A model generated the notes under the pieces. That model was not told where the DNA came from. It saw nothing but the letters and a program-made list of their open reading frames with translations, and ran no database searches. DNA of 64,000 nucleotides from assembly GCA_034520565.1 (NCBI GenBank), contig JAXHNL010000002.1, positions 1,600,001-1,664,000 on the forward strand, read 5' to 3'. Origin of the DNA: Halodesulfurarchaeum sp. (GTDB taxonomy: Archaea > Halobacteriota > Halobacteria > Halobacteriales > Halobacteriaceae). This document shows positions 1-64,000 of the stretch, one piece after another. Within the stretch, counting starts at the first letter, position 1. Each line of letters starts with the position of its first letter. The translations under genes and the position numbers were made by a program.

Positions 1-477
1 GAGGGGAGACCCCAATGACATGCCCAATCCGATAGCAATTCCGGCCGCCCCCATATTGCGCCCGTGACCCCCCTCGAGATCCATCAACATCGTCATTGCG
101 AGGGAAAACGCACCGATGGTCAGAGCCCCCTGGAGAATCCGGAGCCCAAGGACGCCGAGAAAGGAAAGTGAGGTGGATTGGGCGACCATCGCCATGAGAA
201 GATAGGCCATTGCACCGCCGACTGCGCCGGCAACGATAAAGGGCCGCCGGCGCCCGGCGGCATCGCTCATCGCCCCCCAGACCCCGGCAAAGGCGATGAA
301 CGCCGCGAATTCTGCGGCCAGGAACCACATGCTGGCGTCGAGTGCTGACGGGACTCCAATTGCCGTGACGAGTGTGTCGATTCCCGGGTAGAGCAGTGCC
401 TGAGCGAGCAGCACGGAAAACACGACAAACGCAAGTACGATCCGTGCTCGTCGGGACCTCATCGGAATTGGTTCCAT
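1..477 (-). CDS. MFS transporter (N-terminal part; runs off the window start)
   Basis: Manual translation of the minus strand from ATG 477 (or 462): MRSRRARIVLAFVVFSVLLAQALLYPGID...WGAMSDAAGRRRPF...LRILQGAL. Contains an MFS motif A-like GxxSDxxGRR and several TM helices. Not in the ORF track. Confidence 0.85.
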   Translation of the reverse strand, partial: MEPIPMRSRRARIVLAFVVFSVLLAQALLYPGIDTLVTAIGVPSALDASMWFLAAEFAAFIAFAGVWGAMSDAAGRRRPFIVAGAVGGAMAYLLMAMVAQSTSLSFLGVLGLRILQGALTIGAFSLAMTMLMDLEGGHGRNMGAAGIAIGLGMSLGSPL

Positions 478-650
478 TTCGTGGGACGGAGGTAAACCCT
501 GTTCGGAAAACAATCCGCTCGGCCGGTACTGTACGGGTGCCTCAGAGGACGACTGGGATATCGTCCTGGATGCGCCGTCCCATCATCGCACGGGTACCGT
601 CGGATAGCAAAGCCATCTCCCGGAGTTCGTTTCTCCCAGTAGCGGAATCC

Positions 651-1088
651 TCATCTGGCGATAAGTACCGGTCGATCGCTCCGATGGATGACTTGCTGGC
701 TGACACTGCCGAAGACCACCTTCCCGATCGGCGTTCGTTCCCTGATCCCCACGAGGATCGTGTCGGCATCGATTTCGCGTGCCGTCGAAAGGATTCCATC
801 GACCGGTTCGTCGACGAGTTCGTGAAGGAAAGGATCGATATCCATCGCTTCCAGCGCCTCGATAACCCATTCGACACTTTCCGGACGGTTTCGGAGCTCG
901 TCGAGAGACTCGTTGAGGTCTTCGATCGGAGCAGAACCTGCCTCGTCTGCGGGTGTGGTGATTTCTTCGTAGACGTGCAGGACGTGGACTTCGATGGGTT
1001 CGGCAGGTTCCGGAAGTGATTCGAGTGTCTCGATTTGCTTTCTGGCCCGTTCTTCGTCGGTGTCGACGGGGATTAATACCCGGTACAT
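651..1088 (-). CDS. Universal stress protein (UspA family)
   Basis: MYRVLIPVD start and the C-terminal USP motif ILVGIRERTPIGKVVFGSVSQQVIHRSDRPVL; ATG at 1088. Confidence 0.92.
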   Translation of the reverse strand: MYRVLIPVDTDEERARKQIETLESLPEPAEPIEVHVLHVYEEITTPADEAGSAPIEDLNESLDELRNRPESVEWVIEALEAMDIDPFLHELVDEPVDGILSTAREIDADTILVGIRERTPIGKVVFGSVSQQVIHRSDRPVLIAR

Positions 1089-1202
1089 GTAAGCAATTGA
1101 CACGGCAGAGACCTTAACTTTTGTAGACACTCACGTTTCCGTGGCGATTTTGTCCGAACGGCCGCCAGTCGAGATTTCTTCCCGACGACGGAGATTCCCT
1201 CC

Positions 1203-3269
1203 TTATCGCCGACTCGATTCCGTCTGCCCGGGGAGGATCACTTGTGTGTACTTCTGGAGGTAATGCAAGGCGAACAGAACGGCGATGATCGCCAGCGCAC
1301 CGAACTGGATCGTTCGATCGGGGAAGACCATCGCCACCGTCCCGACCGCAAAGAACCCGGCCCGCGTTCCGTAGGTCAAGACCCGACCGTACGGGAACCG
1401 ATAATTGATGCCGTGGATCATTGCGATCGCCCCGACCAATGCCGCACCGCCGGCAATCAGGGTGGGACTCGACAGGTTCCCATGGAGGATTTCCGGATGG
1501 TAGACGAAGGTAAACGGCAACACGAACAGCGGAAGCGAGATTTTGATGGCCTCGTAGGCCGTTCCCCAGAAGTCTCCTCCTGCAATGCCTGCCGCAACGG
1601 CGACGGTTGTCGCAATGGGTGGGGTCAGACCAGCCAGAATCGCCGCGTAAAACACGAAGAAGTGAGCGGCGAGGTCCGGGACGAAGAACTGGCTGATCAA
1701 CGACGGGGCGATCAACAGCGCGACGACCGTGTAGGCGGCAGTTGTCGGCATTCCAAGGCCCATGAGAATGCTGATCACCATGGCGAGAATCACGGCAATT
1801 AGCATCACGCCACCGGAGAGATCCATGAGCGCAAGCGAAATGGCCGTCGGAACGGCCGTCGCCATCAGGATGTCCACGACCCCGTTGATGGCAGCAAGAA
1901 TGATCGCAACCGGAGCAAGCACGATGATGCCCTCTCTGAATCCGTTGACGGTCTGGACGGCCACGATTCGGAGCGTCCGTGGAACGCTTCGATCGTCGAT
2001 GGTCAGAGACCGAAGGACCGGGACGAGCACGCCCATCGCGATCATGCTCACGGCCGTGTAGAGGGCAGACGTCATCACCGTGTACTGAACGATACCGAGG
2101 TAGTAGATCAGGACGAACAGCGGAATCCCGTATTTCACGCTTTCAAAGGCGATGGAAGCGTTGCGCATCGTATCGTCGAGGTGCTCACTGGGGTCAGTCG
2201 ACCCGATTTGCGGGGCCGCGACGTAATGGACGGCGAGGAATATCGAAATCACCAGAATCGCTGCTGGGATTAACCCAGCGATGATCACGTCGACGTACGT
2301 TATGCCCGTGATCAGCGAGGCCATAATGAACGCCCCGGCGCCCATGACCGGCGGAAGCACCTGTCCAGACGTCGACGCGACGGACTCGATTGCTCCCGCA
2401 CTTTCCGGCCTGACTCCAGCGTCTTTCATCAGGGGAATCGTAAAGGATCCCGTCATCCCTGCGTTTGCGGTCTGACTCCCGTTTATCGACCCAATGATCG
2501 CACTGGCGATGACCGCAGTCTGGGCGATTCCCGAATCGATGTACTTCGCCGACCGAACGGCAATCCTGAAAATGAGATCGAAGGCCCCGTAGGTTTTCAA
2601 CAGACCTGCAAAGAGCAGGAACAGCGCGATCCACGCGGCGACGAGCTGGTTCAGGAAGCCGAAGAACCCGTCGATGCTGATGACCAAGATCCGAAGGGTC
2701 CGCGTCGCAGAGAGCCCTCCATGCGAAAGAACCCCTGGCATCCAAGGCCCGACGAGGCCGTACCCGATTCCGATGAGGACGACTGCGAGGAACGTAATCC
2801 CGAACGAACGCCACGTGAGATAGATAATCGCGAGCGTGAACGCGGCCGCCATCCAGTACTCGTGAGGGAGCGCGCGGCCGAGGCTGGTCACGTACAGCCG
2901 ATGGAAGTTGAGGAAGAGATATCCTGCAGTGATGGCAGAGATGAGTGCCGAACCGGTAAGTGCAATCACGTCAGCATAATTCCTGTCGTCGATCGAATCC
3001 GGAAGTTCCGAAAGAATGTACAACAGGAGCGTGCCCCCGAGAAAGAGAACCCCGTATTTCGCACGGGGCCAGAACTGCGTCGAGGCGTAGTAGATGATCA
3101 TCCCCCAGAACGGCACTGCGCCATACGTGACGAGCAACTCGAGGACTTTCCGGTATCCCGACTCCTCGTGACCGATCGGCCACAGGGAATCAGTCGCCGC
3201 CGGACCGGGGCTCGGTTCAGTTTCAGCAGTCTTCGCCAGCGGATTTTTTTCCGTGTCCGTCGAGTCCAT
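1203..3269 (-). CDS. TRAP transporter fused permease (4TM/12TM)
   Basis: 688 aa and highly hydrophobic, with motifs GSQTANAGMTGSFTIP, AIESVASTSGQVLPPVMGAGAF, GMPTTAAY and LTPP. Confidence 0.93.
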   Translation of the reverse strand: MDSTDTEKNPLAKTAETEPSPGPAATDSLWPIGHEESGYRKVLELLVTYGAVPFWGMIIYYASTQFWPRAKYGVLFLGGTLLLYILSELPDSIDDRNYADVIALTGSALISAITAGYLFLNFHRLYVTSLGRALPHEYWMAAAFTLAIIYLTWRSFGITFLAVVLIGIGYGLVGPWMPGVLSHGGLSATRTLRILVISIDGFFGFLNQLVAAWIALFLLFAGLLKTYGAFDLIFRIAVRSAKYIDSGIAQTAVIASAIIGSINGSQTANAGMTGSFTIPLMKDAGVRPESAGAIESVASTSGQVLPPVMGAGAFIMASLITGITYVDVIIAGLIPAAILVISIFLAVHYVAAPQIGSTDPSEHLDDTMRNASIAFESVKYGIPLFVLIYYLGIVQYTVMTSALYTAVSMIAMGVLVPVLRSLTIDDRSVPRTLRIVAVQTVNGFREGIIVLAPVAIILAAINGVVDILMATAVPTAISLALMDLSGGVMLIAVILAMVISILMGLGMPTTAAYTVVALLIAPSLISQFFVPDLAAHFFVFYAAILAGLTPPIATTVAVAAGIAGGDFWGTAYEAIKISLPLFVLPFTFVYHPEILHGNLSSPTLIAGGAALVGAIAMIHGINYRFPYGRVLTYGTRAGFFAVGTVAMVFPDRTIQFGALAIIAVLFALHYLQKYTQVILPGQTESSRR

Positions 3270-3330
3270 GTATATTCAGGGGTAGCAGGTGGGCTTTTGT
3301 TACGGGGAATTGAAGGTGGGGTGTAGGCCG

Positions 3331-4395
3331 TTATCCGCTCGTCCAGTTGTCCTCCCAGATATCGTTCTCTTGGAAGAATTCGGCGATACCTGGATGGATT
3401 TCGAGTTCGGGGATAACCGTCGTCGTCATAACCGCTGGGTCGTCGTAATTCAAGGTCGTCGGGTCCGACTCTCTGATCGTATCGTGATGTTCGTGAGCGA
3501 TTCGGGCGATTTCCTTCGTGGCCTCGGCTGCGATGTCCGGGCTGAATGCCCATTGAGCCGCGAGTGACCACGACGTCACCTGGTCGGTTATTTTACTGAC
3601 ATCCTGCTCGTACCCGTACACCTCGAATTCCTCCATGATGGCTCCCGGAACGTTCTGGATCGCCTGCTTGAAGTTGTCGTCGACTTCGAGTAGGTAGAGG
3701 TCTCCACCGCTTCGGACGTCCACCTCCTGAACCCATCCAGACAACTGGACGCCGTTTCCTCCGTAGACACACAGGGCATCGACCCGTCCTTCTTCGACTG
3801 CTCCTGGGATGTCACCCGTGTCCACGTTGAGGATTTCGTTTTGGTCCCACAGTCCCGCTTCTTTGATCACTTCCTCGGTCAACAGCCTGGTCCCGAATCC
3901 CGGTTGGATCGGATAGATCGTGTATCCGCCTTCAGCGAGGTCGGCAGTCGACTCGAGTCCAGATCCCTCGAGGGCGACCCAGTGAATCTGGAGCGAGGTA
4001 AACATGAACCCTTGCTGCGGCAGGGCATCTACGGGATTATCGGCGAATGGGCCATCTTCGGCCAACGCCTTCGAAAGCGAATTGTTGTCCACACCCATCG
4101 CCGGGATGTTGTCGTCGTCGTATTCGTAGAGATTCGCCGTCCAGCCGTCGGTCACCTGCGGTGAGATGCTGACAATATCGCTATGCTGGTTTGCGGCCCG
4201 TGCGAGTGCTTGGGCTGCGGCTTGGGTCGAACTGTTCTGTGAGGTCGCGCCGATAGTCACCGTGTAACTCTCGGGTTCTTCTTCGTCGCCGTCACCAGTA
4301 TCGTCGCCGCCACCTGCACAGCCTGCGGAACTGATGAGACCGATGGTAGCAGCGCCTTTCAGTACGTCACGTCGATTCACGTTATCCATTGACAT
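3331..4395 (-). CDS. TAXI-family TRAP solute-binding lipoprotein (Tat-exported)
   Basis: Twin-arginine NRRDVLK, lipobox SAGC and C-terminal IHPG typical of TAXI; lies upstream of the fused TRAP permease. Start at 4395 or 4389. Confidence 0.9.
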   Translation of the reverse strand: MSMDNVNRRDVLKGAATIGLISSAGCAGGGDDTGDGDEEEPESYTVTIGATSQNSSTQAAAQALARAANQHSDIVSISPQVTDGWTANLYEYDDDNIPAMGVDNNSLSKALAEDGPFADNPVDALPQQGFMFTSLQIHWVALEGSGLESTADLAEGGYTIYPIQPGFGTRLLTEEVIKEAGLWDQNEILNVDTGDIPGAVEEGRVDALCVYGGNGVQLSGWVQEVDVRSGGDLYLLEVDDNFKQAIQNVPGAIMEEFEVYGYEQDVSKITDQVTSWSLAAQWAFSPDIAAEATKEIARIAHEHHDTIRESDPTTLNYDDPAVMTTTVIPELEIHPGIAEFFQENDIWEDNWTSG

Positions 4396-4685
4396 ACGAA
4401 GAGACGATATTAGCCGACATAGATAAATATTGGGGCCACCTTATAAAGTGGGTTCGGCAAACGTTTGCTTTTCACCGGAGCCGGCCCCCCGATATGTCGA
4501 CGATCGTGCAAAAGCCGCAACGTAAACCGAAACAATCCGGTTTTACGTCCGTCGAAAAACTCGGTCCGATCGGTTGGTATTGCACGTTTCAATAAATATT
4601 GTTTACCAAATGCTTCGCTACGTAGGTTTGTTCCAAAAGAATCGAGTTCAAGTCCGAAGTCCGAAGACGACGGAGAAAACTCGCC

Positions 4686-4880
4686 TTAGTTACGGACGAC
4701 GTTCGTCGCGCGCGGGCCTTTGGGGGCCTGTTCGATGTCGAAGTCGACATCCTGTCCTTCTTCGAGGTCCGGGCCGCCAACGTCCTCCATGTGGAAGAAA
4801 ACGTCCTCGTCCGCGTCCTCAGTCGTAATGAATCCGTAGCCGCCAGTGTCGTTGAAGAAATCAACCTTACCGTTTGCCAT
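4686..4880 (-). CDS. cspA: Cold-shock protein (CSD)
   Basis: 64 aa MANGKVDFFNDTGGYGFI...DVFFHM...GPRATNV with RNP1/RNP2 motifs; ATG at 4880. Confidence 0.95.
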   Translation of the reverse strand: MANGKVDFFNDTGGYGFITTEDADEDVFFHMEDVGGPDLEEGQDVDFDIEQAPKGPRATNVVRN

Positions 4881-4906
4881 TGCAATTACAGGTAGTGCCG
4901 ACCCCC

Positions 4907-4938
4907 GGATAACCCTTCCGAGGGTCGTGGTACCACGA
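4907..4938 (-). promoter_or_regulatory. Putative csp promoter (TATA-like GGTTATCC) with an upstream 14-bp palindrome
   Basis: GGTTATCC at 4907-4914 on the minus strand, about 27-34 nt upstream of the ATG; perfect palindrome TCGTGGTACCACGA at 4925-4938. Confidence 0.45.
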
Positions 4939-5282
4939 AGGGTCGCGAACCTGGCGGTCTGGACCGCTCCAATTGTGGTCGCGCAGTTCGAGTCGTTGTC
5001 AAAAATTTCCGCAGTTGTCGAAAATACTGAGCTATTCGACTGGGGAAGTGGGCGAGGGTACATTGATCGATCGGCGCTGCTCGGTTCAATCGGTACCCTT
5101 GTTACCCACCAGAGCCAATCGGGGGTAATGACTGTCGTCTCGCGGTCCAACGATTCAGACCGCGCACACAAACGCCCGTATCGGCGTCGAGAGGACTTCT
5201 CTCGTTACACGACGAATTGCTCCGGAGACAGCATGGGATTTTCCGCCGTGGATATGCAAAACCGATTCCGCAGCGTGAGAAA

Positions 5283-5723
5283 ATGACCCGCGTCGTCGCC
5301 CAGGGAACGTTCGACCTGATTCATCCGGGTCACCTTCACTATCTATCGGAGGCCGCATCGCTCGGATCCGAGCTTCACGTCATCGTCGCAAGGCGGGAAA
5401 ACGTCACGCACAAGGAGCCCCCTGTGCTCCCGAATCGACAACGGCGAGACGTCATCCAGGCGCTCGATATGGTCGACGGGGCCCACGTCGGACACGAATC
5501 CGACATTTTCGTTCCAATCGAACGATTAGATCCTGACGTTATTGCGCTCGGGTACGACCAGCACCACGACGTCGAGTCGATCGCCCGGGATCTCGAAGAC
5601 CGCGGAATCGACTGCCGCGTCGAGCGGGTTTCGGGCCGGGAAGCGGCATACGAGGGTGAGATTCTCTCTACCGGCGACATCATTGATCGAATCATCGAGC
5701 GTCGTGGACCGACGGCCGAGTGA
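5283..5723 (+). CDS. ribL: Archaeal FAD synthase (cytidylyltransferase fold)
   Basis: [21 protein letters not shown] (HxGH motif) and DVIALGYDQ; ATG at 5283. Confidence 0.88.
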
Positions 5724-5780
5724 GTCCCACGATGGAACGGCCCAGGGAAGGGATTTAGGACTGGCTCCCTTTGAGAAAAT

Positions 5781-6578
5781 GTGAGCGTCCGCCAACTCGT
5801 CAGAGGAACCGTTCCCTGGAGCACACTCGAAGTGGTCGGGCAGGAACTCGCTCAGCGATACGACCGCGACGTCGTCCGGATCGAGTTTTTGGAGGCGGAA
5901 AACTGGCTGTCGACACCGATCGTTGTGGACGAAAAATGGTTCGTCAAGGTCATTTCTCAGCGGAACGCGTTCGTTCACGCAGTCTTTACCGGAGCCCGAA
6001 ACCTCGGTGCGTTTTCGAGTGGCACGCCGGGATTCTTCGAGCACTTCGAGAACCCGGGCGAGATGGCCGAGCACGATCTGGAGGCAACTCGAAAAATCAG
6101 GGAGGTGGGCGTGAACGCACCGGAACCGATCGAAGCGTTCGACATCGATTCGGTCGGTGTTGTTGTGTTCGACTACCTCGAGGGGTTTCGCACGCTCGAA
6201 GCCTGCAACCCTGACGAAATCCGTGGGTTACTCCCCGACCTGTTCGACTCGCTCGCGAGAATGCACCGAAACGGCCTGGCACATGGCGATCTCCGGGGGG
6301 AAAACGTTCTCGTCCAGAACGACGAGATCTTTTTCATCGACGCCACAGCCGTGCGGCCCGGAACGATTCCCCCGGCGAGGGCCTACGATATCGCCTGTGC
6401 GCTCGGGACCCTCGAACCACACGTCGATGCTTCTGATGCCGTGGCTGCCGCCGTCGAACAATACGGGATCGACGCCGTTCTCGATGCCGTCGATTTCCTC
6501 GATTTCGTAAATATCAGACCGGATCACGATTTCGACGCAGCCGCTGTCAAAGGTGAAATCAACACGATTGCGTCCTAA
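5781..6578 (+). CDS. RIO/Bud32-like atypical Ser/Thr protein kinase
   Basis: FVK lysine, catalytic loop HGDLRGENVL and FIDAT metal-binding loop; GTG start. Confidence 0.8.
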   Translation: MSVRQLVRGTVPWSTLEVVGQELAQRYDRDVVRIEFLEAENWLSTPIVVDEKWFVKVISQRNAFVHAVFTGARNLGAFSSGTPGFFEHFENPGEMAEHDLEATRKIREVGVNAPEPIEAFDIDSVGVVVFDYLEGFRTLEACNPDEIRGLLPDLFDSLARMHRNGLAHGDLRGENVLVQNDEIFFIDATAVRPGTIPPARAYDIACALGTLEPHVDASDAVAAAVEQYGIDAVLDAVDFLDFVNIRPDHDFDAAAVKGEINTIAS

Positions 6579-6742
6579 AGCGGAAGGGGGGGGGGTGGAA
6601 AGGGGACGTCGTCCGTTGTGGCCCGGGGAGCGAGACGGGCCGTTCCGGGAGTACCGATCCTCGACGAGAAAAGCGTCGACGACCGGCAGTGAAAAGTGGG
6701 CCGTCCTTACATATAAACTGTTCGAGCCGAATCCGACCTCGC

Positions 6743-7543
6743 CTACGGTCTTCTATCGTCCAGAGTGGGGAACCGTTCGCGAACGGCGTCGACTGTTTCT
6801 GGTTCGACCGCTGTGATCGCCGTTTCCGGGTCACTACCCACAGCACGAACAGTGGTTCCCCAGGGGTCGATGACTCGAGAACGGCCGATCAAACCGGGGC
6901 CACCCGCCGGGCCGGATCCATTCACTCCGACGACGTAGAGCTGGTTTTCGATGGCTCGGGCCCGCGTCAACGTCGTCCAGTGCTCGATTCGGGGATACGG
7001 CCACGCACTCGGAACCAGGATGAGTGTCACACCGCGATCCACGAGTTCGCGATACAGTTCGGGAAAACGGAGATCGTAACAGGTCGTGACTCCGACGGTG
7101 AACCCACCAATCGTCGTCGTTTCGAGGCGTTCTCCAGGTGTCAGGAGTCGTGATTCTTCGGATTGGTACCCGAACAGGTGGTGTTTTCGATAGATGAGTT
7201 GGCGAGTTCCCGAAGAATCGAAGAACACGCTCGTGTTCGATAGTCCGGTTGTGGCTGGAGTGGCTGCCTCCGTCGCCGTGAGGTCTTCGACGATACTGCC
7301 GGCTAAAATCGACACGCGATATTCCTGTGCGAGGTCGCTGATACGGGAAAGAGTCGGACCGTTCAACCCTTCGGCCGCCGTCTCATACGCATCGAAATCG
7401 AAATACCCGACGTTCCAGAGTTCCGGCAGCACGAGCAGGTCCGTCTCGCGAACGGCGGCCTCTCTGATCGCCGTCGTTGCACGCTCGAAGTTTCCGGACC
7501 GGTCCCCTGCTTCGACCCGAATCTGGAGGAGTCCCAGTTTCAT
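6743..7543 (-). CDS. Carbon-nitrogen hydrolase (nitrilase/omega-amidase family)
   Basis: Glu-Lys-Cys triad motifs LPELW, YRKHHLF and TCYDLRFPE; also RARAIENQ. Confidence 0.93.
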   Translation of the reverse strand: MKLGLLQIRVEAGDRSGNFERATTAIREAAVRETDLLVLPELWNVGYFDFDAYETAAEGLNGPTLSRISDLAQEYRVSILAGSIVEDLTATEAATPATTGLSNTSVFFDSSGTRQLIYRKHHLFGYQSEESRLLTPGERLETTTIGGFTVGVTTCYDLRFPELYRELVDRGVTLILVPSAWPYPRIEHWTTLTRARAIENQLYVVGVNGSGPAGGPGLIGRSRVIDPWGTTVRAVGSDPETAITAVEPETVDAVRERFPTLDDRRP

Positions 7544-7962
7544 CGGTTTTCAAGAAACGCAACTAGTTGGTTTTCGAGATTGCCGATTTCGCGGTCGAAC
7601 CGTTTCTCGAAGAAACGCTCCACGCCAGGAAGCCGGCCGGTGACTTCGAACCGGGTATGAACCGACGTTTTTCCCTCGGTTTGGTCGATATGGTGTTCTC
7701 CTGTCACGTCAAAAACGGACGATTCCCCCACAAACCTGACGTATTCAGGTGATCGTCGGTCGAGTGGCCGAGTCCGGACGGTGATGGTGGGCCCGACTCC
7801 CAGTATCGGAAGTTTCAGGTGCCAGAGTGTGGTCTCGTCCTCGGTTTCGAAGCTTTCGACGAGACTGATAGCCCGAGCCCTGTTGGACGGGTCCTCGAGG
7901 AATGCCCAAACCGCCTCGGGAGAAGCGTCGACGAAAAAATCCCGTTCCACTCGGACCGTCAT
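7540..7962 (-). CDS. SRPBCC/CoxG-family protein
   Basis: MTVRVERDFFVDASPEAVWAFLEDP is a typical START/CoxG N-terminus; 4-nt overlap with the nitrilase start. Confidence 0.8.
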   Translation of the reverse strand: MTVRVERDFFVDASPEAVWAFLEDPSNRARAISLVESFETEDETTLWHLKLPILGVGPTITVRTRPLDRRSPEYVRFVGESSVFDVTGEHHIDQTEGKTSVHTRFEVTGRLPGVERFFEKRFDREIGNLENQLVAFLENR

Positions 7963-8039
7963 CCGATGTTTCCCTTCGGAATCACGGCGGTGATTCGATA
8001 CGGTGAATCGACCGGAACCCAGGAGGAGTGCATCGTCTC

Positions 8040-8264
8040 TCAGGCCCGTTCGACCCGCCAGGTCGTCGACCGAGAGCGTCCCCACTTTTCGATAGTGAGA
8101 TCTTCGGCTTTTTCGGCAAGACGGGCCAATCTCACCCCGACCTGTTTCGAGGTGAGCCCGATCGATTCGGCGATGTTTCTCGCTCGAAAGTACTCCTCAC
8201 CCGTGTTGGCACTCTCCCGGAGGTGGGACAAAATCTGTTTTTCGTCCTCCGTGAAGTCAGTCAT
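8040..8264 (-). CDS. Small winged-helix DNA-binding protein (conserved haloarchaeal)
   Basis: YFRARNIAESIGLTSKQVG HTH and IEKWGRSRSTTWRV wing. Confidence 0.8.
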   Translation of the reverse strand: MTDFTEDEKQILSHLRESANTGEEYFRARNIAESIGLTSKQVGVRLARLAEKAEDLTIEKWGRSRSTTWRVERA

Positions 8265-8319
8265 TGTACTCGGGTACGATCCCCAATCCTATAACCCTTT
8301 CAGACTGAGCGATTGCCGA

Positions 8320-9348
8320 TCACTCGATCGACGTGAACTCCGAGGGCTCGTTTAGCGCGAGATTCGACGCGATTTCCACGATGCGAACGGCGTGTTCGGC
8401 CGTTTGCTGGAGCGCTACGAGCACTTCCCGTACCTGGAGAAGCCGCTTCTGGGAGAGTTCGGGCAGATCTTTCATGAGGTCGAGTTCCCGTTCGGAGAGG
8501 TCCATGAACATCGCCTGTGCCCGTCTGGCCGTTTCGAAATCCCGCTCGACGACGGACTCGACGGCGAGTTCCGTAAGTTCGTCGACCCGCTCGTTGTGGT
8601 CGCCGATCCGCCGGACGGTTTGGTCGTCCAGACCGAGTCGGTTACCATCGGCATCGAGCACGATCTCGGCCATGTTCTCCGCGTTGTCCGCGATCAGCTC
8701 CAGGTTCTTCGCCACGGATCGATACGCGATAAGGGGAAACGCATCGGAAAGCCCCATTTTCCGCGCGATCGACGGATTTCGATAGGAGGTAAATATGAGC
8801 CGAAGCAGAAGCACGAAGATCTTGTTCGCCTGACGCTCGCGGTTGAGGGCTCGTTCGGCCAGGTCGGGATTACTCCGGGCCAACGCTTTGATTGCCTCGT
8901 GTCGCATCGTTCGCCCAGTATTTTCCAGGCGAGTCAACAGGTTGGTCAGGTCGAAATCCTCCGGGTCCACAGAGCACCTGATCGTGATCCGCTCCGGTGT
9001 CTCCTCGATCACGCCCAGTCCCATCAATTGCGATTCGGCGTCGTACACTGCATTGATGTGCGGGCCTTCGAGTGTCTCTTCGGCCGTAACGTGAATGACC
9101 CGACGCCCGAGCACGTACTGTCCGATGATCGCTCGTTCGACGGCGTCGGCATCGAATTCACCGACCGTAATCGTCGCCTCCGTTTCCTCACCTCGAGCCG
9201 ATTCCGGCGTGACGGTCAACGTCCCTTCAGCAGTAGTTCTGACGGCGACTTCATCTCCCTTCTCCACACCGTTATCTCGCGCCCAGGCCGCCGGGAGCGT
9301 CATTGCAAGCGTCGAGGGCCCGAGCCGCTGGACCTTCCTCGTATCCAT
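8320..9348 (-). CDS. phoU: AbrB-PhoU phosphate uptake regulator
   Basis: N-terminal AbrB domain (RKVQRLGPSTLAMTLPAAW) followed by two PhoU helical repeats; ATG at 9348. Confidence 0.88.
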   Translation of the reverse strand: MDTRKVQRLGPSTLAMTLPAAWARDNGVEKGDEVAVRTTAEGTLTVTPESARGEETEATITVGEFDADAVERAIIGQYVLGRRVIHVTAEETLEGPHINAVYDAESQLMGLGVIEETPERITIRCSVDPEDFDLTNLLTRLENTGRTMRHEAIKALARSNPDLAERALNRERQANKIFVLLLRLIFTSYRNPSIARKMGLSDAFPLIAYRSVAKNLELIADNAENMAEIVLDADGNRLGLDDQTVRRIGDHNERVDELTELAVESVVERDFETARRAQAMFMDLSERELDLMKDLPELSQKRLLQVREVLVALQQTAEHAVRIVEIASNLALNEPSEFTSIE

Positions 9349-9404
9349 ATATCCCCCACAATATCTAATGAACCTTATATCTGCCCCGATAGTCGGCGGG
9401 TCGC

Positions 9405-10472
9405 CTAAACGATCTTTACCATTCGTTGCTCGACTCGCCCGATACGGACCCTGATCCATCCTCGAAGTGTCTCGTCGAGATCCGGATCGCCCGTGTCCAC
9501 CCGAAGTGCATCCGTCGCATCGAGTTTCTCCGGGGAGGCGACGACTGTGAGTTTGGAATCCTCGATGATAGCGGGGGAAATCTGGTCGTTTCCACGGCCA
9601 AATATGAACCCCTGGCCCCCGATGGGCGAAACGATAATTTCGTTCCGTTTCCCCATCGCCTCGAGGATGTCGGCCTCGGAACCGTCTTTGACGAGCAACT
9701 TGCCGTCTCTGATGACGTCCACCCCGAGTGGAGAACCGTCGATGCCGAACGCCGATTTGATCGTTGCGAGGGTCCCACCGGGACCGAGGATATAGGTCGT
9801 CTCGGGATCGGCCGCTTCAACGATTCCTTTCGCAACTCCCTCGACGTCTCCGCCGAGAATTTGTTTCGAAGACTGGAGATTTTCAGCCACGGGGACCGCT
9901 GCTAACCCTTTCAGTTCGGCTCGAACCTCACCCTCCCGATACGCCGCTTCGTCTATGTCGTTGATCTCGCGGGTCGCCGTCTGCTCGAACGACGCCGCGA
10001 TCTGGCCAGCGGCTTCCGGTGAAACGGCGAAGACCGAGGAATACACTTTCACGCCGGCAGGAGCGCCAAGAAGGGGTGTTTCCGTCCCTGCCTGCTCGAT
10101 GGTTTCGTACACGTCGACGGCGGTTCCGTCACCGCCCACGAACACGACGAGATCGACGTCGCATTCGAGAAACGCCGATACGGCAGCGCTGGTATCATTT
10201 ACGCTCGTCTCTTCACCGGACGGCTCGCCAAGAACCTCGACTGATAGCCCCACGGCTTTGGCCTCGTTCGCACCCATTTCGCCACCCCAGGTGAGTACGT
10301 CGACCGAATCCGTGTAATCCGTGAGGACCTCGAGTACGGCTTCGCCGCGTTTCGGGGCGCGCTGTTCTGCCCCCCGGGTCCGTGCTTCCTCGACTTTTCC
10401 GTCGGTGCCTTTGAGTCCAACTCGCCCTCCCATGCCGGCAATAGGATTAACGACGAATCCGATCGTTCGCAT
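9405..10472 (-). CDS. ATP-NAD kinase family protein
   Basis: NPIAGMGG, GGDGT, PAGVKVYS and GGQGFIFGRGN motifs. Confidence 0.85.
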   Translation of the reverse strand: MRTIGFVVNPIAGMGGRVGLKGTDGKVEEARTRGAEQRAPKRGEAVLEVLTDYTDSVDVLTWGGEMGANEAKAVGLSVEVLGEPSGEETSVNDTSAAVSAFLECDVDLVVFVGGDGTAVDVYETIEQAGTETPLLGAPAGVKVYSSVFAVSPEAAGQIAASFEQTATREINDIDEAAYREGEVRAELKGLAAVPVAENLQSSKQILGGDVEGVAKGIVEAADPETTYILGPGGTLATIKSAFGIDGSPLGVDVIRDGKLLVKDGSEADILEAMGKRNEIIVSPIGGQGFIFGRGNDQISPAIIEDSKLTVVASPEKLDATDALRVDTGDPDLDETLRGWIRVRIGRVEQRMVKIV

Positions 10473-10530
10473 GCTTCGATATCGGGTTTGCCCCGTGAAA
10501 ATATCGCCGGTTGCAGCGGTCGAGATCGGT

Positions 10531-11208
10531 TCAGAGACGAGCCTCGAGCCAAGCCGTTGCAGCGTCTACCTCCTCGCCATCGAGGCCCTGGATTCGGATC
10601 GTGACCATTTCACCAGGGTAGCTGCCGATTCGGACGTCGAATCGTTCGTTCGCCGCTTTTAGGTCCGAAACGAGTTCTCGTTCCGGTCGGTCCGCGGTGA
10701 GCACCCGAGTCGTGGACGCTGGGCCGTCGAATGCGGGGGCGATGAGTTCGAACATCTCTCGCATCTCAGCTGGGACACCGGGGAGTACGTAGACGTTTTC
10801 GATGTGGGCTCCCGGTGCGACCCCGGCAGGGTTGGGGAGGAATTCGGCCCGATCTGGGAGGTGAGTCGTACCGGGAACGAGGTCGTCCAGCTCGTATTCA
10901 GTTTCGTTCTGGATCCACTCGGCGGCGTCGGGGCTTTCACGCATCGAGCAGTCGAATGCTGTAGCAACTGCCTCCATCGTCACGTCGTCGTGTGTTGGCC
11001 CGAGACCACCCGTGACGATCACGGCGTCGTACCGTTCCCCGAGATCCTCGAGTGTCGAGACAATCGCTGCCTCCTCGTCCGGGACCACGACGATTCGCCG
11101 GAGGGTTGCCCCCCGGTCGGAAAGTCGACGTGCAAGCCACGAGGCGTTGGTGTTCTCCGTCTCGCCGGAGAGGAGCTCGTCGCCAACTGTCAAAAGGCCC
11201 ACGTCCAT
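10531..11208 (-). CDS. CinA N-terminal / molybdopterin-binding domain protein
   Basis: VGDELLSG, NTNA, TGGLGPTHDDVT and LPGVPAEM motifs. Confidence 0.88.
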   Translation of the reverse strand: MDVGLLTVGDELLSGETENTNASWLARRLSDRGATLRRIVVVPDEEAAIVSTLEDLGERYDAVIVTGGLGPTHDDVTMEAVATAFDCSMRESPDAAEWIQNETEYELDDLVPGTTHLPDRAEFLPNPAGVAPGAHIENVYVLPGVPAEMREMFELIAPAFDGPASTTRVLTADRPERELVSDLKAANERFDVRIGSYPGEMVTIRIQGLDGEEVDAATAWLEARL

Positions 11209-11252
11209 GAGCGGGAGTTAGTGCGGGCTGCTATTAATGTCGCCGTGTCCGA

Positions 11253-11966
11253 TCAGGGGTCGTCGATATCGTCCGGTCCGACGGCTCCTCGTCTGGCCGC
11301 GAGCGTCCGAAGTTGCGCCCGGAAATACAACAAACCGGCCCCAGCGATCAAGCCTGCCACACCCAGCAATCCGCCGAATATGTAGAGGTTCCGCTCCTGG
11401 TAGTAATCCACCGACAGAACATCCGTCTCGGGATTTTGCCACCGGAGGGTTATTCGATCCTCTGTTCGTTCGAGATCGTAACCCCCAGGTCTCGCCCCGC
11501 CGATTATCGGGGCACTCACCGCTGTACCGGGTGGCAAGCGGACGGCGTAACTCCCGTTGATCGTGACCGGTAAGAACAGTTCGTTCGACAGCACTCCAGC
11601 CGTATATGCGAGTTGGCCACCACTCCGGGGAACCTCCACGACGGTCCGTTCGCCAACCTCGGAGACGGAAAGCGCCGACGCGTTGACCACGGTCCCGTTC
11701 GGATATCGGTATTTGACGGCCCGGATCGGAAGCGCCGTTTCCCCACCGAATTCACCAGGTCCGAACAGGCTGACGTTGGTCCGATCATTCATCGCGAGAA
11801 CGGCCTGATAACTCCCGCCGTCCACTGACACACTCACGTCAGCGCTGGTGTTCCACTCGTAATTCGCCGGCTCCGCCAGTGCCTGCTCGTCTACGGCGCC
11901 GCCGCCCAGACACCCGGCCATAGTTAACAGGCCTGCGACGGCGAGAACGGCGAGCGTCCGCCTCAT
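11253..11966 (-). CDS. Conserved haloarchaeal lipoprotein (DUF5803-like)
   Basis: Lipobox MAGC and C-terminal TM helix; translationally coupled to the upstream gene. Confidence 0.75.
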   Translation of the reverse strand: MRRTLAVLAVAGLLTMAGCLGGGAVDEQALAEPANYEWNTSADVSVSVDGGSYQAVLAMNDRTNVSLFGPGEFGGETALPIRAVKYRYPNGTVVNASALSVSEVGERTVVEVPRSGGQLAYTAGVLSNELFLPVTINGSYAVRLPPGTAVSAPIIGGARPGGYDLERTEDRITLRWQNPETDVLSVDYYQERNLYIFGGLLGVAGLIAGAGLLYFRAQLRTLAARRGAVGPDDIDDP

Positions 11967-12631
11967 GGAACGACTGCGAGGAGTTCCGAATCGAGATACG
12001 AGCCGATGCTCGCGAGGAGCCCGGGAGGGTCTGTTCCCGGTTTGCAGACGATACTCTGTTCGAGTAGTCCCAGCCGCTCGACCGTGACGATGTCGTTTGC
12101 GTGGCCAGCTCGGTTGACGGTTGCCCGTACTTCGGCCCGCGTCGCGCTATTGACGTTGACTCGGCCGGTCTCCTCCCGCATCCACCCGTGTAGACGGTCT
12201 CGCGTCGCGTCGGCCAGTCGAGGCGGGTCGCCGGCCACGAATTCGAGTGGGAGATGCTGGACCAATCCGAACCGGGTTCGCATCTGGGATGGAGTGCCGC
12301 CACCGAGACCCAACTCCGCGGTCGGAATCGAGACTTCGTGGCCTGCATCGAGGGTAATACCGACCTCGTCCCAGGATTCAAGTGTCCCTGTCGCGACGGT
12401 CCCCGGTTCCGGATCGGCGATAACCTCCCCCCATTCGTCCCGGAGGACGTTCCGGGCAACTGTTTCGTCCGGACCGTCGACCGTGACAGTTGGAAAATCG
12501 TCGTGGCGGATGCCGACGTCCACGGAAACGTCGAGGTCACCGAGTGCGTTTTCGACCAGTGAGCGGAGGGAATCGAGAGCCCGATCCCGGGCCGTTCCGT
12601 GAACGTAGATCTTGCTTGCGAGAACGACCAT
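11963..12631 (-). CDS. DUF2110-family protein
   Basis: MVVLASKIYV...ERLGLLEQSIVC...TDPPGL; lies directly downstream of tfe. Confidence 0.75.
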   Translation of the reverse strand: MVVLASKIYVHGTARDRALDSLRSLVENALGDLDVSVDVGIRHDDFPTVTVDGPDETVARNVLRDEWGEVIADPEPGTVATGTLESWDEVGITLDAGHEVSIPTAELGLGGGTPSQMRTRFGLVQHLPLEFVAGDPPRLADATRDRLHGWMREETGRVNVNSATRAEVRATVNRAGHANDIVTVERLGLLEQSIVCKPGTDPPGLLASIGSYLDSELLAVVP

Positions 12632-13149
12632 TATGCCACGATTCCGAGATCGGCTCTGAGTTCATCGATGCGTTCGTCGATGGCACCGATCAGTTCGTCG
12701 TTCCCCATCGCTTCGAGATCGCCACCGCAATCGGGACATTGGAACCCGAGATCCATGGCCTCGCCGAATTCGAATCGGATCGAGCACGTCGGACAGAGGT
12801 AAAATTCGTTTTCCCGCTCGTACTCCCGGCGAAGTTCGAGTGCCTCGAGCAATCGTTCCATCTCCTCGTGGAGGTTGCCCGGAATGTGTTCGTACTCGAA
12901 CGTCCAGAGATAGGTGAGCCACCCCGAATCCTCGTCGCGGACCCGGCGATAGGATGCGAGGTCGTTCTCATAGAGGATAAAGAGCGCACGCCGGACGTCG
13001 TTGAGTTCGAGTCCAAGTCGTTCCGCGAGTTCCTCGTCTGTCACCTCGCCGTCGGGCGGCGCCGCGGCGACGGGCATGCCCTTCGGCCCCACCAACTCGT
13101 TGAGGTACTTCTGAATGACGGGGTCCTCGAGTAACTCCTCAAAAGCCAT
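12631..13149 (-). CDS. tfe: Transcription factor E (TFE alpha)
   Basis: TDEELAERLGLELNDVRRALFILYE winged helix, SGWLTYLW and a Zn ribbon CPTC...CPDC. Confidence 0.95.
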   Translation of the reverse strand: MAFEELLEDPVIQKYLNELVGPKGMPVAAAPPDGEVTDEELAERLGLELNDVRRALFILYENDLASYRRVRDEDSGWLTYLWTFEYEHIPGNLHEEMERLLEALELRREYERENEFYLCPTCSIRFEFGEAMDLGFQCPDCGGDLEAMGNDELIGAIDERIDELRADLGIVA

Positions 13150-13212
13150 TATGTATGGATGGGACCGCCACGGTAGGTAAGTCTTTTGAGCGAGTCGGGT
13201 TGGTCTGCCAGG

Positions 13213-13818
13213 TCATTCGGTTGATTCGGGGGTGGAGTCCGATGGGTCGTCCGCCAACCCAGTCGCTGCACGATCAGGATCGCCTTCGGTTTCGATTACT
13301 TCTTTTCCGAGTGTTTTGGGAACGACTCGCCGCTCGGCATCTTCGAACGTTCGATCGAGTTCTCGCCCCTCGAAAAATCGGTCCAAAAAGACGGCAAGAG
13401 CCGCTACCTCGGAGTGGGGTTGGTTCGTCACGCCAACGTTCCAATCGGCGGCTTCGTACACGTCGAAGGAGACTTTTTCCGAACCGACGACGACGAGCAA
13501 TTCATCGTCCCCGGGTGTGCCCCGGACTCGCGGTAGTACCTCCTGTACCGGCTCCCCGTACATCGTGAGATGAACGATCGGTCCCACCCACGAACGAATG
13601 TCCCCCACTGGCGAATCAGTCGAGTCAACTTCGAACGGACCACCGAACCGCTCGGTGACGTCTCTCGTTGTTTCGAACGCGTCCGTCGCGTTATCGGTGA
13701 ATACAACTCGGTCTGCCCCCAGCGCCCGTGCCGTGAGGCCGACGTGTGTCGTCATTCGGTCGTCTCGCCCCGGTCGGTGGCCGAGACGGAGGACCGTCAC
13801 CGATCGGTCGTCCTGCAT
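13213..13818 (-). CDS. trm56: tRNA (cytidine56-2'-O)-methyltransferase (aTrm56)
   Basis: RLGHRPGRDDRMTTHVGLTARALGA, VHLTMYG and NQPHSEVAAL; ATG at 13818. Confidence 0.94.
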   Translation of the reverse strand: MQDDRSVTVLRLGHRPGRDDRMTTHVGLTARALGADRVVFTDNATDAFETTRDVTERFGGPFEVDSTDSPVGDIRSWVGPIVHLTMYGEPVQEVLPRVRGTPGDDELLVVVGSEKVSFDVYEAADWNVGVTNQPHSEVAALAVFLDRFFEGRELDRTFEDAERRVVPKTLGKEVIETEGDPDRAATGLADDPSDSTPESTE

Positions 13819-13927
13819 ACCGGTGCGTTGGGGAAAGCAGGGGGAATATGTTGTGATTACACCGCAATCAGGCCGCGCAGTTGGTATAAACCGGAACACC
13901 CATGACTTTTGCTCGTTATCCGCGGAT

Positions 13928-14872
13928 ATGGAAGTTTCCGGAGCCAAAGCCGTCGTAACCGGTGGAGCCGGGTTCGTCGGCTCACATCTCACTGAGCGAT
14001 TGCTTGCTGAGGGGGCGACGGTCACGGTGGTAGACGACCTCTCGAACGGTCGGCGGAAGTGGGTTCCAGAAGCGGCCACCTTTCTAGAGGGAGATCTGAC
14101 CGAGGAATCCACGGTCGAAACAGCCATCGACGAGTCGGTCGACGTCGTCTTTCACCTCGCTGCCCGGAAGGCCGTCAACGATCCGAATCCCCGCTCCCAG
14201 TTCGAGGAGAATACCGGAATGACTCACTCGATCCTGGAACGCATGGCCGAAGTGGATGTGGATCACATCGCGTTCACGTCATCTTCGACCGTCTACGGTG
14301 AGGCCCCGCGCCCGACTCCCGAGGACTACCCACAGACGCCCATTAGCACGTACGGGGCGGCAAAAACCGCGGAAGAGGCACTCGTTTCGACGTCCGTTCA
14401 CGCGACGGATCTTACCGCCTCGGTGTTTCGGTTCGCCAACATCGTCGGCCCCCGGTTGCAAGCAGGGGCAGTCATCGTCGACTTCATCGAGAAACTTCGC
14501 ACGAATCCCCACGAACTCGAGATCAAGGGGGACGGTCGACAGGAAAAATCCTACATGACGGTGGAATCCTGTATCGACGCGATGGTTCACGTCGTTCGAA
14601 ACGCCGAGGGGCCGCGAGCTGTCTTCAACCTCGGGACCCGAACGACGACCTCCGTGACGGAAATCGCGGATATCGTCAGCGACGCGATGGAACTCGATCC
14701 GAATTACCAGTTCACCGGTGGTAATCGGGGCTGGACCGGCGACGTGCCGAAAATGCGGCTCTCGATCGAGAAACTTCGAGCGATCGGGTGGGAACCGAAC
14801 GAATCGAGTGACGAAGCGGTCCGGATGGCGACCGAGCAGTTAGTGGCCGAGCGAACTGACGGTCCCGATTAG
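13928..14872 (+). CDS. NAD-dependent epimerase/dehydratase (GalE-like)
   Basis: TGGAGFVG, SSSTVYG and YGAAK (YxxxK); ATG at 13928. Confidence 0.9.
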   Translation: MEVSGAKAVVTGGAGFVGSHLTERLLAEGATVTVVDDLSNGRRKWVPEAATFLEGDLTEESTVETAIDESVDVVFHLAARKAVNDPNPRSQFEENTGMTHSILERMAEVDVDHIAFTSSSTVYGEAPRPTPEDYPQTPISTYGAAKTAEEALVSTSVHATDLTASVFRFANIVGPRLQAGAVIVDFIEKLRTNPHELEIKGDGRQEKSYMTVESCIDAMVHVVRNAEGPRAVFNLGTRTTTSVTEIADIVSDAMELDPNYQFTGGNRGWTGDVPKMRLSIEKLRAIGWEPNESSDEAVRMATEQLVAERTDGPD

Positions 14873-15153
14873 TCAGCCAATTCGACGTACTGGGACTCCC
14901 ACTCCCGCCGTTCGGAAAGCAGGTCAGCTCCCGACTCGGTCAGTCGATAGGCGTTCGTTCGCTCGTCCTGTTTGGTCTTTTCCACGAGAGCGCGTTCGAC
15001 CAGCGTGTCGAGGTTCGGATAGAGGCGACCGTGGTTGATCGTCGATTCGTAGTACTCCTCCATTTCCGACTTGATCTCGAGGCCGTTCGGTTCCTCGAGG
15101 CCAGCGATGACTGTGAGCAGGTCCCGTTGGAAGCCGGTTAAATCGTCCATCAT
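14869..15153 (-). CDS. PadR-family winged-helix regulator (RosR-like paralog)
   Basis: DLTGFQRDLL...INHGRLYPNLDTLV...RTNAY. Confidence 0.88.
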   Translation of the reverse strand: MMDDLTGFQRDLLTVIAGLEEPNGLEIKSEMEEYYESTINHGRLYPNLDTLVERALVEKTKQDERTNAYRLTESGADLLSERREWESQYVELAD

Positions 15154-15238
15154 CCTTTCGTACAAATATGTCGCTCTTACTATTAAAATCGTTGCCCGTA
15201 CTCAGGGCCTGCTGGTTTTTTTTTTTCAATCGACCTGG

Positions 15239-15790
15239 CTACAGCAGCGTCGCTTCGATGAAAAACGTTTCCGGGCGTTCCCTGGCTCGCGTGACGTCGA
15301 ATCCGACCGCTTCGAGCTCCGCTGTGGCACCGCTCGCGCTTTTTCGTTCAGCCAGCGGTGGCCCACGTTGGCCGGCACCGTGTTTGGACCAGTCTGCGAC
15401 GACGAGTCGTCCCCCGGACCGAACCACTCTGGCGAACTCCGCTGGCGCGGATTCCTCGACCTCGTGATAAGTCATCGTCGTGAACAGCCCGTCGAGTGTG
15501 CTCGTTTCGAACGGGAGTGACCTCGCCGGTGCGAGAACCAACTCGACGTTCGACGGGATTTTCCGCTCGGCGAAGTGCTCGTGCATCTCGTCCTGGACGT
15601 CGACTGCGTGGAGACGCTCGACGAACGGGGCCACCTCGCGGGTGTAAAAACCCGTCCCGCTCCCGATATCGGCAACTATGCCACCTTTTGCTTCCCCGAG
15701 TGCGGAGACTAATTCGTCCCGTGAGAGGTACCGAAACCGGTCCTCGCCTTCGAGTGCGTGGGCACTCTCGGGATCGAACGTGTGTGGCAT
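15239..15790 (-). CDS. Class I SAM-dependent methyltransferase
   Basis: Motif I VADIGSGTG and later RVVRSGGRLVVADW; ATG at 15790. Confidence 0.88.
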   Translation of the reverse strand: MPHTFDPESAHALEGEDRFRYLSRDELVSALGEAKGGIVADIGSGTGFYTREVAPFVERLHAVDVQDEMHEHFAERKIPSNVELVLAPARSLPFETSTLDGLFTTMTYHEVEESAPAEFARVVRSGGRLVVADWSKHGAGQRGPPLAERKSASGATAELEAVGFDVTRARERPETFFIEATLL

Positions 15791-15912
15791 CGTTATCGGT
15801 CCCTCCGATTCCGATCCCGTGGAAGAATCCCGCGGTGGTTTCGGGGTCGCAACATGGATCCTACTCCCCCATTCGAGGCCTTGAGAGTTGGGGTTCGGGT
15901 GAGCGAGGTCAG

Positions 15913-16803
15913 TCAGTCCCGTGACTCGTCCCATTCGCCGATTCCGCCCGGGTCGAGGTGGATGTGGACGTCTCCGACGCCTGGCCGGGAAAGCAGTAGA
16001 TTTCGGAGTTCCGTTTCGAGATCGTGGGCGGCACGGAGCGTCAGGTCCCCCGAGACTTCCGCGTGAAGTTCGACCTCGACCTGCGTTCCGACGTAGTGAC
16101 AGCGCAGGTCGTGTACCCCGTGGACGTCAGCATGATCCGTCACCGTCCGTTCGATCGCGTCGACCTCCTCGGACGGTGGCGCACTTCCGGTGAGATAGCG
16201 GATGTTTTCCCGGGCAATACGGTACCCCTGATGCATGACGAGAATGCTGACGAGACCACCGGCAAGTGGATCCACGATCGGCATCCCCACGCCAGCGCCG
16301 AAAACGCCCAGGACCGCCGCAAATGACGTATATACGTCGTTCAGGGCGTCCGTGGCGAGTGCTTTGAGACCCGGCGAATCGAGTTTCCGGTTCGTTCGAT
16401 CGGTGTACCAGTAAACGAGTAGCATGTCGGCGATCGCAAACGCGAGGCCGGCCACGAGAAGGATACTGAACTGGATCTCGGGCCCTTCACGGATCGCCGT
16501 GACGGCGTCGAGGAAGATCTTCACGGCCAGTCCGATCAGCGTGACGCCAACGAACAGCGCCGTGAGTGGCTCGACCCGCTCGTGGCCGTGGGGGTGATTC
16601 GAATCGGGGCCCCGATAGGAGAGCCGTCCCCAGACCAGAACAACTAGACTGGCCAACAGATCCGCGAGCGAGTGAGCCGCGTCAGCCACGAGAGCCAGGC
16701 TCCCAAACGTCAGACCGAGTGTTCCTTCGACGACGATTTTCGCCACGTTCCCGACGACGTTGACCCACGAGGCCCGGAGAAACGCGGTTTTCTCCTCCGC
16801 CAT
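15913..16803 (-). CDS. Cation diffusion facilitator (CDF) metal transporter
   Basis: SLALVADAAHSLAD, HPHGHERVE and C-terminal HIHLDP. Confidence 0.93.
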   Translation of the reverse strand: MAEEKTAFLRASWVNVVGNVAKIVVEGTLGLTFGSLALVADAAHSLADLLASLVVLVWGRLSYRGPDSNHPHGHERVEPLTALFVGVTLIGLAVKIFLDAVTAIREGPEIQFSILLVAGLAFAIADMLLVYWYTDRTNRKLDSPGLKALATDALNDVYTSFAAVLGVFGAGVGMPIVDPLAGGLVSILVMHQGYRIARENIRYLTGSAPPSEEVDAIERTVTDHADVHGVHDLRCHYVGTQVEVELHAEVSGDLTLRAAHDLETELRNLLLSRPGVGDVHIHLDPGGIGEWDESRD

Positions 16804-16839
16804 TGGAACCGTGTACGCGAGCCCACGTCATGACGGTTT

Positions 16840-16893
16840 TGCACTGCCTCCGACCGGTCCCGGGCCTGCACTGCCTCCGATCGGTCTCGGGCC
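16840..16893. repeat. Tandem 27-bp direct repeat (2 copies, 2 mismatches)
   Basis: TGCACTGCCTCCGACCGGTCCCGGGCC (16840-16866) and TGCACTGCCTCCGATCGGTCTCGGGCC (16867-16893). Confidence 0.9.
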
Positions 16894-16941
16894 GTTCCAG
16901 GAACCGACACCTTGACCGGGTTTCACCCCAAATCCGATAGT

Positions 16942-17391
16942 ATGACGGATCGAATCGCTCACGACCACCCCACCGTGGATACGTTCGACGCCAAAATCGG
17001 TCGACACGGCGGAACGACCCGTCCTGAGGTGGTGATCGAGGAATCCCTCGCGGTCGAACATGGGACACTCGTGCGGTTGGTCCTCGACGGAACCGAATAC
17101 CGAGCTCCGGTCGAGGTGTCCGAAGCGGGATCGGCCGTCTTGAGGCATGCAGCAGCCGCTCCGTCGGGTGCTCGCAATCCCGGCAGTGTTGTAAACGCGC
17201 TGGCCGAATGGCTCGCTGCACAGAACCTCGAAATCGGTCACTCCCTCCACCTAGACGTGGTCGAACCCGGATTCCGCTATGGATTGCGAGCACCAGGCGA
17301 CCAAGCCATTTACGACGCTGGCCGACCTGACGAGTCGTTGGCCGGGATCGCTCGTTCTCTGGATTCGACTGATGACGACGCTACTACGTGA
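16942..17391 (+). CDS. Conserved haloarchaeal hypothetical protein (DUF7112-like)
   Basis: MTDRIAHDHPTV...LDVVEPGFRYGLRAPG...SLAGIARSL; acidic composition. Confidence 0.72.
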   Translation: MTDRIAHDHPTVDTFDAKIGRHGGTTRPEVVIEESLAVEHGTLVRLVLDGTEYRAPVEVSEAGSAVLRHAAAAPSGARNPGSVVNALAEWLAAQNLEIGHSLHLDVVEPGFRYGLRAPGDQAIYDAGRPDESLAGIARSLDSTDDDATT

Positions 17392-17583
17392 GCTGTGAGA
17401 CATCGACGATCGGGAGGGTTATGACACTTCCAAAACAACAGAACCCCGAGACTGCATACCGTTTTCACCGATTGATTTACAAAGGGTATGCTGAGGTTTG
17501 GTAAACCCACGCACAATTTTTTAGGACGCCCAAAAGCGGCAGTATATGCAGGTTTAAGACCGTCTCGAACCCATATGTCGTGT

Positions 17584-17616
17584 ACGATCATGATCGTTTT
17601 TTGCGAAACATTTAAG
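17584..17616 (+). promoter_or_regulatory. Putative tfb promoter (BRE/TATA TTTAAG) with an upstream 14-bp palindrome
   Basis: CGAAACA-TTTAAG at about 17604-17616; perfect palindrome ACGATCATGATCGT at 17584-17597. Confidence 0.45.
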
Positions 17617-17689
17617 TGACTTTCGGTGCTATCCGTTTGTAAGGAACCCAGGGGAGTCTGGGTACACCGTTCTCCCCGTTCCCTCCACC

Positions 17690-18682
17690 ATGAGTGATGC
17701 CACAATTCGAACGTATAGCGGTGAGCGCCAGCGGACGAAGCGAGACGAATCCGTAGAGGAACCGGAAACCGAACAAGAAACTGTCGACGAAGACGTCTGT
17801 CCCGAGTGCGGCGGTCGCCTCGACACCGACGAGGAGCGCGGAGAAACAGTCTGCTCGGAATGTGGTCTGGTCGTCGAAGAGGACGAAATCGACCGCGGGC
17901 CCGAGTGGCGGGCCTTCGACTCCGCCGAGAAGGACGAGAAGTCCCGCGTGGGCGCCCCCACGACGAATATGATGCACGACAAGGGGCTCTCGACGAACAT
18001 CGGCTGGCAGGACAAGGACGCCTACGGACGGGCCCTGTCCTCGCGGCAGCGCCAGAAGATGCAGCGGTTGCGGACCTGGAACGAGCGATTCCGCACCCGG
18101 AATTCGAAAGAACGGAACCTCAAACAGGCCCTCGGCGAAATCGAGCGGATGAGTTCGGCACTCGGTCTTCCCCAGGAGGTCCGCGAGACCGCCTCGGTGA
18201 TCTACCGCCGGGCTCTCGAAGAGGATCTCCTTCCAGGCCGATCTATCGAGGGTGTCGCAACGGCCGCACTCTACGCGGCGGCCCGACAGATGACCACGCC
18301 ACGAAGTCTCGACGAAATGGCCGCCGTCAGCCGGATCGACGAGATGGAGTTCAAACGGACCTACCGATACATCGTCCGTGAACTGAGTCTCGAAGTCCAG
18401 CCGGCAGACCCGGCCAGCTACGTGCCCCGATTCGCGTCGGAACTCGACCTCGCAGAGGAGGTCGAACGACGGGCACGCCAGCTCCTCTCGACGGCCCAGG
18501 AAAAGGGCGTAACCAGCGGCAAGAGCCCGGTTGGACTCGCAGCCGCTGCGATCTATGCCGCGTCGCTCCTGACGAACCGACGAGTCACCCAGAGTGAAGT
18601 GAGTGACGTAACGAACGTCTCGGAAGTCACCATCCGAAACCGGTACCAGGAGCTTCTCGAGGCGGCGGACGTCCCGGCGTAA
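17690..18682 (+). CDS. tfb: Transcription initiation factor IIB
   Basis: Zn ribbon CPEC...CSEC, IDRGPEWRAF, HDKGLST, cyclin repeats and SEVTIRNRY. Confidence 0.97.
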   Translation: MSDATIRTYSGERQRTKRDESVEEPETEQETVDEDVCPECGGRLDTDEERGETVCSECGLVVEEDEIDRGPEWRAFDSAEKDEKSRVGAPTTNMMHDKGLSTNIGWQDKDAYGRALSSRQRQKMQRLRTWNERFRTRNSKERNLKQALGEIERMSSALGLPQEVRETASVIYRRALEEDLLPGRSIEGVATAALYAAARQMTTPRSLDEMAAVSRIDEMEFKRTYRYIVRELSLEVQPADPASYVPRFASELDLAEEVERRARQLLSTAQEKGVTSGKSPVGLAAAAIYAASLLTNRRVTQSEVSDVTNVSEVTIRNRYQELLEAADVPA

Positions 18683-18755
18683 CTCTCGGGAAACGATCGG
18701 CTATCTCCGTTTTCTTCGGTTTCGGTCTTCGATCCCCGAGCGATGGCGCCGACGA

Positions 18756-19331
18756 TCACAATCGTTCGCCGACTCGAATGGCGATGGGGAGTTCGTTGTC
18801 AATCGGCGGTTTCGCACTCCGTATCGTCTCATCATAGACACAGAGCGGGTGATAGGCCACGTTAAAGTCAACCGAGAGGACAACCGGCTTCGACTGATCG
18901 ACGTTCTCACTATCGGCACTTGTCGAATCCGGCGCAGGAACGTTCAAATAGCGACCGTGTCGCCAGGTAGCTTCGCCGTTCGTTTGGTCGCGGAACGGAA
19001 CCAGGAGGGACTCGACCCCTGGCGCCCGGTACACGGAAAGCACGGTCAATTCGTCTGCAAACTCGACGCCGAGTTGCCCGACTTGTTCGAACGTCATCGG
19101 GGGCCCGCGGGTTGCATCGAGTGAGGCCTCGCGGGGCTCTGCAAAGGCCTCAAACCGGCCTGTAAGCCGATATTCCGCGGATATTGGGAAAAACTCCAGG
19201 CCGTCGAATCGTGCGAAAGCAGTCTTGCTGAGCGGGGTGTCGGTTTCGGAGGTAAACGTTCGTTCCTTTTCTGTCCGATGTGACTGGATCGCCTCGATCC
19301 AGTCGTCCGCGTCCGATTCGTGTCCGTTCAT
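18756..19331 (-). CDS. DUF1684-family protein
   Basis: PFRDQTNG, GRYL and DFNVAYHPLCVY, ending GERL. Confidence 0.82.
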   Translation of the reverse strand: MNGHESDADDWIEAIQSHRTEKERTFTSETDTPLSKTAFARFDGLEFFPISAEYRLTGRFEAFAEPREASLDATRGPPMTFEQVGQLGVEFADELTVLSVYRAPGVESLLVPFRDQTNGEATWRHGRYLNVPAPDSTSADSENVDQSKPVVLSVDFNVAYHPLCVYDETIRSAKPPIDNELPIAIRVGERL

Positions 19332-19441
19332 GACGGTCCTTCGTGAGAGTCCGGGAAACGATTTGGGTTCGAATGGATTCCGGATGGCCTACCCTCGAGA
19401 CTCGGGGGAACGTTGAACCCGATTCCGACCGATTTCGGTCC

Positions 19442-20461
19442 ATGGACCAAATCGACGGCGGGATCGGGGGCGGGCAGGTTCTCCGACTCGCCGTTTCACT
19501 CGCCGCGTTGGGCGGCACCCCGATCACTGTCGAGAACGTTCGGGGAGGACGGGACGACCCGGGGTTGGGAGCCCAACACGTGGCGGCAATCGAGGCGGTC
19601 GCGGCCATCGCTGATGCGGATCTCGAGGGCGTCGAAGTCGGTTCGGAGACGGTTATCTTCGATCCGGGATCCCATATCGGCGGTGAGGCGTCGGTGGACG
19701 TCGGAACGGCCGGCAGCATTTCGTTGGTCTTCGACGCCGTCCTGCCGCTCGTTATGGCAGCCGACGATCCGATCGTATTGTACGCCACGGGTGGAACCGA
19801 CGTCAAATGGGCACCGCCGATCGACTATCTCCGGGAGGTCAAGTTCCCGGTTCTAGAGCAATTCGGACTCGACGCGACGATCGAAGCCGTTTCGCGAGGG
19901 TTTTACCCCCGAGGCGGTGGTTCGGCGACCCTGCGACTCGAACCCGGATCCATCGATCCGATATGGTGTGTCGATCGAGGCGACCTCGAGGCGATTTCGA
20001 TCCGTTCGATTGCGACTGCGGACCTCGCAGAGGCGAATGTCGCTGCCCGCCAAATCGATGGCGTCACCCAAACCCTGGAACCCGACATCACCGTGCCGAT
20101 TATCGAACAGACCGAACTCGTCGACGCGCCTTCGACAGGGACCTCGGTGCTCGTGGTGGCTCGATACGAGCGTTCAATGGCCGGGTTTTCGGCACTCGGC
20201 GAACCCGGGTTGCCAGCCGAGGAAGTAGGGAAAGCGGCCGCCGAGTCGTTTTTCGCGTTCCAGAACGGTGCCGGTGGGATTGATGAACACCTCGCCGACC
20301 AGTTACTCCCGTTTCTCGGCGTGGCCGGTGGCACCATTACGACGCCAAAACTGACGGATCACATCCGTTCGGCTGTCTCACTGCTGTCGGAGTTCGGCGA
20401 CGCAATCGATATCACGGAAGGTTCCCGACCGGTACGAATTGCGTCCGCACAGCAATCCTAG
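19442..20461 (+). CDS. rtcA: RNA 3'-terminal phosphate cyclase
   Basis: GGGQVLR, TAGSISLV, GGTDVKWAP, RGFYPRGGG and DEHLADQL (catalytic His); ATG at 19442. Confidence 0.93.
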   Translation: MDQIDGGIGGGQVLRLAVSLAALGGTPITVENVRGGRDDPGLGAQHVAAIEAVAAIADADLEGVEVGSETVIFDPGSHIGGEASVDVGTAGSISLVFDAVLPLVMAADDPIVLYATGGTDVKWAPPIDYLREVKFPVLEQFGLDATIEAVSRGFYPRGGGSATLRLEPGSIDPIWCVDRGDLEAISIRSIATADLAEANVAARQIDGVTQTLEPDITVPIIEQTELVDAPSTGTSVLVVARYERSMAGFSALGEPGLPAEEVGKAAAESFFAFQNGAGGIDEHLADQLLPFLGVAGGTITTPKLTDHIRSAVSLLSEFGDAIDITEGSRPVRIASAQQS

Positions 20462-20471
20462 CGGTCGAACA

Positions 20472-21372
20472 TCAGCGAGGATCGGCACCTTCCGGCTCGA
20501 CGGTAACGTTCGTCAGGTACGCCAGATCGTCCCGCAACAGTTCGATCTGTAGGGTCGCGTTGTAAATCACTGGCGTCTTTCTCGGATCTTCAGTCTCACC
20601 CGTAATCGGATCCGTCGATTTCTCCTTCGGCTTTATTCACTACCATGCGGAAGGTTCCCGTCGCATTCGTGCCGTTCCCGATCCAGAGATCGTAGGCCCC
20701 GGAAAACCCGTTCTGGAATTGCAGATCTGCCCAGGTCTCGTTTTCGATGGAGCCGTTCGTCGGTTGAATTTCGAGAGACCTTGTCGAGTACGAGCGCGAA
20801 CTCGTCTCGTTATGGGGCGTCTCCAGGAAAACGTCGAAGGTGGTTTCGTCTGATTGGTTCACGGCGAGTTCCCAACTTTCGGACCCGTCTGTGACATTGA
20901 ACACGAAGGTTGCATTCGTGTCGACGGCGGTCACATTCAACGTGCCCGCGCGTGTGTCTGTTATTCCCTCTGCGACCTGCCACGTCGAATTACCCCCGTC
21001 GTTTTCGAAATTCGTTCCATCCGACTGATTGAGGAGTGTTCCGTTGTGCGTTCGCATCAGGGTCACGTTTCGAAGCGTTCCCCGATTCAAGCCGTGGGCC
21101 AATTCGGCGTCGCTATACGTATCGATACGATCCCGATAGGTCGAAACGAGTGTCCCATAGCTCGATTCCTCCGCGTTGGTCTCCCGCAAGATCACGTCAC
21201 CCGTCTCGACGACGGAGTCGTGAAAGTCGACCGCGTCGTGGCCGTCGGTAGTCTCGCGAGTGGCCAGGTTTTCCGTGAAGATCGCGGTGTTGAGAATCAG
21301 TGCCAGTGCGACGAAGACGACTGCCATCGCGAAGGCGGCCACGAGCAACATTTGACCCCGCGATCGTCCCAT
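20472..21372 (-). CDS. Pilin-like secreted protein with class III-type signal (DUF7261-like); apparent +1 frameshift at 20599-20601
   Basis: MGRSRGQMLLVAAFAMAVVFVALALILN (RG/Q followed by a hydrophobic helix), with many N-x-S/T sequons. The ORF stops at 20596. Removing one base from CCC (20599-20601) adds ETEDPRKTPVIYNATLQIEL...VTVEPEGADPR, ending at TGA 20472. Confidence 0.72.
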
Positions 21373-21449
21373 GGACGCCCTTGATCGTTCGGGACGAAAA
21401 GGCTTCCCCGCCCGGCACTCCTTTGCCACATCCGCGTGTAAACGGCATC

Positions 21450-22361
21450 ATGCACGTCGCGGTCATCGGCGCTGGGGCGATCGGCTCGGCCCTCGCGGCT
21501 CACCTGTCACGGGCCAACCCAGTGACGCTCGTGGGACACGACAATTCGCACCTGCATGCCCTCGAAACCGGACCGCTAACCGTTCGAGAGGTCGATGGCT
21601 CGGTCACGTCGATGCAGGTCGACGTGACGACCGATCATGCCGACGTGGCGGCAGCCGATCTCCTCGTTCTTACCGTGAAGAGTTACGACACGGACGAGGC
21701 CCTTCTCGACGTCGAGCCGTCTCTCGAAAAAACGCCGGTACTGACGCTTCAAAACGGATTGGGCAATATCGAACGCATCCGCGAGTCAGTCGCTCCCGAA
21801 CAGGTGATCGGGGGAACCACCACGCTTGGAGCGTTCGTCCCCGAGCCGGGCACTGTTCGAATCGAAAGTTCCGGCGAAACGGTTATCGGCCGGCCCTGGG
21901 GAGATCGAGACCGTGTTCTAGAGCAAGTGGCAGAAACCTTCCAGTCCGCTGGCCTGCAAACCGAGATCGACGCACGGATCCGACGGCAAATCTGGCAAAA
22001 GGTGCTCGTCAACGTCGGGATCAACCCCGTTACCGCCCTGGGTGGGGTCCAAAACGGCTGCTTGCAATCCGGCCCCGGTCGTTCGCTCCTGGTATCGGCC
22101 ATCGAGGAAGCTCGAAACGTCTCCGAGGCCGAGGGATTCGTGATTGATTCCCCAGTCGAACGGGCGTTAGCGGTGGTCGAAGCGACGGGCGAAAACCGAT
22201 CGTCGATGCTCCGGGACCTCGAATCGAACTCGAAGACGGAGATCGACGCGTTGAACGGCGCAATCGTCGATCGGGCCGTCGAGCACGACATTTTGGTTCC
22301 GGTCAATCGCACCCTCACCGACGCGATCAAACTCCGGAGTGGACGTGGCCAAACGCCGTAA
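21450..22361 (+). CDS. panE: 2-dehydropantoate 2-reductase
   Basis: GAGAIG, VKSYD, LQNG, WQKVLVN and SSMLRD...TEIDALNG; ATG at 21450. Confidence 0.92.
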   Translation: MHVAVIGAGAIGSALAAHLSRANPVTLVGHDNSHLHALETGPLTVREVDGSVTSMQVDVTTDHADVAAADLLVLTVKSYDTDEALLDVEPSLEKTPVLTLQNGLGNIERIRESVAPEQVIGGTTTLGAFVPEPGTVRIESSGETVIGRPWGDRDRVLEQVAETFQSAGLQTEIDARIRRQIWQKVLVNVGINPVTALGGVQNGCLQSGPGRSLLVSAIEEARNVSEAEGFVIDSPVERALAVVEATGENRSSMLRDLESNSKTEIDALNGAIVDRAVEHDILVPVNRTLTDAIKLRSGRGQTP

Positions 22362-22408
22362 CAATCGGGGAGCGAATCCGTCAAATGCGCGGGAACTGTA
22401 CGAGGCCC

Positions 22409-23074
22409 ATGGCCAAACCGATCGCCGTCGACATCGATGGCACCCTCAGTCGTCCGGATCGGTCGATCGACCCCCGGATCATCGACGCCCTCGCCGCCTG
22501 GCCGGGCCCGGTCGCCATCGCGACCGGGAAGGCGCTCCCGTATCCAGTTGCACTCGCCCAGTACGTCGGAATCGACCCCATCGTCGTGGCGGAAAACGGC
22601 GGCGTCGCCGTCGCGAAAGACGCGTTGCAGGTCCACGGAGATCGAACAGCGGCGGACGAAGTCGCCGCCGAATACCAAGCTGCAGGACACGAGCTGGGAT
22701 TCGGTGAACCGGACCTCGCAAATCGGTGGCGGGAGACTGAAGTCGTCATCAGTCGAGAGCAACCGCTTGAACCGCTCGAAGCCATCGCGCGATCTCACGG
22801 CCTGAAGGTCGTCGATTCGGAGTACGCGTACCACGTCAAATCGCCGGACGTGGGCAAGGGACAGGCTTTCGTATCGATCGCAGAGCATCTCGGGTTCGAT
22901 CCGCAAACGGTGGTCGCAATCGGCGATTCACCGAACGACATCTCGCTTTTCGAGGTCGTCGGCACGTCGTTTGCCGTGGCGAACGCCACCGACGATGCCA
23001 AAGCGGCGGCAGATTCGGTTACCAGTGGTGCGTACGCGGACGGCTTTCTCGAGGCCCTGAACGAACTCCTCTGA
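22409..23074 (+). CDS. HAD-IIB phosphatase (archaeal phosphoglycolate phosphatase type)
   Basis: DIDGT, ATGK, AENGG and GDSPND motifs; ATG at 22409. Confidence 0.85.
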   Translation: MAKPIAVDIDGTLSRPDRSIDPRIIDALAAWPGPVAIATGKALPYPVALAQYVGIDPIVVAENGGVAVAKDALQVHGDRTAADEVAAEYQAAGHELGFGEPDLANRWRETEVVISREQPLEPLEAIARSHGLKVVDSEYAYHVKSPDVGKGQAFVSIAEHLGFDPQTVVAIGDSPNDISLFEVVGTSFAVANATDDAKAAADSVTSGAYADGFLEALNELL

Positions 23075-23124
23075 GAGGACGATCGAGACAACACTGTGAC
23101 AGCTCCGGAAAAAACTGGAAGGCC

Positions 23125-23517
23125 TTACTGCTCGCTTTGGGTTGTGGCTTCGTACTGATCGCGGAACTCGGTGATCAGTTGCCCCATTTTCGCGTACCAG
23201 TCGTTGAGCAGGCGTTGCATGTCGTCGGCGATCCGATCGGGATCGGTCGGTCGGTAGACGTGGTAGTACCCACCCTGCTCGTAGTTCACCTGTTCTTTCT
23301 GGATGAAACCGGACTGAAGGAGTCGCTGAACGGACCGATAGGCAGTGGATCGTTCTCGGTCGACCGCGTCGGCGATGTCGTCTACGGTCAGTGGATCCCG
23401 GGTGTCGTTGAGGACCATAAACACCTCTTTATCGAGTTCTTTGAGCCCATGCATGCACTCGAGGAGGCCCTCGCATTGCATGTCCTGAGAGAGATACTCG
23501 CTCATCGATTCTGACAT
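23125..23517 (-). CDS. TrmB-like HTH transcriptional regulator
   Basis: LTVDDIADAVDRERSTAYRSVQRL HTH and GGYYHVY wing. Confidence 0.85.
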   Translation of the reverse strand: MSESMSEYLSQDMQCEGLLECMHGLKELDKEVFMVLNDTRDPLTVDDIADAVDRERSTAYRSVQRLLQSGFIQKEQVNYEQGGYYHVYRPTDPDRIADDMQRLLNDWYAKMGQLITEFRDQYEATTQSEQ

Positions 23518-23708
23518 GGATATTGGGAGTTTGGTGCACCTCACTAAAAGGGTTGTGTCGAGGAAGTGGATTATCGGATCGATTTTTCCGCCGGCGACTG
23601 TCGGTATCGGCTTTTTCGGCCAATTTGGCCATCAGCCGGTTTCGAGATGATGTGTGGCCGCCCCAACCGCGCACATTAGACCCGGGATGGGATCTGATGA
23701 CCGATCCG

Positions 23709-24176
23709 TTAGGCCGAATCGGAATCCCAGTCCGGCACCGATTCGAGTCGCGCCCAAATCTCCGGCCCATCGACAGCCGTCCCATCTCGAATCCGGAACA
23801 ACACGGGTCCCTGGACGGCCGCTTCGTCGATATCGCCGACGAGGATCGTCGGAAGCGCTGCTGACTTGAAACCCTCCACGAACGTCCAGTCGACGGTTCG
23901 CGTGGCGAGGTCCTCGAGTGTGTCCTGAATTGTCACGCCGTCGTTTTTGCCTTCCGTCCGAAACTCCGCCGTTTGTGACGGTGTGATGCCGAGGACGACA
24001 TCTGCGCCGGCCGAACGGTGACGATGGGTGTCGGTCCCCGGCGTGTCGAACTCGACTTCGTGATGAATCGATTTGATCGTCGCGACCGCACTCCCCTCGG
24101 GTACGGCCTGGAGCAACGTCTCGATCAACGAGGTCTTCCCAGCGTTGCGATTGCCGGCAACCGAGACGACCTTCAT
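23709..24176 (-). CDS. mobB: Molybdopterin-guanine dinucleotide biosynthesis protein B
   Basis: Walker A GNRNAGKT, IKSIHH, DTPGTDTHRH and VEGFK. Confidence 0.9.
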   Translation of the reverse strand: MKVVSVAGNRNAGKTSLIETLLQAVPEGSAVATIKSIHHEVEFDTPGTDTHRHRSAGADVVLGITPSQTAEFRTEGKNDGVTIQDTLEDLATRTVDWTFVEGFKSAALPTILVGDIDEAAVQGPVLFRIRDGTAVDGPEIWARLESVPDWDSDSA

Positions 24177-24348
24177 GTCCGTGGTTCAGCATCCGATCTA
24201 CTTACTTGCTCCGAGTCTTTTTCAGTGGATACCGTCAACCGTCGTCCCCTGTATCGAAACCCGGTGGACGAAGTGACGCCGAGAAACCCGTGATCGTTTT
24301 CGGCGTCCGGAGCGGAAACATTTCAACCCTGGGGACCACCGTTTAGGT

Positions 24349-25416
24349 ATGAAACGGGCGATAGGAGTGTTACTTCTCATTGTGACCCTCCTCGTCGGTG
24401 GGGTGGTTTCACCGGCGATTGCAGGCGCGACGTTCGGTTCGGACACCGAACAGGTCGGCGACCTCGAAACCGACCTCGTGATCATCCAGGCGACAGTTTC
24501 GGACGCAGGATCCGCAGACTTCCAGATCCAGTATGCCATCGAACTGGCCGACGAAAACGAGAGCGAGGCCTTCGACGACCTCGCGGCGGACATCGAAGCG
24601 AACGAATCGGCGTATCTGAGTCGGTTTGCGGATCGAATGAACGCGACCGTCGACGCTGCCGAAACGACGACCGGACGGAGTATGACGGTCGGGGATTTCG
24701 CCGTCGCGACGAATCGAACGACTCTCGGGAAAGAGTACGGGCTGGTCACGTATTCGGCCACCTGGACGAACTTCGCGAACGCGTCCGGTGATCAATTGCT
24801 GATCGGGGATGCCCTAGAGGGACTGTTCATCGATCAGGACACGCGCTTTGTCGTCCGGTGGAGCGAGACCTATCGACTCGAGTCAGTGACACCGAGCCCA
24901 ACTGAATCGACTGACGGAGAGATCGTCTGGAAAGGGCCTCGAGAGTTCGACTCCGGGGAGCCGTCGGTGACGCTCGCCCCGACGGTCGAAGAAACCGAGC
25001 CGAGTCCTACGACCCAAGCACCTCCGAATGCTGAGGGTGGGATACCCTGGTCGCTCCTCGGTGTCGGGATCGTGATTGTGTTACTGATCGCCGGGTTCTG
25101 GTACCGGCGGAATGGGGGTTTCCAGGGGGATTCGGCAAGCACGCCGGGTGGCGGAGCTGGAACACAAGGTGAAGCGTCGGGGACGGGCGATAGTGAACCA
25201 CCGGCCGAACTCCTGAGCAACGAGGAGCGAGTCGAACAGTATCTCGAATCGGTCGGTGGACGATCGAAACAACAGGAAATCGTCGAGGCCCTGGACTGGA
25301 CGGAAGCGAAGACGAGCCAAGTGCTCTCAGAGATGAAAGAGGCCGGTACGATTGAGAAATTCCGAATCGGCCGGGAAAACGTGGTGAAACTCGCGGACGC
25401 AGAAGACGACGATTGA
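24349..25416 (+). CDS. Membrane-anchored protein: signal peptide, extracellular domain, TM helix, C-terminal winged HTH
   Basis: N-terminal hydrophobic signal, TM segment WSLLGVGIVIVLLIAGFWY and C-terminal GGRSKQQEIVEALDWTEAKTSQVLSEM...FRIGRENVV. The stop TGA (25414-25416) is supplied by the IS end. Confidence 0.82.
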   Translation: MKRAIGVLLLIVTLLVGGVVSPAIAGATFGSDTEQVGDLETDLVIIQATVSDAGSADFQIQYAIELADENESEAFDDLAADIEANESAYLSRFADRMNATVDAAETTTGRSMTVGDFAVATNRTTLGKEYGLVTYSATWTNFANASGDQLLIGDALEGLFIDQDTRFVVRWSETYRLESVTPSPTESTDGEIVWKGPREFDSGEPSVTLAPTVEETEPSPTTQAPPNAEGGIPWSLLGVGIVIVLLIAGFWYRRNGGFQGDSASTPGGGAGTQGEASGTGDSEPPAELLSNEERVEQYLESVGGRSKQQEIVEALDWTEAKTSQVLSEMKEAGTIEKFRIGRENVVKLADAEDDD

Positions 25417-25620
25417 CATCCTCCCCGCCCTGAAGGGCGAGGATTCCCACGGCACCGCGCCGCTGGGTTGGGATATTGTGGTTTACGACGTGACCTGTTC
25501 TTGAGGCGCGAATGCGCCAGTTTCCTTGTCAAACAAGAACGTCGATGGCTGTGCCAACCAGCCGTTACTCCTATCACCGCCATCCGTGGCGGGACTCGGA
25601 GATACTTTCTGTCGAATGTT
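25393..25620 (-). ncRNA. Predicted TnpB omega/reRNA (sotRNA-like): scaffold over the tnpB 3' end and right end, with flanking guide
   Basis: Inferred from established TnpB biology. The guide would be the flank beyond TCAA, 5'-UCGUCGUCUUCUGCGUCCGC. The 5' boundary is a guess. Confidence 0.55.
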
Positions 25621-26907
25621 CTCGGCACCGTTCACATCTGCGTTCGCCACCGTACCGCACTTATCGCACACGTACAACCCGCGTTCGACGCGGTTCGCCT
25701 TCCGCGTGCGACCACAGTACGAACACGATTTCGACGTATCGCGTTCGGACACCCGCTCAACCGTGATGCCTTCCATCTCGGCCTTGTATTCGAGCAAGTC
25801 AGTGAAGCGGTCGAACGCCCACGAGTGCAAGTCGAGGTTGCCGTGCTTACCCCAGTTCTTCGACTCGTCGTTCTCCTCATCCTCACGGATGCCGGAGAGG
25901 TCACCGATCACAATCGTCCCAACGCTCTCCTCAACACACCGCTGAACGATGTGTTTCGAGAGCGTGTGGAAGTAGTGCGTGCGGCGCTCCGATTTCTTCT
26001 GGTTCAACCGCGTGGCTTGCTCGGAGTTCGAGTCGTCACACCGAGCGATCCGCTTGCTGAAGTAGTAGTCGTCCTGCTTCAGACAGTTGAGCGGATACAG
26101 CTCCGCGTGGCCGTCCTCGTAGGCGAGCGCAGCGAAGTTGTTGATTCCGAGATCAACACCGACCGTCTTCTCGCCGGGAGATTCGGCTACCTCAATCTCG
26201 ACGTTACAGACGAAGTGCAACTCCCATTCATCGCCAGTCCAGACGGCCCGCACTTGCTGGACGTTCTCCACGGCAGAGAGGTCAACGTCGGGCCGACGTC
26301 TGGTACTTACAGAGGATGAAGTCCGACCAGTACTCCTTGAGGTTCGACCCTTGGAGAGTCGGACGCGGTTGTACTGGGTGTCGAGTTTGAAGCCAGCGGC
26401 TTTGAACGTCACCGTGCTTCGCGGGTGTTCGTTGCCGTGTTTGCGGTAGCCGGGCGGGTTCGCTCTCGTGTCTCCGTTGCGTCGTTTGCCGTACCAGCCG
26501 TTAAACGCCTCAGCGAGTTCTTGGAGGACTCGCTGACTTGACTGAGAATGCAGGTCATCGTAGCGTTCGTGCGACTTCAGGTAGGCGGTGAGTTCGCTGT
26601 GGTTTGGAATGTGACCGATTTCATCCCAAACCCGACTGCACGTCCACCGTCCGACGTTCCAGAGTTTCGAGGCTGCGAACCCAAGGGCGTCAAGGTCGTC
26701 AGACACCCGTGACTGATTCCGAATGGAAGCAGTATAGGTGCGTGTGACGACCTTTTTCGCCATACGTAACCTATGTAGATAATCCTACTTAAAGGCGAGC
26801 ATTCGGGTAGCGTGGAATATCCTGCCGTGCCATCGATCGGTGGATCGTGTCAGGAGTTGTCGGATTCATCCCCGCCCTGAAGCGCGGGGCTTTCTCCTTG
26901 ATTCTCC
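25413..26907 (-). mobile_element. IS200/IS605-family (IS1341-type, tnpB-only) insertion sequence, 1495 bp
   Basis: On the minus strand, the target TTAC (26908-26911) precedes the left end, which has an AAAG guide plus a hairpin (26870-26889). The right end has a GAAT guide, a hairpin (about 25418-25444) and terminal TCAA (25413-25416). These match IS608-type GL/CL and GR/CR motifs. No tnpA and no target duplication. Confidence 0.93.
25483..26763 (-). CDS. tnpB: RNA-guided endonuclease TnpB
   Basis: N-terminal HTH (SKLWN), RuvC-I GVDLG, IGDLSGI, ERDTSKSCSYC...CDKC Zn finger and RuvC-III NADVNGAENI. Confidence 0.95.
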   Translation of the reverse strand: MAKKVVTRTYTASIRNQSRVSDDLDALGFAASKLWNVGRWTCSRVWDEIGHIPNHSELTAYLKSHERYDDLHSQSSQRVLQELAEAFNGWYGKRRNGDTRANPPGYRKHGNEHPRSTVTFKAAGFKLDTQYNRVRLSKGRTSRSTGRTSSSVSTRRRPDVDLSAVENVQQVRAVWTGDEWELHFVCNVEIEVAESPGEKTVGVDLGINNFAALAYEDGHAELYPLNCLKQDDYYFSKRIARCDDSNSEQATRLNQKKSERRTHYFHTLSKHIVQRCVEESVGTIVIGDLSGIREDEENDESKNWGKHGNLDLHSWAFDRFTDLLEYKAEMEGITVERVSERDTSKSCSYCGRTRKANRVERGLYVCDKCGTVANADVNGAENIRQKVSPSPATDGGDRSNGWLAQPSTFLFDKETGAFAPQEQVTS

Positions 26908-27024
26908 GTAAAAGAGCCGTCCGACGTTCATGATCCCGATAGGTTCTGTACGGTATTATGATTCCGGATCCGAGAACGATTCGGCCGGAGAACGTTTTCA
27001 AACCAACGGGATCCGAGCGGCACC

Positions 27025-28200
27025 CTACTCCGTACTCGAGCCATCGTCGACGACCCGGAACCCACCGGTTTCGGCCCGACCAGTGAGTTCCCGCTGTGGG
27101 AACGGGATCTTGATGTCTTCCTCCACGAAGGCCGCAGATACGGCTTTGATGGATTCGCTCGTCGCCAACGCCCGGCGGCGGGCACTCGGTTTGTCGATCC
27201 AGAAACGGAGTTCCAGGACGATCGCCGAATCGTCGAAGCGACTCGTCACGACCCGCGGTCTGGGAACTGAAAGAACCCGCTCCACGTCGAGAAGTGCCGC
27301 TTCCGCGACCTCGCTTGCATGCTCGGGATCGGCCTCGTAATCGATCCCGACCTCCACGCGTAACCGAAGTCTGCCTTTCATCGTTCGGTTGATGATCGTC
27401 GAATTGCCGACCAAGTCGTTCGGGAGTGCGATGAGTTCGCCGTCGAAGTTCTCCATCCGGGTGTTCACGATAGTGATCTCGGTGACGATGCCCTCGTTTT
27501 CGCCGATCTGCACCCAGTCGCCGATTTCGAAGGGCCGAGAGAGCATCAACACGAAACCAGCGATAAGCGCACCGAGTGTCTGCTGGGCGGCGAGACCGGC
27601 CACGATACCGATGAATCCCGCCCCGACGATGAGACCGCCAAGATCGACGCCCCAGAGGGAGAGCGCGACGATCGTGGCCGCTATCAAGAAGATGATCTGG
27701 AGGACCCGCAACCAGATCTCTTCCTGGTGGGGTGATATTTTATCGGATCGTTTCGTTATCTCCGCGACCCATCCATGCAGGACACCCATCCCGGAGTAAG
27801 CACCAACGAGCAGGAGAAGTGTGACAAACGCCTTGAGGAACAACGACAGCGGAATGGAGAGGTCGCCGAGATACGTCAGCACGGGATCGATTTCGCCCCA
27901 GATTGCGAGCAAAACGAAGCTCGCGACGATGGCCAGGCCGAATTGCACGAAGCGAACGATCGCGTGACCGAACCCCCAGCCGGATTCCTTGATGCGAACC
28001 ACGTCCAGAATCGGTTCCAATCCGACCAAAGCCATCACTCGTTTCAACACCCATCGCAATAGTGCGATCAGGCGGGGAACCACGATCCAGATCGCGAAAA
28101 CCGAGAGTAACACGACTGCAACCGTGAGTTCGATTCGCATTTCGATCGAACCGGCATTCCGGAGAAGTTCGAGTACGTTCGAGCCGAAACCCAACGCCAT
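27025..28200 (-). CDS. mscS: Small-conductance mechanosensitive channel
   Basis: GLAAQQTLG, RPFEIGDWV, GIVTEI, LPND and IKIPFPQR. Confidence 0.93.
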   Translation of the reverse strand: MALGFGSNVLELLRNAGSIEMRIELTVAVVLLSVFAIWIVVPRLIALLRWVLKRVMALVGLEPILDVVRIKESGWGFGHAIVRFVQFGLAIVASFVLLAIWGEIDPVLTYLGDLSIPLSLFLKAFVTLLLLVGAYSGMGVLHGWVAEITKRSDKISPHQEEIWLRVLQIIFLIAATIVALSLWGVDLGGLIVGAGFIGIVAGLAAQQTLGALIAGFVLMLSRPFEIGDWVQIGENEGIVTEITIVNTRMENFDGELIALPNDLVGNSTIINRTMKGRLRLRVEVGIDYEADPEHASEVAEAALLDVERVLSVPRPRVVTSRFDDSAIVLELRFWIDKPSARRRALATSESIKAVSAAFVEEDIKIPFPQRELTGRAETGGFRVVDDGSSTE

Positions 28201-28325
28201 TATCGGGACGTGGAGGGGGATCTACTTAGTGGTGCTGGCAAGCGGCCCGGCCTTTTCGATCTCGCCGGTTCGATTCGGTGTTCGTCGTTGGGAAAGTTCT
28301 TAATCGCGCTCTCGTTTCATTGGGT

Positions 28326-29711
28326 ATGGAGCAGGTCGACGTCGCGATCGTCGGGGGTGGCCCAGCTGGCACGGCCGCCGCGCGGGCTGCGGCCCACAAG
28401 GGTGCACACGCAGTCGTCATCGAGAAGGGAGTGCCACGGGCGGACAGAGAGTCGCTGGGACCTGACTCGACGGATGCCGCCGGCTTTCTGGACTTTTGGA
28501 GTGAGATCGCCGACGTGGACCCCACAACGTGGCCGGACGAAATCATTCATCAAAAACTCACCGGGGCCGAGTTCGTCGGACCGACGGAATCAGTCACGAT
28601 TACCGAGACCGGAATCGAATCGGCCTATCCCCACTTCGGGTTCACGTTCGACCGGGCGAAATTCGACGACTGGCACCGCGAACAGGCTGTTTCTGCCGGT
28701 GCTGAGTACCGGGTCGGAACGGGCGTCCGGTCCGTCGATCCGGACCGACACAACGGTAGCGGTCACGACCTGCATCTCGCCGACGGCTCCACGATCCAGG
28801 CCGACACGTTGATCCTCGCGGACGGCCCACAACGTCAGATCACGTTGCGCGTCCTCGACGAATTCCTTCCCGAAGATCGATCGGCCTCGGACGTTCTTTC
28901 CCCGCCAACCGCAAATCACATCGCCTACCAGGAATACAGACGCTTTCCAGACGCGGAATTCGATCCAGATCGAATCAAATTCTGGTGGGGCTGGGTGCCT
29001 GGCCACACCGCCTACCCCTGGATCTTCCCCAATAGTGACAACGTGGCCCGTGTCGGGCTCACGATGCCCATCGGCCTTTCTTTCGAAGACGTCTCGAATC
29101 CGGCGGCCTACGAGTTAATCAGGGCCACTGACGAGACGATGCCCTCCCCGCGGACGTTCCTCGAACGGTTCATGCAGCGCCGCTTCGGGGACGAATACGA
29201 CGTGGACGCCGATTTTCCCCGATTGGAAACGTACGGCAAGGACGAGGGGACCGAAACGTATCCGATCTCGTCGACTCGCCCGATCGACTCGCCGACGTCC
29301 CACGGTATCGCCGTCGTTGGCGGCGCGATGGGTGCGACCTCGGCGTTTCACGAGGGTGGAGATCACGTCGCACTCCGGACTGGAAAACTCGCCGGGAAAC
29401 TGGCCGCAACTGGCCGTCTCGAGGCGTACAATGACGCCTGGAAAGCCGGAATCGGTCAAGAGGTGCGCCGAAACGTCACGCTCGCGGACATGGTGCGGGA
29501 CTATGGCCCCGCGGACTGGGACCGCGTGTTCCGAATCGGGCAACGAATGCTCCCGAATCAAAACGGGGCCGTTCCGGGACTCCGCTCGGCACTTGCTGCA
29601 GGCATACCGGCTGCCAAGCTCTATCTCGCCTATCGATACGGGAAGTACAAACTCCGGTCGAACAGGTTCGTGAGTCTTCCCGAGTCGGCGTACCTGGCCT
29701 CAGAGCAGTAA
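28326..29711 (+). CDS. FAD-dependent oxidoreductase (geranylgeranyl reductase-like)
   Basis: VGGGPAG, FDRAKFD, ADG, YPWIFP and HEGGDH; ATG at 28326. Confidence 0.82.
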   Translation: MEQVDVAIVGGGPAGTAAARAAAHKGAHAVVIEKGVPRADRESLGPDSTDAAGFLDFWSEIADVDPTTWPDEIIHQKLTGAEFVGPTESVTITETGIESAYPHFGFTFDRAKFDDWHREQAVSAGAEYRVGTGVRSVDPDRHNGSGHDLHLADGSTIQADTLILADGPQRQITLRVLDEFLPEDRSASDVLSPPTANHIAYQEYRRFPDAEFDPDRIKFWWGWVPGHTAYPWIFPNSDNVARVGLTMPIGLSFEDVSNPAAYELIRATDETMPSPRTFLERFMQRRFGDEYDVDADFPRLETYGKDEGTETYPISSTRPIDSPTSHGIAVVGGAMGATSAFHEGGDHVALRTGKLAGKLAATGRLEAYNDAWKAGIGQEVRRNVTLADMVRDYGPADWDRVFRIGQRMLPNQNGAVPGLRSALAAGIPAAKLYLAYRYGKYKLRSNRFVSLPESAYLASEQ

Positions 29712-29823
29712 GCCAGCGACTCGTTACCCGACCCAGTTATCACTCCATGATCGGCGTCGGAACCGTTCGAAACGAACCCGAGGATCACGCCGCTTATTGG
29801 CAAGCCGTACTGGAGACAGAGCA

Positions 29824-30237
29824 ATGGAACCGGGAACCTACACGATTCTCCTCGAACTCGAGACGAACACGGCTGTTGCCTTCGGTGCCGCCGGTTCCCG
29901 GGCTCTCGAAGTCGGGTTCTACGCCTACACGGGGAGCGCGTTCGGCCACGGTGGACTCACCCGCGTCGATCGCCACGAACGGGTGTGTCGAGGCATGAAC
30001 GACTCCCGCCACTGGCACGTCGATTCCCTCCTCGGAGACCCGCACGTCTCCTGGGTGGGCGCTTGGGCCAGTCCGAACCGACGGGCCGAATGCGAAATCG
30101 CCGCATCTGTTCCGGGACGACGCGTGTCCGGAATCGGAGCGACCGACTGTTCCTGTAACAGTCATCTTACGTTTCACCCCGGACGCGGAGAACTCATCAC
30201 AGCGATAGACGCGATTCACGAGGAGCGTTATTCGTAG
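29824..30237 (+). CDS. DUF123 / GIY-YIG (Uri) superfamily nuclease
   Basis: GTY...YTGSA, RVDRH, HWHVD and GATDCSCNSHL. Confidence 0.82.
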   Translation: MEPGTYTILLELETNTAVAFGAAGSRALEVGFYAYTGSAFGHGGLTRVDRHERVCRGMNDSRHWHVDSLLGDPHVSWVGAWASPNRRAECEIAASVPGRRVSGIGATDCSCNSHLTFHPGRGELITAIDAIHEERYS

Positions 30238-30878
30238 GTGACCCACTTGGAGGGCGATCGGCCAAAGCCCCGCGTCCGTATCTCTCGAGGGCCGTCGTCT
30301 GGAACCCGTAACTGGATTACGCCGTCGAAGAGCTGGTTGAGCGTGTTGATGGCCTGGGAATCGTGGGAGTCCGGATCGATCGAAAACAGGCCGATCCAGC
30401 CTTTCGACTGGATCTGTCGGGTAAAGACGTGAAGGAACCGGAAGAGCCGCTCGAGATCGACGTACATGAGCACCGGCGTGAGCGAATCGAACGCCACCCG
30501 AACCTGGTCGATCCCTTTGCTCTGAGTCTCCTTTGAAAGCTGTGAAAACTCGATTCCGATGCCCGTCAGATCGCCCGGAGAGCCACAACTCCGAATGACC
30601 TCCTCGTTTTCGCCCACCGAATCCGAACCGACACTATCGATGATTCTGACGTAGGATTCGTTCTCGATGAGGTCGCGAAACGTCTCGTACACTTGCGAGC
30701 CACCGTCGTTCGCGGTGACGACGACCGACCCCTCCCCCGAATTTGCGCCGTGTTCGAGCACGTCGAACATGAGCTGTCGCTTCCCGGACATCGCCGGACC
30801 GCTCACCATGATGTTCGTTCCCGGGTCGACTGTGTCGACGAGCGGGGCCGGCACGGCGTCGCCAAGTTCGTAGCTCAT
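30228..30878 (-). CDS. KaiC/RecA-superfamily ATPase-like protein
   Basis: Walker A-like GPAMSGKR, SPGDLTGIGI, FDSLT and LFDGVIQLR. Confidence 0.8.
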   Translation of the reverse strand: MSYELGDAVPAPLVDTVDPGTNIMVSGPAMSGKRQLMFDVLEHGANSGEGSVVVTANDGGSQVYETFRDLIENESYVRIIDSVGSDSVGENEEVIRSCGSPGDLTGIGIEFSQLSKETQSKGIDQVRVAFDSLTPVLMYVDLERLFRFLHVFTRQIQSKGWIGLFSIDPDSHDSQAINTLNQLFDGVIQLRVPDDGPREIRTRGFGRSPSKWVTYE

Positions 30879-31067
30879 TGGTGTCGCGTCCTCATAGCCT
30901 GGTGCACTCGCTCGGTCTATATGCGAATGTTCGCTCGTGGACTATAAGTATACATGGAATCTGTCGAGCGATCGAATCGGGTGACTGAAAGAATCCGTGA
31001 AATGGTCACATGCAGCGCAGCTATCGCCTGTACAAAAACGTATGGGGGCCCAACCCGAACGGTGGGT

Positions 31068-31658
31068 ATGCACGCACTCGACGAAACCGATCTCGAAATC
31101 CTCCAACTTCTCGTGGAGGATGCCCGCCGCCCGTACCGCGAGATCGCGGAAACGGTCGACCTCTCGGCGCCGGCGGTCTCCGATCGGGTCGCCCGGCTCA
31201 AAGAACAGGGGATCGTCCGTCGATTCACCGTCGACGTGGATCGTCGCCAACTTCGAGAAGGAACGCCAGTGCTCGTCACGCTCTCGGTTGCTCCCGACGC
31301 CGTCTCCGACGTGAAAGACGCGATCGGCGACCTCGAAGCGGTCGAATATCTGTACGTAACCGTCGACGACAGCGTCGTCTTTCACGCGAACGCCCCGAAC
31401 GACGTCGGCACCTGGCTCGACAGACTACTCGTCACCGACGGCATCCGGGACATCGACGTCTCCCTGCTGAGCGAGAGCCACTGGTCGCCGACGGTCGGGG
31501 CCACGGACTTTGCAACGGTGTGTGACGAATGTGGCAACACGGTCACGAGCGAGGGCGTTACCGCCCGCATTGGGGGTGACGTCAAGCAATTCTGTTGTCC
31601 GTCCTGTGAATCCCGCTACGTGGAGCGTTACGAGGAACTCAGCGCGGGTGCAGAGTGA
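31068..31658 (+). CDS. copR: Lrp/AsnC regulator with C-terminal TRASH domain (copper-responsive CopR type)
   Basis: LDETDLEILQLLVEDARRPY HTH and TRASH motif CDECG...FCCPSC; ATG at 31068. Confidence 0.85.
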   Translation: MHALDETDLEILQLLVEDARRPYREIAETVDLSAPAVSDRVARLKEQGIVRRFTVDVDRRQLREGTPVLVTLSVAPDAVSDVKDAIGDLEAVEYLYVTVDDSVVFHANAPNDVGTWLDRLLVTDGIRDIDVSLLSESHWSPTVGATDFATVCDECGNTVTSEGVTARIGGDVKQFCCPSCESRYVERYEELSAGAE

Positions 31659-31708
31659 ACCGGACCCAACCCGAAACGCCCTAAGGCCCGCATCCCCAAT
31701 CCCTTTCC

Positions 31709-31969
31709 ATGCCAACCACGCTGCGCGTCCCGGACATGAGTTGTGACGGCTGTGAAGATATCGTCCAGACCGCTCTCGAAGCGGTCTCGGGCGTCGAATC
31801 GGCGACTGCAGACCAGGAAGCTGGTACGGCGGTCGTCGAAGGTGGGGCCTCGACGAGTGACCTTTTGGAAGCCGTCGACCATGCGGGCTATGCTGCCGAG
31901 GAGATTGCCGAGTCCGACACAACCGATACCGAAGCGACGACCGCAGACGACACCGAAAACGAGGAATAA
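31709..31969 (+). CDS. copZ: HMA-domain copper chaperone
   Basis: MSCDGC (MxCxxC), AGY loop and an acidic tail. Confidence 0.88.
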   Translation: MPTTLRVPDMSCDGCEDIVQTALEAVSGVESATADQEAGTAVVEGGASTSDLLEAVDHAGYAAEEIAESDTTDTEATTADDTENEE

Positions 31970-32061
31970 ACCGGCGATTCTTTCGGGGTTCCGCCAAACA
32001 AAATTTTACTTCCGTTTCACCCAATAAATATAAAGCCCCTCCGTTCTTTGGGGTAACTACC

Positions 32062-32322
32062 ATGGTGGTAGCTGATACCCAGGTGGAAGACCTGCCTCCG
32101 AGTGCCAAACTCGTCCTGAAAGTTCTGGAGTACAACGGTGGCCTGACGCAGAAACAGATCGTAGACAAATCCCGCCTCTCCCAGCGCACCGTTCGGGACG
32201 CACTCGATCGACTCCAGGATCGAACCATCGTCGAGAAAAACATCTACATCCCGGACGCTCGCCAAAACCTCTACACGCTCACGGCCCCCACCGCCGAAGG
32301 ACCCGCGGAAGCCGAAGTCTGA
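32062..32322 (+). CDS. Small MarR-like HTH protein
   Basis: LPPSAKLV...LTQKQIVDKSRLSQRTVRDAL...DARQNLY; upstream AAATATAAAG TATA box. Confidence 0.85.
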   Translation: MVVADTQVEDLPPSAKLVLKVLEYNGGLTQKQIVDKSRLSQRTVRDALDRLQDRTIVEKNIYIPDARQNLYTLTAPTAEGPAEAEV

Positions 32323-32433
32323 GCCGTCACGTCCCCGCTGACGTCCTGAGAAACGTCGGATCTATCGCCAGCCATCCGATCTGAAGACTTTTCACCTCTT
32401 ATTCGACACCCCATACCAGGGTCGTTGCGACGC

Positions 32434-33681
32434 TCAGATGGGTGTTTCACTCCCCCATTGCTCGATTGCCTTGCCCAGTGCTTCGTGAACGTCTGCAGCC
32501 TCGTTTATGGGCGTCCCGGCCATGTAAGCCTCGACTGACTCTCTGAGAGCTTTCGCTCCCTCGTGAGTCCCACCAGGATGTCCGTGAATCCCGCCGCCGG
32601 CCTGCACGATCAGGTCCGTTCCGAGCGCGTCGAGAAGTGGCTCGACCGTCCCCGGATGCAAACCACCCGAAGCGACTGGAAGCACGTCCGGAACCCCATA
32701 TAGGTCACTTCGGAGCCATTCGTTGATTCCAGCCGTGTCTTCGTTTTCGAGTTTGCCCAGATTCGCCGTCCCAGTGTGGATGTGGTCGACACCGACAAGT
32801 CGGGCGATTTGGGCCAGGACGCGCATCGAAACCCCGTGATGGCTCAGCCGATCGAACGCCGCATGCATCGCCCGGTGGGCGTGAATCGCCAACCCGAGAT
32901 CGCCAGCGTATTTGCGGATCGACTGGACGGCGCCCCACCCGACGGTTATCACGTCGACCATGACGAAATTCCCACCCTGGTCCGAGACGAACGCCGCCCG
33001 CTCCTTCATCGTGTCCACGTCGGCGGTAATGTTGACGAGGTAGTCCTTGCGCTCGCCCGTCTCTTCCTCGGCCAGCCCCGCCTGTTCGAAGCTCGCGGTC
33101 ACCCTGTCGGCAAAGGCGTTGAACGACTGGTCGCTGAGGTTCTCGTCGTCTTTCAGCAGATCGACGCCGCCGGTCCAGGCTTCGTACCCGATTTCGGCGT
33201 GCCTTTCACTCGAGAGTCCCACCTTCGGCTTCGGAACCGTGGCCAGAACGGGCCGATCACCGGCATCGAGGAATCGCTCCTTCACCGCCGACCCGAACTG
33301 CGGACCGGGGAACGACCGAGTCAACCCCTCGGGCCACTCACAGTCCTGCAACCGGATCGAGTCCACCGCCTTCATTCCCAGAATGTTCCCGGCGATGCAG
33401 GAGAGGACCTGAGGCATGTTCCCGAATTCAAAAAGGTTCGGCGGATAGGCGACCCGAATCTGGCCGTCACCGATCGCAAACGCCGTCGCGCCGACGTCGG
33501 TAAATCCCTCGCCGACTTCGAGGGTCGCCCACGTCCCGTTCGAACTCTCCGAGGCGACCCGTCCGGCGGCTTCCTCCATCGTAAGCCCCTCGGCGGGCTG
33601 AATCCGGAAGTCACAGACCAGTTCGTCGGTACTTGGTCGGTAGTCGGTATCGACGAAGTCCGAATACGATATGCCAGTCAT
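32434..33681 (-). CDS. rbcL: Form III ribulose-1,5-bisphosphate carboxylase
   Basis: ESSNGTW, IAGN, KPKVG, GGVDLLKDDE, HAHRAMH, LGKL, SGGLH and QAGGG; ATG at 33681. Confidence 0.95.
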   Translation of the reverse strand: MTGISYSDFVDTDYRPSTDELVCDFRIQPAEGLTMEEAAGRVASESSNGTWATLEVGEGFTDVGATAFAIGDGQIRVAYPPNLFEFGNMPQVLSCIAGNILGMKAVDSIRLQDCEWPEGLTRSFPGPQFGSAVKERFLDAGDRPVLATVPKPKVGLSSERHAEIGYEAWTGGVDLLKDDENLSDQSFNAFADRVTASFEQAGLAEEETGERKDYLVNITADVDTMKERAAFVSDQGGNFVMVDVITVGWGAVQSIRKYAGDLGLAIHAHRAMHAAFDRLSHHGVSMRVLAQIARLVGVDHIHTGTANLGKLENEDTAGINEWLRSDLYGVPDVLPVASGGLHPGTVEPLLDALGTDLIVQAGGGIHGHPGGTHEGAKALRESVEAYMAGTPINEAADVHEALGKAIEQWGSETPI

Positions 33682-33768
33682 GTCCGAAGTGATTGGACCG
33701 CCGCTGGCATCAAAGTTCGGTAGCAGCATCCGACGCCACTTTCGTAGTCGCCCCGCTGTACTCGCGGC

Positions 33769-34623
33769 CTAAACGTCCCTCGAGACGGCGTCGTCGAGCC
33801 GGGCGATCACGGACTCGTTTCCGACAAACGTCGGTGTTCGCTGGTGAATCTCGGTCGCAGACACGTCGAGCAACGATTGGGCCCCGTCAGTCGAGGCCCC
33901 GCCGGCCTGCTCGACCACGTAGGCGATCGGCGCTGCCTCGAACAGCAGCCGAAGTTTCCCGTTCGGCCGGCTCTTTAGGGACGGGTATCCAAAGATGCCG
34001 CCGTAGGTGAGTACTTGACTGACGTCGGCGATCATCGCACCACCATAGCGAAGTTTGAGTTCCGACCGAACCGCCTCGACGTATGCGGCAAAGTCAGCCG
34101 GCCAGTCGGGCTCTCGACCGCCGAAGCCGTACACGGTGGGGTCTGTCGGCAATTCGACTGGTCCGGTCGACTCCATGGATCCGTCCTCGACGACGAAGCC
34201 TTCGGGCGTCCCCTCCCGGGCGATCACCATCGTCGTAATCGGGCCGTACAGGACGAAGCCGGCAGCGACGAGATCGCGTCCGGATGTCGGAAGCGAGCCG
34301 TCGTAGACGCCGACGATCGTGCCCATCGGATTGTTGGATTTGAGGTTCGAAGACCCGTCCAGCGGATCGATGGCGACGGCATACCCCTCGCCGACGTCCT
34401 CGACGGTCTCCCGTTCCTCGCTCGCGTACTCTCCGATACCGTCGACAGTCTCGAACCGCTCCCTGAACACCTCGTCGGCCCACACGTCGGCCTCCAATTG
34501 GCGGTCGCCGGTCACGTTCGACTGGTCGAGGGCAGTCCGTCGACCTGGGAGGCCCGCCCGAATCTCGGGCGCAGTACTCGCCACGGTCTCGAAGACGGCG
34601 TCGATCGCGTCGCGTCCAGTCAT
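33769..34623 (-). CDS. fbp: Class 1 fructose-1,6-bisphosphatase
   Basis: ASEE, DPLDGSSN, LRYGGAMIAD and GKLRLLFE. Confidence 0.95.
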   Translation of the reverse strand: MTGRDAIDAVFETVASTAPEIRAGLPGRRTALDQSNVTGDRQLEADVWADEVFRERFETVDGIGEYASEERETVEDVGEGYAVAIDPLDGSSNLKSNNPMGTIVGVYDGSLPTSGRDLVAAGFVLYGPITTMVIAREGTPEGFVVEDGSMESTGPVELPTDPTVYGFGGREPDWPADFAAYVEAVRSELKLRYGGAMIADVSQVLTYGGIFGYPSLKSRPNGKLRLLFEAAPIAYVVEQAGGASTDGAQSLLDVSATEIHQRTPTFVGNESVIARLDDAVSRDV

Positions 34624-35415
34624 TTACATCCGTTCCAGGGCCACGTCGACGCTCGTCTCCTCGAAGATCACGGCCTCGAGAGCATCGAGCATGGCCTCGG
34701 CGTTCTCACGTTGCCAGACGTTGCGCCCGACGGCCAGCCCGGACCCGCCAGCGTCGAGGACGGTCTTGACGGATTCGAGGAACGCTCGATCTGAGGTTTT
34801 CGACCCGCCGCTCATGATGACTTCGACCGGGCCAGCGCTGTCGACGACCCACTCCATCGCCGCCTCGCTTCCGGGATACTTCACCTTCGCAACGTCGGCC
34901 CCCAATTCGAGCGCCTGTCTGGCCGCGTACGCAATGACTTCGTCCCTGGTATCGCTTTTCACTCCCTGGCCCCGTGGATATGACCACATGATGACCGGGA
35001 GGTCACGATCCCGGGCTGCCTCCTGGGCCCTGGCGAATTCTTCGGCCATCTCGACTTCGTGGTTCGAACCGCCGTACAACGTGAAACCGATGGCGTCGGC
35101 CCCCAGTTCCTGGGCGTATTCGACCGACCAGTTGACGCTACTATCGGGCTCGCCCATCCAGAGGTTCGAGGTCCCGTTGAGCTTCGCCACGAGGTTCACG
35201 CTGTCGTCGTACGAGGGATAATACGTTTCGGCGACCCCCTTCTGGACGGCGAATCCGGTCACGGCGTCGTGGGTTGCCAGGTCGAACACCGTTTCCGGAT
35301 CCATCGTCTCCGGAACGGCGTCGAAGTCCGTAGGACCGTGCTCCAACCCGTGGTCGTACGCGAGAACCAGCAGTTTGCCATCTCTGGCGATCGACGAGGA
35401 CTCGAGTGATCGCAT
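34624..35415 (-). CDS. fba: Class I (DhnA-type) fructose-bisphosphate aldolase
   Basis: AYDHGLEHGP, WSYPRG, ELGADVAKVKY (Schiff-base Lys) and GRNVWQ; abuts fbp. Confidence 0.93.
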   Translation of the reverse strand: MRSLESSSIARDGKLLVLAYDHGLEHGPTDFDAVPETMDPETVFDLATHDAVTGFAVQKGVAETYYPSYDDSVNLVAKLNGTSNLWMGEPDSSVNWSVEYAQELGADAIGFTLYGGSNHEVEMAEEFARAQEAARDRDLPVIMWSYPRGQGVKSDTRDEVIAYAARQALELGADVAKVKYPGSEAAMEWVVDSAGPVEVIMSGGSKTSDRAFLESVKTVLDAGGSGLAVGRNVWQRENAEAMLDALEAVIFEETSVDVALERM

Positions 35416-35466
35416 CAGGATTGTGTCGGTGGGCGTCGTTTAATAACCTAACTGAACGACCGGCAG

Positions 35467-36111
35467 TCACTCCTCGGCACGCGCGGCCGACCGCCACGCT
35501 TCGACAGTTCCCTTCTCGACGTCGAGTGACGCTGCAACCGCGGTCGGATTACACGTCGCCAGCCGTCTGACTGAAATGATCCCGGCCTCGGCGAGTGCAG
35601 CTTCAGCTTCCGCGTCGACTCCCTCGAGGGTGGAAATCGGCTTCGGTGCACTTCGTTCGCGCCATTCGGCTTCGGCCTCGAAATCCGTCTCCCCGCCTGG
35701 CTGGTTCGGCCAGGGCTGTCGCTCCCAGCTGTTTGGTTTATCGGTTGACGTTTTGGGGCGATCGGTCTCCGGTGTTTCGTCGTCCCAGCCCGCCGCGCTC
35801 GCGGCGACCCACTTCCGCTCCGCGTCCTGCAGGCCGCGGACCTGATGGGCCCGCAGATCCAGGTCTTCCCCGCCCTCGAGGGACCACGAGAGCGAGTGTT
35901 CACGCCGGATTTTCGCGGCCACGCCGGGATTGACGCCTGTCTTGACGAGCTGCGCGTGTGAAACCCGCCGCTTTTCAATATCTGCAGGCTCGACGCCAGC
36001 CGACTCGAGAACGGCCTCAGTCGCCGACCCGACGTACATGAGGTCGGTCAATTCCTCGGACACGAGTCCACCGGAACTGTATCCATCCGCGAGTGGCTTG
36101 AGTGTTTTCAC
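35467..36111 (-). CDS. Helix-hairpin-helix-containing conserved haloarchaeal protein
   Basis: Two HhH-like segments (LMYVGSATEAVLESAGV; LEGVDAEAEAALAEAGI) and GVAAKIRREHSLSWS; GTG start uncertain. Confidence 0.7.
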   Translation of the reverse strand: MKTLKPLADGYSSGGLVSEELTDLMYVGSATEAVLESAGVEPADIEKRRVSHAQLVKTGVNPGVAAKIRREHSLSWSLEGGEDLDLRAHQVRGLQDAERKWVAASAAGWDDETPETDRPKTSTDKPNSWERQPWPNQPGGETDFEAEAEWRERSAPKPISTLEGVDAEAEAALAEAGIISVRRLATCNPTAVAASLDVEKGTVEAWRSAARAEE

Positions 36112-36241
36112 CGTCCGAAACCGTCCAATCGAATCGAACCGTCAACGGCGATCGGGAACAGCCCGGTGTTAGTCGAACGACGATGTCCGTTTCGACGAAT
36201 GCACATGATTTATACGGGGGCTCGTCGAAAGTCGGGTACAC

Positions 36242-37408
36242 ATGACCCGGGTACGAGTCGCAGGAGGCGGACTCACACACTTCGGCGTCCATCCGGAGCG
36301 AACCAGTCGAGCGCTCTTCGGCGAAGCCGGCGAGGCTGCCCTCGAAGACGCCGGAATCGACCGTTCGGACGTCGAATCGGTGTTTTACGGCAACTTCATG
36401 GGCGAACTCGCCGAGCATCAGGGCCACATGGGACCGCTCGCAGCCGAGGCTCTCGGAATCGACGCCCCGTCGACGCGTTACGAGAGCGCCTGTGCGTCCA
36501 GCGGCGTCGCCGTCCGCCAGGCCGTACTGAACGTTCGATCGGGTGAGGCCGACGTCGTCCTGGTGGGCGGATCGGAACGAATGAACAACCTGCCGACGGC
36601 CGAGGCGACCGACGCACTCGCGATCGCTGCGGACGACCTCTACGAAGTTCGGGCCGGCATGACCTTCCCCGGCGCGTACGCACTCATGGAGGACGCGTAC
36701 TTCGACGAGTACGGTGGATCGCGAGAGGATCTCGCCCACATTGCGGTGAAGAACCACGAAAACGCCCTCGGAAACGAGTACGCGCAGTTCCAGCAGGAGA
36801 TCAGCGTCGAGAAGGCGATGGACGCGCCACCAGTTGCCGAACCCATCCACCTCTACGACGCCTGCCCGATCACCGACGGCGCCGCCGCGATGGTCCTCGT
36901 GAGCGAGGAGTATGCCAAGGAGCACGATCTCGATGCACCTATCGCGATCACGGGAACTGGACAGGGCAGCGATCGTCTCGCTCTCCAGGACCGTGACTAC
37001 CTGGCGCGTACTCCCGCCGCCGAAGACGCCGGCGAGGAGGCCTACGACGACGCGGGCATCGGCGCGGACGATGTAGACCTTGCCGAAGTGCATGACTGTT
37101 TCACCATCGCCGAAGCGCTGGCAATCGAAGCTCTCAGCTTGTTCGATGCCGGTGACGGAATCGGAGCCGCTCGTCGGGGCGAGACGACCGCAGGCGGCGA
37201 CCTCCCGGTGAACCTCTCAGGTGGCCTGAAAGCCAAAGGTCACCCGGTCGGCGCGACCGGCGCGAGCCAGGTCGTCGAGATGGCCAAGCTACTCGACGGG
37301 ACCCACCACAACGCAGATGCCGTTTCCGACGCGACCATCGGCGTCACGCACAACGCCGGAGGCACCGTTGCCAGTACAGCTGTCCACGTCCTGGAGGTGG
37401 TCGAATGA
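36242..37408 (+). CDS. Archaeal thiolase (acetyl-CoA C-acetyltransferase, SCP-x-like)
   Basis: ESACASS, DGAAA, EVHDCFT and NLSGGLKAKGHPVGATG. Confidence 0.93.
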   Translation: MTRVRVAGGGLTHFGVHPERTSRALFGEAGEAALEDAGIDRSDVESVFYGNFMGELAEHQGHMGPLAAEALGIDAPSTRYESACASSGVAVRQAVLNVRSGEADVVLVGGSERMNNLPTAEATDALAIAADDLYEVRAGMTFPGAYALMEDAYFDEYGGSREDLAHIAVKNHENALGNEYAQFQQEISVEKAMDAPPVAEPIHLYDACPITDGAAAMVLVSEEYAKEHDLDAPIAITGTGQGSDRLALQDRDYLARTPAAEDAGEEAYDDAGIGADDVDLAEVHDCFTIAEALAIEALSLFDAGDGIGAARRGETTAGGDLPVNLSGGLKAKGHPVGATGASQVVEMAKLLDGTHHNADAVSDATIGVTHNAGGTVASTAVHVLEVVE

Positions 37409-37794
37409 GCGACGAACCCGTCCGGGATGCGGGCTACGACGACTTCCTGGATTCGGTCGCGGAGGGATCCCCCTACTACCTCGAATGTGCCGAGGGTCAC
37501 GGGTCACTCCCGCCCAGACAGGTCTGTCCCGAGTGTGGGAACGGCGAACTCCAGCGCACGGACCTCCCCGAGGCCGGAACCATCGTCGCCCACAACGTGG
37601 TTCACGTGCCGACCCCACGATTCGCGGATGATACGCCATATGCGACCGCTATCGTCGACTTCGGACCGGTTTCCGTGACCGGACAGGTCCGCGTTGGTGA
37701 TCCCCACGAGGTCGAAAACGGACAGGACGTGGGTCTCGATATCGATGTGACCGAGACAGACGCGGACCGGCTGCTCGTCTTCGACCCGAATTAA
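37405..37794 (+). CDS. DUF35 Zn-ribbon/OB-fold thiolase partner
   Basis: CAEGH...PPRQVCPECG and PYATAIV; 4-nt overlap with the thiolase. Confidence 0.9.
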   Translation: MSDEPVRDAGYDDFLDSVAEGSPYYLECAEGHGSLPPRQVCPECGNGELQRTDLPEAGTIVAHNVVHVPTPRFADDTPYATAIVDFGPVSVTGQVRVGDPHEVENGQDVGLDIDVTETDADRLLVFDPN

Positions 37795-37805
37795 CCAAAT
37801 TTCGG

Positions 37806-38669
37806 CTACTTTGACGACGCGTCGAGGTCGCTCGATTTCTCGCTCAACGTATCGTCGCTGAATCGTTCGGTCGCCTCCACGAGTGGGTGTCGTGCGTAAT
37901 CGACGATTTCCACGTCGGCGAGCGTCTCGAGCCCCTCGTTGCGAGCGGTACGGGCCATGCCCAGATCGATGCGGCTCGGCAACACGATCACGTACGCGTC
38001 CATTGCCTCGATCCCCGTCCGCCTGGCCGCCATGACCCGATGATGACCGTCTGCCAGCAGAAGATCCCCTCCGTTGTCGATGACGACGAGGGGTTCGGCC
38101 AGACCGCGTTCGAGTTCGTACTCCCGACCTTCCAGTTCGTCCGCGTAGACCGTTCCCTGAGTTGGAGTCAAGGCCGAGAGCCTGACCGTTCGACGTTCTT
38201 CTTCGGCCTCGAGGTCGTGAATCGTTTCGAGGGTCCGCTTGAGTTTTCCCACTTTTTCCGGGGTCGCCCGCTCGATCTGGGAGCGGATCACGTCGGCATT
38301 CGAGATGATCCCCACGAGGTTGCCGGCGTCGTCGACGACAGGCAGCTTTTGAATTCCGGATCTGAGGATGACCCGGGCGGCATCTGTCACCTTCATTTCG
38401 GGATGGGCCACGATGAGCTCATCGCTCATTACCTTGAAAAGGGGCGTCTGTGGGTCCTGAAGGAGCAGGTCTCGTGCCGTGACAAACCCCTCGACGTAGC
38501 GGCCGTCCGTCACCGGAAACCCGTTGTAATCGTCGCTTTCCCTGATCCGTTTGGCGACGACCTCGACGGTTTCGTCGGCGGAGACCGTCGCCACCTCCCG
38601 GGTCATGTACTCCTCGACGCGGGGGCGTTTCCTGCCACTCTCGAGATCGAATTCAAAGGGCGAGTCCAT
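37806..38669 (-). CDS. CBS-pair plus ParB/sulfiredoxin-like domain protein
   Basis: CBS pair (YMTREV, GFPV, KLPVVD) followed by PTQ...EPLVVI...LADGHHRVMAA; ATG at 38669. Confidence 0.88.
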   Translation of the reverse strand: MDSPFEFDLESGRKRPRVEEYMTREVATVSADETVEVVAKRIRESDDYNGFPVTDGRYVEGFVTARDLLLQDPQTPLFKVMSDELIVAHPEMKVTDAARVILRSGIQKLPVVDDAGNLVGIISNADVIRSQIERATPEKVGKLKRTLETIHDLEAEEERRTVRLSALTPTQGTVYADELEGREYELERGLAEPLVVIDNGGDLLLADGHHRVMAARRTGIEAMDAYVIVLPSRIDLGMARTARNEGLETLADVEIVDYARHPLVEATERFSDDTLSEKSSDLDASSK

Positions 38670-38769
38670 CGCTGCCTCCACCAAAACCGGCGGGAATTCG
38701 TCGATCCATGCCGGGTCTTTCGGGCCGACGTGCCTTCCGTCTTTTCCGTCCGTCCGGTCGGAGAACCGT

Positions 38770-39768
38770 TCAGTCCTCGTGGGCCGAGTTCGGGAGCGGC
38801 TTGCCTTCGAGACCGGCGGCGAGGTTGTCCGCGGCCATTCGGGCCATCTTGTTTCTGGTCTGAATGCTCGCACTCGCGATGTGTGGCGTGACGACGAGTT
38901 TCTCGGGGATGTGACGGGTTAATTCGTGATCGGCGGGCAGCGGCTCGGGTTCGGTAACGTCCAGACCGACCCGGGTGATCCAGTCGTTTTGGAGGGCCGT
39001 ATCCATCGCTTCGGGGTCGACGACGGGGCCCCGGCTGGTATTGATGAGGATCGCCTCCGCTTTCATCTGCCTGAACTCGTCCTCGCCGATCATGTGGTGA
39101 GTCGCATCGAGGAGCGGGACGTGCAGGGAGACGAAGTCACTCTCCGCGAGCAGTTCGTCCTGGTCGACGAAGGTCACATCAATCCCCACCTTGGCCAGTT
39201 CGGCTTCGGCTTCCTCGTTTCGTTCGATATCGGTGTACAGGACGTCCATATCGAAACCGCCCCCGCGGCGGGCGACTTCCGTGCCGATGTTGCCCATGCC
39301 AATAATGCCAAGCGTCGCGTGATGGACGTCCGGTCCCGTGAGCAGTTTGGGGCCCCAGGTCTCCCACTCGCCGTCGAGCACGTATTCCTGACCCTCGACG
39401 GTCCGTCGGGCCGTGGTCATCAACAACGCCCAGGCGAAGTCGGCAGTCGTCTCGGAGAGGACGCCAGGGGTGTGACCCACTGGGATGTCTCGTGCAGCGG
39501 CGGCGTCCATGTCGACGTGATCGTAGCCGACCGAAAACGTCGAAATGACATCGAGGTTCGGCGAGGCGTCCATGACCTCCCCGTCGATGTCATCCGAGAG
39601 GAGACACAGGAGGCCGTCGGCTTCGAGTTCCGAGAGGGTCTCGATGATATGTGCTTTCGATGGGGGGAGTTTCTCCTCCCAGACGTGAACGTCGTATGCG
39701 TCTTCGAGGCGTTCGATTCCCACATCCGGAATGCGGCGTGTGACGTAGACTGTCGGTTTGTCCGTCAT
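38770..39768 (-). CDS. D-2-hydroxyacid dehydrogenase (glyoxylate/hydroxypyruvate reductase type)
   Basis: SVGYDHVD, HTPGVLSETTAD, GMGNIG, INTSRG, DVTEPEP and PHIASA; ATG at 39768. Confidence 0.9.
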   Translation of the reverse strand: MTDKPTVYVTRRIPDVGIERLEDAYDVHVWEEKLPPSKAHIIETLSELEADGLLCLLSDDIDGEVMDASPNLDVISTFSVGYDHVDMDAAAARDIPVGHTPGVLSETTADFAWALLMTTARRTVEGQEYVLDGEWETWGPKLLTGPDVHHATLGIIGMGNIGTEVARRGGGFDMDVLYTDIERNEEAEAELAKVGIDVTFVDQDELLAESDFVSLHVPLLDATHHMIGEDEFRQMKAEAILINTSRGPVVDPEAMDTALQNDWITRVGLDVTEPEPLPADHELTRHIPEKLVVTPHIASASIQTRNKMARMAADNLAAGLEGKPLPNSAHED

Positions 39769-39888
39769 GGTTAGCAGTGTTGGATAGACTGGTTTGTAGT
39801 TCGGGGTCGGACGAATTTTTGCGAACCGCGCCAACGTCGATCCGTCGGCCGACGCGAATCGATCGAGTGGCGGGTTTCGGTGCGGTAC

Positions 39889-41048
39889 TTAGAGGAACCC
39901 GGCGTCTTCGAGACGGTCGATTCCCTCCCGGATACGCTCCTCGCTCTCGACGAGCGACGCGCGCACGTAGCCGGGGGTGCCGAAGGCTTTGCCCGGCACG
40001 AGGCCGACGCCGGCCTCCCGCACGGCGTCTTTGCACCATTCCATGTCGTCCTCGGCGTCGACCGGGAACATGACGTAAAAGGCCCCTTCCGGGACCGGGA
40101 CGTCGATGCCCCGTGCTTCGAGAAGGTCCACGAGTACATCCCGCCGCGCTTCGAAGGTGTCCATCATATCGTCAGTGAGCGCGTCGATGTCCGTGTTTTC
40201 CAGGGCTTCGATTCCGGCCCGCTGCACGAAATTCGAGGCACAGGAGACCGAGTGGGAGTGGACCTTTCCGGCCTGGGTCGTGTGTTCGGTCGGCGCGGCC
40301 ATGAATCCGAGTCGGTAGCCCGTCATCGAGAAGGTCTTCGAGAAGCCGTTGATCGTGATGGTCCGGTCCATCATGCCGTCGAAGGTCGCCAGGCTGCGCT
40401 GTTCGGCCTCTCCATACATCAGCTCTGCATAGATTTCGTCGGACAGGACCGGCAGATCGTACTCGACGGCGATATCCCGAACGCCCCCGAAGGCCGCCTC
40501 GGTGAAGACCATCCCGCTTGGGTTCGACGGGGAGTTCAGCATGATGAGTGCGGTATCATCGGAGACTGCAGCTTCGAGGTCGTCGAGGGCCGGCTCGAGC
40601 TGGAAGTCGTATGGGGCTGTGTCGACGTGGACGGCCTCGCCGCCGGCCAACTTCACCATCGGCTCGTATGACGACCAGACCGGGTCAATGACGATGACCT
40701 CGTCTCCGGGGTTGACGACTGCCTGGATCGTCTCGTAGAGGGCGTGTTTCCCGCCCGGGGTCGCGATGATGTTCTCGGGACCGTACTCGAGGTCGAACCG
40801 GTCCTGGAGGTAGCCGGCGATCGAGCGCCGCAACTCCATGATTCCGTCGGAGGGCGTGTACGTCGTGTGTCCGGCATCGAGGGCGTCCTTTGTCGCGTCG
40901 ACGATGTGCTGGGGGTCTCGACGTCGGGTTGGCCCACGCTCAGGTCGACGATGTCGGCTCCGTCCGCTTCGAGTTCGGAAACCAGATTCGAGATGACGAA
41001 CGGGGCCGCCGGCTCGACGGCGTGGACGCGCTCGGCGAACTCCATCAC
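39889..41048 (-). CDS. PLP-dependent class I/II aminotransferase; apparent -1 frameshift at 40911-40915
   Basis: The N-terminal part (MEFAERV...DLSVGQPDVETP) and the body (QHIVDATK...NSPSNPSG, SDEIY, FSKTFSMTGYRLG) are in different frames. One more base in the G5 run joins them. Confidence 0.85.
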
Positions 41049-41225
41049 TGGTCACCCCGAAGTGTCCCCGTGGAGGGTCCTCGGCGCGGGAAACGCGTGG
41101 ATCCTGGCGAACAACTGGCACCGGTACGTATTGACATAGTGTGGGAGAGTAATCTCGATACCGTCCAAAATAGGTTTCGTTCGAGCCTTCGGCCCCAAGA
41201 CGCCGTTTCAGGCAAGGTTTGCGAA

Positions 41226-42641
41226 TCAGGGGATATCGCCATTTGCTTCGAGCGCCCGCTGCAATCGTGACCTGATCTCCTCGGCCACAATCGTTTCCAT
41301 CTCGTCCCCGTCCATCTCCGTGTCGACCACCTCGAAGCTGTCGAGTGGAATCTGAGCCCCCGCCATCTGTTCGTGACCGCCGGCACTCCCGATTTCGTCG
41401 AAGGCGCGACGGAACACGGCCCCGAGATCGATCGACCCGCCTTTGGCACGGCCCGAGAGGTGAACCGTCTCATCGGTATAGCCGTAGACGACCGTGATCG
41501 AAATGGCTTCGAGGCCCAGCAACCGGTCTGCAGCCTGGGCGAGGGAATCACGGGAGTTCACCGCCCCGACGAAGCTCGTCAGCACCGACCCGTCGACCGT
41601 CCGATTCCCGATCGCTCGGCCGATCGTCTCCAGGGTCGAATGACTGAGTGACGGGCTTTCGACCAACTCCAGAAGATCCAGATCGGCGTGTGGGAGCAAC
41701 CAGGCAGCCGCTTCGAAGTCCTTTGCGGTGGTTTCACGCCCGAAGTCCCGCGTATCGACCCTGATTCCGTAAAGTAACCCCGTAGCCACGTCCTTTGTGA
41801 CGTCGATGTCGAAGTCCTCGAGGTAGTCCACGAAAAGGGTACACGTCGCCCCCACGGCCGACCTAATATCCACGAAATCGGCCGCACAGTCCTCCGGCGT
41901 CGGATGGTGATCGATCACGATATCGACGGGCATCCCCTCCGGAAGTTGGTTGTTGATCCCCGGCCGGGAGTGATCGACGAGCGCGAGATGGTCTCCCCCG
42001 ATATCCGCCGGCCGTTCGAGCTGTCGGAGGTCCACGTCGAGCAGGTTCACGAAGGCCCGGTTTTCCTGGTGATTGATATCGCCGAAGTAACAGATTTCGG
42101 CATCGACGTCGAACCGACTCGCGATCGATCGCAACGCCAGTGCGGCACCGAGCGCGTCCGGGTCGGGATTGTCGTGGGTGCAGATCTCGAGTGTCCCGTC
42201 CATTCCCTCGAGAGTCTCGCGAAGCGCCGACGCTCTACTGGCACGTGAATCGGTTCGTTTCGAGTCGATGGCATCGAGAACCATTGCACCCGGAGAAACG
42301 ACGCGATCGACGACCGAGGGCGCTTGCTGTACGTTTCCGGTTTCGCCCGGGAGCGAGAGCAAATACGCGTCCGGAAACACCTGCCTGACAGCATCGGCCG
42401 TCTTCGTTGCTCGATTGCGATCGTCGGTCAATACGACCACGACGTCCGGATCGAACCCCGTCCGTTTCAGGACTGCCGGGTCCGTACTGTCGCCCGTTTC
42501 TGCAGTCACGGAGAGATCCCGCAGGTGCTCGACACGCCCTTCGTCGTGGTCGAGCACGAATAGTCGACCTGGCCAGTCCCGAAGGGTTCTGGCGATCGAG
42601 AGACAGAGGTCCCCACAGCCCAGGACGAGCCGGTCGACCAT
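41226..42641 (-). CDS. TrkA-N (RCK) plus DHH/DHHA1 phosphoesterase
   Basis: N-terminal LVLGCG Rossmann-like motif, HDNPDPDA, VDHS, IDHH, DT and SAGGH; ATG at 42641. Confidence 0.9.
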   Translation of the reverse strand: MVDRLVLGCGDLCLSIARTLRDWPGRLFVLDHDEGRVEHLRDLSVTAETGDSTDPAVLKRTGFDPDVVVVLTDDRNRATKTADAVRQVFPDAYLLSLPGETGNVQQAPSVVDRVVSPGAMVLDAIDSKRTDSRASRASALRETLEGMDGTLEICTHDNPDPDALGAALALRSIASRFDVDAEICYFGDINHQENRAFVNLLDVDLRQLERPADIGGDHLALVDHSRPGINNQLPEGMPVDIVIDHHPTPEDCAADFVDIRSAVGATCTLFVDYLEDFDIDVTKDVATGLLYGIRVDTRDFGRETTAKDFEAAAWLLPHADLDLLELVESPSLSHSTLETIGRAIGNRTVDGSVLTSFVGAVNSRDSLAQAADRLLGLEAISITVVYGYTDETVHLSGRAKGGSIDLGAVFRRAFDEIGSAGGHEQMAGAQIPLDSFEVVDTEMDGDEMETIVAEEIRSRLQRALEANGDIP

Positions 42642-42687
42642 ACGCGCGAACGTGGAACGCGAACGGATAAAAGCGGTTCCCTCTCGA

Positions 42688-44190
42688 TCAGACCCCGCCT
42701 TCGAGCAGGAGCGACGCGGCCGAGATCGCCGTTTCGGCCACGGGGTCGAAGGCAAAGAGCAGGGCGACAGTGACGACGGCCGCGCCGATCACGGCCACGT
42801 ACATGCCCGTCGGCGTCGGACCGAGGTCGAGAGAGTCGTCCGGATCCTCGATCCAGAGGGACTTCACGACACGGCTGTAGTAATACAGCGACAGGGCGCT
42901 GTTGATGGCGGCGATGCCGGCCAGCCACCAGAACCCGGCCTGGACCGTCCCGGCAAAGAGGACGTACTTCGAGAGGAAGCCGCCCCCGACCGGCAGGCCC
43001 GCGAGGCTGAACATGAACACGGTCATCGCCACGCTCACGTAGGGAGCCTGGCGAGCGAGTCCGTTGTAGTCCTCGAAGGTGCGGCCGACGTTCCACTTCT
43101 CGGCGAGTGCCACGAAGAGGAACGCTCCGGTGTTCATGAAGCCATAGACCAGCAGGTGCATCATCGCCGCACCGAGGACCAGCGCCTGGGTGCCGACGTC
43201 ACCGGGACCGGCCAGGGCGGCCAGCCCGATGAGGACGTAGCCCGCGTGCCCGATCGAGGAGTACGCGAGCATCCGCTTGACGTTCTCCTGGGTTGCCGCG
43301 GCGAAGTTTCCGAGCGTCATCGTGACGATCGCAAGCACCACGAACACCCACCCCCAGGGAACGGTCCCGCCGACCAGATCGAGCGGGAAGCCCTGCACGA
43401 GCACGCGGAAGGCCACGGCGAAGCCGGCGGCCTTCGACGCCGAGGAGATGAACGCCGAGATCGGTGCCGGCGCCCCCTCGTAGGCCTCCGGGGCCCAGAA
43501 GTGGAACGGAACGCTCGCGGTCTTGAAGAGGAACCCACCGATCAGCATTACCAGCCCGAGTCCGAGCAGGCCGTCGAGCCCCGCGAGTCCGCCCTGGAGT
43601 GCTTCGGCAATACCGCTCAGGTGGAGTGTTCCCGTCGCACCGTAGACCAGGCTGATTCCGTAGACCATCACCGCCGAGGACAGCGCGCCGATGAGGAAGT
43701 ACTTCAGCCCGGCCTCGACGCTTCCCTCGTTGTGCTTGAGGTAGGCCACGAGCCCATAGGAGGGCAGCGAGGCCAACTCGAGACTCACGAAGAGCGCCGC
43801 GAGATTGTTCGAGACGGCCATCAGGCTCATCCCGAGTGCGGCAAGCGCGACGAGCGAGTAGTACTCGGCGATCGCTTCGGAGCCCTGCAAGTAGTCGTAG
43901 CTCGCGATCACGACGAGCGTGGCCACGCTTCCGAAGATGAACGTGAAGAACAGGCTCATCCCGTCCACGACGAGCATCCCGGCGAACAGCTCCGGGACGG
44001 TGGCACCAGCGCCGGTGCCGGCGGCAAGGAACCACGCGCTGACCAGTGCGACGAGCGCCGAACCCACCCCGGCGATGCCGGTGAGCAGGTCAGGTCGCTT
44101 CGATTTCGGGAAGACCGTGTCGGCCAACAGGAGCGCGATCGCGGTGATCGCGAAGAGGTACTGCGGCGTGAGATGTGGCAACGTCGTCAT
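42688..44190 (-). CDS. nuoN: Complex I-like subunit N
   Basis: EAGLKYF, FKTASVPFHFWAPEAYEGAP and KRMLAYSSIGH. Confidence 0.95.
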   Translation of the reverse strand: MTTLPHLTPQYLFAITAIALLLADTVFPKSKRPDLLTGIAGVGSALVALVSAWFLAAGTGAGATVPELFAGMLVVDGMSLFFTFIFGSVATLVVIASYDYLQGSEAIAEYYSLVALAALGMSLMAVSNNLAALFVSLELASLPSYGLVAYLKHNEGSVEAGLKYFLIGALSSAVMVYGISLVYGATGTLHLSGIAEALQGGLAGLDGLLGLGLVMLIGGFLFKTASVPFHFWAPEAYEGAPAPISAFISSASKAAGFAVAFRVLVQGFPLDLVGGTVPWGWVFVVLAIVTMTLGNFAAATQENVKRMLAYSSIGHAGYVLIGLAALAGPGDVGTQALVLGAAMMHLLVYGFMNTGAFLFVALAEKWNVGRTFEDYNGLARQAPYVSVAMTVFMFSLAGLPVGGGFLSKYVLFAGTVQAGFWWLAGIAAINSALSLYYYSRVVKSLWIEDPDDSLDLGPTPTGMYVAVIGAAVVTVALLFAFDPVAETAISAASLLLEGGV

Positions 44191-45722
44191 TTAGAGACCA
44201 CCTCCGATTGTGAGGATCGGCTGCACTGCATCCTGGATCATCCCGTAGATCAGATCCGGCGCGGTGCCAAGCAGGATCACGAACAGCAGGAGGACCACGA
44301 TCGACACCCGGTCGGTGACGGCCGCCGGGACGATCTCGTGGTCGGTATCGGCCACGAACGGGCCGAAGAGCACCCGCTGCATCGCGAGAAGCAGGTAGCC
44401 GGCCACGATCACGATACCGAACATCGCAACCGCGGTGAACACCTGTGCGTACGGGAGGATCGTCGACTGCATCCCGCCCAGGAAGATGTACAACTCCCCG
44501 GCGAAGCCGGCCATCAGCGGCAAGCCCATGTACCCGAAGGCAGCCGCGGTGAAGACCGTCGCAGTCAAGGGCATCCGGTCGGCGATCCCCGAGAGGTCAC
44601 CCACCATGCGCGTGTGGGCGACGTTGTAGATCACGCCGACGGACATGAACATCAGCCCCGAGATGAGCCCGTGGGCGACCATCTGGAAGGTCGCACCGCC
44701 GAGCCCGTAGAGGTTGTACGCCACGAGTCCGATGAGCACATAGCCCATCGAGGAGATCGAGGAGTACGCCACGATCCGCTTGAGGTCCTGCTGGGCCAGC
44801 GCCAGCATCGCCCCGTAGATCACGCTGATGACCGCGAAAATGGCGATCGGAATCGCGAAGCTCTGATCGCCTGGTCGGGCAGCATCGTGAAGTTGAACCG
44901 CAACAGTGCGTAGGTCCCCATCTTCAGGAGGACGCCGGCCAGGATCACCGACACTGGAGTCGGCGCCTCGACGTGGGCGTCCGGCAGCCACGTGTGGAAC
45001 GGGACCATCGGGACCTTGACGGCAAAGCCGGCGAACATGGCGATGAAGGCCACCGCCTTCAGCGTGCCAGCTTCGATACCGGCGAGCGAGCCGAGTTCAC
45101 CTGCGTGCAGCGCCTGTGTGATTTCCGGCAGCCCGAGGGAGGTGATGCTGTCCCCCAGACCGAACACCAGTGCGATGAACCCGATGAACATCACCAGGCT
45201 CGCCACGTTGGTGTACACGAAGAACTTGATCGCTGCGTACTTCCGTCGCGGACCACCCCAGATGGCGATCAGGAAGTACATCGGCACCAGCACGAACTCC
45301 CAGGCGACGAACCATGCGAGGAAGTCGAGTGCGGTGAAGACGCCGATCAGGCTCGCCTCCATGAACAGCATTAGCCCGTAGAACTGGGACTGGCGCTCGT
45401 CGATGGGCGTCCACGCCGAGAGAATGGCGAGGCTCATCAGGAGCGTGGTCAAGACCACCAGGGCAAGCGAGATGCCGTCCACCCCGACGTGATAACCAAC
45501 CGTGATGTCGCCGAGACTGATCCAGTCTGCCTGGGTTTGATACGCGATATCGCCGCCCAACAGGGCGTTCCCCGAACCGTCAAAGCCCAGGTACATGAGC
45601 AGGGCCCCGGTGAGGGGCAACAGGCTCAGTCCGAAGGCCAGGCGACCGGCGATCTCTTCGTCTGCGAACATGACCGCGACGGCGCTTGCCACCGTCACGA
45701 GGAGCAGTGCCTCGATCATCAT
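44191..45722 (-). CDS. nuoM: Complex I-like subunit M; apparent frameshift near 44860-44868
   Basis: N-half (VDGIS, KVPMVPFHTWLPDAHVEAP, LLKMGTY) and C-half (QSFAIP...DLKRIVAYSS, HGLIS) lie in different frames. Confidence 0.9.
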
Positions 45723-47778
45723 TTAGAACCACCCCCCGACGAGTGCGACGACCAGAATGATGACGACCAGCCCCAGCGTGAGCATGGCGGCGTAGTTGGT
45801 CACCCGACCGGTCTGCAGTCGACGGATGCGCGAGCCCGAGAGCAGGGCCAGACTCGAGATGGCGTTGACGACGCCGTCGATGATGCCCTGGTCGAACTTG
45901 TCGGCGACCTTCGCGATCGGCATCGTGAGGCCTTCCGCGAGCCAGACCTGGTACTCGTCCTGGTAGTAGTTGTTGTAAAGCAGGGTCTTGATCGATCCCA
46001 GCTTGTCCGTGTGACGGGTCGGCGACGGACCCCGGTACAGGAACCAGGCCGCTCCGGCCCCCGTGAGCGCCAACCCGAGCGAGAGGGCAGCCGGGAGGAA
46101 CGGAGCGAGATCCGCCGCGTGGAAGCCAGCGACGGCCTCCAACAGGTGGTGATACTCGCCGTAGGTCACCTGTTCGATGCCGGCTTCGAACCAGTGATGG
46201 AGATACGTGATGTCGGCCCCGGTCAGTGCTTTGACCGGTGCCATGTTGACGAACCCGACCGTCGCAGCCAGAATTCCGAGTACCACGAGCGGGAACTTCA
46301 CGTTCCAGCGGACGCCGTGTGGGTCCTCGGCCGTCTCGGTTCGGGCGTCACCGTGGAAGGTCAGGATGACCATCCGGAACGTGTAGAAGCCGGTGAAGAG
46401 GACGGCTACGAGCCCCATCGCGTACGCGAGAAGGATCAACGGCTGGCCGCCGAGTCCGTAAATCAGTGCCTCGTAGAGCACCTCGTCCTTCGACCAGAAC
46501 CCAGCGAAGGGGAAGATGCCCGCGAGCGCAAGCGACCCGGACAGGAACGTCCAGTAGGTCACGGGCATCTTCTTCTTGAGACCGCCCATGTCCCACATGT
46601 TCTCGTTGTGATGCATCGCGATGATGACCGCCCCGGCACCCAGGAACAGGAGTGCTTTGAAGATCGCATGTGTCATCAGGTGGAAGGTCGCGGCGATGTA
46701 CCCACCGGCCCCCAGCGCGAGCATCATATACCCGTACTGGGAGATGGTGGAGTACGCGAGCACCTGCTTGATCTCCCGTTTGACCAGTGCCATCGTCGCG
46801 GCCATCAACGCCGTGAAGCCACCGACGAGCGCGATCAGCGCCAGCACCTGCGGAAGCTGGGCGTAGAAACCGTACATCCGCATGACGAGGTACACACCGG
46901 CGGCGACCATCGTCGCGGCGTGGATGAGCGCCGAAACCGGGGTCGGGCCCTCCATCGCGTCGGGGAGCCAGGTGTGTAGCGGGAACTGTGCGGACTTCCC
47001 GATCACGCCACCCAGGACGAGGAGGCCCATGATTGCAAACCAGGTCTGGGCGTCGAGCCCGATCGTGGCGAGGAAGTTCGACACCTGTGCCGGCATCTCG
47101 CCACCGAGAGCTTCCGTCGCGAGTTGCGGGAAGCCGAGTTCGTCGCCACGGGGGGCGAACAGGCCGGTGCCGAAGGTGGCGAAGATGGCCACCACGCCGA
47201 TCAGGAAGAAGTAATCCCCGAAGCGGGTGACCAGGAAGGCCTTCTTGGCCGCACTCGGTGGGCCCGGCTCCCGGAACCAGAAGCCGATGAGGAGCCAGGA
47301 GCAGAGTCCGACCAGCTCGAAGAACATGAAGGCCATCAGGATGTTCGAGGCCATCACGAAGGCGAGCATCGAGAACGTGAACAGGCCGAGTCCGGCGTAG
47401 TACCGGGGCAGGCCCGTCTCGCCCTCGTCGTTCATGTACCCGAGGCTGAACACGTGCACGAGGAAGCTGATGAGTGCGACGATCACCAGCATGTAGCGAG
47501 GACAGCGGATCTATCAGGATCCCGAAGGAGAGATCGAAGGTCTCCCCGGCCATCCCCGTCGTCCACGTGTAGATCTCTTCGTTGTACGTCGCGTTTCCAC
47601 TGACGGTGACCAGAAGCCACCCGGACAAGAGCAGCGATCCGGCCGTTGCCAGAATCCCCGGGATCGCGCCGCCCTTCGGCAGCAGCCGCGGGGTGAAATA
47701 CCCCGCGAGGATCGCGACCACGAAGGAGGCAAACGGGAGCATCGGAATCGCCGCGGCGAAGTCGAATGCACCTACCAT
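45723..47778 (-). CDS. nuoL: Complex I-like subunit L; apparent +1 frameshift near 47494
   Basis: N-terminal MVGAFDF...ILIDPLSSL continues as MLVIVAL...KSAQFPLHTWLPDAMEGPTPVSALIHAATM once one base is removed. Confidence 0.9.
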
Positions 47779-47779
47779 C

Positions 47780-48085
47780 TTACCACCTCATCGTATTCGG
47801 CTCGGTCACGTCCACGTCCCTGAAGTTGCGGAACAGGATCAGGATGATCCCGATCCCAACGGCCACTTCCGCGGCCGCCAGGGCGAGGACGAACAGGCTA
47901 AACGTCTGTCCGGTCAGGTTGCCCCACTGGGCCGAGAACGCGACCAGGTTGACGTTGGCCGCGTTGAGCATCAACTCGACCGACATGAGGAACCTGAGCG
48001 CGTTCCGACGGGTGAGCAGCCCGAACACGCCGATGCTGAACATCGCGGCCGAAAGCAGGACGTAGTACTGGGTTTCGACGACCAT
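47780..48085 (-). CDS. nuoK: Complex I-like subunit K
   Basis: SVELMLNAAN and AAAEVAVG. Confidence 0.95.
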   Translation of the reverse strand: MVVETQYYVLLSAAMFSIGVFGLLTRRNALRFLMSVELMLNAANVNLVAFSAQWGNLTGQTFSLFVLALAAAEVAVGIGIILILFRNFRDVDVTEPNTMRW

Positions 48086-48384
48086 CAGTCCTCACCTCCG
48101 TCGCGTCGGGCGAGCATCACGGCAGCCCCGAGGGCCGCGTCGAGGACGAACGCCACCGCGAAGAAGGGCAGCAGGAAGCCCTCGCTCGCCACCATCGGAG
48201 CCCCCCGTTCGAGGTTGAACAGGGCATAGCCCATGCTTTTCGTGATCGCTGCGCCCGGTTCGAATCCCACGGCCGGCTCGAAGGTCGCCGTCAGAATCGC
48301 CACGGCCATCATGGCGAAGAGGGCGAGTGCGGCCAGACCGGGGAGAACGTCGACGTTTCGGGACAGTTCGGGTTTCGTCGTCAT
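48085..48384 (-). CDS. nuoJ2: Complex I-like subunit J, C-terminal part (J2)
   Basis: MTTKPEL...FLLPFFAVAFVLDAALGAAVMLARR; ATG at 48384 overlaps the J1 stop. Confidence 0.82.
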   Translation of the reverse strand: MTTKPELSRNVDVLPGLAALALFAMMAVAILTATFEPAVGFEPGAAITKSMGYALFNLERGAPMVASEGFLLPFFAVAFVLDAALGAAVMLARRDGGED

Positions 48385-48635
48385 TGGCCGACACCTCCTG
48401 GATCGCGGGTGAGCATGACCGCAAAGGCGATCAGGATCAGCACCCCACCGACGTACACGAGTACCTGCACGGCCGCGAGGAAAGCGGCCTCGAGCAGGAG
48501 GAAGTGAACGGCGACACTGAGCAACGCTGCACCGAGGAACAGGGCGGAGTGCCACACGTCCTCGACGAGCACGACGCCGAGACTACTTGCCAGCGTCACC
48601 AGTGCGAACAGGGCAAAGGCGAGTGTCTCGATCAT
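48381..48635 (-). CDS. nuoJ1: Complex I-like subunit J, N-terminal part (J1)
   Basis: HSALFL and QVLVYVGGVLILIAFAVML; ATG at 48635. Confidence 0.88.
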   Translation of the reverse strand: MIETLAFALFALVTLASSLGVVLVEDVWHSALFLGAALLSVAVHFLLLEAAFLAAVQVLVYVGGVLILIAFAVMLTRDPGGVGQ

Positions 48636-48657
48636 TGGATCCACCTCCGTGAGCCGC

Positions 48658-49119
48658 TCATTGGTAATCCACCTCGCCGTCACCCTCGCCGACCCACGCT
48701 TCACGGTCGGATTCGCGTGCTTGCACCGGATCCATCTCTTTGTACCACGGCACGTTTTTCAGCTGTTCCTTGTTGAACGCCAGATCGTGTTTCGTATCGC
48801 CCGTGAACTCGAAGTTCTCGGTGAGAAGGATCGCCTCGGTGGGACAGACTTCCTCACAGAGCCGGCAGTAGATGCACTGTCCGACGTGGAGGTTGTACTG
48901 TTCCCCGTTGCGGTCCTCGTCCATCACGATCTGGATCGTGTCGTTCGGGCACACCGTTTCGCACTGGCGACACCAGATACACCGCTCCTGGCTCCACTTG
49001 TGGACGCCCCTGAACCGGGGGCTAACTTCTGGAGCCTGGTCGGGATACTCGACGGTGAACGTCTCGCCGTCGAGTGCGTGCTTCATCGTCGTCGCGAGGG
49101 ATTTGAGTACGCCTATCAT
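48658..49119 (-). CDS. nuoI: Complex I-like subunit I (2x[4Fe-4S])
   Basis: CIWCRQCETVCP and CIYCRLCEEVCP; ATG at 49119. Confidence 0.95.
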   Translation of the reverse strand: MIGVLKSLATTMKHALDGETFTVEYPDQAPEVSPRFRGVHKWSQERCIWCRQCETVCPNDTIQIVMDEDRNGEQYNLHVGQCIYCRLCEEVCPTEAILLTENFEFTGDTKHDLAFNKEQLKNVPWYKEMDPVQARESDREAWVGEGDGEVDYQ

Positions 49120-50180
49120 GCGATCACCCCGATGATAACAGCCGTCAGAAGCAAGTTCACGAAGGAAAGACCCAGCATCCCTTTCCAGCCGATATCGAGC
49201 AGCTGGTCGGGCCGGACCCGTGGAACGCCGGAGCGGGCCCACTGGGTGAAGAAGAACACACCCCAGACTTTCGCGACGAACCACACCACGCCGGGGATGA
49301 AATCAAGCGCCGAGATCGGGGCGGTCGGGCCGCCCAGGAACAGGGTCGTGATGATGGCCCCGCCCAGGAAGATGTGGAGGAACTCTCCGAGGTAGAACAG
49401 CACGAAATACACCGAGGAATACTCGGTCTGATACCCGGCGACGAGGTCGTTCGGCGCCTCCGGCAGGTCGAAGGGATTCCGGCCGATCTCCGCCATGTTC
49501 GCGACCATGAAGAGTGCGAACGCGAACGGGTTCACGAACCCGAACCATGCGGGCACGGCCAGACCGCCGATCGAGAAGAGTTCTGCTGACTGGACCGCGA
49601 CGATGTCGGAGATGCGAAGCGAGCCCGCGAACAACACCACGGAGGCACCCGTCAACACGAGCGGAATCTCGTAGGCGATGTTCTGGGAAACTCCACGCAA
49701 TCCGCCGAGCATCGAGTACTTGTTGTTCGAGGCATAGGCCCCGGAAACGATCCCGAGGGATGCGATCGAAGAGACCGCAAAGAGGTAGACGAAGCCGACT
49801 TGCGGGTCGGCCAGGTGGATGCCGCTCCCGAACGGAATCACGGCAAAGCCCATCGTCGCCGAAACGACGACCAGCATCGGTCCGAGGTCCCACGCCGGCC
49901 GATCGACGTTCTCCGGAACGATGCGCTCCTTGGTCAACAGCCGGATCGCGTCGACGGCGATCGTGAGAATGCCGTAGGGACCGACCCGATCGACTGCGAT
50001 CCGGTCAGTGAACGCGGCGGTCAGTTTCCGCTTCATGTACGGACCGGCCAGCGCCGCGAACAGCAGGACGATCACCGCGACGAGGAGCGATCCCAGCAGA
50101 CCGCCGACGATCTCGCCGAGCAGGCCTTCGAGGTTGAGGAATCCCGAGATCCCGTCAACCATCGGTGCTGCAGAGGACAT
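49116..50180 (-). CDS. nuoH: Complex I-like subunit H
   Basis: SNNKYSMLGGLR, IAYE, RNPFDLPEA and PRVRPDQL. Confidence 0.95.
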   Translation of the reverse strand: MSSAAPMVDGISGFLNLEGLLGEIVGGLLGSLLVAVIVLLFAALAGPYMKRKLTAAFTDRIAVDRVGPYGILTIAVDAIRLLTKERIVPENVDRPAWDLGPMLVVVSATMGFAVIPFGSGIHLADPQVGFVYLFAVSSIASLGIVSGAYASNNKYSMLGGLRGVSQNIAYEIPLVLTGASVVLFAGSLRISDIVAVQSAELFSIGGLAVPAWFGFVNPFAFALFMVANMAEIGRNPFDLPEAPNDLVAGYQTEYSSVYFVLFYLGEFLHIFLGGAIITTLFLGGPTAPISALDFIPGVVWFVAKVWGVFFFTQWARSGVPRVRPDQLLDIGWKGMLGLSFVNLLLTAVIIGVIA

Positions 50181-51877
50181 TACCGGTCCACCTCCGCGAG
50201 CACGATGTCGAGGCTTCCGATGGTTGCCACGAGGTCACTGATGAGTTCGCCCTCGGACATCTCGTGGAGCGAGGAGAGGTTGACGAAACTCGGCCCGCGG
50301 ATCTTGAAGCGGGCGGGTTTGTCCGTCCCGTCCGTGCGGATGTAGATGCCGAGTTCGCCCTTGGCCCCTTCGACGGCGCGGTAGATCTCCTGTCCGGCGT
50401 CGGGTTTGAGGCTGCGGGGAACGTTCGACTGGATCTCCCGGTCGTCCTCTGGCCAGTCCTCGAGGAGGTCCACGCACTGCTCGATGATCTTCGCGGACTC
50501 CTCCACTTCCCGCATGCGGACCATCAGTCGGGCGTAGTTGTCCCCACCCTCGCGGGTGATCACGTCCCAGTCGAGTTCGTCGTAGTACCCGTACGGATCG
50601 TCCCGGCGAAGGTCGTAATCGACCCCGGAAGCGCGCGCAACTGGACCCGTCGCGCCGTAATCCTTGGCGACTTCTGGGGCGAGGTAGCCGGTGTCGACCG
50701 TCCGCATCTGGAAGAGTTCGTTCTGCGTGAGGACGTTGTGATACTCGTCGGTCTTCTCCGGGACGGACTCGAGGAACTGCCGGATCTTCTCGAGGAACTC
50801 CTCCCGCGGCTCCGGCAGGTCCCAGACGACCCCGCCGAGTCGGAGGTAGTTGTACATCATCCGCTGCCCCGAGAGGTCCTCGAGGATATCCATCACGATG
50901 TCACGATCCCGCATCGCGTACATGAACACGGCCGCGAAGTCACCGACGATGTCGAGCCCGAAGGTCGCCACCGCGAGCAGGTGGGCCGAGATGCGGTTGA
51001 GTTCCGCGACCATCGTCCGGATGACCTGTGCGTACTCCGGGACCTCGATATCCGCGAGGTCCTCGGCCGCGCGCGCGTACGCCCACTCGTTGATTATCCC
51101 GGCCGGCGTGTAGTCCCAACGGTCCGGGTAGGGCATGATCTGGTGGCGGAACGTGCTCTTCTCGCACATCTGCTCCTGACACCGGTGCAGATATCCGATG
51201 TCCGGATCGACGTCGGCGACTTGCTCGCCGTCGAGGACGGTCTTCAGGTGGAGGACCCCGTGGGTCGCCGGGTGGTGGGGACCGATGTTGAGGAACATGG
51301 TGTCGAGTTCGTCCTCGATTCCCTCGGCCCGCATGTCCTCCTCGATGGGGTTCTTGTGCTTCTCGAGCGTGACGATCTGTGGCTTGTCCTGGTCGTAGTC
51401 CTTGCTCAACGGGTGGCCCGTCCAGCTCTGTGGCAGGAGGATCCGACGCAGGTCGGGATGGTTCTCGTAGTTGATCCCGACCAGATCGTAGGCTTCCCGC
51501 TCGTGCCAGTTCGCCGTCGAAAACACGTCTGTCGCGCTTTGGTGACTCGGATCGTTTCGCGGCGTCGGAACCACGACGCTCACTTCCGCTTGCGCGTCGT
51601 CGAACTTCCGGAGATGATAGATGGACTCGTAGCGGTCCTCGTAGTCCTGTGCAGTCACGTTCGCCAGGTGATCGAAGCCCTGGTCTTTCAGCGTCGATAA
51701 CGCGTCCGTGACCGCGTCGCCACGGACGACGAATGCCTCCGCGTTGAGGTGGCTTTCGCGATCGACGACGCTGTCACCGAGCAGTTCTTCGAGCGCGTCG
51801 TAGTCGACGGCACCCGCCTCCGCGGTTTCCGCCTCGGGTTCGGTCTCGTCGGCTTCGGGTTCGTCCTGCATGCTCAT
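50180..51877 (-). CDS. nuoCD: Complex I-like fused subunit CD
   Basis: WHEREAYDL and HPDLRRIL (C); NIGPHHPATHGVL, GYLHR and EGAKGELG (D). Confidence 0.95.
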   Translation of the reverse strand: MSMQDEPEADETEPEAETAEAGAVDYDALEELLGDSVVDRESHLNAEAFVVRGDAVTDALSTLKDQGFDHLANVTAQDYEDRYESIYHLRKFDDAQAEVSVVVPTPRNDPSHQSATDVFSTANWHEREAYDLVGINYENHPDLRRILLPQSWTGHPLSKDYDQDKPQIVTLEKHKNPIEEDMRAEGIEDELDTMFLNIGPHHPATHGVLHLKTVLDGEQVADVDPDIGYLHRCQEQMCEKSTFRHQIMPYPDRWDYTPAGIINEWAYARAAEDLADIEVPEYAQVIRTMVAELNRISAHLLAVATFGLDIVGDFAAVFMYAMRDRDIVMDILEDLSGQRMMYNYLRLGGVVWDLPEPREEFLEKIRQFLESVPEKTDEYHNVLTQNELFQMRTVDTGYLAPEVAKDYGATGPVARASGVDYDLRRDDPYGYYDELDWDVITREGGDNYARLMVRMREVEESAKIIEQCVDLLEDWPEDDREIQSNVPRSLKPDAGQEIYRAVEGAKGELGIYIRTDGTDKPARFKIRGPSFVNLSSLHEMSEGELISDLVATIGSLDIVLAEVDR

Positions 51878-52581
51878 GGCGAATCAGCCCAGTTGTACCG
51901 CATGACGAGTGTTTCCTCGTCGATCTCCTTGGCGAGTGACTCCACGACCTCGTCGCGTTCGAGATCGCCGAACTCCTCCAGTTCGTAGGGTTTCACCGTC
52001 ACCGGCGAGGATTCGCCGTTGGCGATCCGCTCCTGGAGTTTCACGATGCCGTACACCAGTGCCTCGGGTCGGGGCGGACACCCGGGAACGTGAATGTCCA
52101 CCGGGATGACCTCTTCGGCCCCTTTCACGACGTTGTACCCCTCCTGGAACGGGCCACCGGAGGCCGAACAGTTGCCCATGTTCACGACGAACTTCGGCTC
52201 GGGCATCTGATCGTAGACCCGCTTCATCCGCGGGGCGAACTTCGAGACGATCGTCCCCGGGACGATCATCACGTCGGCCTGCCGTGGTGAGGCCCGTGGA
52301 ACGCCCGAGTGGAAGCGGTCGAGGTCGTGTTTGACCGAGTAACTGTGCATCATCTCGATGCTGCAGCAGGCGATTCCGAACTGCAGCATGAACATCGAGG
52401 ACCCCCGAGCCCAGTTCATGAACTTATCGAGCTTCGTGAGGATGAACGGGGTCGATCCGAGTGCCTCCCGAAGCCTGGAGTTGAACCGGTCGTCGACGCC
52501 CTCGCCGATCCGGGAATCCTGCGTATCCGTCGACGCGGGCGTCGGTTCGAGGATGTCCTCGCGGGGTTTGTCACTACTCAT
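51874..52581 (-). CDS. nuoB: Complex I-like subunit B
   Basis: [16 protein letters not shown] and PGCPPRPEA; ATG at 52581. Confidence 0.95.
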
Positions 52582-52981
52582 GTCTCGACATCCTCCGTTC
52601 GTATTTCGGGTTTCGCACCCAGCCGAGTGCGCCGTTGCGCCAGGCCCAGGCCAGGGCAACTATCAGGATGCCGATGAACAGGACCATCGGCCCGAGTGCC
52701 CACAGCAGACCCTCCGTGACGACGATATCCCGGTAGATGGAAGCCCACGGGAATATCAACACGGTCTCGATGTCGAAGACGAGGAACAACAGCGCGACCA
52801 TGTAGTACTGGATGTTGAACCGAACGTGAGTGTTGCCGGTCGGTACTTCCCCACTTTCGTAGGTCGTCCGTTTGCTTTGTTCCGGCACGCTGGGGCGGAG
52901 CAGCATCGATATGCCCATCATTGCCGCGATGATGAGTATCGCGACAACCGCCAACATGCCGACAGCGATCCATGGGTTCAT
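52574..52981 (-). CDS. nuoA: Complex I-like subunit A
   Basis: YESGE and YYMVALLFLVFDIETVLIFPW; ATG at 52981. Confidence 0.93.
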   Translation of the reverse strand: MNPWIAVGMLAVVAILIIAAMMGISMLLRPSVPEQSKRTTYESGEVPTGNTHVRFNIQYYMVALLFLVFDIETVLIFPWASIYRDIVVTEGLLWALGPMVLFIGILIVALAWAWRNGALGWVRNPKYERRMSRHE

Positions 52982-53406
52982 AAGTTGATTCGTAACACTC
53001 GGGGCTTCGATTTGCCCCACCATAAACGTTGATTCTTGCGATAGTTCCCTTGAGACCCGTATTTGTAGGTGAATCAGTGATTGTCATGCGCCGATGATTC
53101 ACACACAAGCGAGCCGTGGTACCGATACACTTGGACAGTCAAAATTCGGTCGACGGTGCATCCAACGAACCAGTCCAAACGGAACGAATTCATTCATGGC
53201 AGCGAGAACAACCACCTAACGGGCCGGTTACGGCGTTCATCCCGTCGATTACTCGATTTTTCGATATGGCGGGATGTGCCGGATGTGGTATGTAAGTTGG
53301 TACCAGGATGTACGACTCGAAAATCGTCCGCGCCCAACCATCACACGTTCTCGCGTGTCCCGAGAAAAACCACCAAGGCCTTTGTACTCGAATGGATAGA
53401 TACCCT

Positions 53407-55212
53407 ATGGATATGAAGTCGTTCGGTCTCGATGGGGTGGCAGATTTCTTCAGTTCTGATCCGGACGTGACCTTCTTCCATCCGCCAAGTATCTACGATT
53501 TCAGGGACAGAACGGAGGTAATCGGGCCGATCAGTGACGTCATTCCCTCTTCGCCGGTCTTCGAGATGTACCCGATCGGCCTGACGTCCATCGCGGATAC
53601 ACTCGAACGAAACGGATACAACGCCCAGATCGTGAACCTCGCCCACCAGATGCTGGTGGACCCGGAGTTCGACGCCGAGGCCGAAATCGAGGGATCGGCT
53701 GCCTGGGCGTTCGGGGTCGACCTGCACTGGTTACCCCACGCCCACGGCGCGATCGAGATCGCCCGGCTTATCAAGAAGCATCATCCCGAGGCACCGGTCA
53801 TCTTCGGCGGTCTCAGTTCGACGTACTTCCACGAGGAACTGATCGAATACGACGCCGTGGATTACGTCGTCCGCGGCGATTCGACCGAAAAACCCGTCGC
53901 AGAACTGATCGAGGCCCTCGAAACGGACGGCGACGTCTCCGCCGTTCCCAACCTGACGTATCAAGACGCTGGCGAAACGGTCGTCAACGCACTTACCTAT
54001 CTCCCGGACGCGTTGGACGAATCGTCCATCCCCGCCTACACCTACGCCGTCAAGTCGGTGTTCAAGTACGGAAGCATCCAGAAGGTTATTCCACACCGTG
54101 GGTGGCTGGACAAGCCGATCACGATGCTCTTGACCTCGCGGGGTTGCCGACACGCGTGTTCGTTCTGCGGCGGGAGCGATTCCTATGCCGACGTGCACGG
54201 TCGCACAGCGCCCGCCTTCCGCTCCCCGGAAAAGTTGATCGAGGACATCAGATCGATTCGGTCCTTCTCTGAGGGACCGATTTTCGTCGTCCACGACCTC
54301 CGCCAGGGCGGATGGGATTACGCGCGGGAATTCTTCGACCGATTGGCGGCGGAGAACGTGCCAAACGAATTCATCTTCGAGCTCTTCGGCCCGGCAAACG
54401 AGGAGTACTTCGAAATGATCGACGAGGCCGTCTCGAAGTACAACCTCGAGCTGAGTCCGGAATCCCACAACCCCGAGGTTCGAAAGGAAATGGGCAAATT
54501 CGCGGTCTCGAACGAGGCCATCGAGAACACGATCCGGGCCGCGCTGGCCAACGGGTGTCAGAACATCGACCTCTTCTACATGGTCGGGCTTCCCGGCCAG
54601 ACCTACGAGGACGCCGTCGGCTGTGTGGACTACGCCAGACATCTCCTCGAAGACATCGACGACGAGCGGATCATCCCGTTCGTCGCCCCGTACGCGCCCT
54701 TCCTCGATCCGGGAAGTCCAGCCTTCGAAAACCCGGAGGCATACGGGTTCACGCTCTTCGCCGAGAACCTCGAAGACCACCGGCAGCTCCTCCTCGAGCC
54801 GAGCTGGAAGCGAATGTTGAGTTACGAGACCGAACACCTCTCCCGGGACGACATCGCCGAAGCGACGTACGAGGCGGCGCGGGGCATGAGCGAGTTGAAA
54901 TACGATCACGGACTGCTCGAAAAAGAGACCTATCACACGATGATCGAGCGGCTCGATACGTCCCAGGAACTCCTCGATCGGGTCGACGAGGTCTACGAAT
55001 CCACGACCGAGACCGAACGGGAGTCTGCACTCGAATCGCTTTTCGAGGAGTACAGCGCCTTCGACGATTTCGGGGAGAACAGCATCGCCGGTGCGGACGA
55101 ACTCTGGTGGCCGAGCGAGGGATTCCGTGGCGGTCTCGCGTTGGCCCGACTCGGTGCAAAACTCCTGTTCGAAGACGTCAAACAGCGCTATACGACGCGA
55201 CGCTCGGTCTGA
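53407..55212 (+). CDS. Cobalamin-binding domain radical SAM protein (TIGR04190/Ta0216-like)
   Basis: N-terminal B12-binding region (EMYPIG, DLHWLPHAHG, IFGGLS, VVRGD), CxxxCxxC (RGCRHACSFCGG), SPESH, MVGLPGQ and FLDPGS. Start at 53407 or 53413; family assignment from memory. Confidence 0.85.
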   Translation: MDMKSFGLDGVADFFSSDPDVTFFHPPSIYDFRDRTEVIGPISDVIPSSPVFEMYPIGLTSIADTLERNGYNAQIVNLAHQMLVDPEFDAEAEIEGSAAWAFGVDLHWLPHAHGAIEIARLIKKHHPEAPVIFGGLSSTYFHEELIEYDAVDYVVRGDSTEKPVAELIEALETDGDVSAVPNLTYQDAGETVVNALTYLPDALDESSIPAYTYAVKSVFKYGSIQKVIPHRGWLDKPITMLLTSRGCRHACSFCGGSDSYADVHGRTAPAFRSPEKLIEDIRSIRSFSEGPIFVVHDLRQGGWDYAREFFDRLAAENVPNEFIFELFGPANEEYFEMIDEAVSKYNLELSPESHNPEVRKEMGKFAVSNEAIENTIRAALANGCQNIDLFYMVGLPGQTYEDAVGCVDYARHLLEDIDDERIIPFVAPYAPFLDPGSPAFENPEAYGFTLFAENLEDHRQLLLEPSWKRMLSYETEHLSRDDIAEATYEAARGMSELKYDHGLLEKETYHTMIERLDTSQELLDRVDEVYESTTETERESALESLFEEYSAFDDFGENSIAGADELWWPSEGFRGGLALARLGAKLLFEDVKQRYTTRRSV

Positions 55213-55255
55213 GAATCGATCCGGTCCGCCCCTTTCGGGGCCACCCGCTGCCAGT

Positions 55256-55867
55256 TCAGTTCGAATCCCGAAACGCTCGTGTTCCCTGCCTGTGCAGCGA
55301 GAGCGAGACCGATGCGACGTCCGCCGATCGCGTTTCGTGAAGTTCGACCAACCTGTCCCGAAGCGTGTCGTCAGTCCTCGCGAGAATCTGGACCGCGGAG
55401 AGCGCGGCATTGTACGATTTGCCCGCGTCGACGGCCGTGATTGGGGCTCCCGTTGGCATCCCGAGGACCGAATCGACCGACTTCTCCTGGACTGGAATCC
55501 CGATCACCGGGACGGGGTACGCGATCGACGCCGTCATGTTCGGCAGATCGGCGGATTTCCCGCCCGCACCGGCCAGGATCACGTCCAGTCCACGGGCCGC
55601 CGCCGTTTCCCCGTAGGCATACATGAGATCCGGCGTGCGGTGGGCCGAGACGACCCAGGACTCGTAGGTGTACTCGGCCTCGGGCGGTTCGTCGTAGTCG
55701 GTGAGTTCCGCGAACCCGAGATCGTCGAGTGCCTCCGAGGCCCCAGCCATGACGTCAAGGTCGGAGTCGCTGCCCATGATAATCCCGACGTCCGGCCCTG
55801 TCCCGTCTGGCCGGTCACGTGCTGCCTCCTGTTCGAATAGGTCGCGGAGTTCGGCGACGTCCGTCAT
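55256..55867 (-). CDS. purE: N5-carboxyaminoimidazole ribonucleotide mutase
   Basis: IIMGSDSD, SAHRTP, AGAGG and PVIGIP. Confidence 0.95.
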   Translation of the reverse strand: MTDVAELRDLFEQEAARDRPDGTGPDVGIIMGSDSDLDVMAGASEALDDLGFAELTDYDEPPEAEYTYESWVVSAHRTPDLMYAYGETAAARGLDVILAGAGGKSADLPNMTASIAYPVPVIGIPVQEKSVDSVLGMPTGAPITAVDAGKSYNAALSAVQILARTDDTLRDRLVELHETRSADVASVSLSLHRQGTRAFRDSN

Positions 55868-55870
55868 GGA

Positions 55871-57025
55871 TCAGTCATCCCCGCCCGCGAACGTGAGTGT
55901 TTCCCTCGCCGCTTCGGCCCGACGCCGGTTCGCTTCCAGATCGGGTCCCGTCACGGTGAGATGGCCGAGTTTGCGCAGTGGACGAACCTCCCGTTTGCCG
56001 TACCAGTGAAGATGGACGCCGTCCATGTCCAACACCGATTCGACGCCGGTAAGGGAGACCGGTCGCGATTCAGTTCCGTCTCCGAGCACGTTGGCCATGG
56101 CCGTCGGCTCCCGGAGTGCTGTCGAACCCAGTGAGAGGCCCAGCACAGCCCGAACGTGTTGCTCGAACTGCGACGTGACGGTCCCCTCGATCGTGTAATG
56201 CCCCGAGTTGTGGGGTCGCGGCGCGATTTCGTTGACCAGGATCGTTCCGGCGGCTGTCTCGAAGAGTTCGATGCCGAAAACCCCCCGTCCGTCGAGGGTC
56301 GAAAGCACCGACCGGGCGACCTCGGTTGCACGATCCAATCGATCCTGACCGGTGCGAGCCGGAACGAGCGTCTCCCGAAGGATCTCCGCCTCGTGGACGT
56401 TCTCACCGACTGGATACGTGCGTCGTTCATCGGCTCCCTGGACGCCGATGACGCTCAATTCGCGCTCGAAGTCGACGAGTTCCTCCGCGATTAGCCCGGA
56501 GAGCGAGCCGAAATACGCCGTCGCGTCGTCGACGGTTTCGACCACCGCGTTGCCCCGGCCATCGTAGCCACCTCGACGGGCCTTGAGCATCAGCGGCGAT
56601 CCCAATGCTTCGAAGGCCTCCCGCAGGTCCGCCTTGCTATCGACGCCATCGTACGCCGGGACCGGGATTCCTGCCGAGTCGAGAGTTTCCTTTTCCACCA
56701 ACTTGTCCCGCGTCATTCGAAGATCGTCCGGGGCCGGCTGAACGGGAGTCCCCGTCGCTTCGATGACCGATTCCAGCGTGTCAGGGTCGGCGAGTTCGAT
56801 TTCGAGTGTGAGGACATCGACCTGCTCGGCGAGGGATTTGACCGCCGCAACGTCGTCGAAGTCGGCGACGACCTGATCACGTGCCGGTGGAAACGCCGGA
56901 CAGTCCTGGGTCGGGTCGAGAACGACCGTCTCGACTCCAAACGGACTGGCGGCCTCGCCGAGCATGCGGCCGAGTTGTCCACCACCGACGACTCCGAGGG
57001 TGACCCCCGGTGGAACGTGTTTCAT
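55871..57025 (-). CDS. purK: N5-carboxyaminoimidazole ribonucleotide synthase
   Basis: GGGQLGRM, GYDGRG, NEIAPRPHNSGH, SQFEQH and RKLGH. Confidence 0.95.
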   Translation of the reverse strand: MKHVPPGVTLGVVGGGQLGRMLGEAASPFGVETVVLDPTQDCPAFPPARDQVVADFDDVAAVKSLAEQVDVLTLEIELADPDTLESVIEATGTPVQPAPDDLRMTRDKLVEKETLDSAGIPVPAYDGVDSKADLREAFEALGSPLMLKARRGGYDGRGNAVVETVDDATAYFGSLSGLIAEELVDFERELSVIGVQGADERRTYPVGENVHEAEILRETLVPARTGQDRLDRATEVARSVLSTLDGRGVFGIELFETAAGTILVNEIAPRPHNSGHYTIEGTVTSQFEQHVRAVLGLSLGSTALREPTAMANVLGDGTESRPVSLTGVESVLDMDGVHLHWYGKREVRPLRKLGHLTVTGPDLEANRRRAEAARETLTFAGGDD

Positions 57026-57082
57026 TTGCGGATCGCTTATGGACGGACATGAATAAACGTTCCCGAGCAGCGGCCGACTTGT

Positions 57083-58732
57083 TCACGTTCGTGGGGTAGT
57101 CGAGTTTTCGATGAAGAAGATCGTCTCGGTCCCGGACGCGGTTATCTCGTAGGTCCGGGCGTCGTATCCCTCGAGACGATCCGCGAGTTCGCTGTAGTGC
57201 TCGACGCGGGCGATCACGACCGGCGGATCGCCAGCGATACCCCCTGGCGTCGTGGCACTCGCGGTACTCGCGTGAGCCCGTTCGAGATACCAGGCCAGGG
57301 GGAGTCGATTGAGCCAGTTCGAACTCGCCGGCGGCTGGTCGGCGACGGACTCCTCCGGGACCGCGAAGTGATCGCCGTAGAAGACCACGTCGGTCCCCTC
57401 GTTCTCCCGGGCGATCGATTCGATTTCGGCGAGTGTCTCCTGCAGATGCCCCGCCGGCTGTCCGTACTGGACGAGCGGGTTGTCGTCGGACTGTGGCGAC
57501 TGGAACGAGGTCGCCGCGGCAGTGATCCCGACGTGCCCGATTACTGCGATGATTACGAGCGCGGCAATCGCAATCCCAATGCGGTCCTCGTGCTTCCATG
57601 CGAAATGGGCCCGGTCGAGGACGATTCCAAGGCCGACGGCAGCGGGGATCGAAAGCGGGACAAGCGCATGAACCAGCGACCATGGAGCCGATATGTCCGT
57701 AATAGCGGGATAGAGGAGAAACACCGTCGCTCCCCAGTAGAAGCTAAACGAGACGAGGTCTCTGGGCGAATCACCGGTGTAGCGGTCGGCGAGGAACCCG
57801 ACACCGGCAAATCCGACGAGGGGGAGGCTGACGAACGCCGTGGTTTCCAGCATGTCGGTCAAATACGCGACGTAGCTGTGCTCGTGACCGCCCTGGATCC
57901 AGATGTCGATCAGTTTGTGCGCACTGCCGATCGTGGCCGCCTGGAGGACGTCGGGAACGAGGGACGGATCGGTTATCGCCCGGTAGACGTCCGGTCTGGG
58001 TGCGTAAAGCACGACCACGATCGCGAGAAATTCGACCGTTCCCACCGATAACGGGCCTCGAAATGCCCGGAGCGCAGCGTACCCCCTCACGGCGATCGAA
58101 CGAGCCCTCCCCACCCAAGACTCGCCGACCTGGCGGGCAACAAAGAGCCGGTAATCGAGTAGCAGGGCGAGTGCACCGATCCAGACGCCCACGTAGACGA
58201 GCGCGATTTCCTTTGTTCCGAACGCAAGGCCCAGGGCGAGAACGGCACCGTAAAGATAGCGTTGCCGTCGGGTCTCGATCAATCGAACGGCAAAGCCAAG
58301 CACCAGAAGCGAGAACCCCGCAACGAGTACGTCGTTTCGCATGAACCGGGAGTAATAGAGCAAGACCGGATCGACGGCCAGCAGGATCCCCACGAGAACG
58401 ACTTCGAGGTCGTCCAGTCGCGAGCGGAAGAGCCAGGCCGTGAGGGGCAACAATCCACCCACGAGTGCGACGAACCAACTGGCAACCGCGTCACCGGCTC
58501 CGAAGATCCCGAACAGGAATTCGTTGACGTGGAAGAGCAAGGGCCCGTGCACGATTGCCCGGTACTCCCAGACGCCGGTTTCGAGATACCTGAGCGTCCA
58601 GTAGCCCACGCGGGCCTCGTCCCAGTGAAACACCCGCCAGCCGAGTGTGACGAATCGAAGAACCAACGCAAAAAGGGCGACCGCGCCGAGCGCCACGAGC
58701 ACGTGGCGGCGATCGAATCGACGGCGGGACAT
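57083..58732 (-). CDS. TIGR03663 / Agl23-like GT-C fold membrane protein
   Basis: FHWDEARVG, HGP, YYSRFMRND, TKE and RLPLAWY; multiple TM helices. Confidence 0.8.
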   Translation of the reverse strand: MSRRRFDRRHVLVALGAVALFALVLRFVTLGWRVFHWDEARVGYWTLRYLETGVWEYRAIVHGPLLFHVNEFLFGIFGAGDAVASWFVALVGGLLPLTAWLFRSRLDDLEVVLVGILLAVDPVLLYYSRFMRNDVLVAGFSLLVLGFAVRLIETRRQRYLYGAVLALGLAFGTKEIALVYVGVWIGALALLLDYRLFVARQVGESWVGRARSIAVRGYAALRAFRGPLSVGTVEFLAIVVVLYAPRPDVYRAITDPSLVPDVLQAATIGSAHKLIDIWIQGGHEHSYVAYLTDMLETTAFVSLPLVGFAGVGFLADRYTGDSPRDLVSFSFYWGATVFLLYPAITDISAPWSLVHALVPLSIPAAVGLGIVLDRAHFAWKHEDRIGIAIAALVIIAVIGHVGITAAATSFQSPQSDDNPLVQYGQPAGHLQETLAEIESIARENEGTDVVFYGDHFAVPEESVADQPPASSNWLNRLPLAWYLERAHASTASATTPGGIAGDPPVVIARVEHYSELADRLEGYDARTYEITASGTETIFFIENSTTPRT

Positions 58733-58854
58733 GGGCGGGCTTTCACCGCAGCAGATAAAAAATAAGCGGGTCGATCCTCACCGAGACTGGAACACCCTCC
58801 AGGGCCACGAAACCGCCGGTACACCTACAGGGATTCACCGTGTAGGCCTCGCCA

Positions 58855-59004
58855 ATGGGAACCACCATCGAGATCGACACCGAACTGTACGAACGGCTCA
58901 GCAGACACCTCGAGGAGGGCGAGACCGTCGAAGAGTTCATCGAGGAACTCCTCGCGATGTACGAGACGGAAGGGTCGTTCATGCAGGAGGGCTACTCCGA
59001 ATAA
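58855..59004 (+). CDS. 49-aa small acidic protein, ribbon-helix-helix-like (missed by the ORF track)
   Basis: Manual translation MGTTIEIDTELYERLSRHLEEGETVEEFIEELLAMYETEGSFMQEGYSE*; halophile codon usage and a strand-helix-helix pattern. Confidence 0.75.
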   Translation: MGTTIEIDTELYERLSRHLEEGETVEEFIEELLAMYETEGSFMQEGYSE

Positions 59005-59079
59005 CGCGATTGCACGCCGGATACCGGCACGCTGCCTAAAGGCGGTACCGTTTTGACCGCGGCGGACTGAGCCGTTTCC

Positions 59080-59481
59080 ATGGTGGTTCTTGGGCTCGTA
59101 GTCGCCGAATTCAATCGACATATCACCGAACAGATGGAGCGAGCGGCAACGGAGAAAGCCGAGGAGCTTGGTGTCGAAATCCGGGATGTCATCCACATCC
59201 CGGGTGCCTATGACGCCCCGCTCGCCGCGGACAGACTCGCCCGCAGAAAGGACATCGACGCCGTCGCAGTCCTCGGAACGATCATCACTGGCGACACGGA
59301 CCACGATCAGGTTATCGCCAACGCGTGTGCGCAGGGTCTCACTGACGTGAGCCTCTCGCGAGACACACCGGTCGCATTTGGAGTCACTGGACCTGGGATG
59401 ACCGCGGAGGAAGCCCGGGACCGAGTGGACAAGGGAGCCGAAACTGTCGAAAGTGCCGTCGCGCTTACGAGCGAACAATGA
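59080..59481 (+). CDS. ribH: 6,7-dimethyl-8-ribityllumazine synthase
   Basis: VVAEFN, PGAYDAP, GDTDHD and PVAFGV. Confidence 0.95.
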   Translation: MVVLGLVVAEFNRHITEQMERAATEKAEELGVEIRDVIHIPGAYDAPLAADRLARRKDIDAVAVLGTIITGDTDHDQVIANACAQGLTDVSLSRDTPVAFGVTGPGMTAEEARDRVDKGAETVESAVALTSEQ

Positions 59482-60623
59482 ACTACACAGACCGAGTCAC
59501 CCGCGTCGAACCGAGTGCCACCCTCGCGGTGAGCAACCTCGCCTCCCAGCTCGAGGCCGAAGGCGTCGACGTCGTCGACCTCTCCGTCGGCGAACCCGAC
59601 TTCGACACCCCCGAACACGTCAAAACCGCCGGTCAGGAGGCTATTGCCCGGGGCGAAACGAAGTATGCACCGTCGAATGGAATCCCGGCACTCCGTGAAG
59701 CGATCGCCGCCAGGCTTCAATCGAACGGCCTCTCCTACCAAGCGGAGAACGTGATGGTGACACCGGGAGCGAAACAGGCGCTGTTCGAGATCGTCCATAC
59801 CCTGGTTGAAGACGGCGACGAGGTCACCCTCCTCGATCCAGCCTGGGTCTCCTATTCGGCAATGGCCAAACTCGCCGGCGCGACGCTCAACCGAGTGGAT
59901 CTCAGCGCGACCGACTTCCACCTCGAACCGGCACTCGGGGACCTCGAAGCGGCGGTTTCAGACGACACCGAACTCCTCATCGTCAATTCACCAAACAACC
60001 CGAGCGGCGCCGTGTACAGCCGGGCCGCGATGAACGGGGTCCGGGATCTCGCGGTCGAACACGACATCACCGTCATCGCCGACGAAATTTATCGGGAAAT
60101 CCAGTACGAGGGCGAGCGGCTGAGCCTGGCCACACTCGATGGGATGGAAGATCGAACGATCACGGTGAACGGCTTCTCGAAGGCCTACGCCATGACCGGC
60201 TGGCGGCTCGGCTACTTCGCCGCGCCGACCGAACTGCTCGACCAGGCCGGAAAGATCCAGTCTCATTCGGTCTCATCTGCGGCCACGTTCGTCCAACATG
60301 CCGGTCTGGAGGCGCTTCAGGGGCCGTCCGAACCGACCGAGACGATGGTCTCCGCCTTCGAGGATCGTCGCGACTTGCTCCTCGAGAAAATCGGCGAGTA
60401 CGGGATCGAGGTTCCCACTCCAGAGGGTGCCTTCTACCTCATGCTTCCCGTCGACGAAAACGACGGGGAGTGGTGTACGACGGCACTCGAGGAGGCCCAC
60501 GTGGCGACGGTCCCTGGGAGTGCGTTTGGAACTCCAGGGTATGCCCGACTCTCCTATGCAGCCGACGCCGACCGGATCGCCGAGGCGATCGACAGACTCG
60601 GCGAGGCGGGCTTTTTGAACTGA
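59478..60623 (+). CDS. PLP-dependent class I/II (aspartate) aminotransferase
   Basis: VGEPDFDTP, NSPNNPSG, DEIY and FSKAYAMTGWRLG; coupled to ribH. Confidence 0.93.
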   Translation: MNYTDRVTRVEPSATLAVSNLASQLEAEGVDVVDLSVGEPDFDTPEHVKTAGQEAIARGETKYAPSNGIPALREAIAARLQSNGLSYQAENVMVTPGAKQALFEIVHTLVEDGDEVTLLDPAWVSYSAMAKLAGATLNRVDLSATDFHLEPALGDLEAAVSDDTELLIVNSPNNPSGAVYSRAAMNGVRDLAVEHDITVIADEIYREIQYEGERLSLATLDGMEDRTITVNGFSKAYAMTGWRLGYFAAPTELLDQAGKIQSHSVSSAATFVQHAGLEALQGPSEPTETMVSAFEDRRDLLLEKIGEYGIEVPTPEGAFYLMLPVDENDGEWCTTALEEAHVATVPGSAFGTPGYARLSYAADADRIAEAIDRLGEAGFLN

Positions 60624-60645
60624 GTGTCGACACCCCGTCGACCCG

Positions 60646-61893
60646 CTACGGCCAGATACCCTTTTCCGCCGCCGCCCTCTGGATCCGTTCGATGGCGACG
60701 AGGAACGCCGCCGTTCGGAGATCCGGAACGGGCCGGTTCTCCACTGTGTCCAGTACCGTTCCGAACGCGTCTTCGAGTCTCGTTTCGAGTTCGTCGTTGA
60801 CCCTCGTTTCGGACCAGTAGTGTCGCTGTCGATTTTGCACCCATTCGAGATAGGAGACGATCACGCCTCCCGAGTTTGCCACGATGTCGGGGACGATCGT
60901 ACAGTTCTCCCGCAGTTGTCGATCGGCAGCATCGGTCAGCGGCCCGTTCGCCCCCTCCACGATCACGTCCGCCTGCACCGCCGGAGCCAGGTCGGCGTCG
61001 ATTGCCCCTTCGAGGGCTGCCGGAATCAGGACGTCCACGTCGAGAGTGAGGAGGTCGTCGTTCGAAATTCGGGTCCCGTTCTCGAAGTCCGCAATGGCGT
61101 TGCCGTCACGTTTGTGCGCTGCGAGGCGGTCGGCGTCGAATCCCGAGTCGAGTCGAATTCCTCCCGACGAATCGCTGACTGCCACGACGGTGGCCCCTCG
61201 GGCCTGAAGTAACGTGGCGGCGTACTGCCCGACGTTTCCGAAGCCCTGGATGGCGACGGTTGCTCCCCCGAGGTCTCTGTCGAGGTGGTCGAACACCATC
61301 GAGGTCGATGTCGCGACCGACCGGCCGGTCGCCTCGACTCGACCGGCACTGCCACCACTCTCGATTGCCTTTCCCGTGACCACTCCCGGCTCGCTGGTAC
61401 GTTCGAGGGTTTCGTAGGTGTCCTTGATCCAGTTCATTTCGCGCTGGCCCGTGTTCACGTCGGGTGCAGGAATGTCCCGGTCAGGGCCAATCAACGGACG
61501 GATTTCCGCAGTATAGGCCCGAGTGATCCGCTCGAGTTCCGGCGTCGAGTACGCTCCCGGATCGAGAACGATTCCACCCTTGGCCCCGCCGAGCGGAAGC
61601 CCCACGACCGCCGTCTTGAACGTCATCCATCCGGAAAGGGCAACGACTTCCTCCCGGCTGACTGCGGGATGATACCGAATCCCGCCCTTGTAGGGGCCCC
61701 GTGTGTCGTCGAACTGCGAACGGAATGCGGAAAACGTTTCGATCCGCCCGTCGTCGAGCTCGACTTCGAGGGTGGCCTCGAGTACCCGATCCGGTTCCGA
61801 AAGTCCCGACAGTTCCCCCGGCGAGAGATCGAGAGGATCCGCGGCCCGTTCGATCTGGGCCCTGAGACTCTCGAGTGGGTTCGTTGTTACCAT
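60646..61893 (-). CDS. gdhA: Glutamate dehydrogenase (Glu/Leu/Phe/Val family)
   Basis: [36 protein letters not shown] and EGANGP. Confidence 0.92.
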
Positions 61894-61980
61894 ACGCTCA
61901 CAATCGGTGGCCCTCGAATAAGCGTGTCGCCAGTCCCGAAGAGCAGTACCGATTTATTCCCGGACCGTCGACACTTGAGT

Positions 61981-62736
61981 GTGCAAATCGTCGGATACGA
62001 GGCAGGGACGCCGGACGAGGCGGCCGCGCTTCGTCTTGCCACGGACGGGACAGTTACGACCCATCGGTTACTGCCCGGTGAGCGACTGGATTTCGGGCTC
62101 GGCCAACGCCACTGTGCAGGCCGGATCGACGACACCAGCCACGAACCGTGTGAGAACTCGAAGGCTCCGTACTGTGACGTCCATACGATCCGGTGGCCCT
62201 GTGCACAATGCCGCGGCGACTGTGCCATGCCCATCGAGGCCTGTCACGAGGAACACGCGATCTACCTGGCGGCGTTCGAACCCGACCAGTTCAAAGTCGG
62301 GGTGACCAGGCAGTGGCGACTGCAAACCCGGCTCACCGAACAGGGGGCCCGCCGGGCGGCACACATCCGGACCGTCGATAACGGACGGAGGGCCCGTCAG
62401 ATCGAGGCCGAAATCGCCAACGACGTCCCGGATCGGATCACGACCGACACAAAGATCTCGGGCCTCGGCCAGCCACTCGACCTCGATGCCTGGGAGCAGT
62501 TTCTCGGCCCGTATGGAGTCATCGAGATGTTCGATTTTGACTACGGACTCGAACTCGAAGTCCAACCGATCCCGACGACGATGGCGACCGGCCGGATCCA
62601 CGGCAGCAGCGGCCGGATTCTCGTCCTCGAGGAGGGCGAGACGACCTACGCTATCGATCTCCGGGCGCTGATCGGCTACGAGATCAGCGACGGTGGATCC
62701 GATCCGGACAGACAAACGAGCCTCGGCGCCTTCTGA
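61981..62736 (+). CDS. DUF2797-family protein (Cys-rich)
   Basis: GTG start VQIVGY, Cys clusters, YLAAF...KVGVT...RLTEQGA and a C-terminal PIP-like QTSLGAF. Confidence 0.8.
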   Translation: MQIVGYEAGTPDEAAALRLATDGTVTTHRLLPGERLDFGLGQRHCAGRIDDTSHEPCENSKAPYCDVHTIRWPCAQCRGDCAMPIEACHEEHAIYLAAFEPDQFKVGVTRQWRLQTRLTEQGARRAAHIRTVDNGRRARQIEAEIANDVPDRITTDTKISGLGQPLDLDAWEQFLGPYGVIEMFDFDYGLELEVQPIPTTMATGRIHGSSGRILVLEEGETTYAIDLRALIGYEISDGGSDPDRQTSLGAF

Positions 62737-62780
62737 CCTGGAGCGGATAGTTTTTCAGTCGCCCCACCAAACCAGTGAGC

Positions 62781-63116
62781 ATGGCAGACGACGAGTCCGA
62801 GGACGGAAGTGAGGAGGAGAAATCGTTTCGAGAACGCGTCGAAGAGATCCGCGAAGAGCGGGCCGAAGAAGGGGAACCGGAAGGGGACCGCCGCGAACGA
62901 ATGGAAGAAATGATGGGCGGGGGCGGTGGCGGCATGGGCGGCAATCCGTTCGCCCAGATGATGGGCGGGATGATGGGTGGCGGCCCGATGGGTGGCGGCC
63001 GCAGCGAAGGTGGAGACAACGTCCGGCTGGCCCGAGAACTCGAAGCCCTTCGCGACGAGGTTTCGGCGGCGACGGACCAGCTCGAGCGGATCGCTGACGC
63101 CCTCGAAGACGAATAA
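62781..63116 (+). CDS. Small acidic Gly/Met-rich coiled-coil protein
   Basis: SFRERVEEIR, GGGGGGMGGNPFAQMMGGMMGG and LERIADALE. Confidence 0.75.
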   Translation: MADDESEDGSEEEKSFRERVEEIREERAEEGEPEGDRRERMEEMMGGGGGGMGGNPFAQMMGGMMGGGPMGGGRSEGGDNVRLARELEALRDEVSAATDQLERIADALEDE

Positions 63117-63164
63117 CTGGACTGGGCGTCGGTACGAATAATTCTGGCACTCCGTTCGAATCCG

Positions 63165-63731
63165 CTACCAGTAAAACAGGTTCTCGGAATCCGTCGGTTT
63201 CCCGACGACGTCACGGATCCTGGCCGCGAACAGGTCCCGGCTGTTCGCCGATTGCACGGTGACCACGGTGTCGGCACCGGATCCAGTCCCGCCAATGGCG
63301 AGCACTTCCTCGTCAGCTGGCACCAGCCCGGCATCACATCCCATGAGTACGATTTCGAGGGCGACTTTCGTTCCCTGGCCAAAAAGCCGAAGCACGTCCG
63401 CGACGACCTCGTGCGCAGAAAACCCGTCTTTCTCCCGGAGGGCCGATCCGACGTTGCTGAAGACCATCGGCCCGACGAACACAGAACCGCCCGCCTGTTC
63501 GATCAATTCCCGGTTCTCGGTTTGGAACTCCTGTTCGTTCGGTTCGCGATAGCCCGTCGAATGTCCGACGACGACCACGTTTCGTTCCGAAGTATCGAAC
63601 AGTCTCGCGGCCATTGCACCCGTTTCCCCGGACGTCGATGCGACCACCACGTCCGGTATTTCGTGCTCGACGGCGTACTCGCTGGCCCGTTTCAGCACGG
63701 CTTCGGTCCCCATATCGTCGGTTGGAAACAT
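63165..63731 (-). CDS. Pyruvate kinase C-terminal (alpha/beta)-like domain protein (COG1751-like)
   Basis: VVVASTSGETG, LRLFGQGTKVALEI, DAGL and IGGTGSGADT. Confidence 0.85.
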   Translation of the reverse strand: MFPTDDMGTEAVLKRASEYAVEHEIPDVVVASTSGETGAMAARLFDTSERNVVVVGHSTGYREPNEQEFQTENRELIEQAGGSVFVGPMVFSNVGSALREKDGFSAHEVVADVLRLFGQGTKVALEIVLMGCDAGLVPADEEVLAIGGTGSGADTVVTVQSANSRDLFAARIRDVVGKPTDSENLFYW

Positions 63732-63822
63732 CGTCGGTCCGTTGGGACCCGAAAGGGGAAACCATACAGCCCGTTTTCTGTGGGTTTGTGGGTGTGTCTT
63801 CCCCGGCGACGGCGGAAACCGA

Positions 63823-64000
63823 TCACTCGTGGTCGTCCAGAACGGTCGCGTAGGCGTCCTCGAGCCTGTCGATGGCGTTCGAGAGGCTGATCTCGGCGCG
63901 GTAATCGAGACAGGACGCCGAGAGCGTGTCCTGTTCGTCCAGTGCTCGATCGATTTTCGCCCGGAACCCCTGGATATTCCCCGGTTCGTAGTGATAACCG
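63823..64000 (-). CDS. C-terminus of a probable GT4 glycosyltransferase (partial)
   Basis: Manual translation ...GYHYEPGNIQGFRAKIDRAL...SLSNAIDRLEDAYATVLDDHE*, which resembles a GT-B C-terminus. Confidence 0.6.
   Translation of the reverse strand, partial: GYHYEPGNIQGFRAKIDRALDEQDTLSASCLDYRAEISLSNAIDRLEDAYATVLDDHE

Follow-up and report, generated by a model that had tools for sequence, protein, structure and literature searches.

tnpB is among the most abundant genes known and is the ancestor of Cas12, and its persistence at low cost is only partly understood. The mechanistic model of the IS200/IS605 family is IS608 (ISHp608) of Helicobacter pylori, whose genome is AT-rich and in which TTAC is common; this element carries both tnpA and tnpB, and its right guide tetranucleotide is presumably GAAT. 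For TnpB of IS605 and ISDra2, guide-directed cleavage occurs beside a TAM that is equal to the target motif. IS608 uses TTAC as its target and TCAA as its right cleavage site, and it has neither inverted terminal repeats nor a target duplication. According to the accessible text of PMC3201880, its cleavage and target tetranucleotides are specified by guide bases, the left guide being AAAG, directly 5' of a subterminal hairpin, with a spacing of 19 nt, and the spacing on the right being 10 nt.

Haloarchaeal IS1341-type elements such as VNG0042G of Halobacterium salinarum (sotRNA sot0042) encode a TnpB of about 425 aa; the 3' end of their tnpB gene is overlapped by an RNA, and close to the right end lies a hairpin of 8 bp with a UUCA loop. 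In the accessible part of PMC3119063, such elements are described as present in few, divergent copies per genome, with boundaries that are hard to annotate, and stop codons are not mentioned; in that of PMC4615843, where the sot0042 RNA family is described, stop codons appear only as tnpB coordinates and in the placing of end palindromes and sotRNA ends. PATEs, gene-less IS605-type derivatives from Haloquadratum, carry near-terminal palindromes (PMC3119063, in part). Another route to a lower cost of in-gene insertion is represented by IStrons, which combine IS200/IS605 or IS607 with a group I intron and restore the host message by RNA splicing (PMC4227781 and 10.1101/2023.11.20.567912, accessible portions). 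No mention of stop codons being favoured or rebuilt by IS200/IS605 elements was found in the literature searched, in which subscription journals were thinly covered and which included the accessible parts of PMC3119063, PMC7290912, PMC10055086, PMC12558985, PMC4615843 and PMC11219805; likewise, no report of a stop-codon niche for IS608 was found there.

The DNA analysed here (the window) is a stretch of 64,000 nucleotides from Halodesulfurarchaeum sp. Its minus strand contains, at 25413..26907, an IS200/IS605-family element of 1495 bp that has IS608-type ends and carries tnpB only (IS1341 group). Read along the minus strand, the target tetranucleotide TTAC (26908..26911) is followed by the left end of the element from 26907, and the element finishes with ATGTCAA at 25413, the final four bases (TCAA, 25413..25416) being the right cleavage tetranucleotide. 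On the host strand, TTAC reads GTAA, i.e., the G of a former last codon and a former TAA stop, and TCAA reads TTGA, i.e., the T of the present last codon and TGA. The left hairpin was spaced 18 nt and the right hairpin 10 nt from its end of the element, compared with 19 and 10 nt in IS608, and the absence of terminal inverted repeats and of a target duplication was also common to both. The size of tnpB, the RNA overlapping its 3' end and the hairpin near the right end were as in VNG0042G, and the near-terminal palindromes were as in PATEs, although unlike PATEs the element keeps a full-length tnpB ORF and a guide RNA. In contrast to IStrons, it is the DNA end itself that supplies the stop codon, and nothing has to happen at the RNA level. 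The element is an ordinary member of its family; what differs from earlier descriptions of IS1341-type elements is that its ends were fixed to the base and its site preference was measured.

In contrast to IS608, the element contained no second ORF and encoded no Y1 (HUH) TnpA. This fits the tnpB-only IS1341 group and means that the element must depend on TnpA supplied in trans. Y1_Tnp was not found in the window's own genome (G000, an assembly that is 80.7% complete), and it was found in three of five other carrier genomes. The genome G101 contained a tnpA-tnpB element (L267) that shares the guide, the hairpin and the right-end TCAA.

Because IS200/IS605 elements leave no target duplication, a lone copy cannot define its own ends. 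With the boundaries placed otherwise, TGA would be native to the gene and the element would start after it, TTAC then being element sequence and TCAA host sequence. Comparison with over 100 copies in other Halobacteria fixed both boundaries. Many genome matches covered positions 1-1495 of the element query in full, and in 27 of 29 other copies inspected, similarity began directly after TTAC or a one-base variant of it and stopped at TCAA, with differing flanks; the same pattern was seen in about 100 copies of a wider junction comparison. Among the best-scoring copies (set 1), TTAC was present at 55 of 71 located left ends and TCAA at 98 of 105 right ends, followed by unrelated DNA, and in set 2 the corresponding numbers were 43 of 49 and 49 of 49. 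Metagenome contigs of other copies diverged exactly at 25413 (10 in run X1 and 35 in run X3) or shared TTAC and then diverged after 26911 (9 in X1 and 2 in X2), and two X1 contigs spanned the occupied junctions (24750-25442 and 26882-28200). Misplaced ends were also contradicted by an empty site: the nucleoside diphosphate kinase gene of the sister genome G059 ends with TAC GAG TAA, keeping GTAA and lacking TTGA, where that of G101 reads TAC GAT TGA followed by the element, with no bases gained or lost. Considering, in addition, that excision of IS608 retains TTAC in the donor and removes TCAA with the element (PMC3201880, in part), an error in the boundaries is scarcely credible, and the ends proposed in an earlier reading of the sequence alone were correct. 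Run X3 also gave two candidate joints of miniature elements (25424 to 26883 and 25430 to 26887, a few letters lying in between); these were rejected, as the left and right hairpins of other elements resemble each other and had probably cross-matched.

The subterminal hairpins were located on the minus strand at both ends. The left one (26870..26893 with its guide) consists of an 8-position stem with one mismatch and a TTCA loop (26889-26870) and is preceded directly 5' by AAAG (26893-26890), the first base of the element lying 18 nt 5' of the hairpin foot. The right one (25423..25446 with its guide) has an 8-bp stem with one G-T pair and a TTCA loop (25442-25423) and is preceded directly 5' by GAAT (25446-25443), with the cleavage point 10 nt 3' of the hairpin foot. 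These imperfect palindromes with TTCA loops were kept in about 100 copies. It was found that the guides covaried with the sites between subfamilies: AAAG or AATG occurred with the target TTAC and AAAA or AATA with TTAT, and on the right GAAT or GATT occurred with TCAA and GAAA with TCAT, the covarying positions being the final bases of the guide and of its target or cleavage site. The IS608-type guide motifs named in the sequence-only reading were therefore in place, conserved and covarying, and this pattern indicates that the four-base guides 5' of each hairpin foot probably obey the IS608 rule.

The host gene (24349..25416, plus strand) encodes a protein of 355 aa with DUF7345 (5e-26) and DUF7343 (1e-28) domains according to Pfam, and its ORF closes with GAC GAT TGA. 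Element DNA supplies this TGA (25414-25416) and the third base of the GAT codon (25413). Removal of 25413-26907 from the sequence joined GA to GTAA and restored an in-frame GAG TAA. Since the last bases of the element read T+TGA on the host strand, the host frame still ends at that codon, with a change in the final residue alone: the occupied protein has the same length as the rebuilt empty form and differs from it by one E-to-D change. The swap of TAA for TGA by antisense insertion at G-TAA was thus as originally claimed, and the insertion at a stop codon at 25413-26907 was confirmed.

Orthologues of the host gene were present in 60 of 61 related genomes searched, the closest being at most 68% identical in amino acid sequence. 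The C-termini of five orthologues were compared. Three ended with GAG TGA, one with GAA TGA and one with GTC TAA, i.e., four of the five had E before the stop, which was TGA in all four, and the fifth had V and TAA; GAG TAA was absent from all five. Joints across 25413-26907 were absent from the contigs of four public metagenome runs, and a search of metagenome contigs with the host protein returned no close relative (best identity 48% or less), so that the exact empty junction of the window was unseen in the related genomes, run contigs and metagenome contigs searched. Because the orthologues were too distant, we infer the GAGTAA junction of this locus, and with it the E-to-D change at the end of the DUF7345/DUF7343 gene, from the rebuilt sequence. 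The original EDDE* end that had been proposed accordingly agrees with the in-frame GAG TAA left after element removal, and its junction was seen in none of the other sequences searched. The further expectation that orthologues would end with GAGTAA did not hold for the five C-termini compared for the host gene and held for one sister case, the kinase gene of G059. Relatives of another occupied gene, for serine hydroxymethyltransferase, stopped at the same codon as the occupied gene.

The best-scoring of 458 genome matches (set 1) and copies from another search route (set 2) were used to study the distribution of insertion sites. Genes were called by a crude open-frame and GC-phase rule, without annotation, and 97 copies with TTAC/TCAA ends remained when the window copy was left out. 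Among these best-scoring related copies, 25 of 97 were located exactly on the in-frame TAA stop of an antisense gene (by set, with the window copy counted, 17 of 55 and 9 of 43), whereas only about 4-6% of background GTAA sites were at such stops (23/596 in the flanks and 238/4190 in the window's own genome); another background count gave 7/252. The enrichment was significant against both backgrounds (Fisher p about 1e-10) and stable at ORF cut-offs of 60-200 codons; the prediction that rebuilt empty sites of related copies would be enriched in stop codons was thereby borne out. Compared with other non-coding sites, stops were over-represented with an odds ratio of 2.9 against the window's genome and of 9.7 against the flanks. 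The first 60 nt past a gene contained 11 of 97 copies (background 23/596 and 132/4190), and 24 of 97 were inside genes, where 47-63% of background sites were found. An excess at the stop itself over the 60 nt that follow looked strong at first and faded against counted background sites, since the ratio of 25:11 was not clearly above 23:23 and 238:132. Shared flanks were found for only one pair of copies, both intergenic. Pfam domains (E<=1e-5) were present in 21 of 23 stop ORFs of set 1 and 4 of 9 of set 2, the occupied hosts including nucleoside diphosphate kinase, serine hydroxymethyltransferase and histone deacetylase; of the 26 stop ORFs, six (L046, L091, L145, L199, L206 and L220) had no Pfam or NCBIfam match at E<=0.01 and were retained in the counts. 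Synonymous last-codon changes (NNG-to-NNT) amounted to 15 of 26, compared with 117 of 238 in the background (p=0.54); not being enriched, they show no sign of selection on the final residue.

The explanation that we consider probable is that a non-autonomous IS200/IS605 tnpB element with IS608-like ends was mobilised in trans to the TTAC of a stop codon and that copies at gene ends are kept by tolerance. By analogy with IS608 biochemistry, a Y1 transposase acting in trans would move the element as single-stranded DNA and insert it 3' of TTAC. The TTAC opposite the DUF7345/DUF7343 gene is the complement of the last-codon G and TAA, and the TCAA end gives T+TGA. TTAC would be scarce in these GC-rich genomes, with roughly one site in twenty being a G-TAA stop. 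Insertions in genes or in promoter-bearing spacers would be purged, those at or just past a stop would be nearly cost-free, and copies would therefore accumulate at gene ends; an emptied site would be cut again by TnpB, guided to the TAM TTAC and the flank. Because the first 60 nt past stops were enriched as well, tolerance, i.e., selection together with base composition, explains the pattern without active targeting, provided that most spacer sites are assumed to be harmful, which tolerance requires to account for the excess of stops over other non-coding sites. Of the idea that gene ends are a safe harbour, the enrichment of stops was upheld, and the enrichment of the next 60 nt favours tolerated gene ends over special stop codons. 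As a whole, the interpretation offered in the sequence-only reading was supported.

Alternatively, insertion could be steered to gene 3' ends by the transposase or by the DNA state, so that the bias would be one of insertion and not of survival; the AT-richer end of a transcription unit, for example, could be preferred where its DNA is single-stranded or melts easily. This would agree with the 3-6 fold enrichment at stops and in the 60 nt that follow, compared with TTAC sites elsewhere in non-coding DNA, and with the finding of just 1 of 97 copies in the last ten codons of a gene. However, the latter value is near the background share of 1.4-1.7%, the flanks of the 72 non-stop copies showed no extended base preference past TTAC, and the depletion of in-gene copies is in line with selection; moreover, according to the accessible text of PMC3201880, IS608 requires nothing of its target beyond the tetranucleotide that the left guide reads. 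Steered insertion is therefore unlikely. A chance hit of this copy on a stop codon, in a family without such a tendency, might be suggested by the share of G-TAA stops among all GTAA sites, at which single cases are expected, but it is very improbable given 25 of 97 other copies alike (p about 1e-10) and the repetition in the second sample (9 of 43). A more speculative idea, which we regard as somewhat less likely still than steered insertion, is that the TTAC/TCAA pair is more than a trait inherited with the IS608 type and mirroring TAA and TGA by chance, and has been kept by selection in GC-rich archaea because it allows scarless antisense insertion at TAA, so that stops, including those of essential genes, would be an evolved niche. 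If so, sloppy deletion could hardly remove a copy lodged at a stop, and the guide RNA of such a copy would lie antisense to the 3' end of the host message.

Since the two cleavage tetranucleotides are complementary to G+TAA and T+TGA, a stop codon hit by the element is rebuilt, and cost is avoided by a route without RNA splicing or a special protein. Stop codons, including those of housekeeping genes, were the most over-represented kind of site in the 97 related copies. For annotation, this means that the last four bases of some haloarchaeal genes may be transposon DNA and that element ends can be placed to the base by the guide rule. The family also offers a natural test bed for insertion bias versus purifying selection in single-strand transposition.

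The tnpB gene (25483..26763, minus strand, 426 aa) was matched by Pfam OrfB_IS605 (RuvC-type, PF01385, 1e-23) and the zinc ribbon Cas12f1-like_TNB (PF07282, 2e-21), and its product was 83-88% identical to those of copies in Halorubrum, Natronorubrum, Natrialba, Haloferax and others. The omega RNA (guide-RNA) scaffold, assigned by Rfam to RF02656 sot0042 (196 bits, gathering score 88, full model 1-174), overlaps the 3' end of tnpB and extends to the right end (25422..25607, minus strand). The guide part is predicted to be the flank just past the right end (25393..25412, minus strand), where it would be antisense to the final host codons; for this assignment, including the length, we assume the TnpB guide-RNA layout of the ISDra2 and IS605 work. 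Alignment with eight other copies demonstrated that about 18 residues of TnpB, upstream of the Pfam-matched domains, were unlike all relatives. The corresponding stretch (26296..26352, minus strand) is out of frame between two compensating 1-nt indels, and contigs of other copies differed by one base at 26296 and at 26352. Because these two frameshifts scrambled the stretch, TnpB activity is doubtful, and the protein of this copy may be inactive.

The element occupied positions 25413-26907 (minus strand, 1495 bp) and overlapped the end of the host gene (24349..25416, plus strand), which encoded a protein of 355 aa with the Pfam domains DUF7345 and DUF7343 and ended GAC GAT TGA. On the minus strand, the sequence read TTAC (26911-26908), then an 18-nt stretch with AAAG as its last bases, then the left hairpin with a TTCA loop (26889-26870). 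The tnpB gene, running from 26763 down to 25483, encoded 426 aa with OrfB_IS605 and Cas12f1-like TNB domains, and was followed by GAAT (25446-25443), the right hairpin, also with a TTCA loop (25442-25423), and ten final bases with TCAA last, ending at 25413. An RNA match to Rfam sot0042 (196 bits) covered 25607-25422 of the same strand. Between the tnpB stop and the right hairpin, within the guide-RNA scaffold region, a 71-nt stretch (25474-25546) was variable, being replaced by ~35 unrelated bases in contigs of other copies.

Of 401 genomes from the same order, 261 contained sequence matching the element DNA, and many of the matches were full-length over query positions 1-1495. In the 111 loci oriented for junction reading, similarity opened directly after TTAC and closed at TCAA, and the flanks beyond were unrelated. 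Two samples were analysed, consisting of the best-scoring copies (about 150 of 458 matches in the DNA search and 80 of 221 in the source of set 2). Set 1 contained the listed matches reaching the right end (108, of which three were dropped, one having no flank and two being duplicates), and set 2 contained 80 named loci, from which 20 duplicates of set 1, 9 loci without an end pair and 2 with short flanks were left out. Among the 105 non-duplicate copies of set 1, the right end was TCAA in 98 and TCAT in 7; 71 left ends were located, with TTAC as the target in 55, TTAT in 9 and another target in 7. All 49 non-duplicate copies of set 2 ended in TCAA, and their 49 located left ends adjoined TTAC (43), TTAT (0) or another target (6). 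In public salt-lake metagenome contigs, agreement with the window ended precisely at 25413 on one side and after 26911 on the other, and two contigs of one run (X1) spanned the occupied junctions. The shared ends, unrelated flanks and contig breakpoints therefore placed the boundaries where they had been proposed.

In IS608, the right guide is GAAT. PMC3201880 describes TTAC as both the target and the left cleavage site of IS608, at 19 nt from the left hairpin, and TCAA as the right cleavage site, 10 nt past the right hairpin; each hairpin foot has a four-base guide on its 5' side, AAAG being the left one. The window element shared with IS608 the TTAC target, the TCAA right end, the AAAG left guide and the right spacing of 10 nt, whereas its left spacing was 18 nt. 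Among subfamilies of the oriented loci, the final base of a guide covaried with the final base of the site specified by that guide: TTAC had AAAG or AATG as its left guide and TTAT had AAAA or AATA, while TCAA had GAAT or GATT as its right guide and TCAT had GAAA. Such covariation is a prediction of the IS608 guide rule and, with AAAG and GAAT in place before the two hairpins, bore out the assignment of IS608-type guide motifs. As a tnpB-only, IS608-like element, the window element is an ordinary representative of a known family.

In-silico removal of 25413-26907 from the host strand joined GA to GTAA, giving GAG TAA, as compared with GAT TGA in the occupied allele. The host protein therefore keeps its 355 residues with the change E355D, and the claim that insertion had swapped TAA for TGA at unchanged length follows from these two readings, the single substitution at this locus being probably E to D. 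It had also been expected that orthologues would end in GAGTAA; the final E was seen in four of five orthologue ends and a TAA stop in the fifth. The closest orthologues of the host gene were 68%, 66% and at most 58% identical, and five orthologue C-termini carried tails of 7-9 residues after a conserved GRENVVK. Four of the five ended in E followed by TGA (three GAG TGA and one GAA TGA) and the fifth in V followed by TAA, so that GAG TAA was absent from all five. The rebuilt 8-residue tail with its final E fits the orthologue tails. A conserved GGTAT(A/T)AT-like motif was located ~40 nt past the stop in several orthologues (L005-L011) from several species of the genus and ~41 nt past the rebuilt stop in the window (about 26950-26960), which agrees with nothing else being missing at the rebuilt junction. 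When the host protein was searched against metagenomes, nothing above 48% identity was returned, and no contig joining across the element, that is, an empty allele, was present in the public metagenome contigs examined.

Empty sites of the related copies were rebuilt by script. A copy was assigned to a stop when the TAA of GTAA terminated an ORF that was 100 codons or longer and had a GC pattern typical of coding sequence (GC1-GC2 at least 0.08, GC3-GC2 at least 0.15 and GC3 at least GC1-0.1); genes were called by this simple rule instead of annotation, and the same rule was applied to the backgrounds, namely the GTAA sites of the own genome and of the copy flanks. Among copies with TTAC and TCAA ends, 17 of 55 in set 1 were at stops, 30 were intergenic and 8 were in genes; the corresponding numbers for the 43 copies of set 2 were 9, 24 and 10. 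With the window left out, 25 of 97 copies lay on stop codons, against 7 of 252 GTAA sites in the set-1 flanks, 23 of 596 in the flanks of both sets and 238 of 4190 in the own genome (62.6% GC, one GTAA site per 444 bp). Fisher's p was ~1e-10 against either of the latter two backgrounds, the related genomes being only partly independent. At ORF cut-offs of 60, 100, 150 and 200 codons, 30, 25, 21 and 18 of the 97 copies were at stops versus 2.5-6.8% in the background. Because the only pair of copies sharing a flank was intergenic, the stop cases were separate events. The enrichment of GTAA targets at stop codons thus extended across the family and, together with the boundaries and the swap, confirmed the observation made in the sequence-only reading and supported its interpretation. 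Left ends were not located in 34 set-1 copies; 6 of these add to the cases above, their right-end TGA lying in the reading frame of a long coding ORF. No report of a stop-codon niche in which the element end rebuilds the stop was found in the literature, most subscription journals lying outside the search.

Sister subfamilies (L107-L141) had either a TTAT target (left guide AAAA/AATA) or a TCAT end (right guide GAAA). Since the complements ATAA and ATGA retain TAA and TGA, the stop swap would work for these subfamilies too. Two TCAT copies were in frame at gene ends, those of a sulfatase and a DoxX gene. Another copy (L057, genome G013:C1 at about 1,509,900), with the target CTAC, lay where an Orc1/Cdc6 gene ends in TAG, so a target one base off gives access to TAG stops.

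Besides that of the window, 21 of 23 stop ORFs of set 1 had Pfam domains at E<=1e-5, among them nucleoside diphosphate kinase, Cdc6, serine hydroxymethyltransferase and threonyl-tRNA synthetase, and in several the domain extended to the last residues. Further set-1 hosts with such domains were a histone deacetylase, an aldo-keto reductase and a BAT/HTH_10 regulator. Pfam domains were found in 4 of 9 stop ORFs of set 2; the coupling-protein matches of one further ORF (L211) were weak (Pfam TrwB_AAD_bind 22.6 bits versus a cut-off of 20.5, NCBIfam far below cut-offs). Six stop ORFs had no family support in Pfam or NCBIfam. When only family-supported hosts were counted, 18 of the 97 copies were at stops, or 19 with L211, which was far above a background that itself lacked the family-support filter.

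In the kinase case, the occupied allele of genome G101 read TAC GAT TGA followed by the element. Its sister G059, 93-95% identical over the gene end, had the empty site TAC GAG TAA, after which an unrelated spacer began precisely where the rebuilt junction lies, and the gene of G151 ended TAC GAG TAG. In the serine hydroxymethyltransferase case, eight relatives had their stop, TAG or TAA, at the identical codon position. These empty-site readings exclude the alternative parse, in which TTAC would be part of the element and TCAA part of the host DNA. In 26 stop cases, the last codon changed from NNG to NNT, which was silent in 15 and otherwise replaced E by D (7), Q by H (2) or M by I (2); silent changes were not enriched relative to the GTAA stops of the own genome (15/26 versus 117/238, p=0.54). 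In that genome, 1328 of the 2333 called ORFs ended in TGA, the most frequent stop, and 517 in TAA.

Apart from stops, the 97 copies lay within the first 60 nt past a gene (11; flanks 23/596, own genome 132/4190), in the last ten codons (1; 10/596 and 57/4190), at other intergenic sites (36; 262/596 and 1122/4190) or inside genes (24; 278/596 and 2641/4190). Gene ends as a whole were enriched and gene interiors depleted, and the stop itself was not clearly preferred over the adjoining downstream stretch. The simplest reading of this pattern is that TTAC is scarce, that G-TAA stops form a sizeable share of the harmless TTAC sites and that insertions at the remaining sites are removed by purifying selection. 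A less likely cause, a bias of insertion favouring gene ends, would produce the same picture. Beyond TTAC itself, no base was preferred in the flanks of the 72 non-stop copies. Relative to other spacer sites, stops were also in excess (odds ratio 2.9 to 9.7), and purifying selection would account for this only if most spacer sites were harmful.

The window element lacked tnpA, which was not found in its own assembly (80.7% complete) either, and Y1 transposase genes were present in three of five other carrier genomes. A 1.8-kb element of G101 (L267, G101:C8:24396-26440) encoded both TnpA (126 aa) and TnpB (424 aa) between AAAG-hairpin and GAAT-hairpin-TCAA ends like those of the window element, and TTAC was absent at the spacing expected ahead of its left end. 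This element may supply transposase in trans and, given the Y1 genes of the carriers, mobilisation of the window element in trans is plausible. The tnpB ORF had at least 386 aa in 63 of 71 located copies, and at least 417 aa in 62 of those. The window copy was an exception: in its tnpB, ~18 residues that were near-identical in eight relatives were scrambled by a pair of one-base indels (near 26352 and 26296, minus strand) that compensate each other; this may be decay of the copy or an assembly error.

A lone right end, consisting of a hairpin half and ATATCAA, was also found in the own genome (L003 about 1440-1530, G000:C2 near 762,900), preceded by a palindromic insert of ~55-60 nt. A similar insert split the right hairpin of two full copies elsewhere (L038 and L061). 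These inserts resemble the short mobile repeats that PMC3119063 describes as targeting near-terminal palindromes of IS605-type elements.
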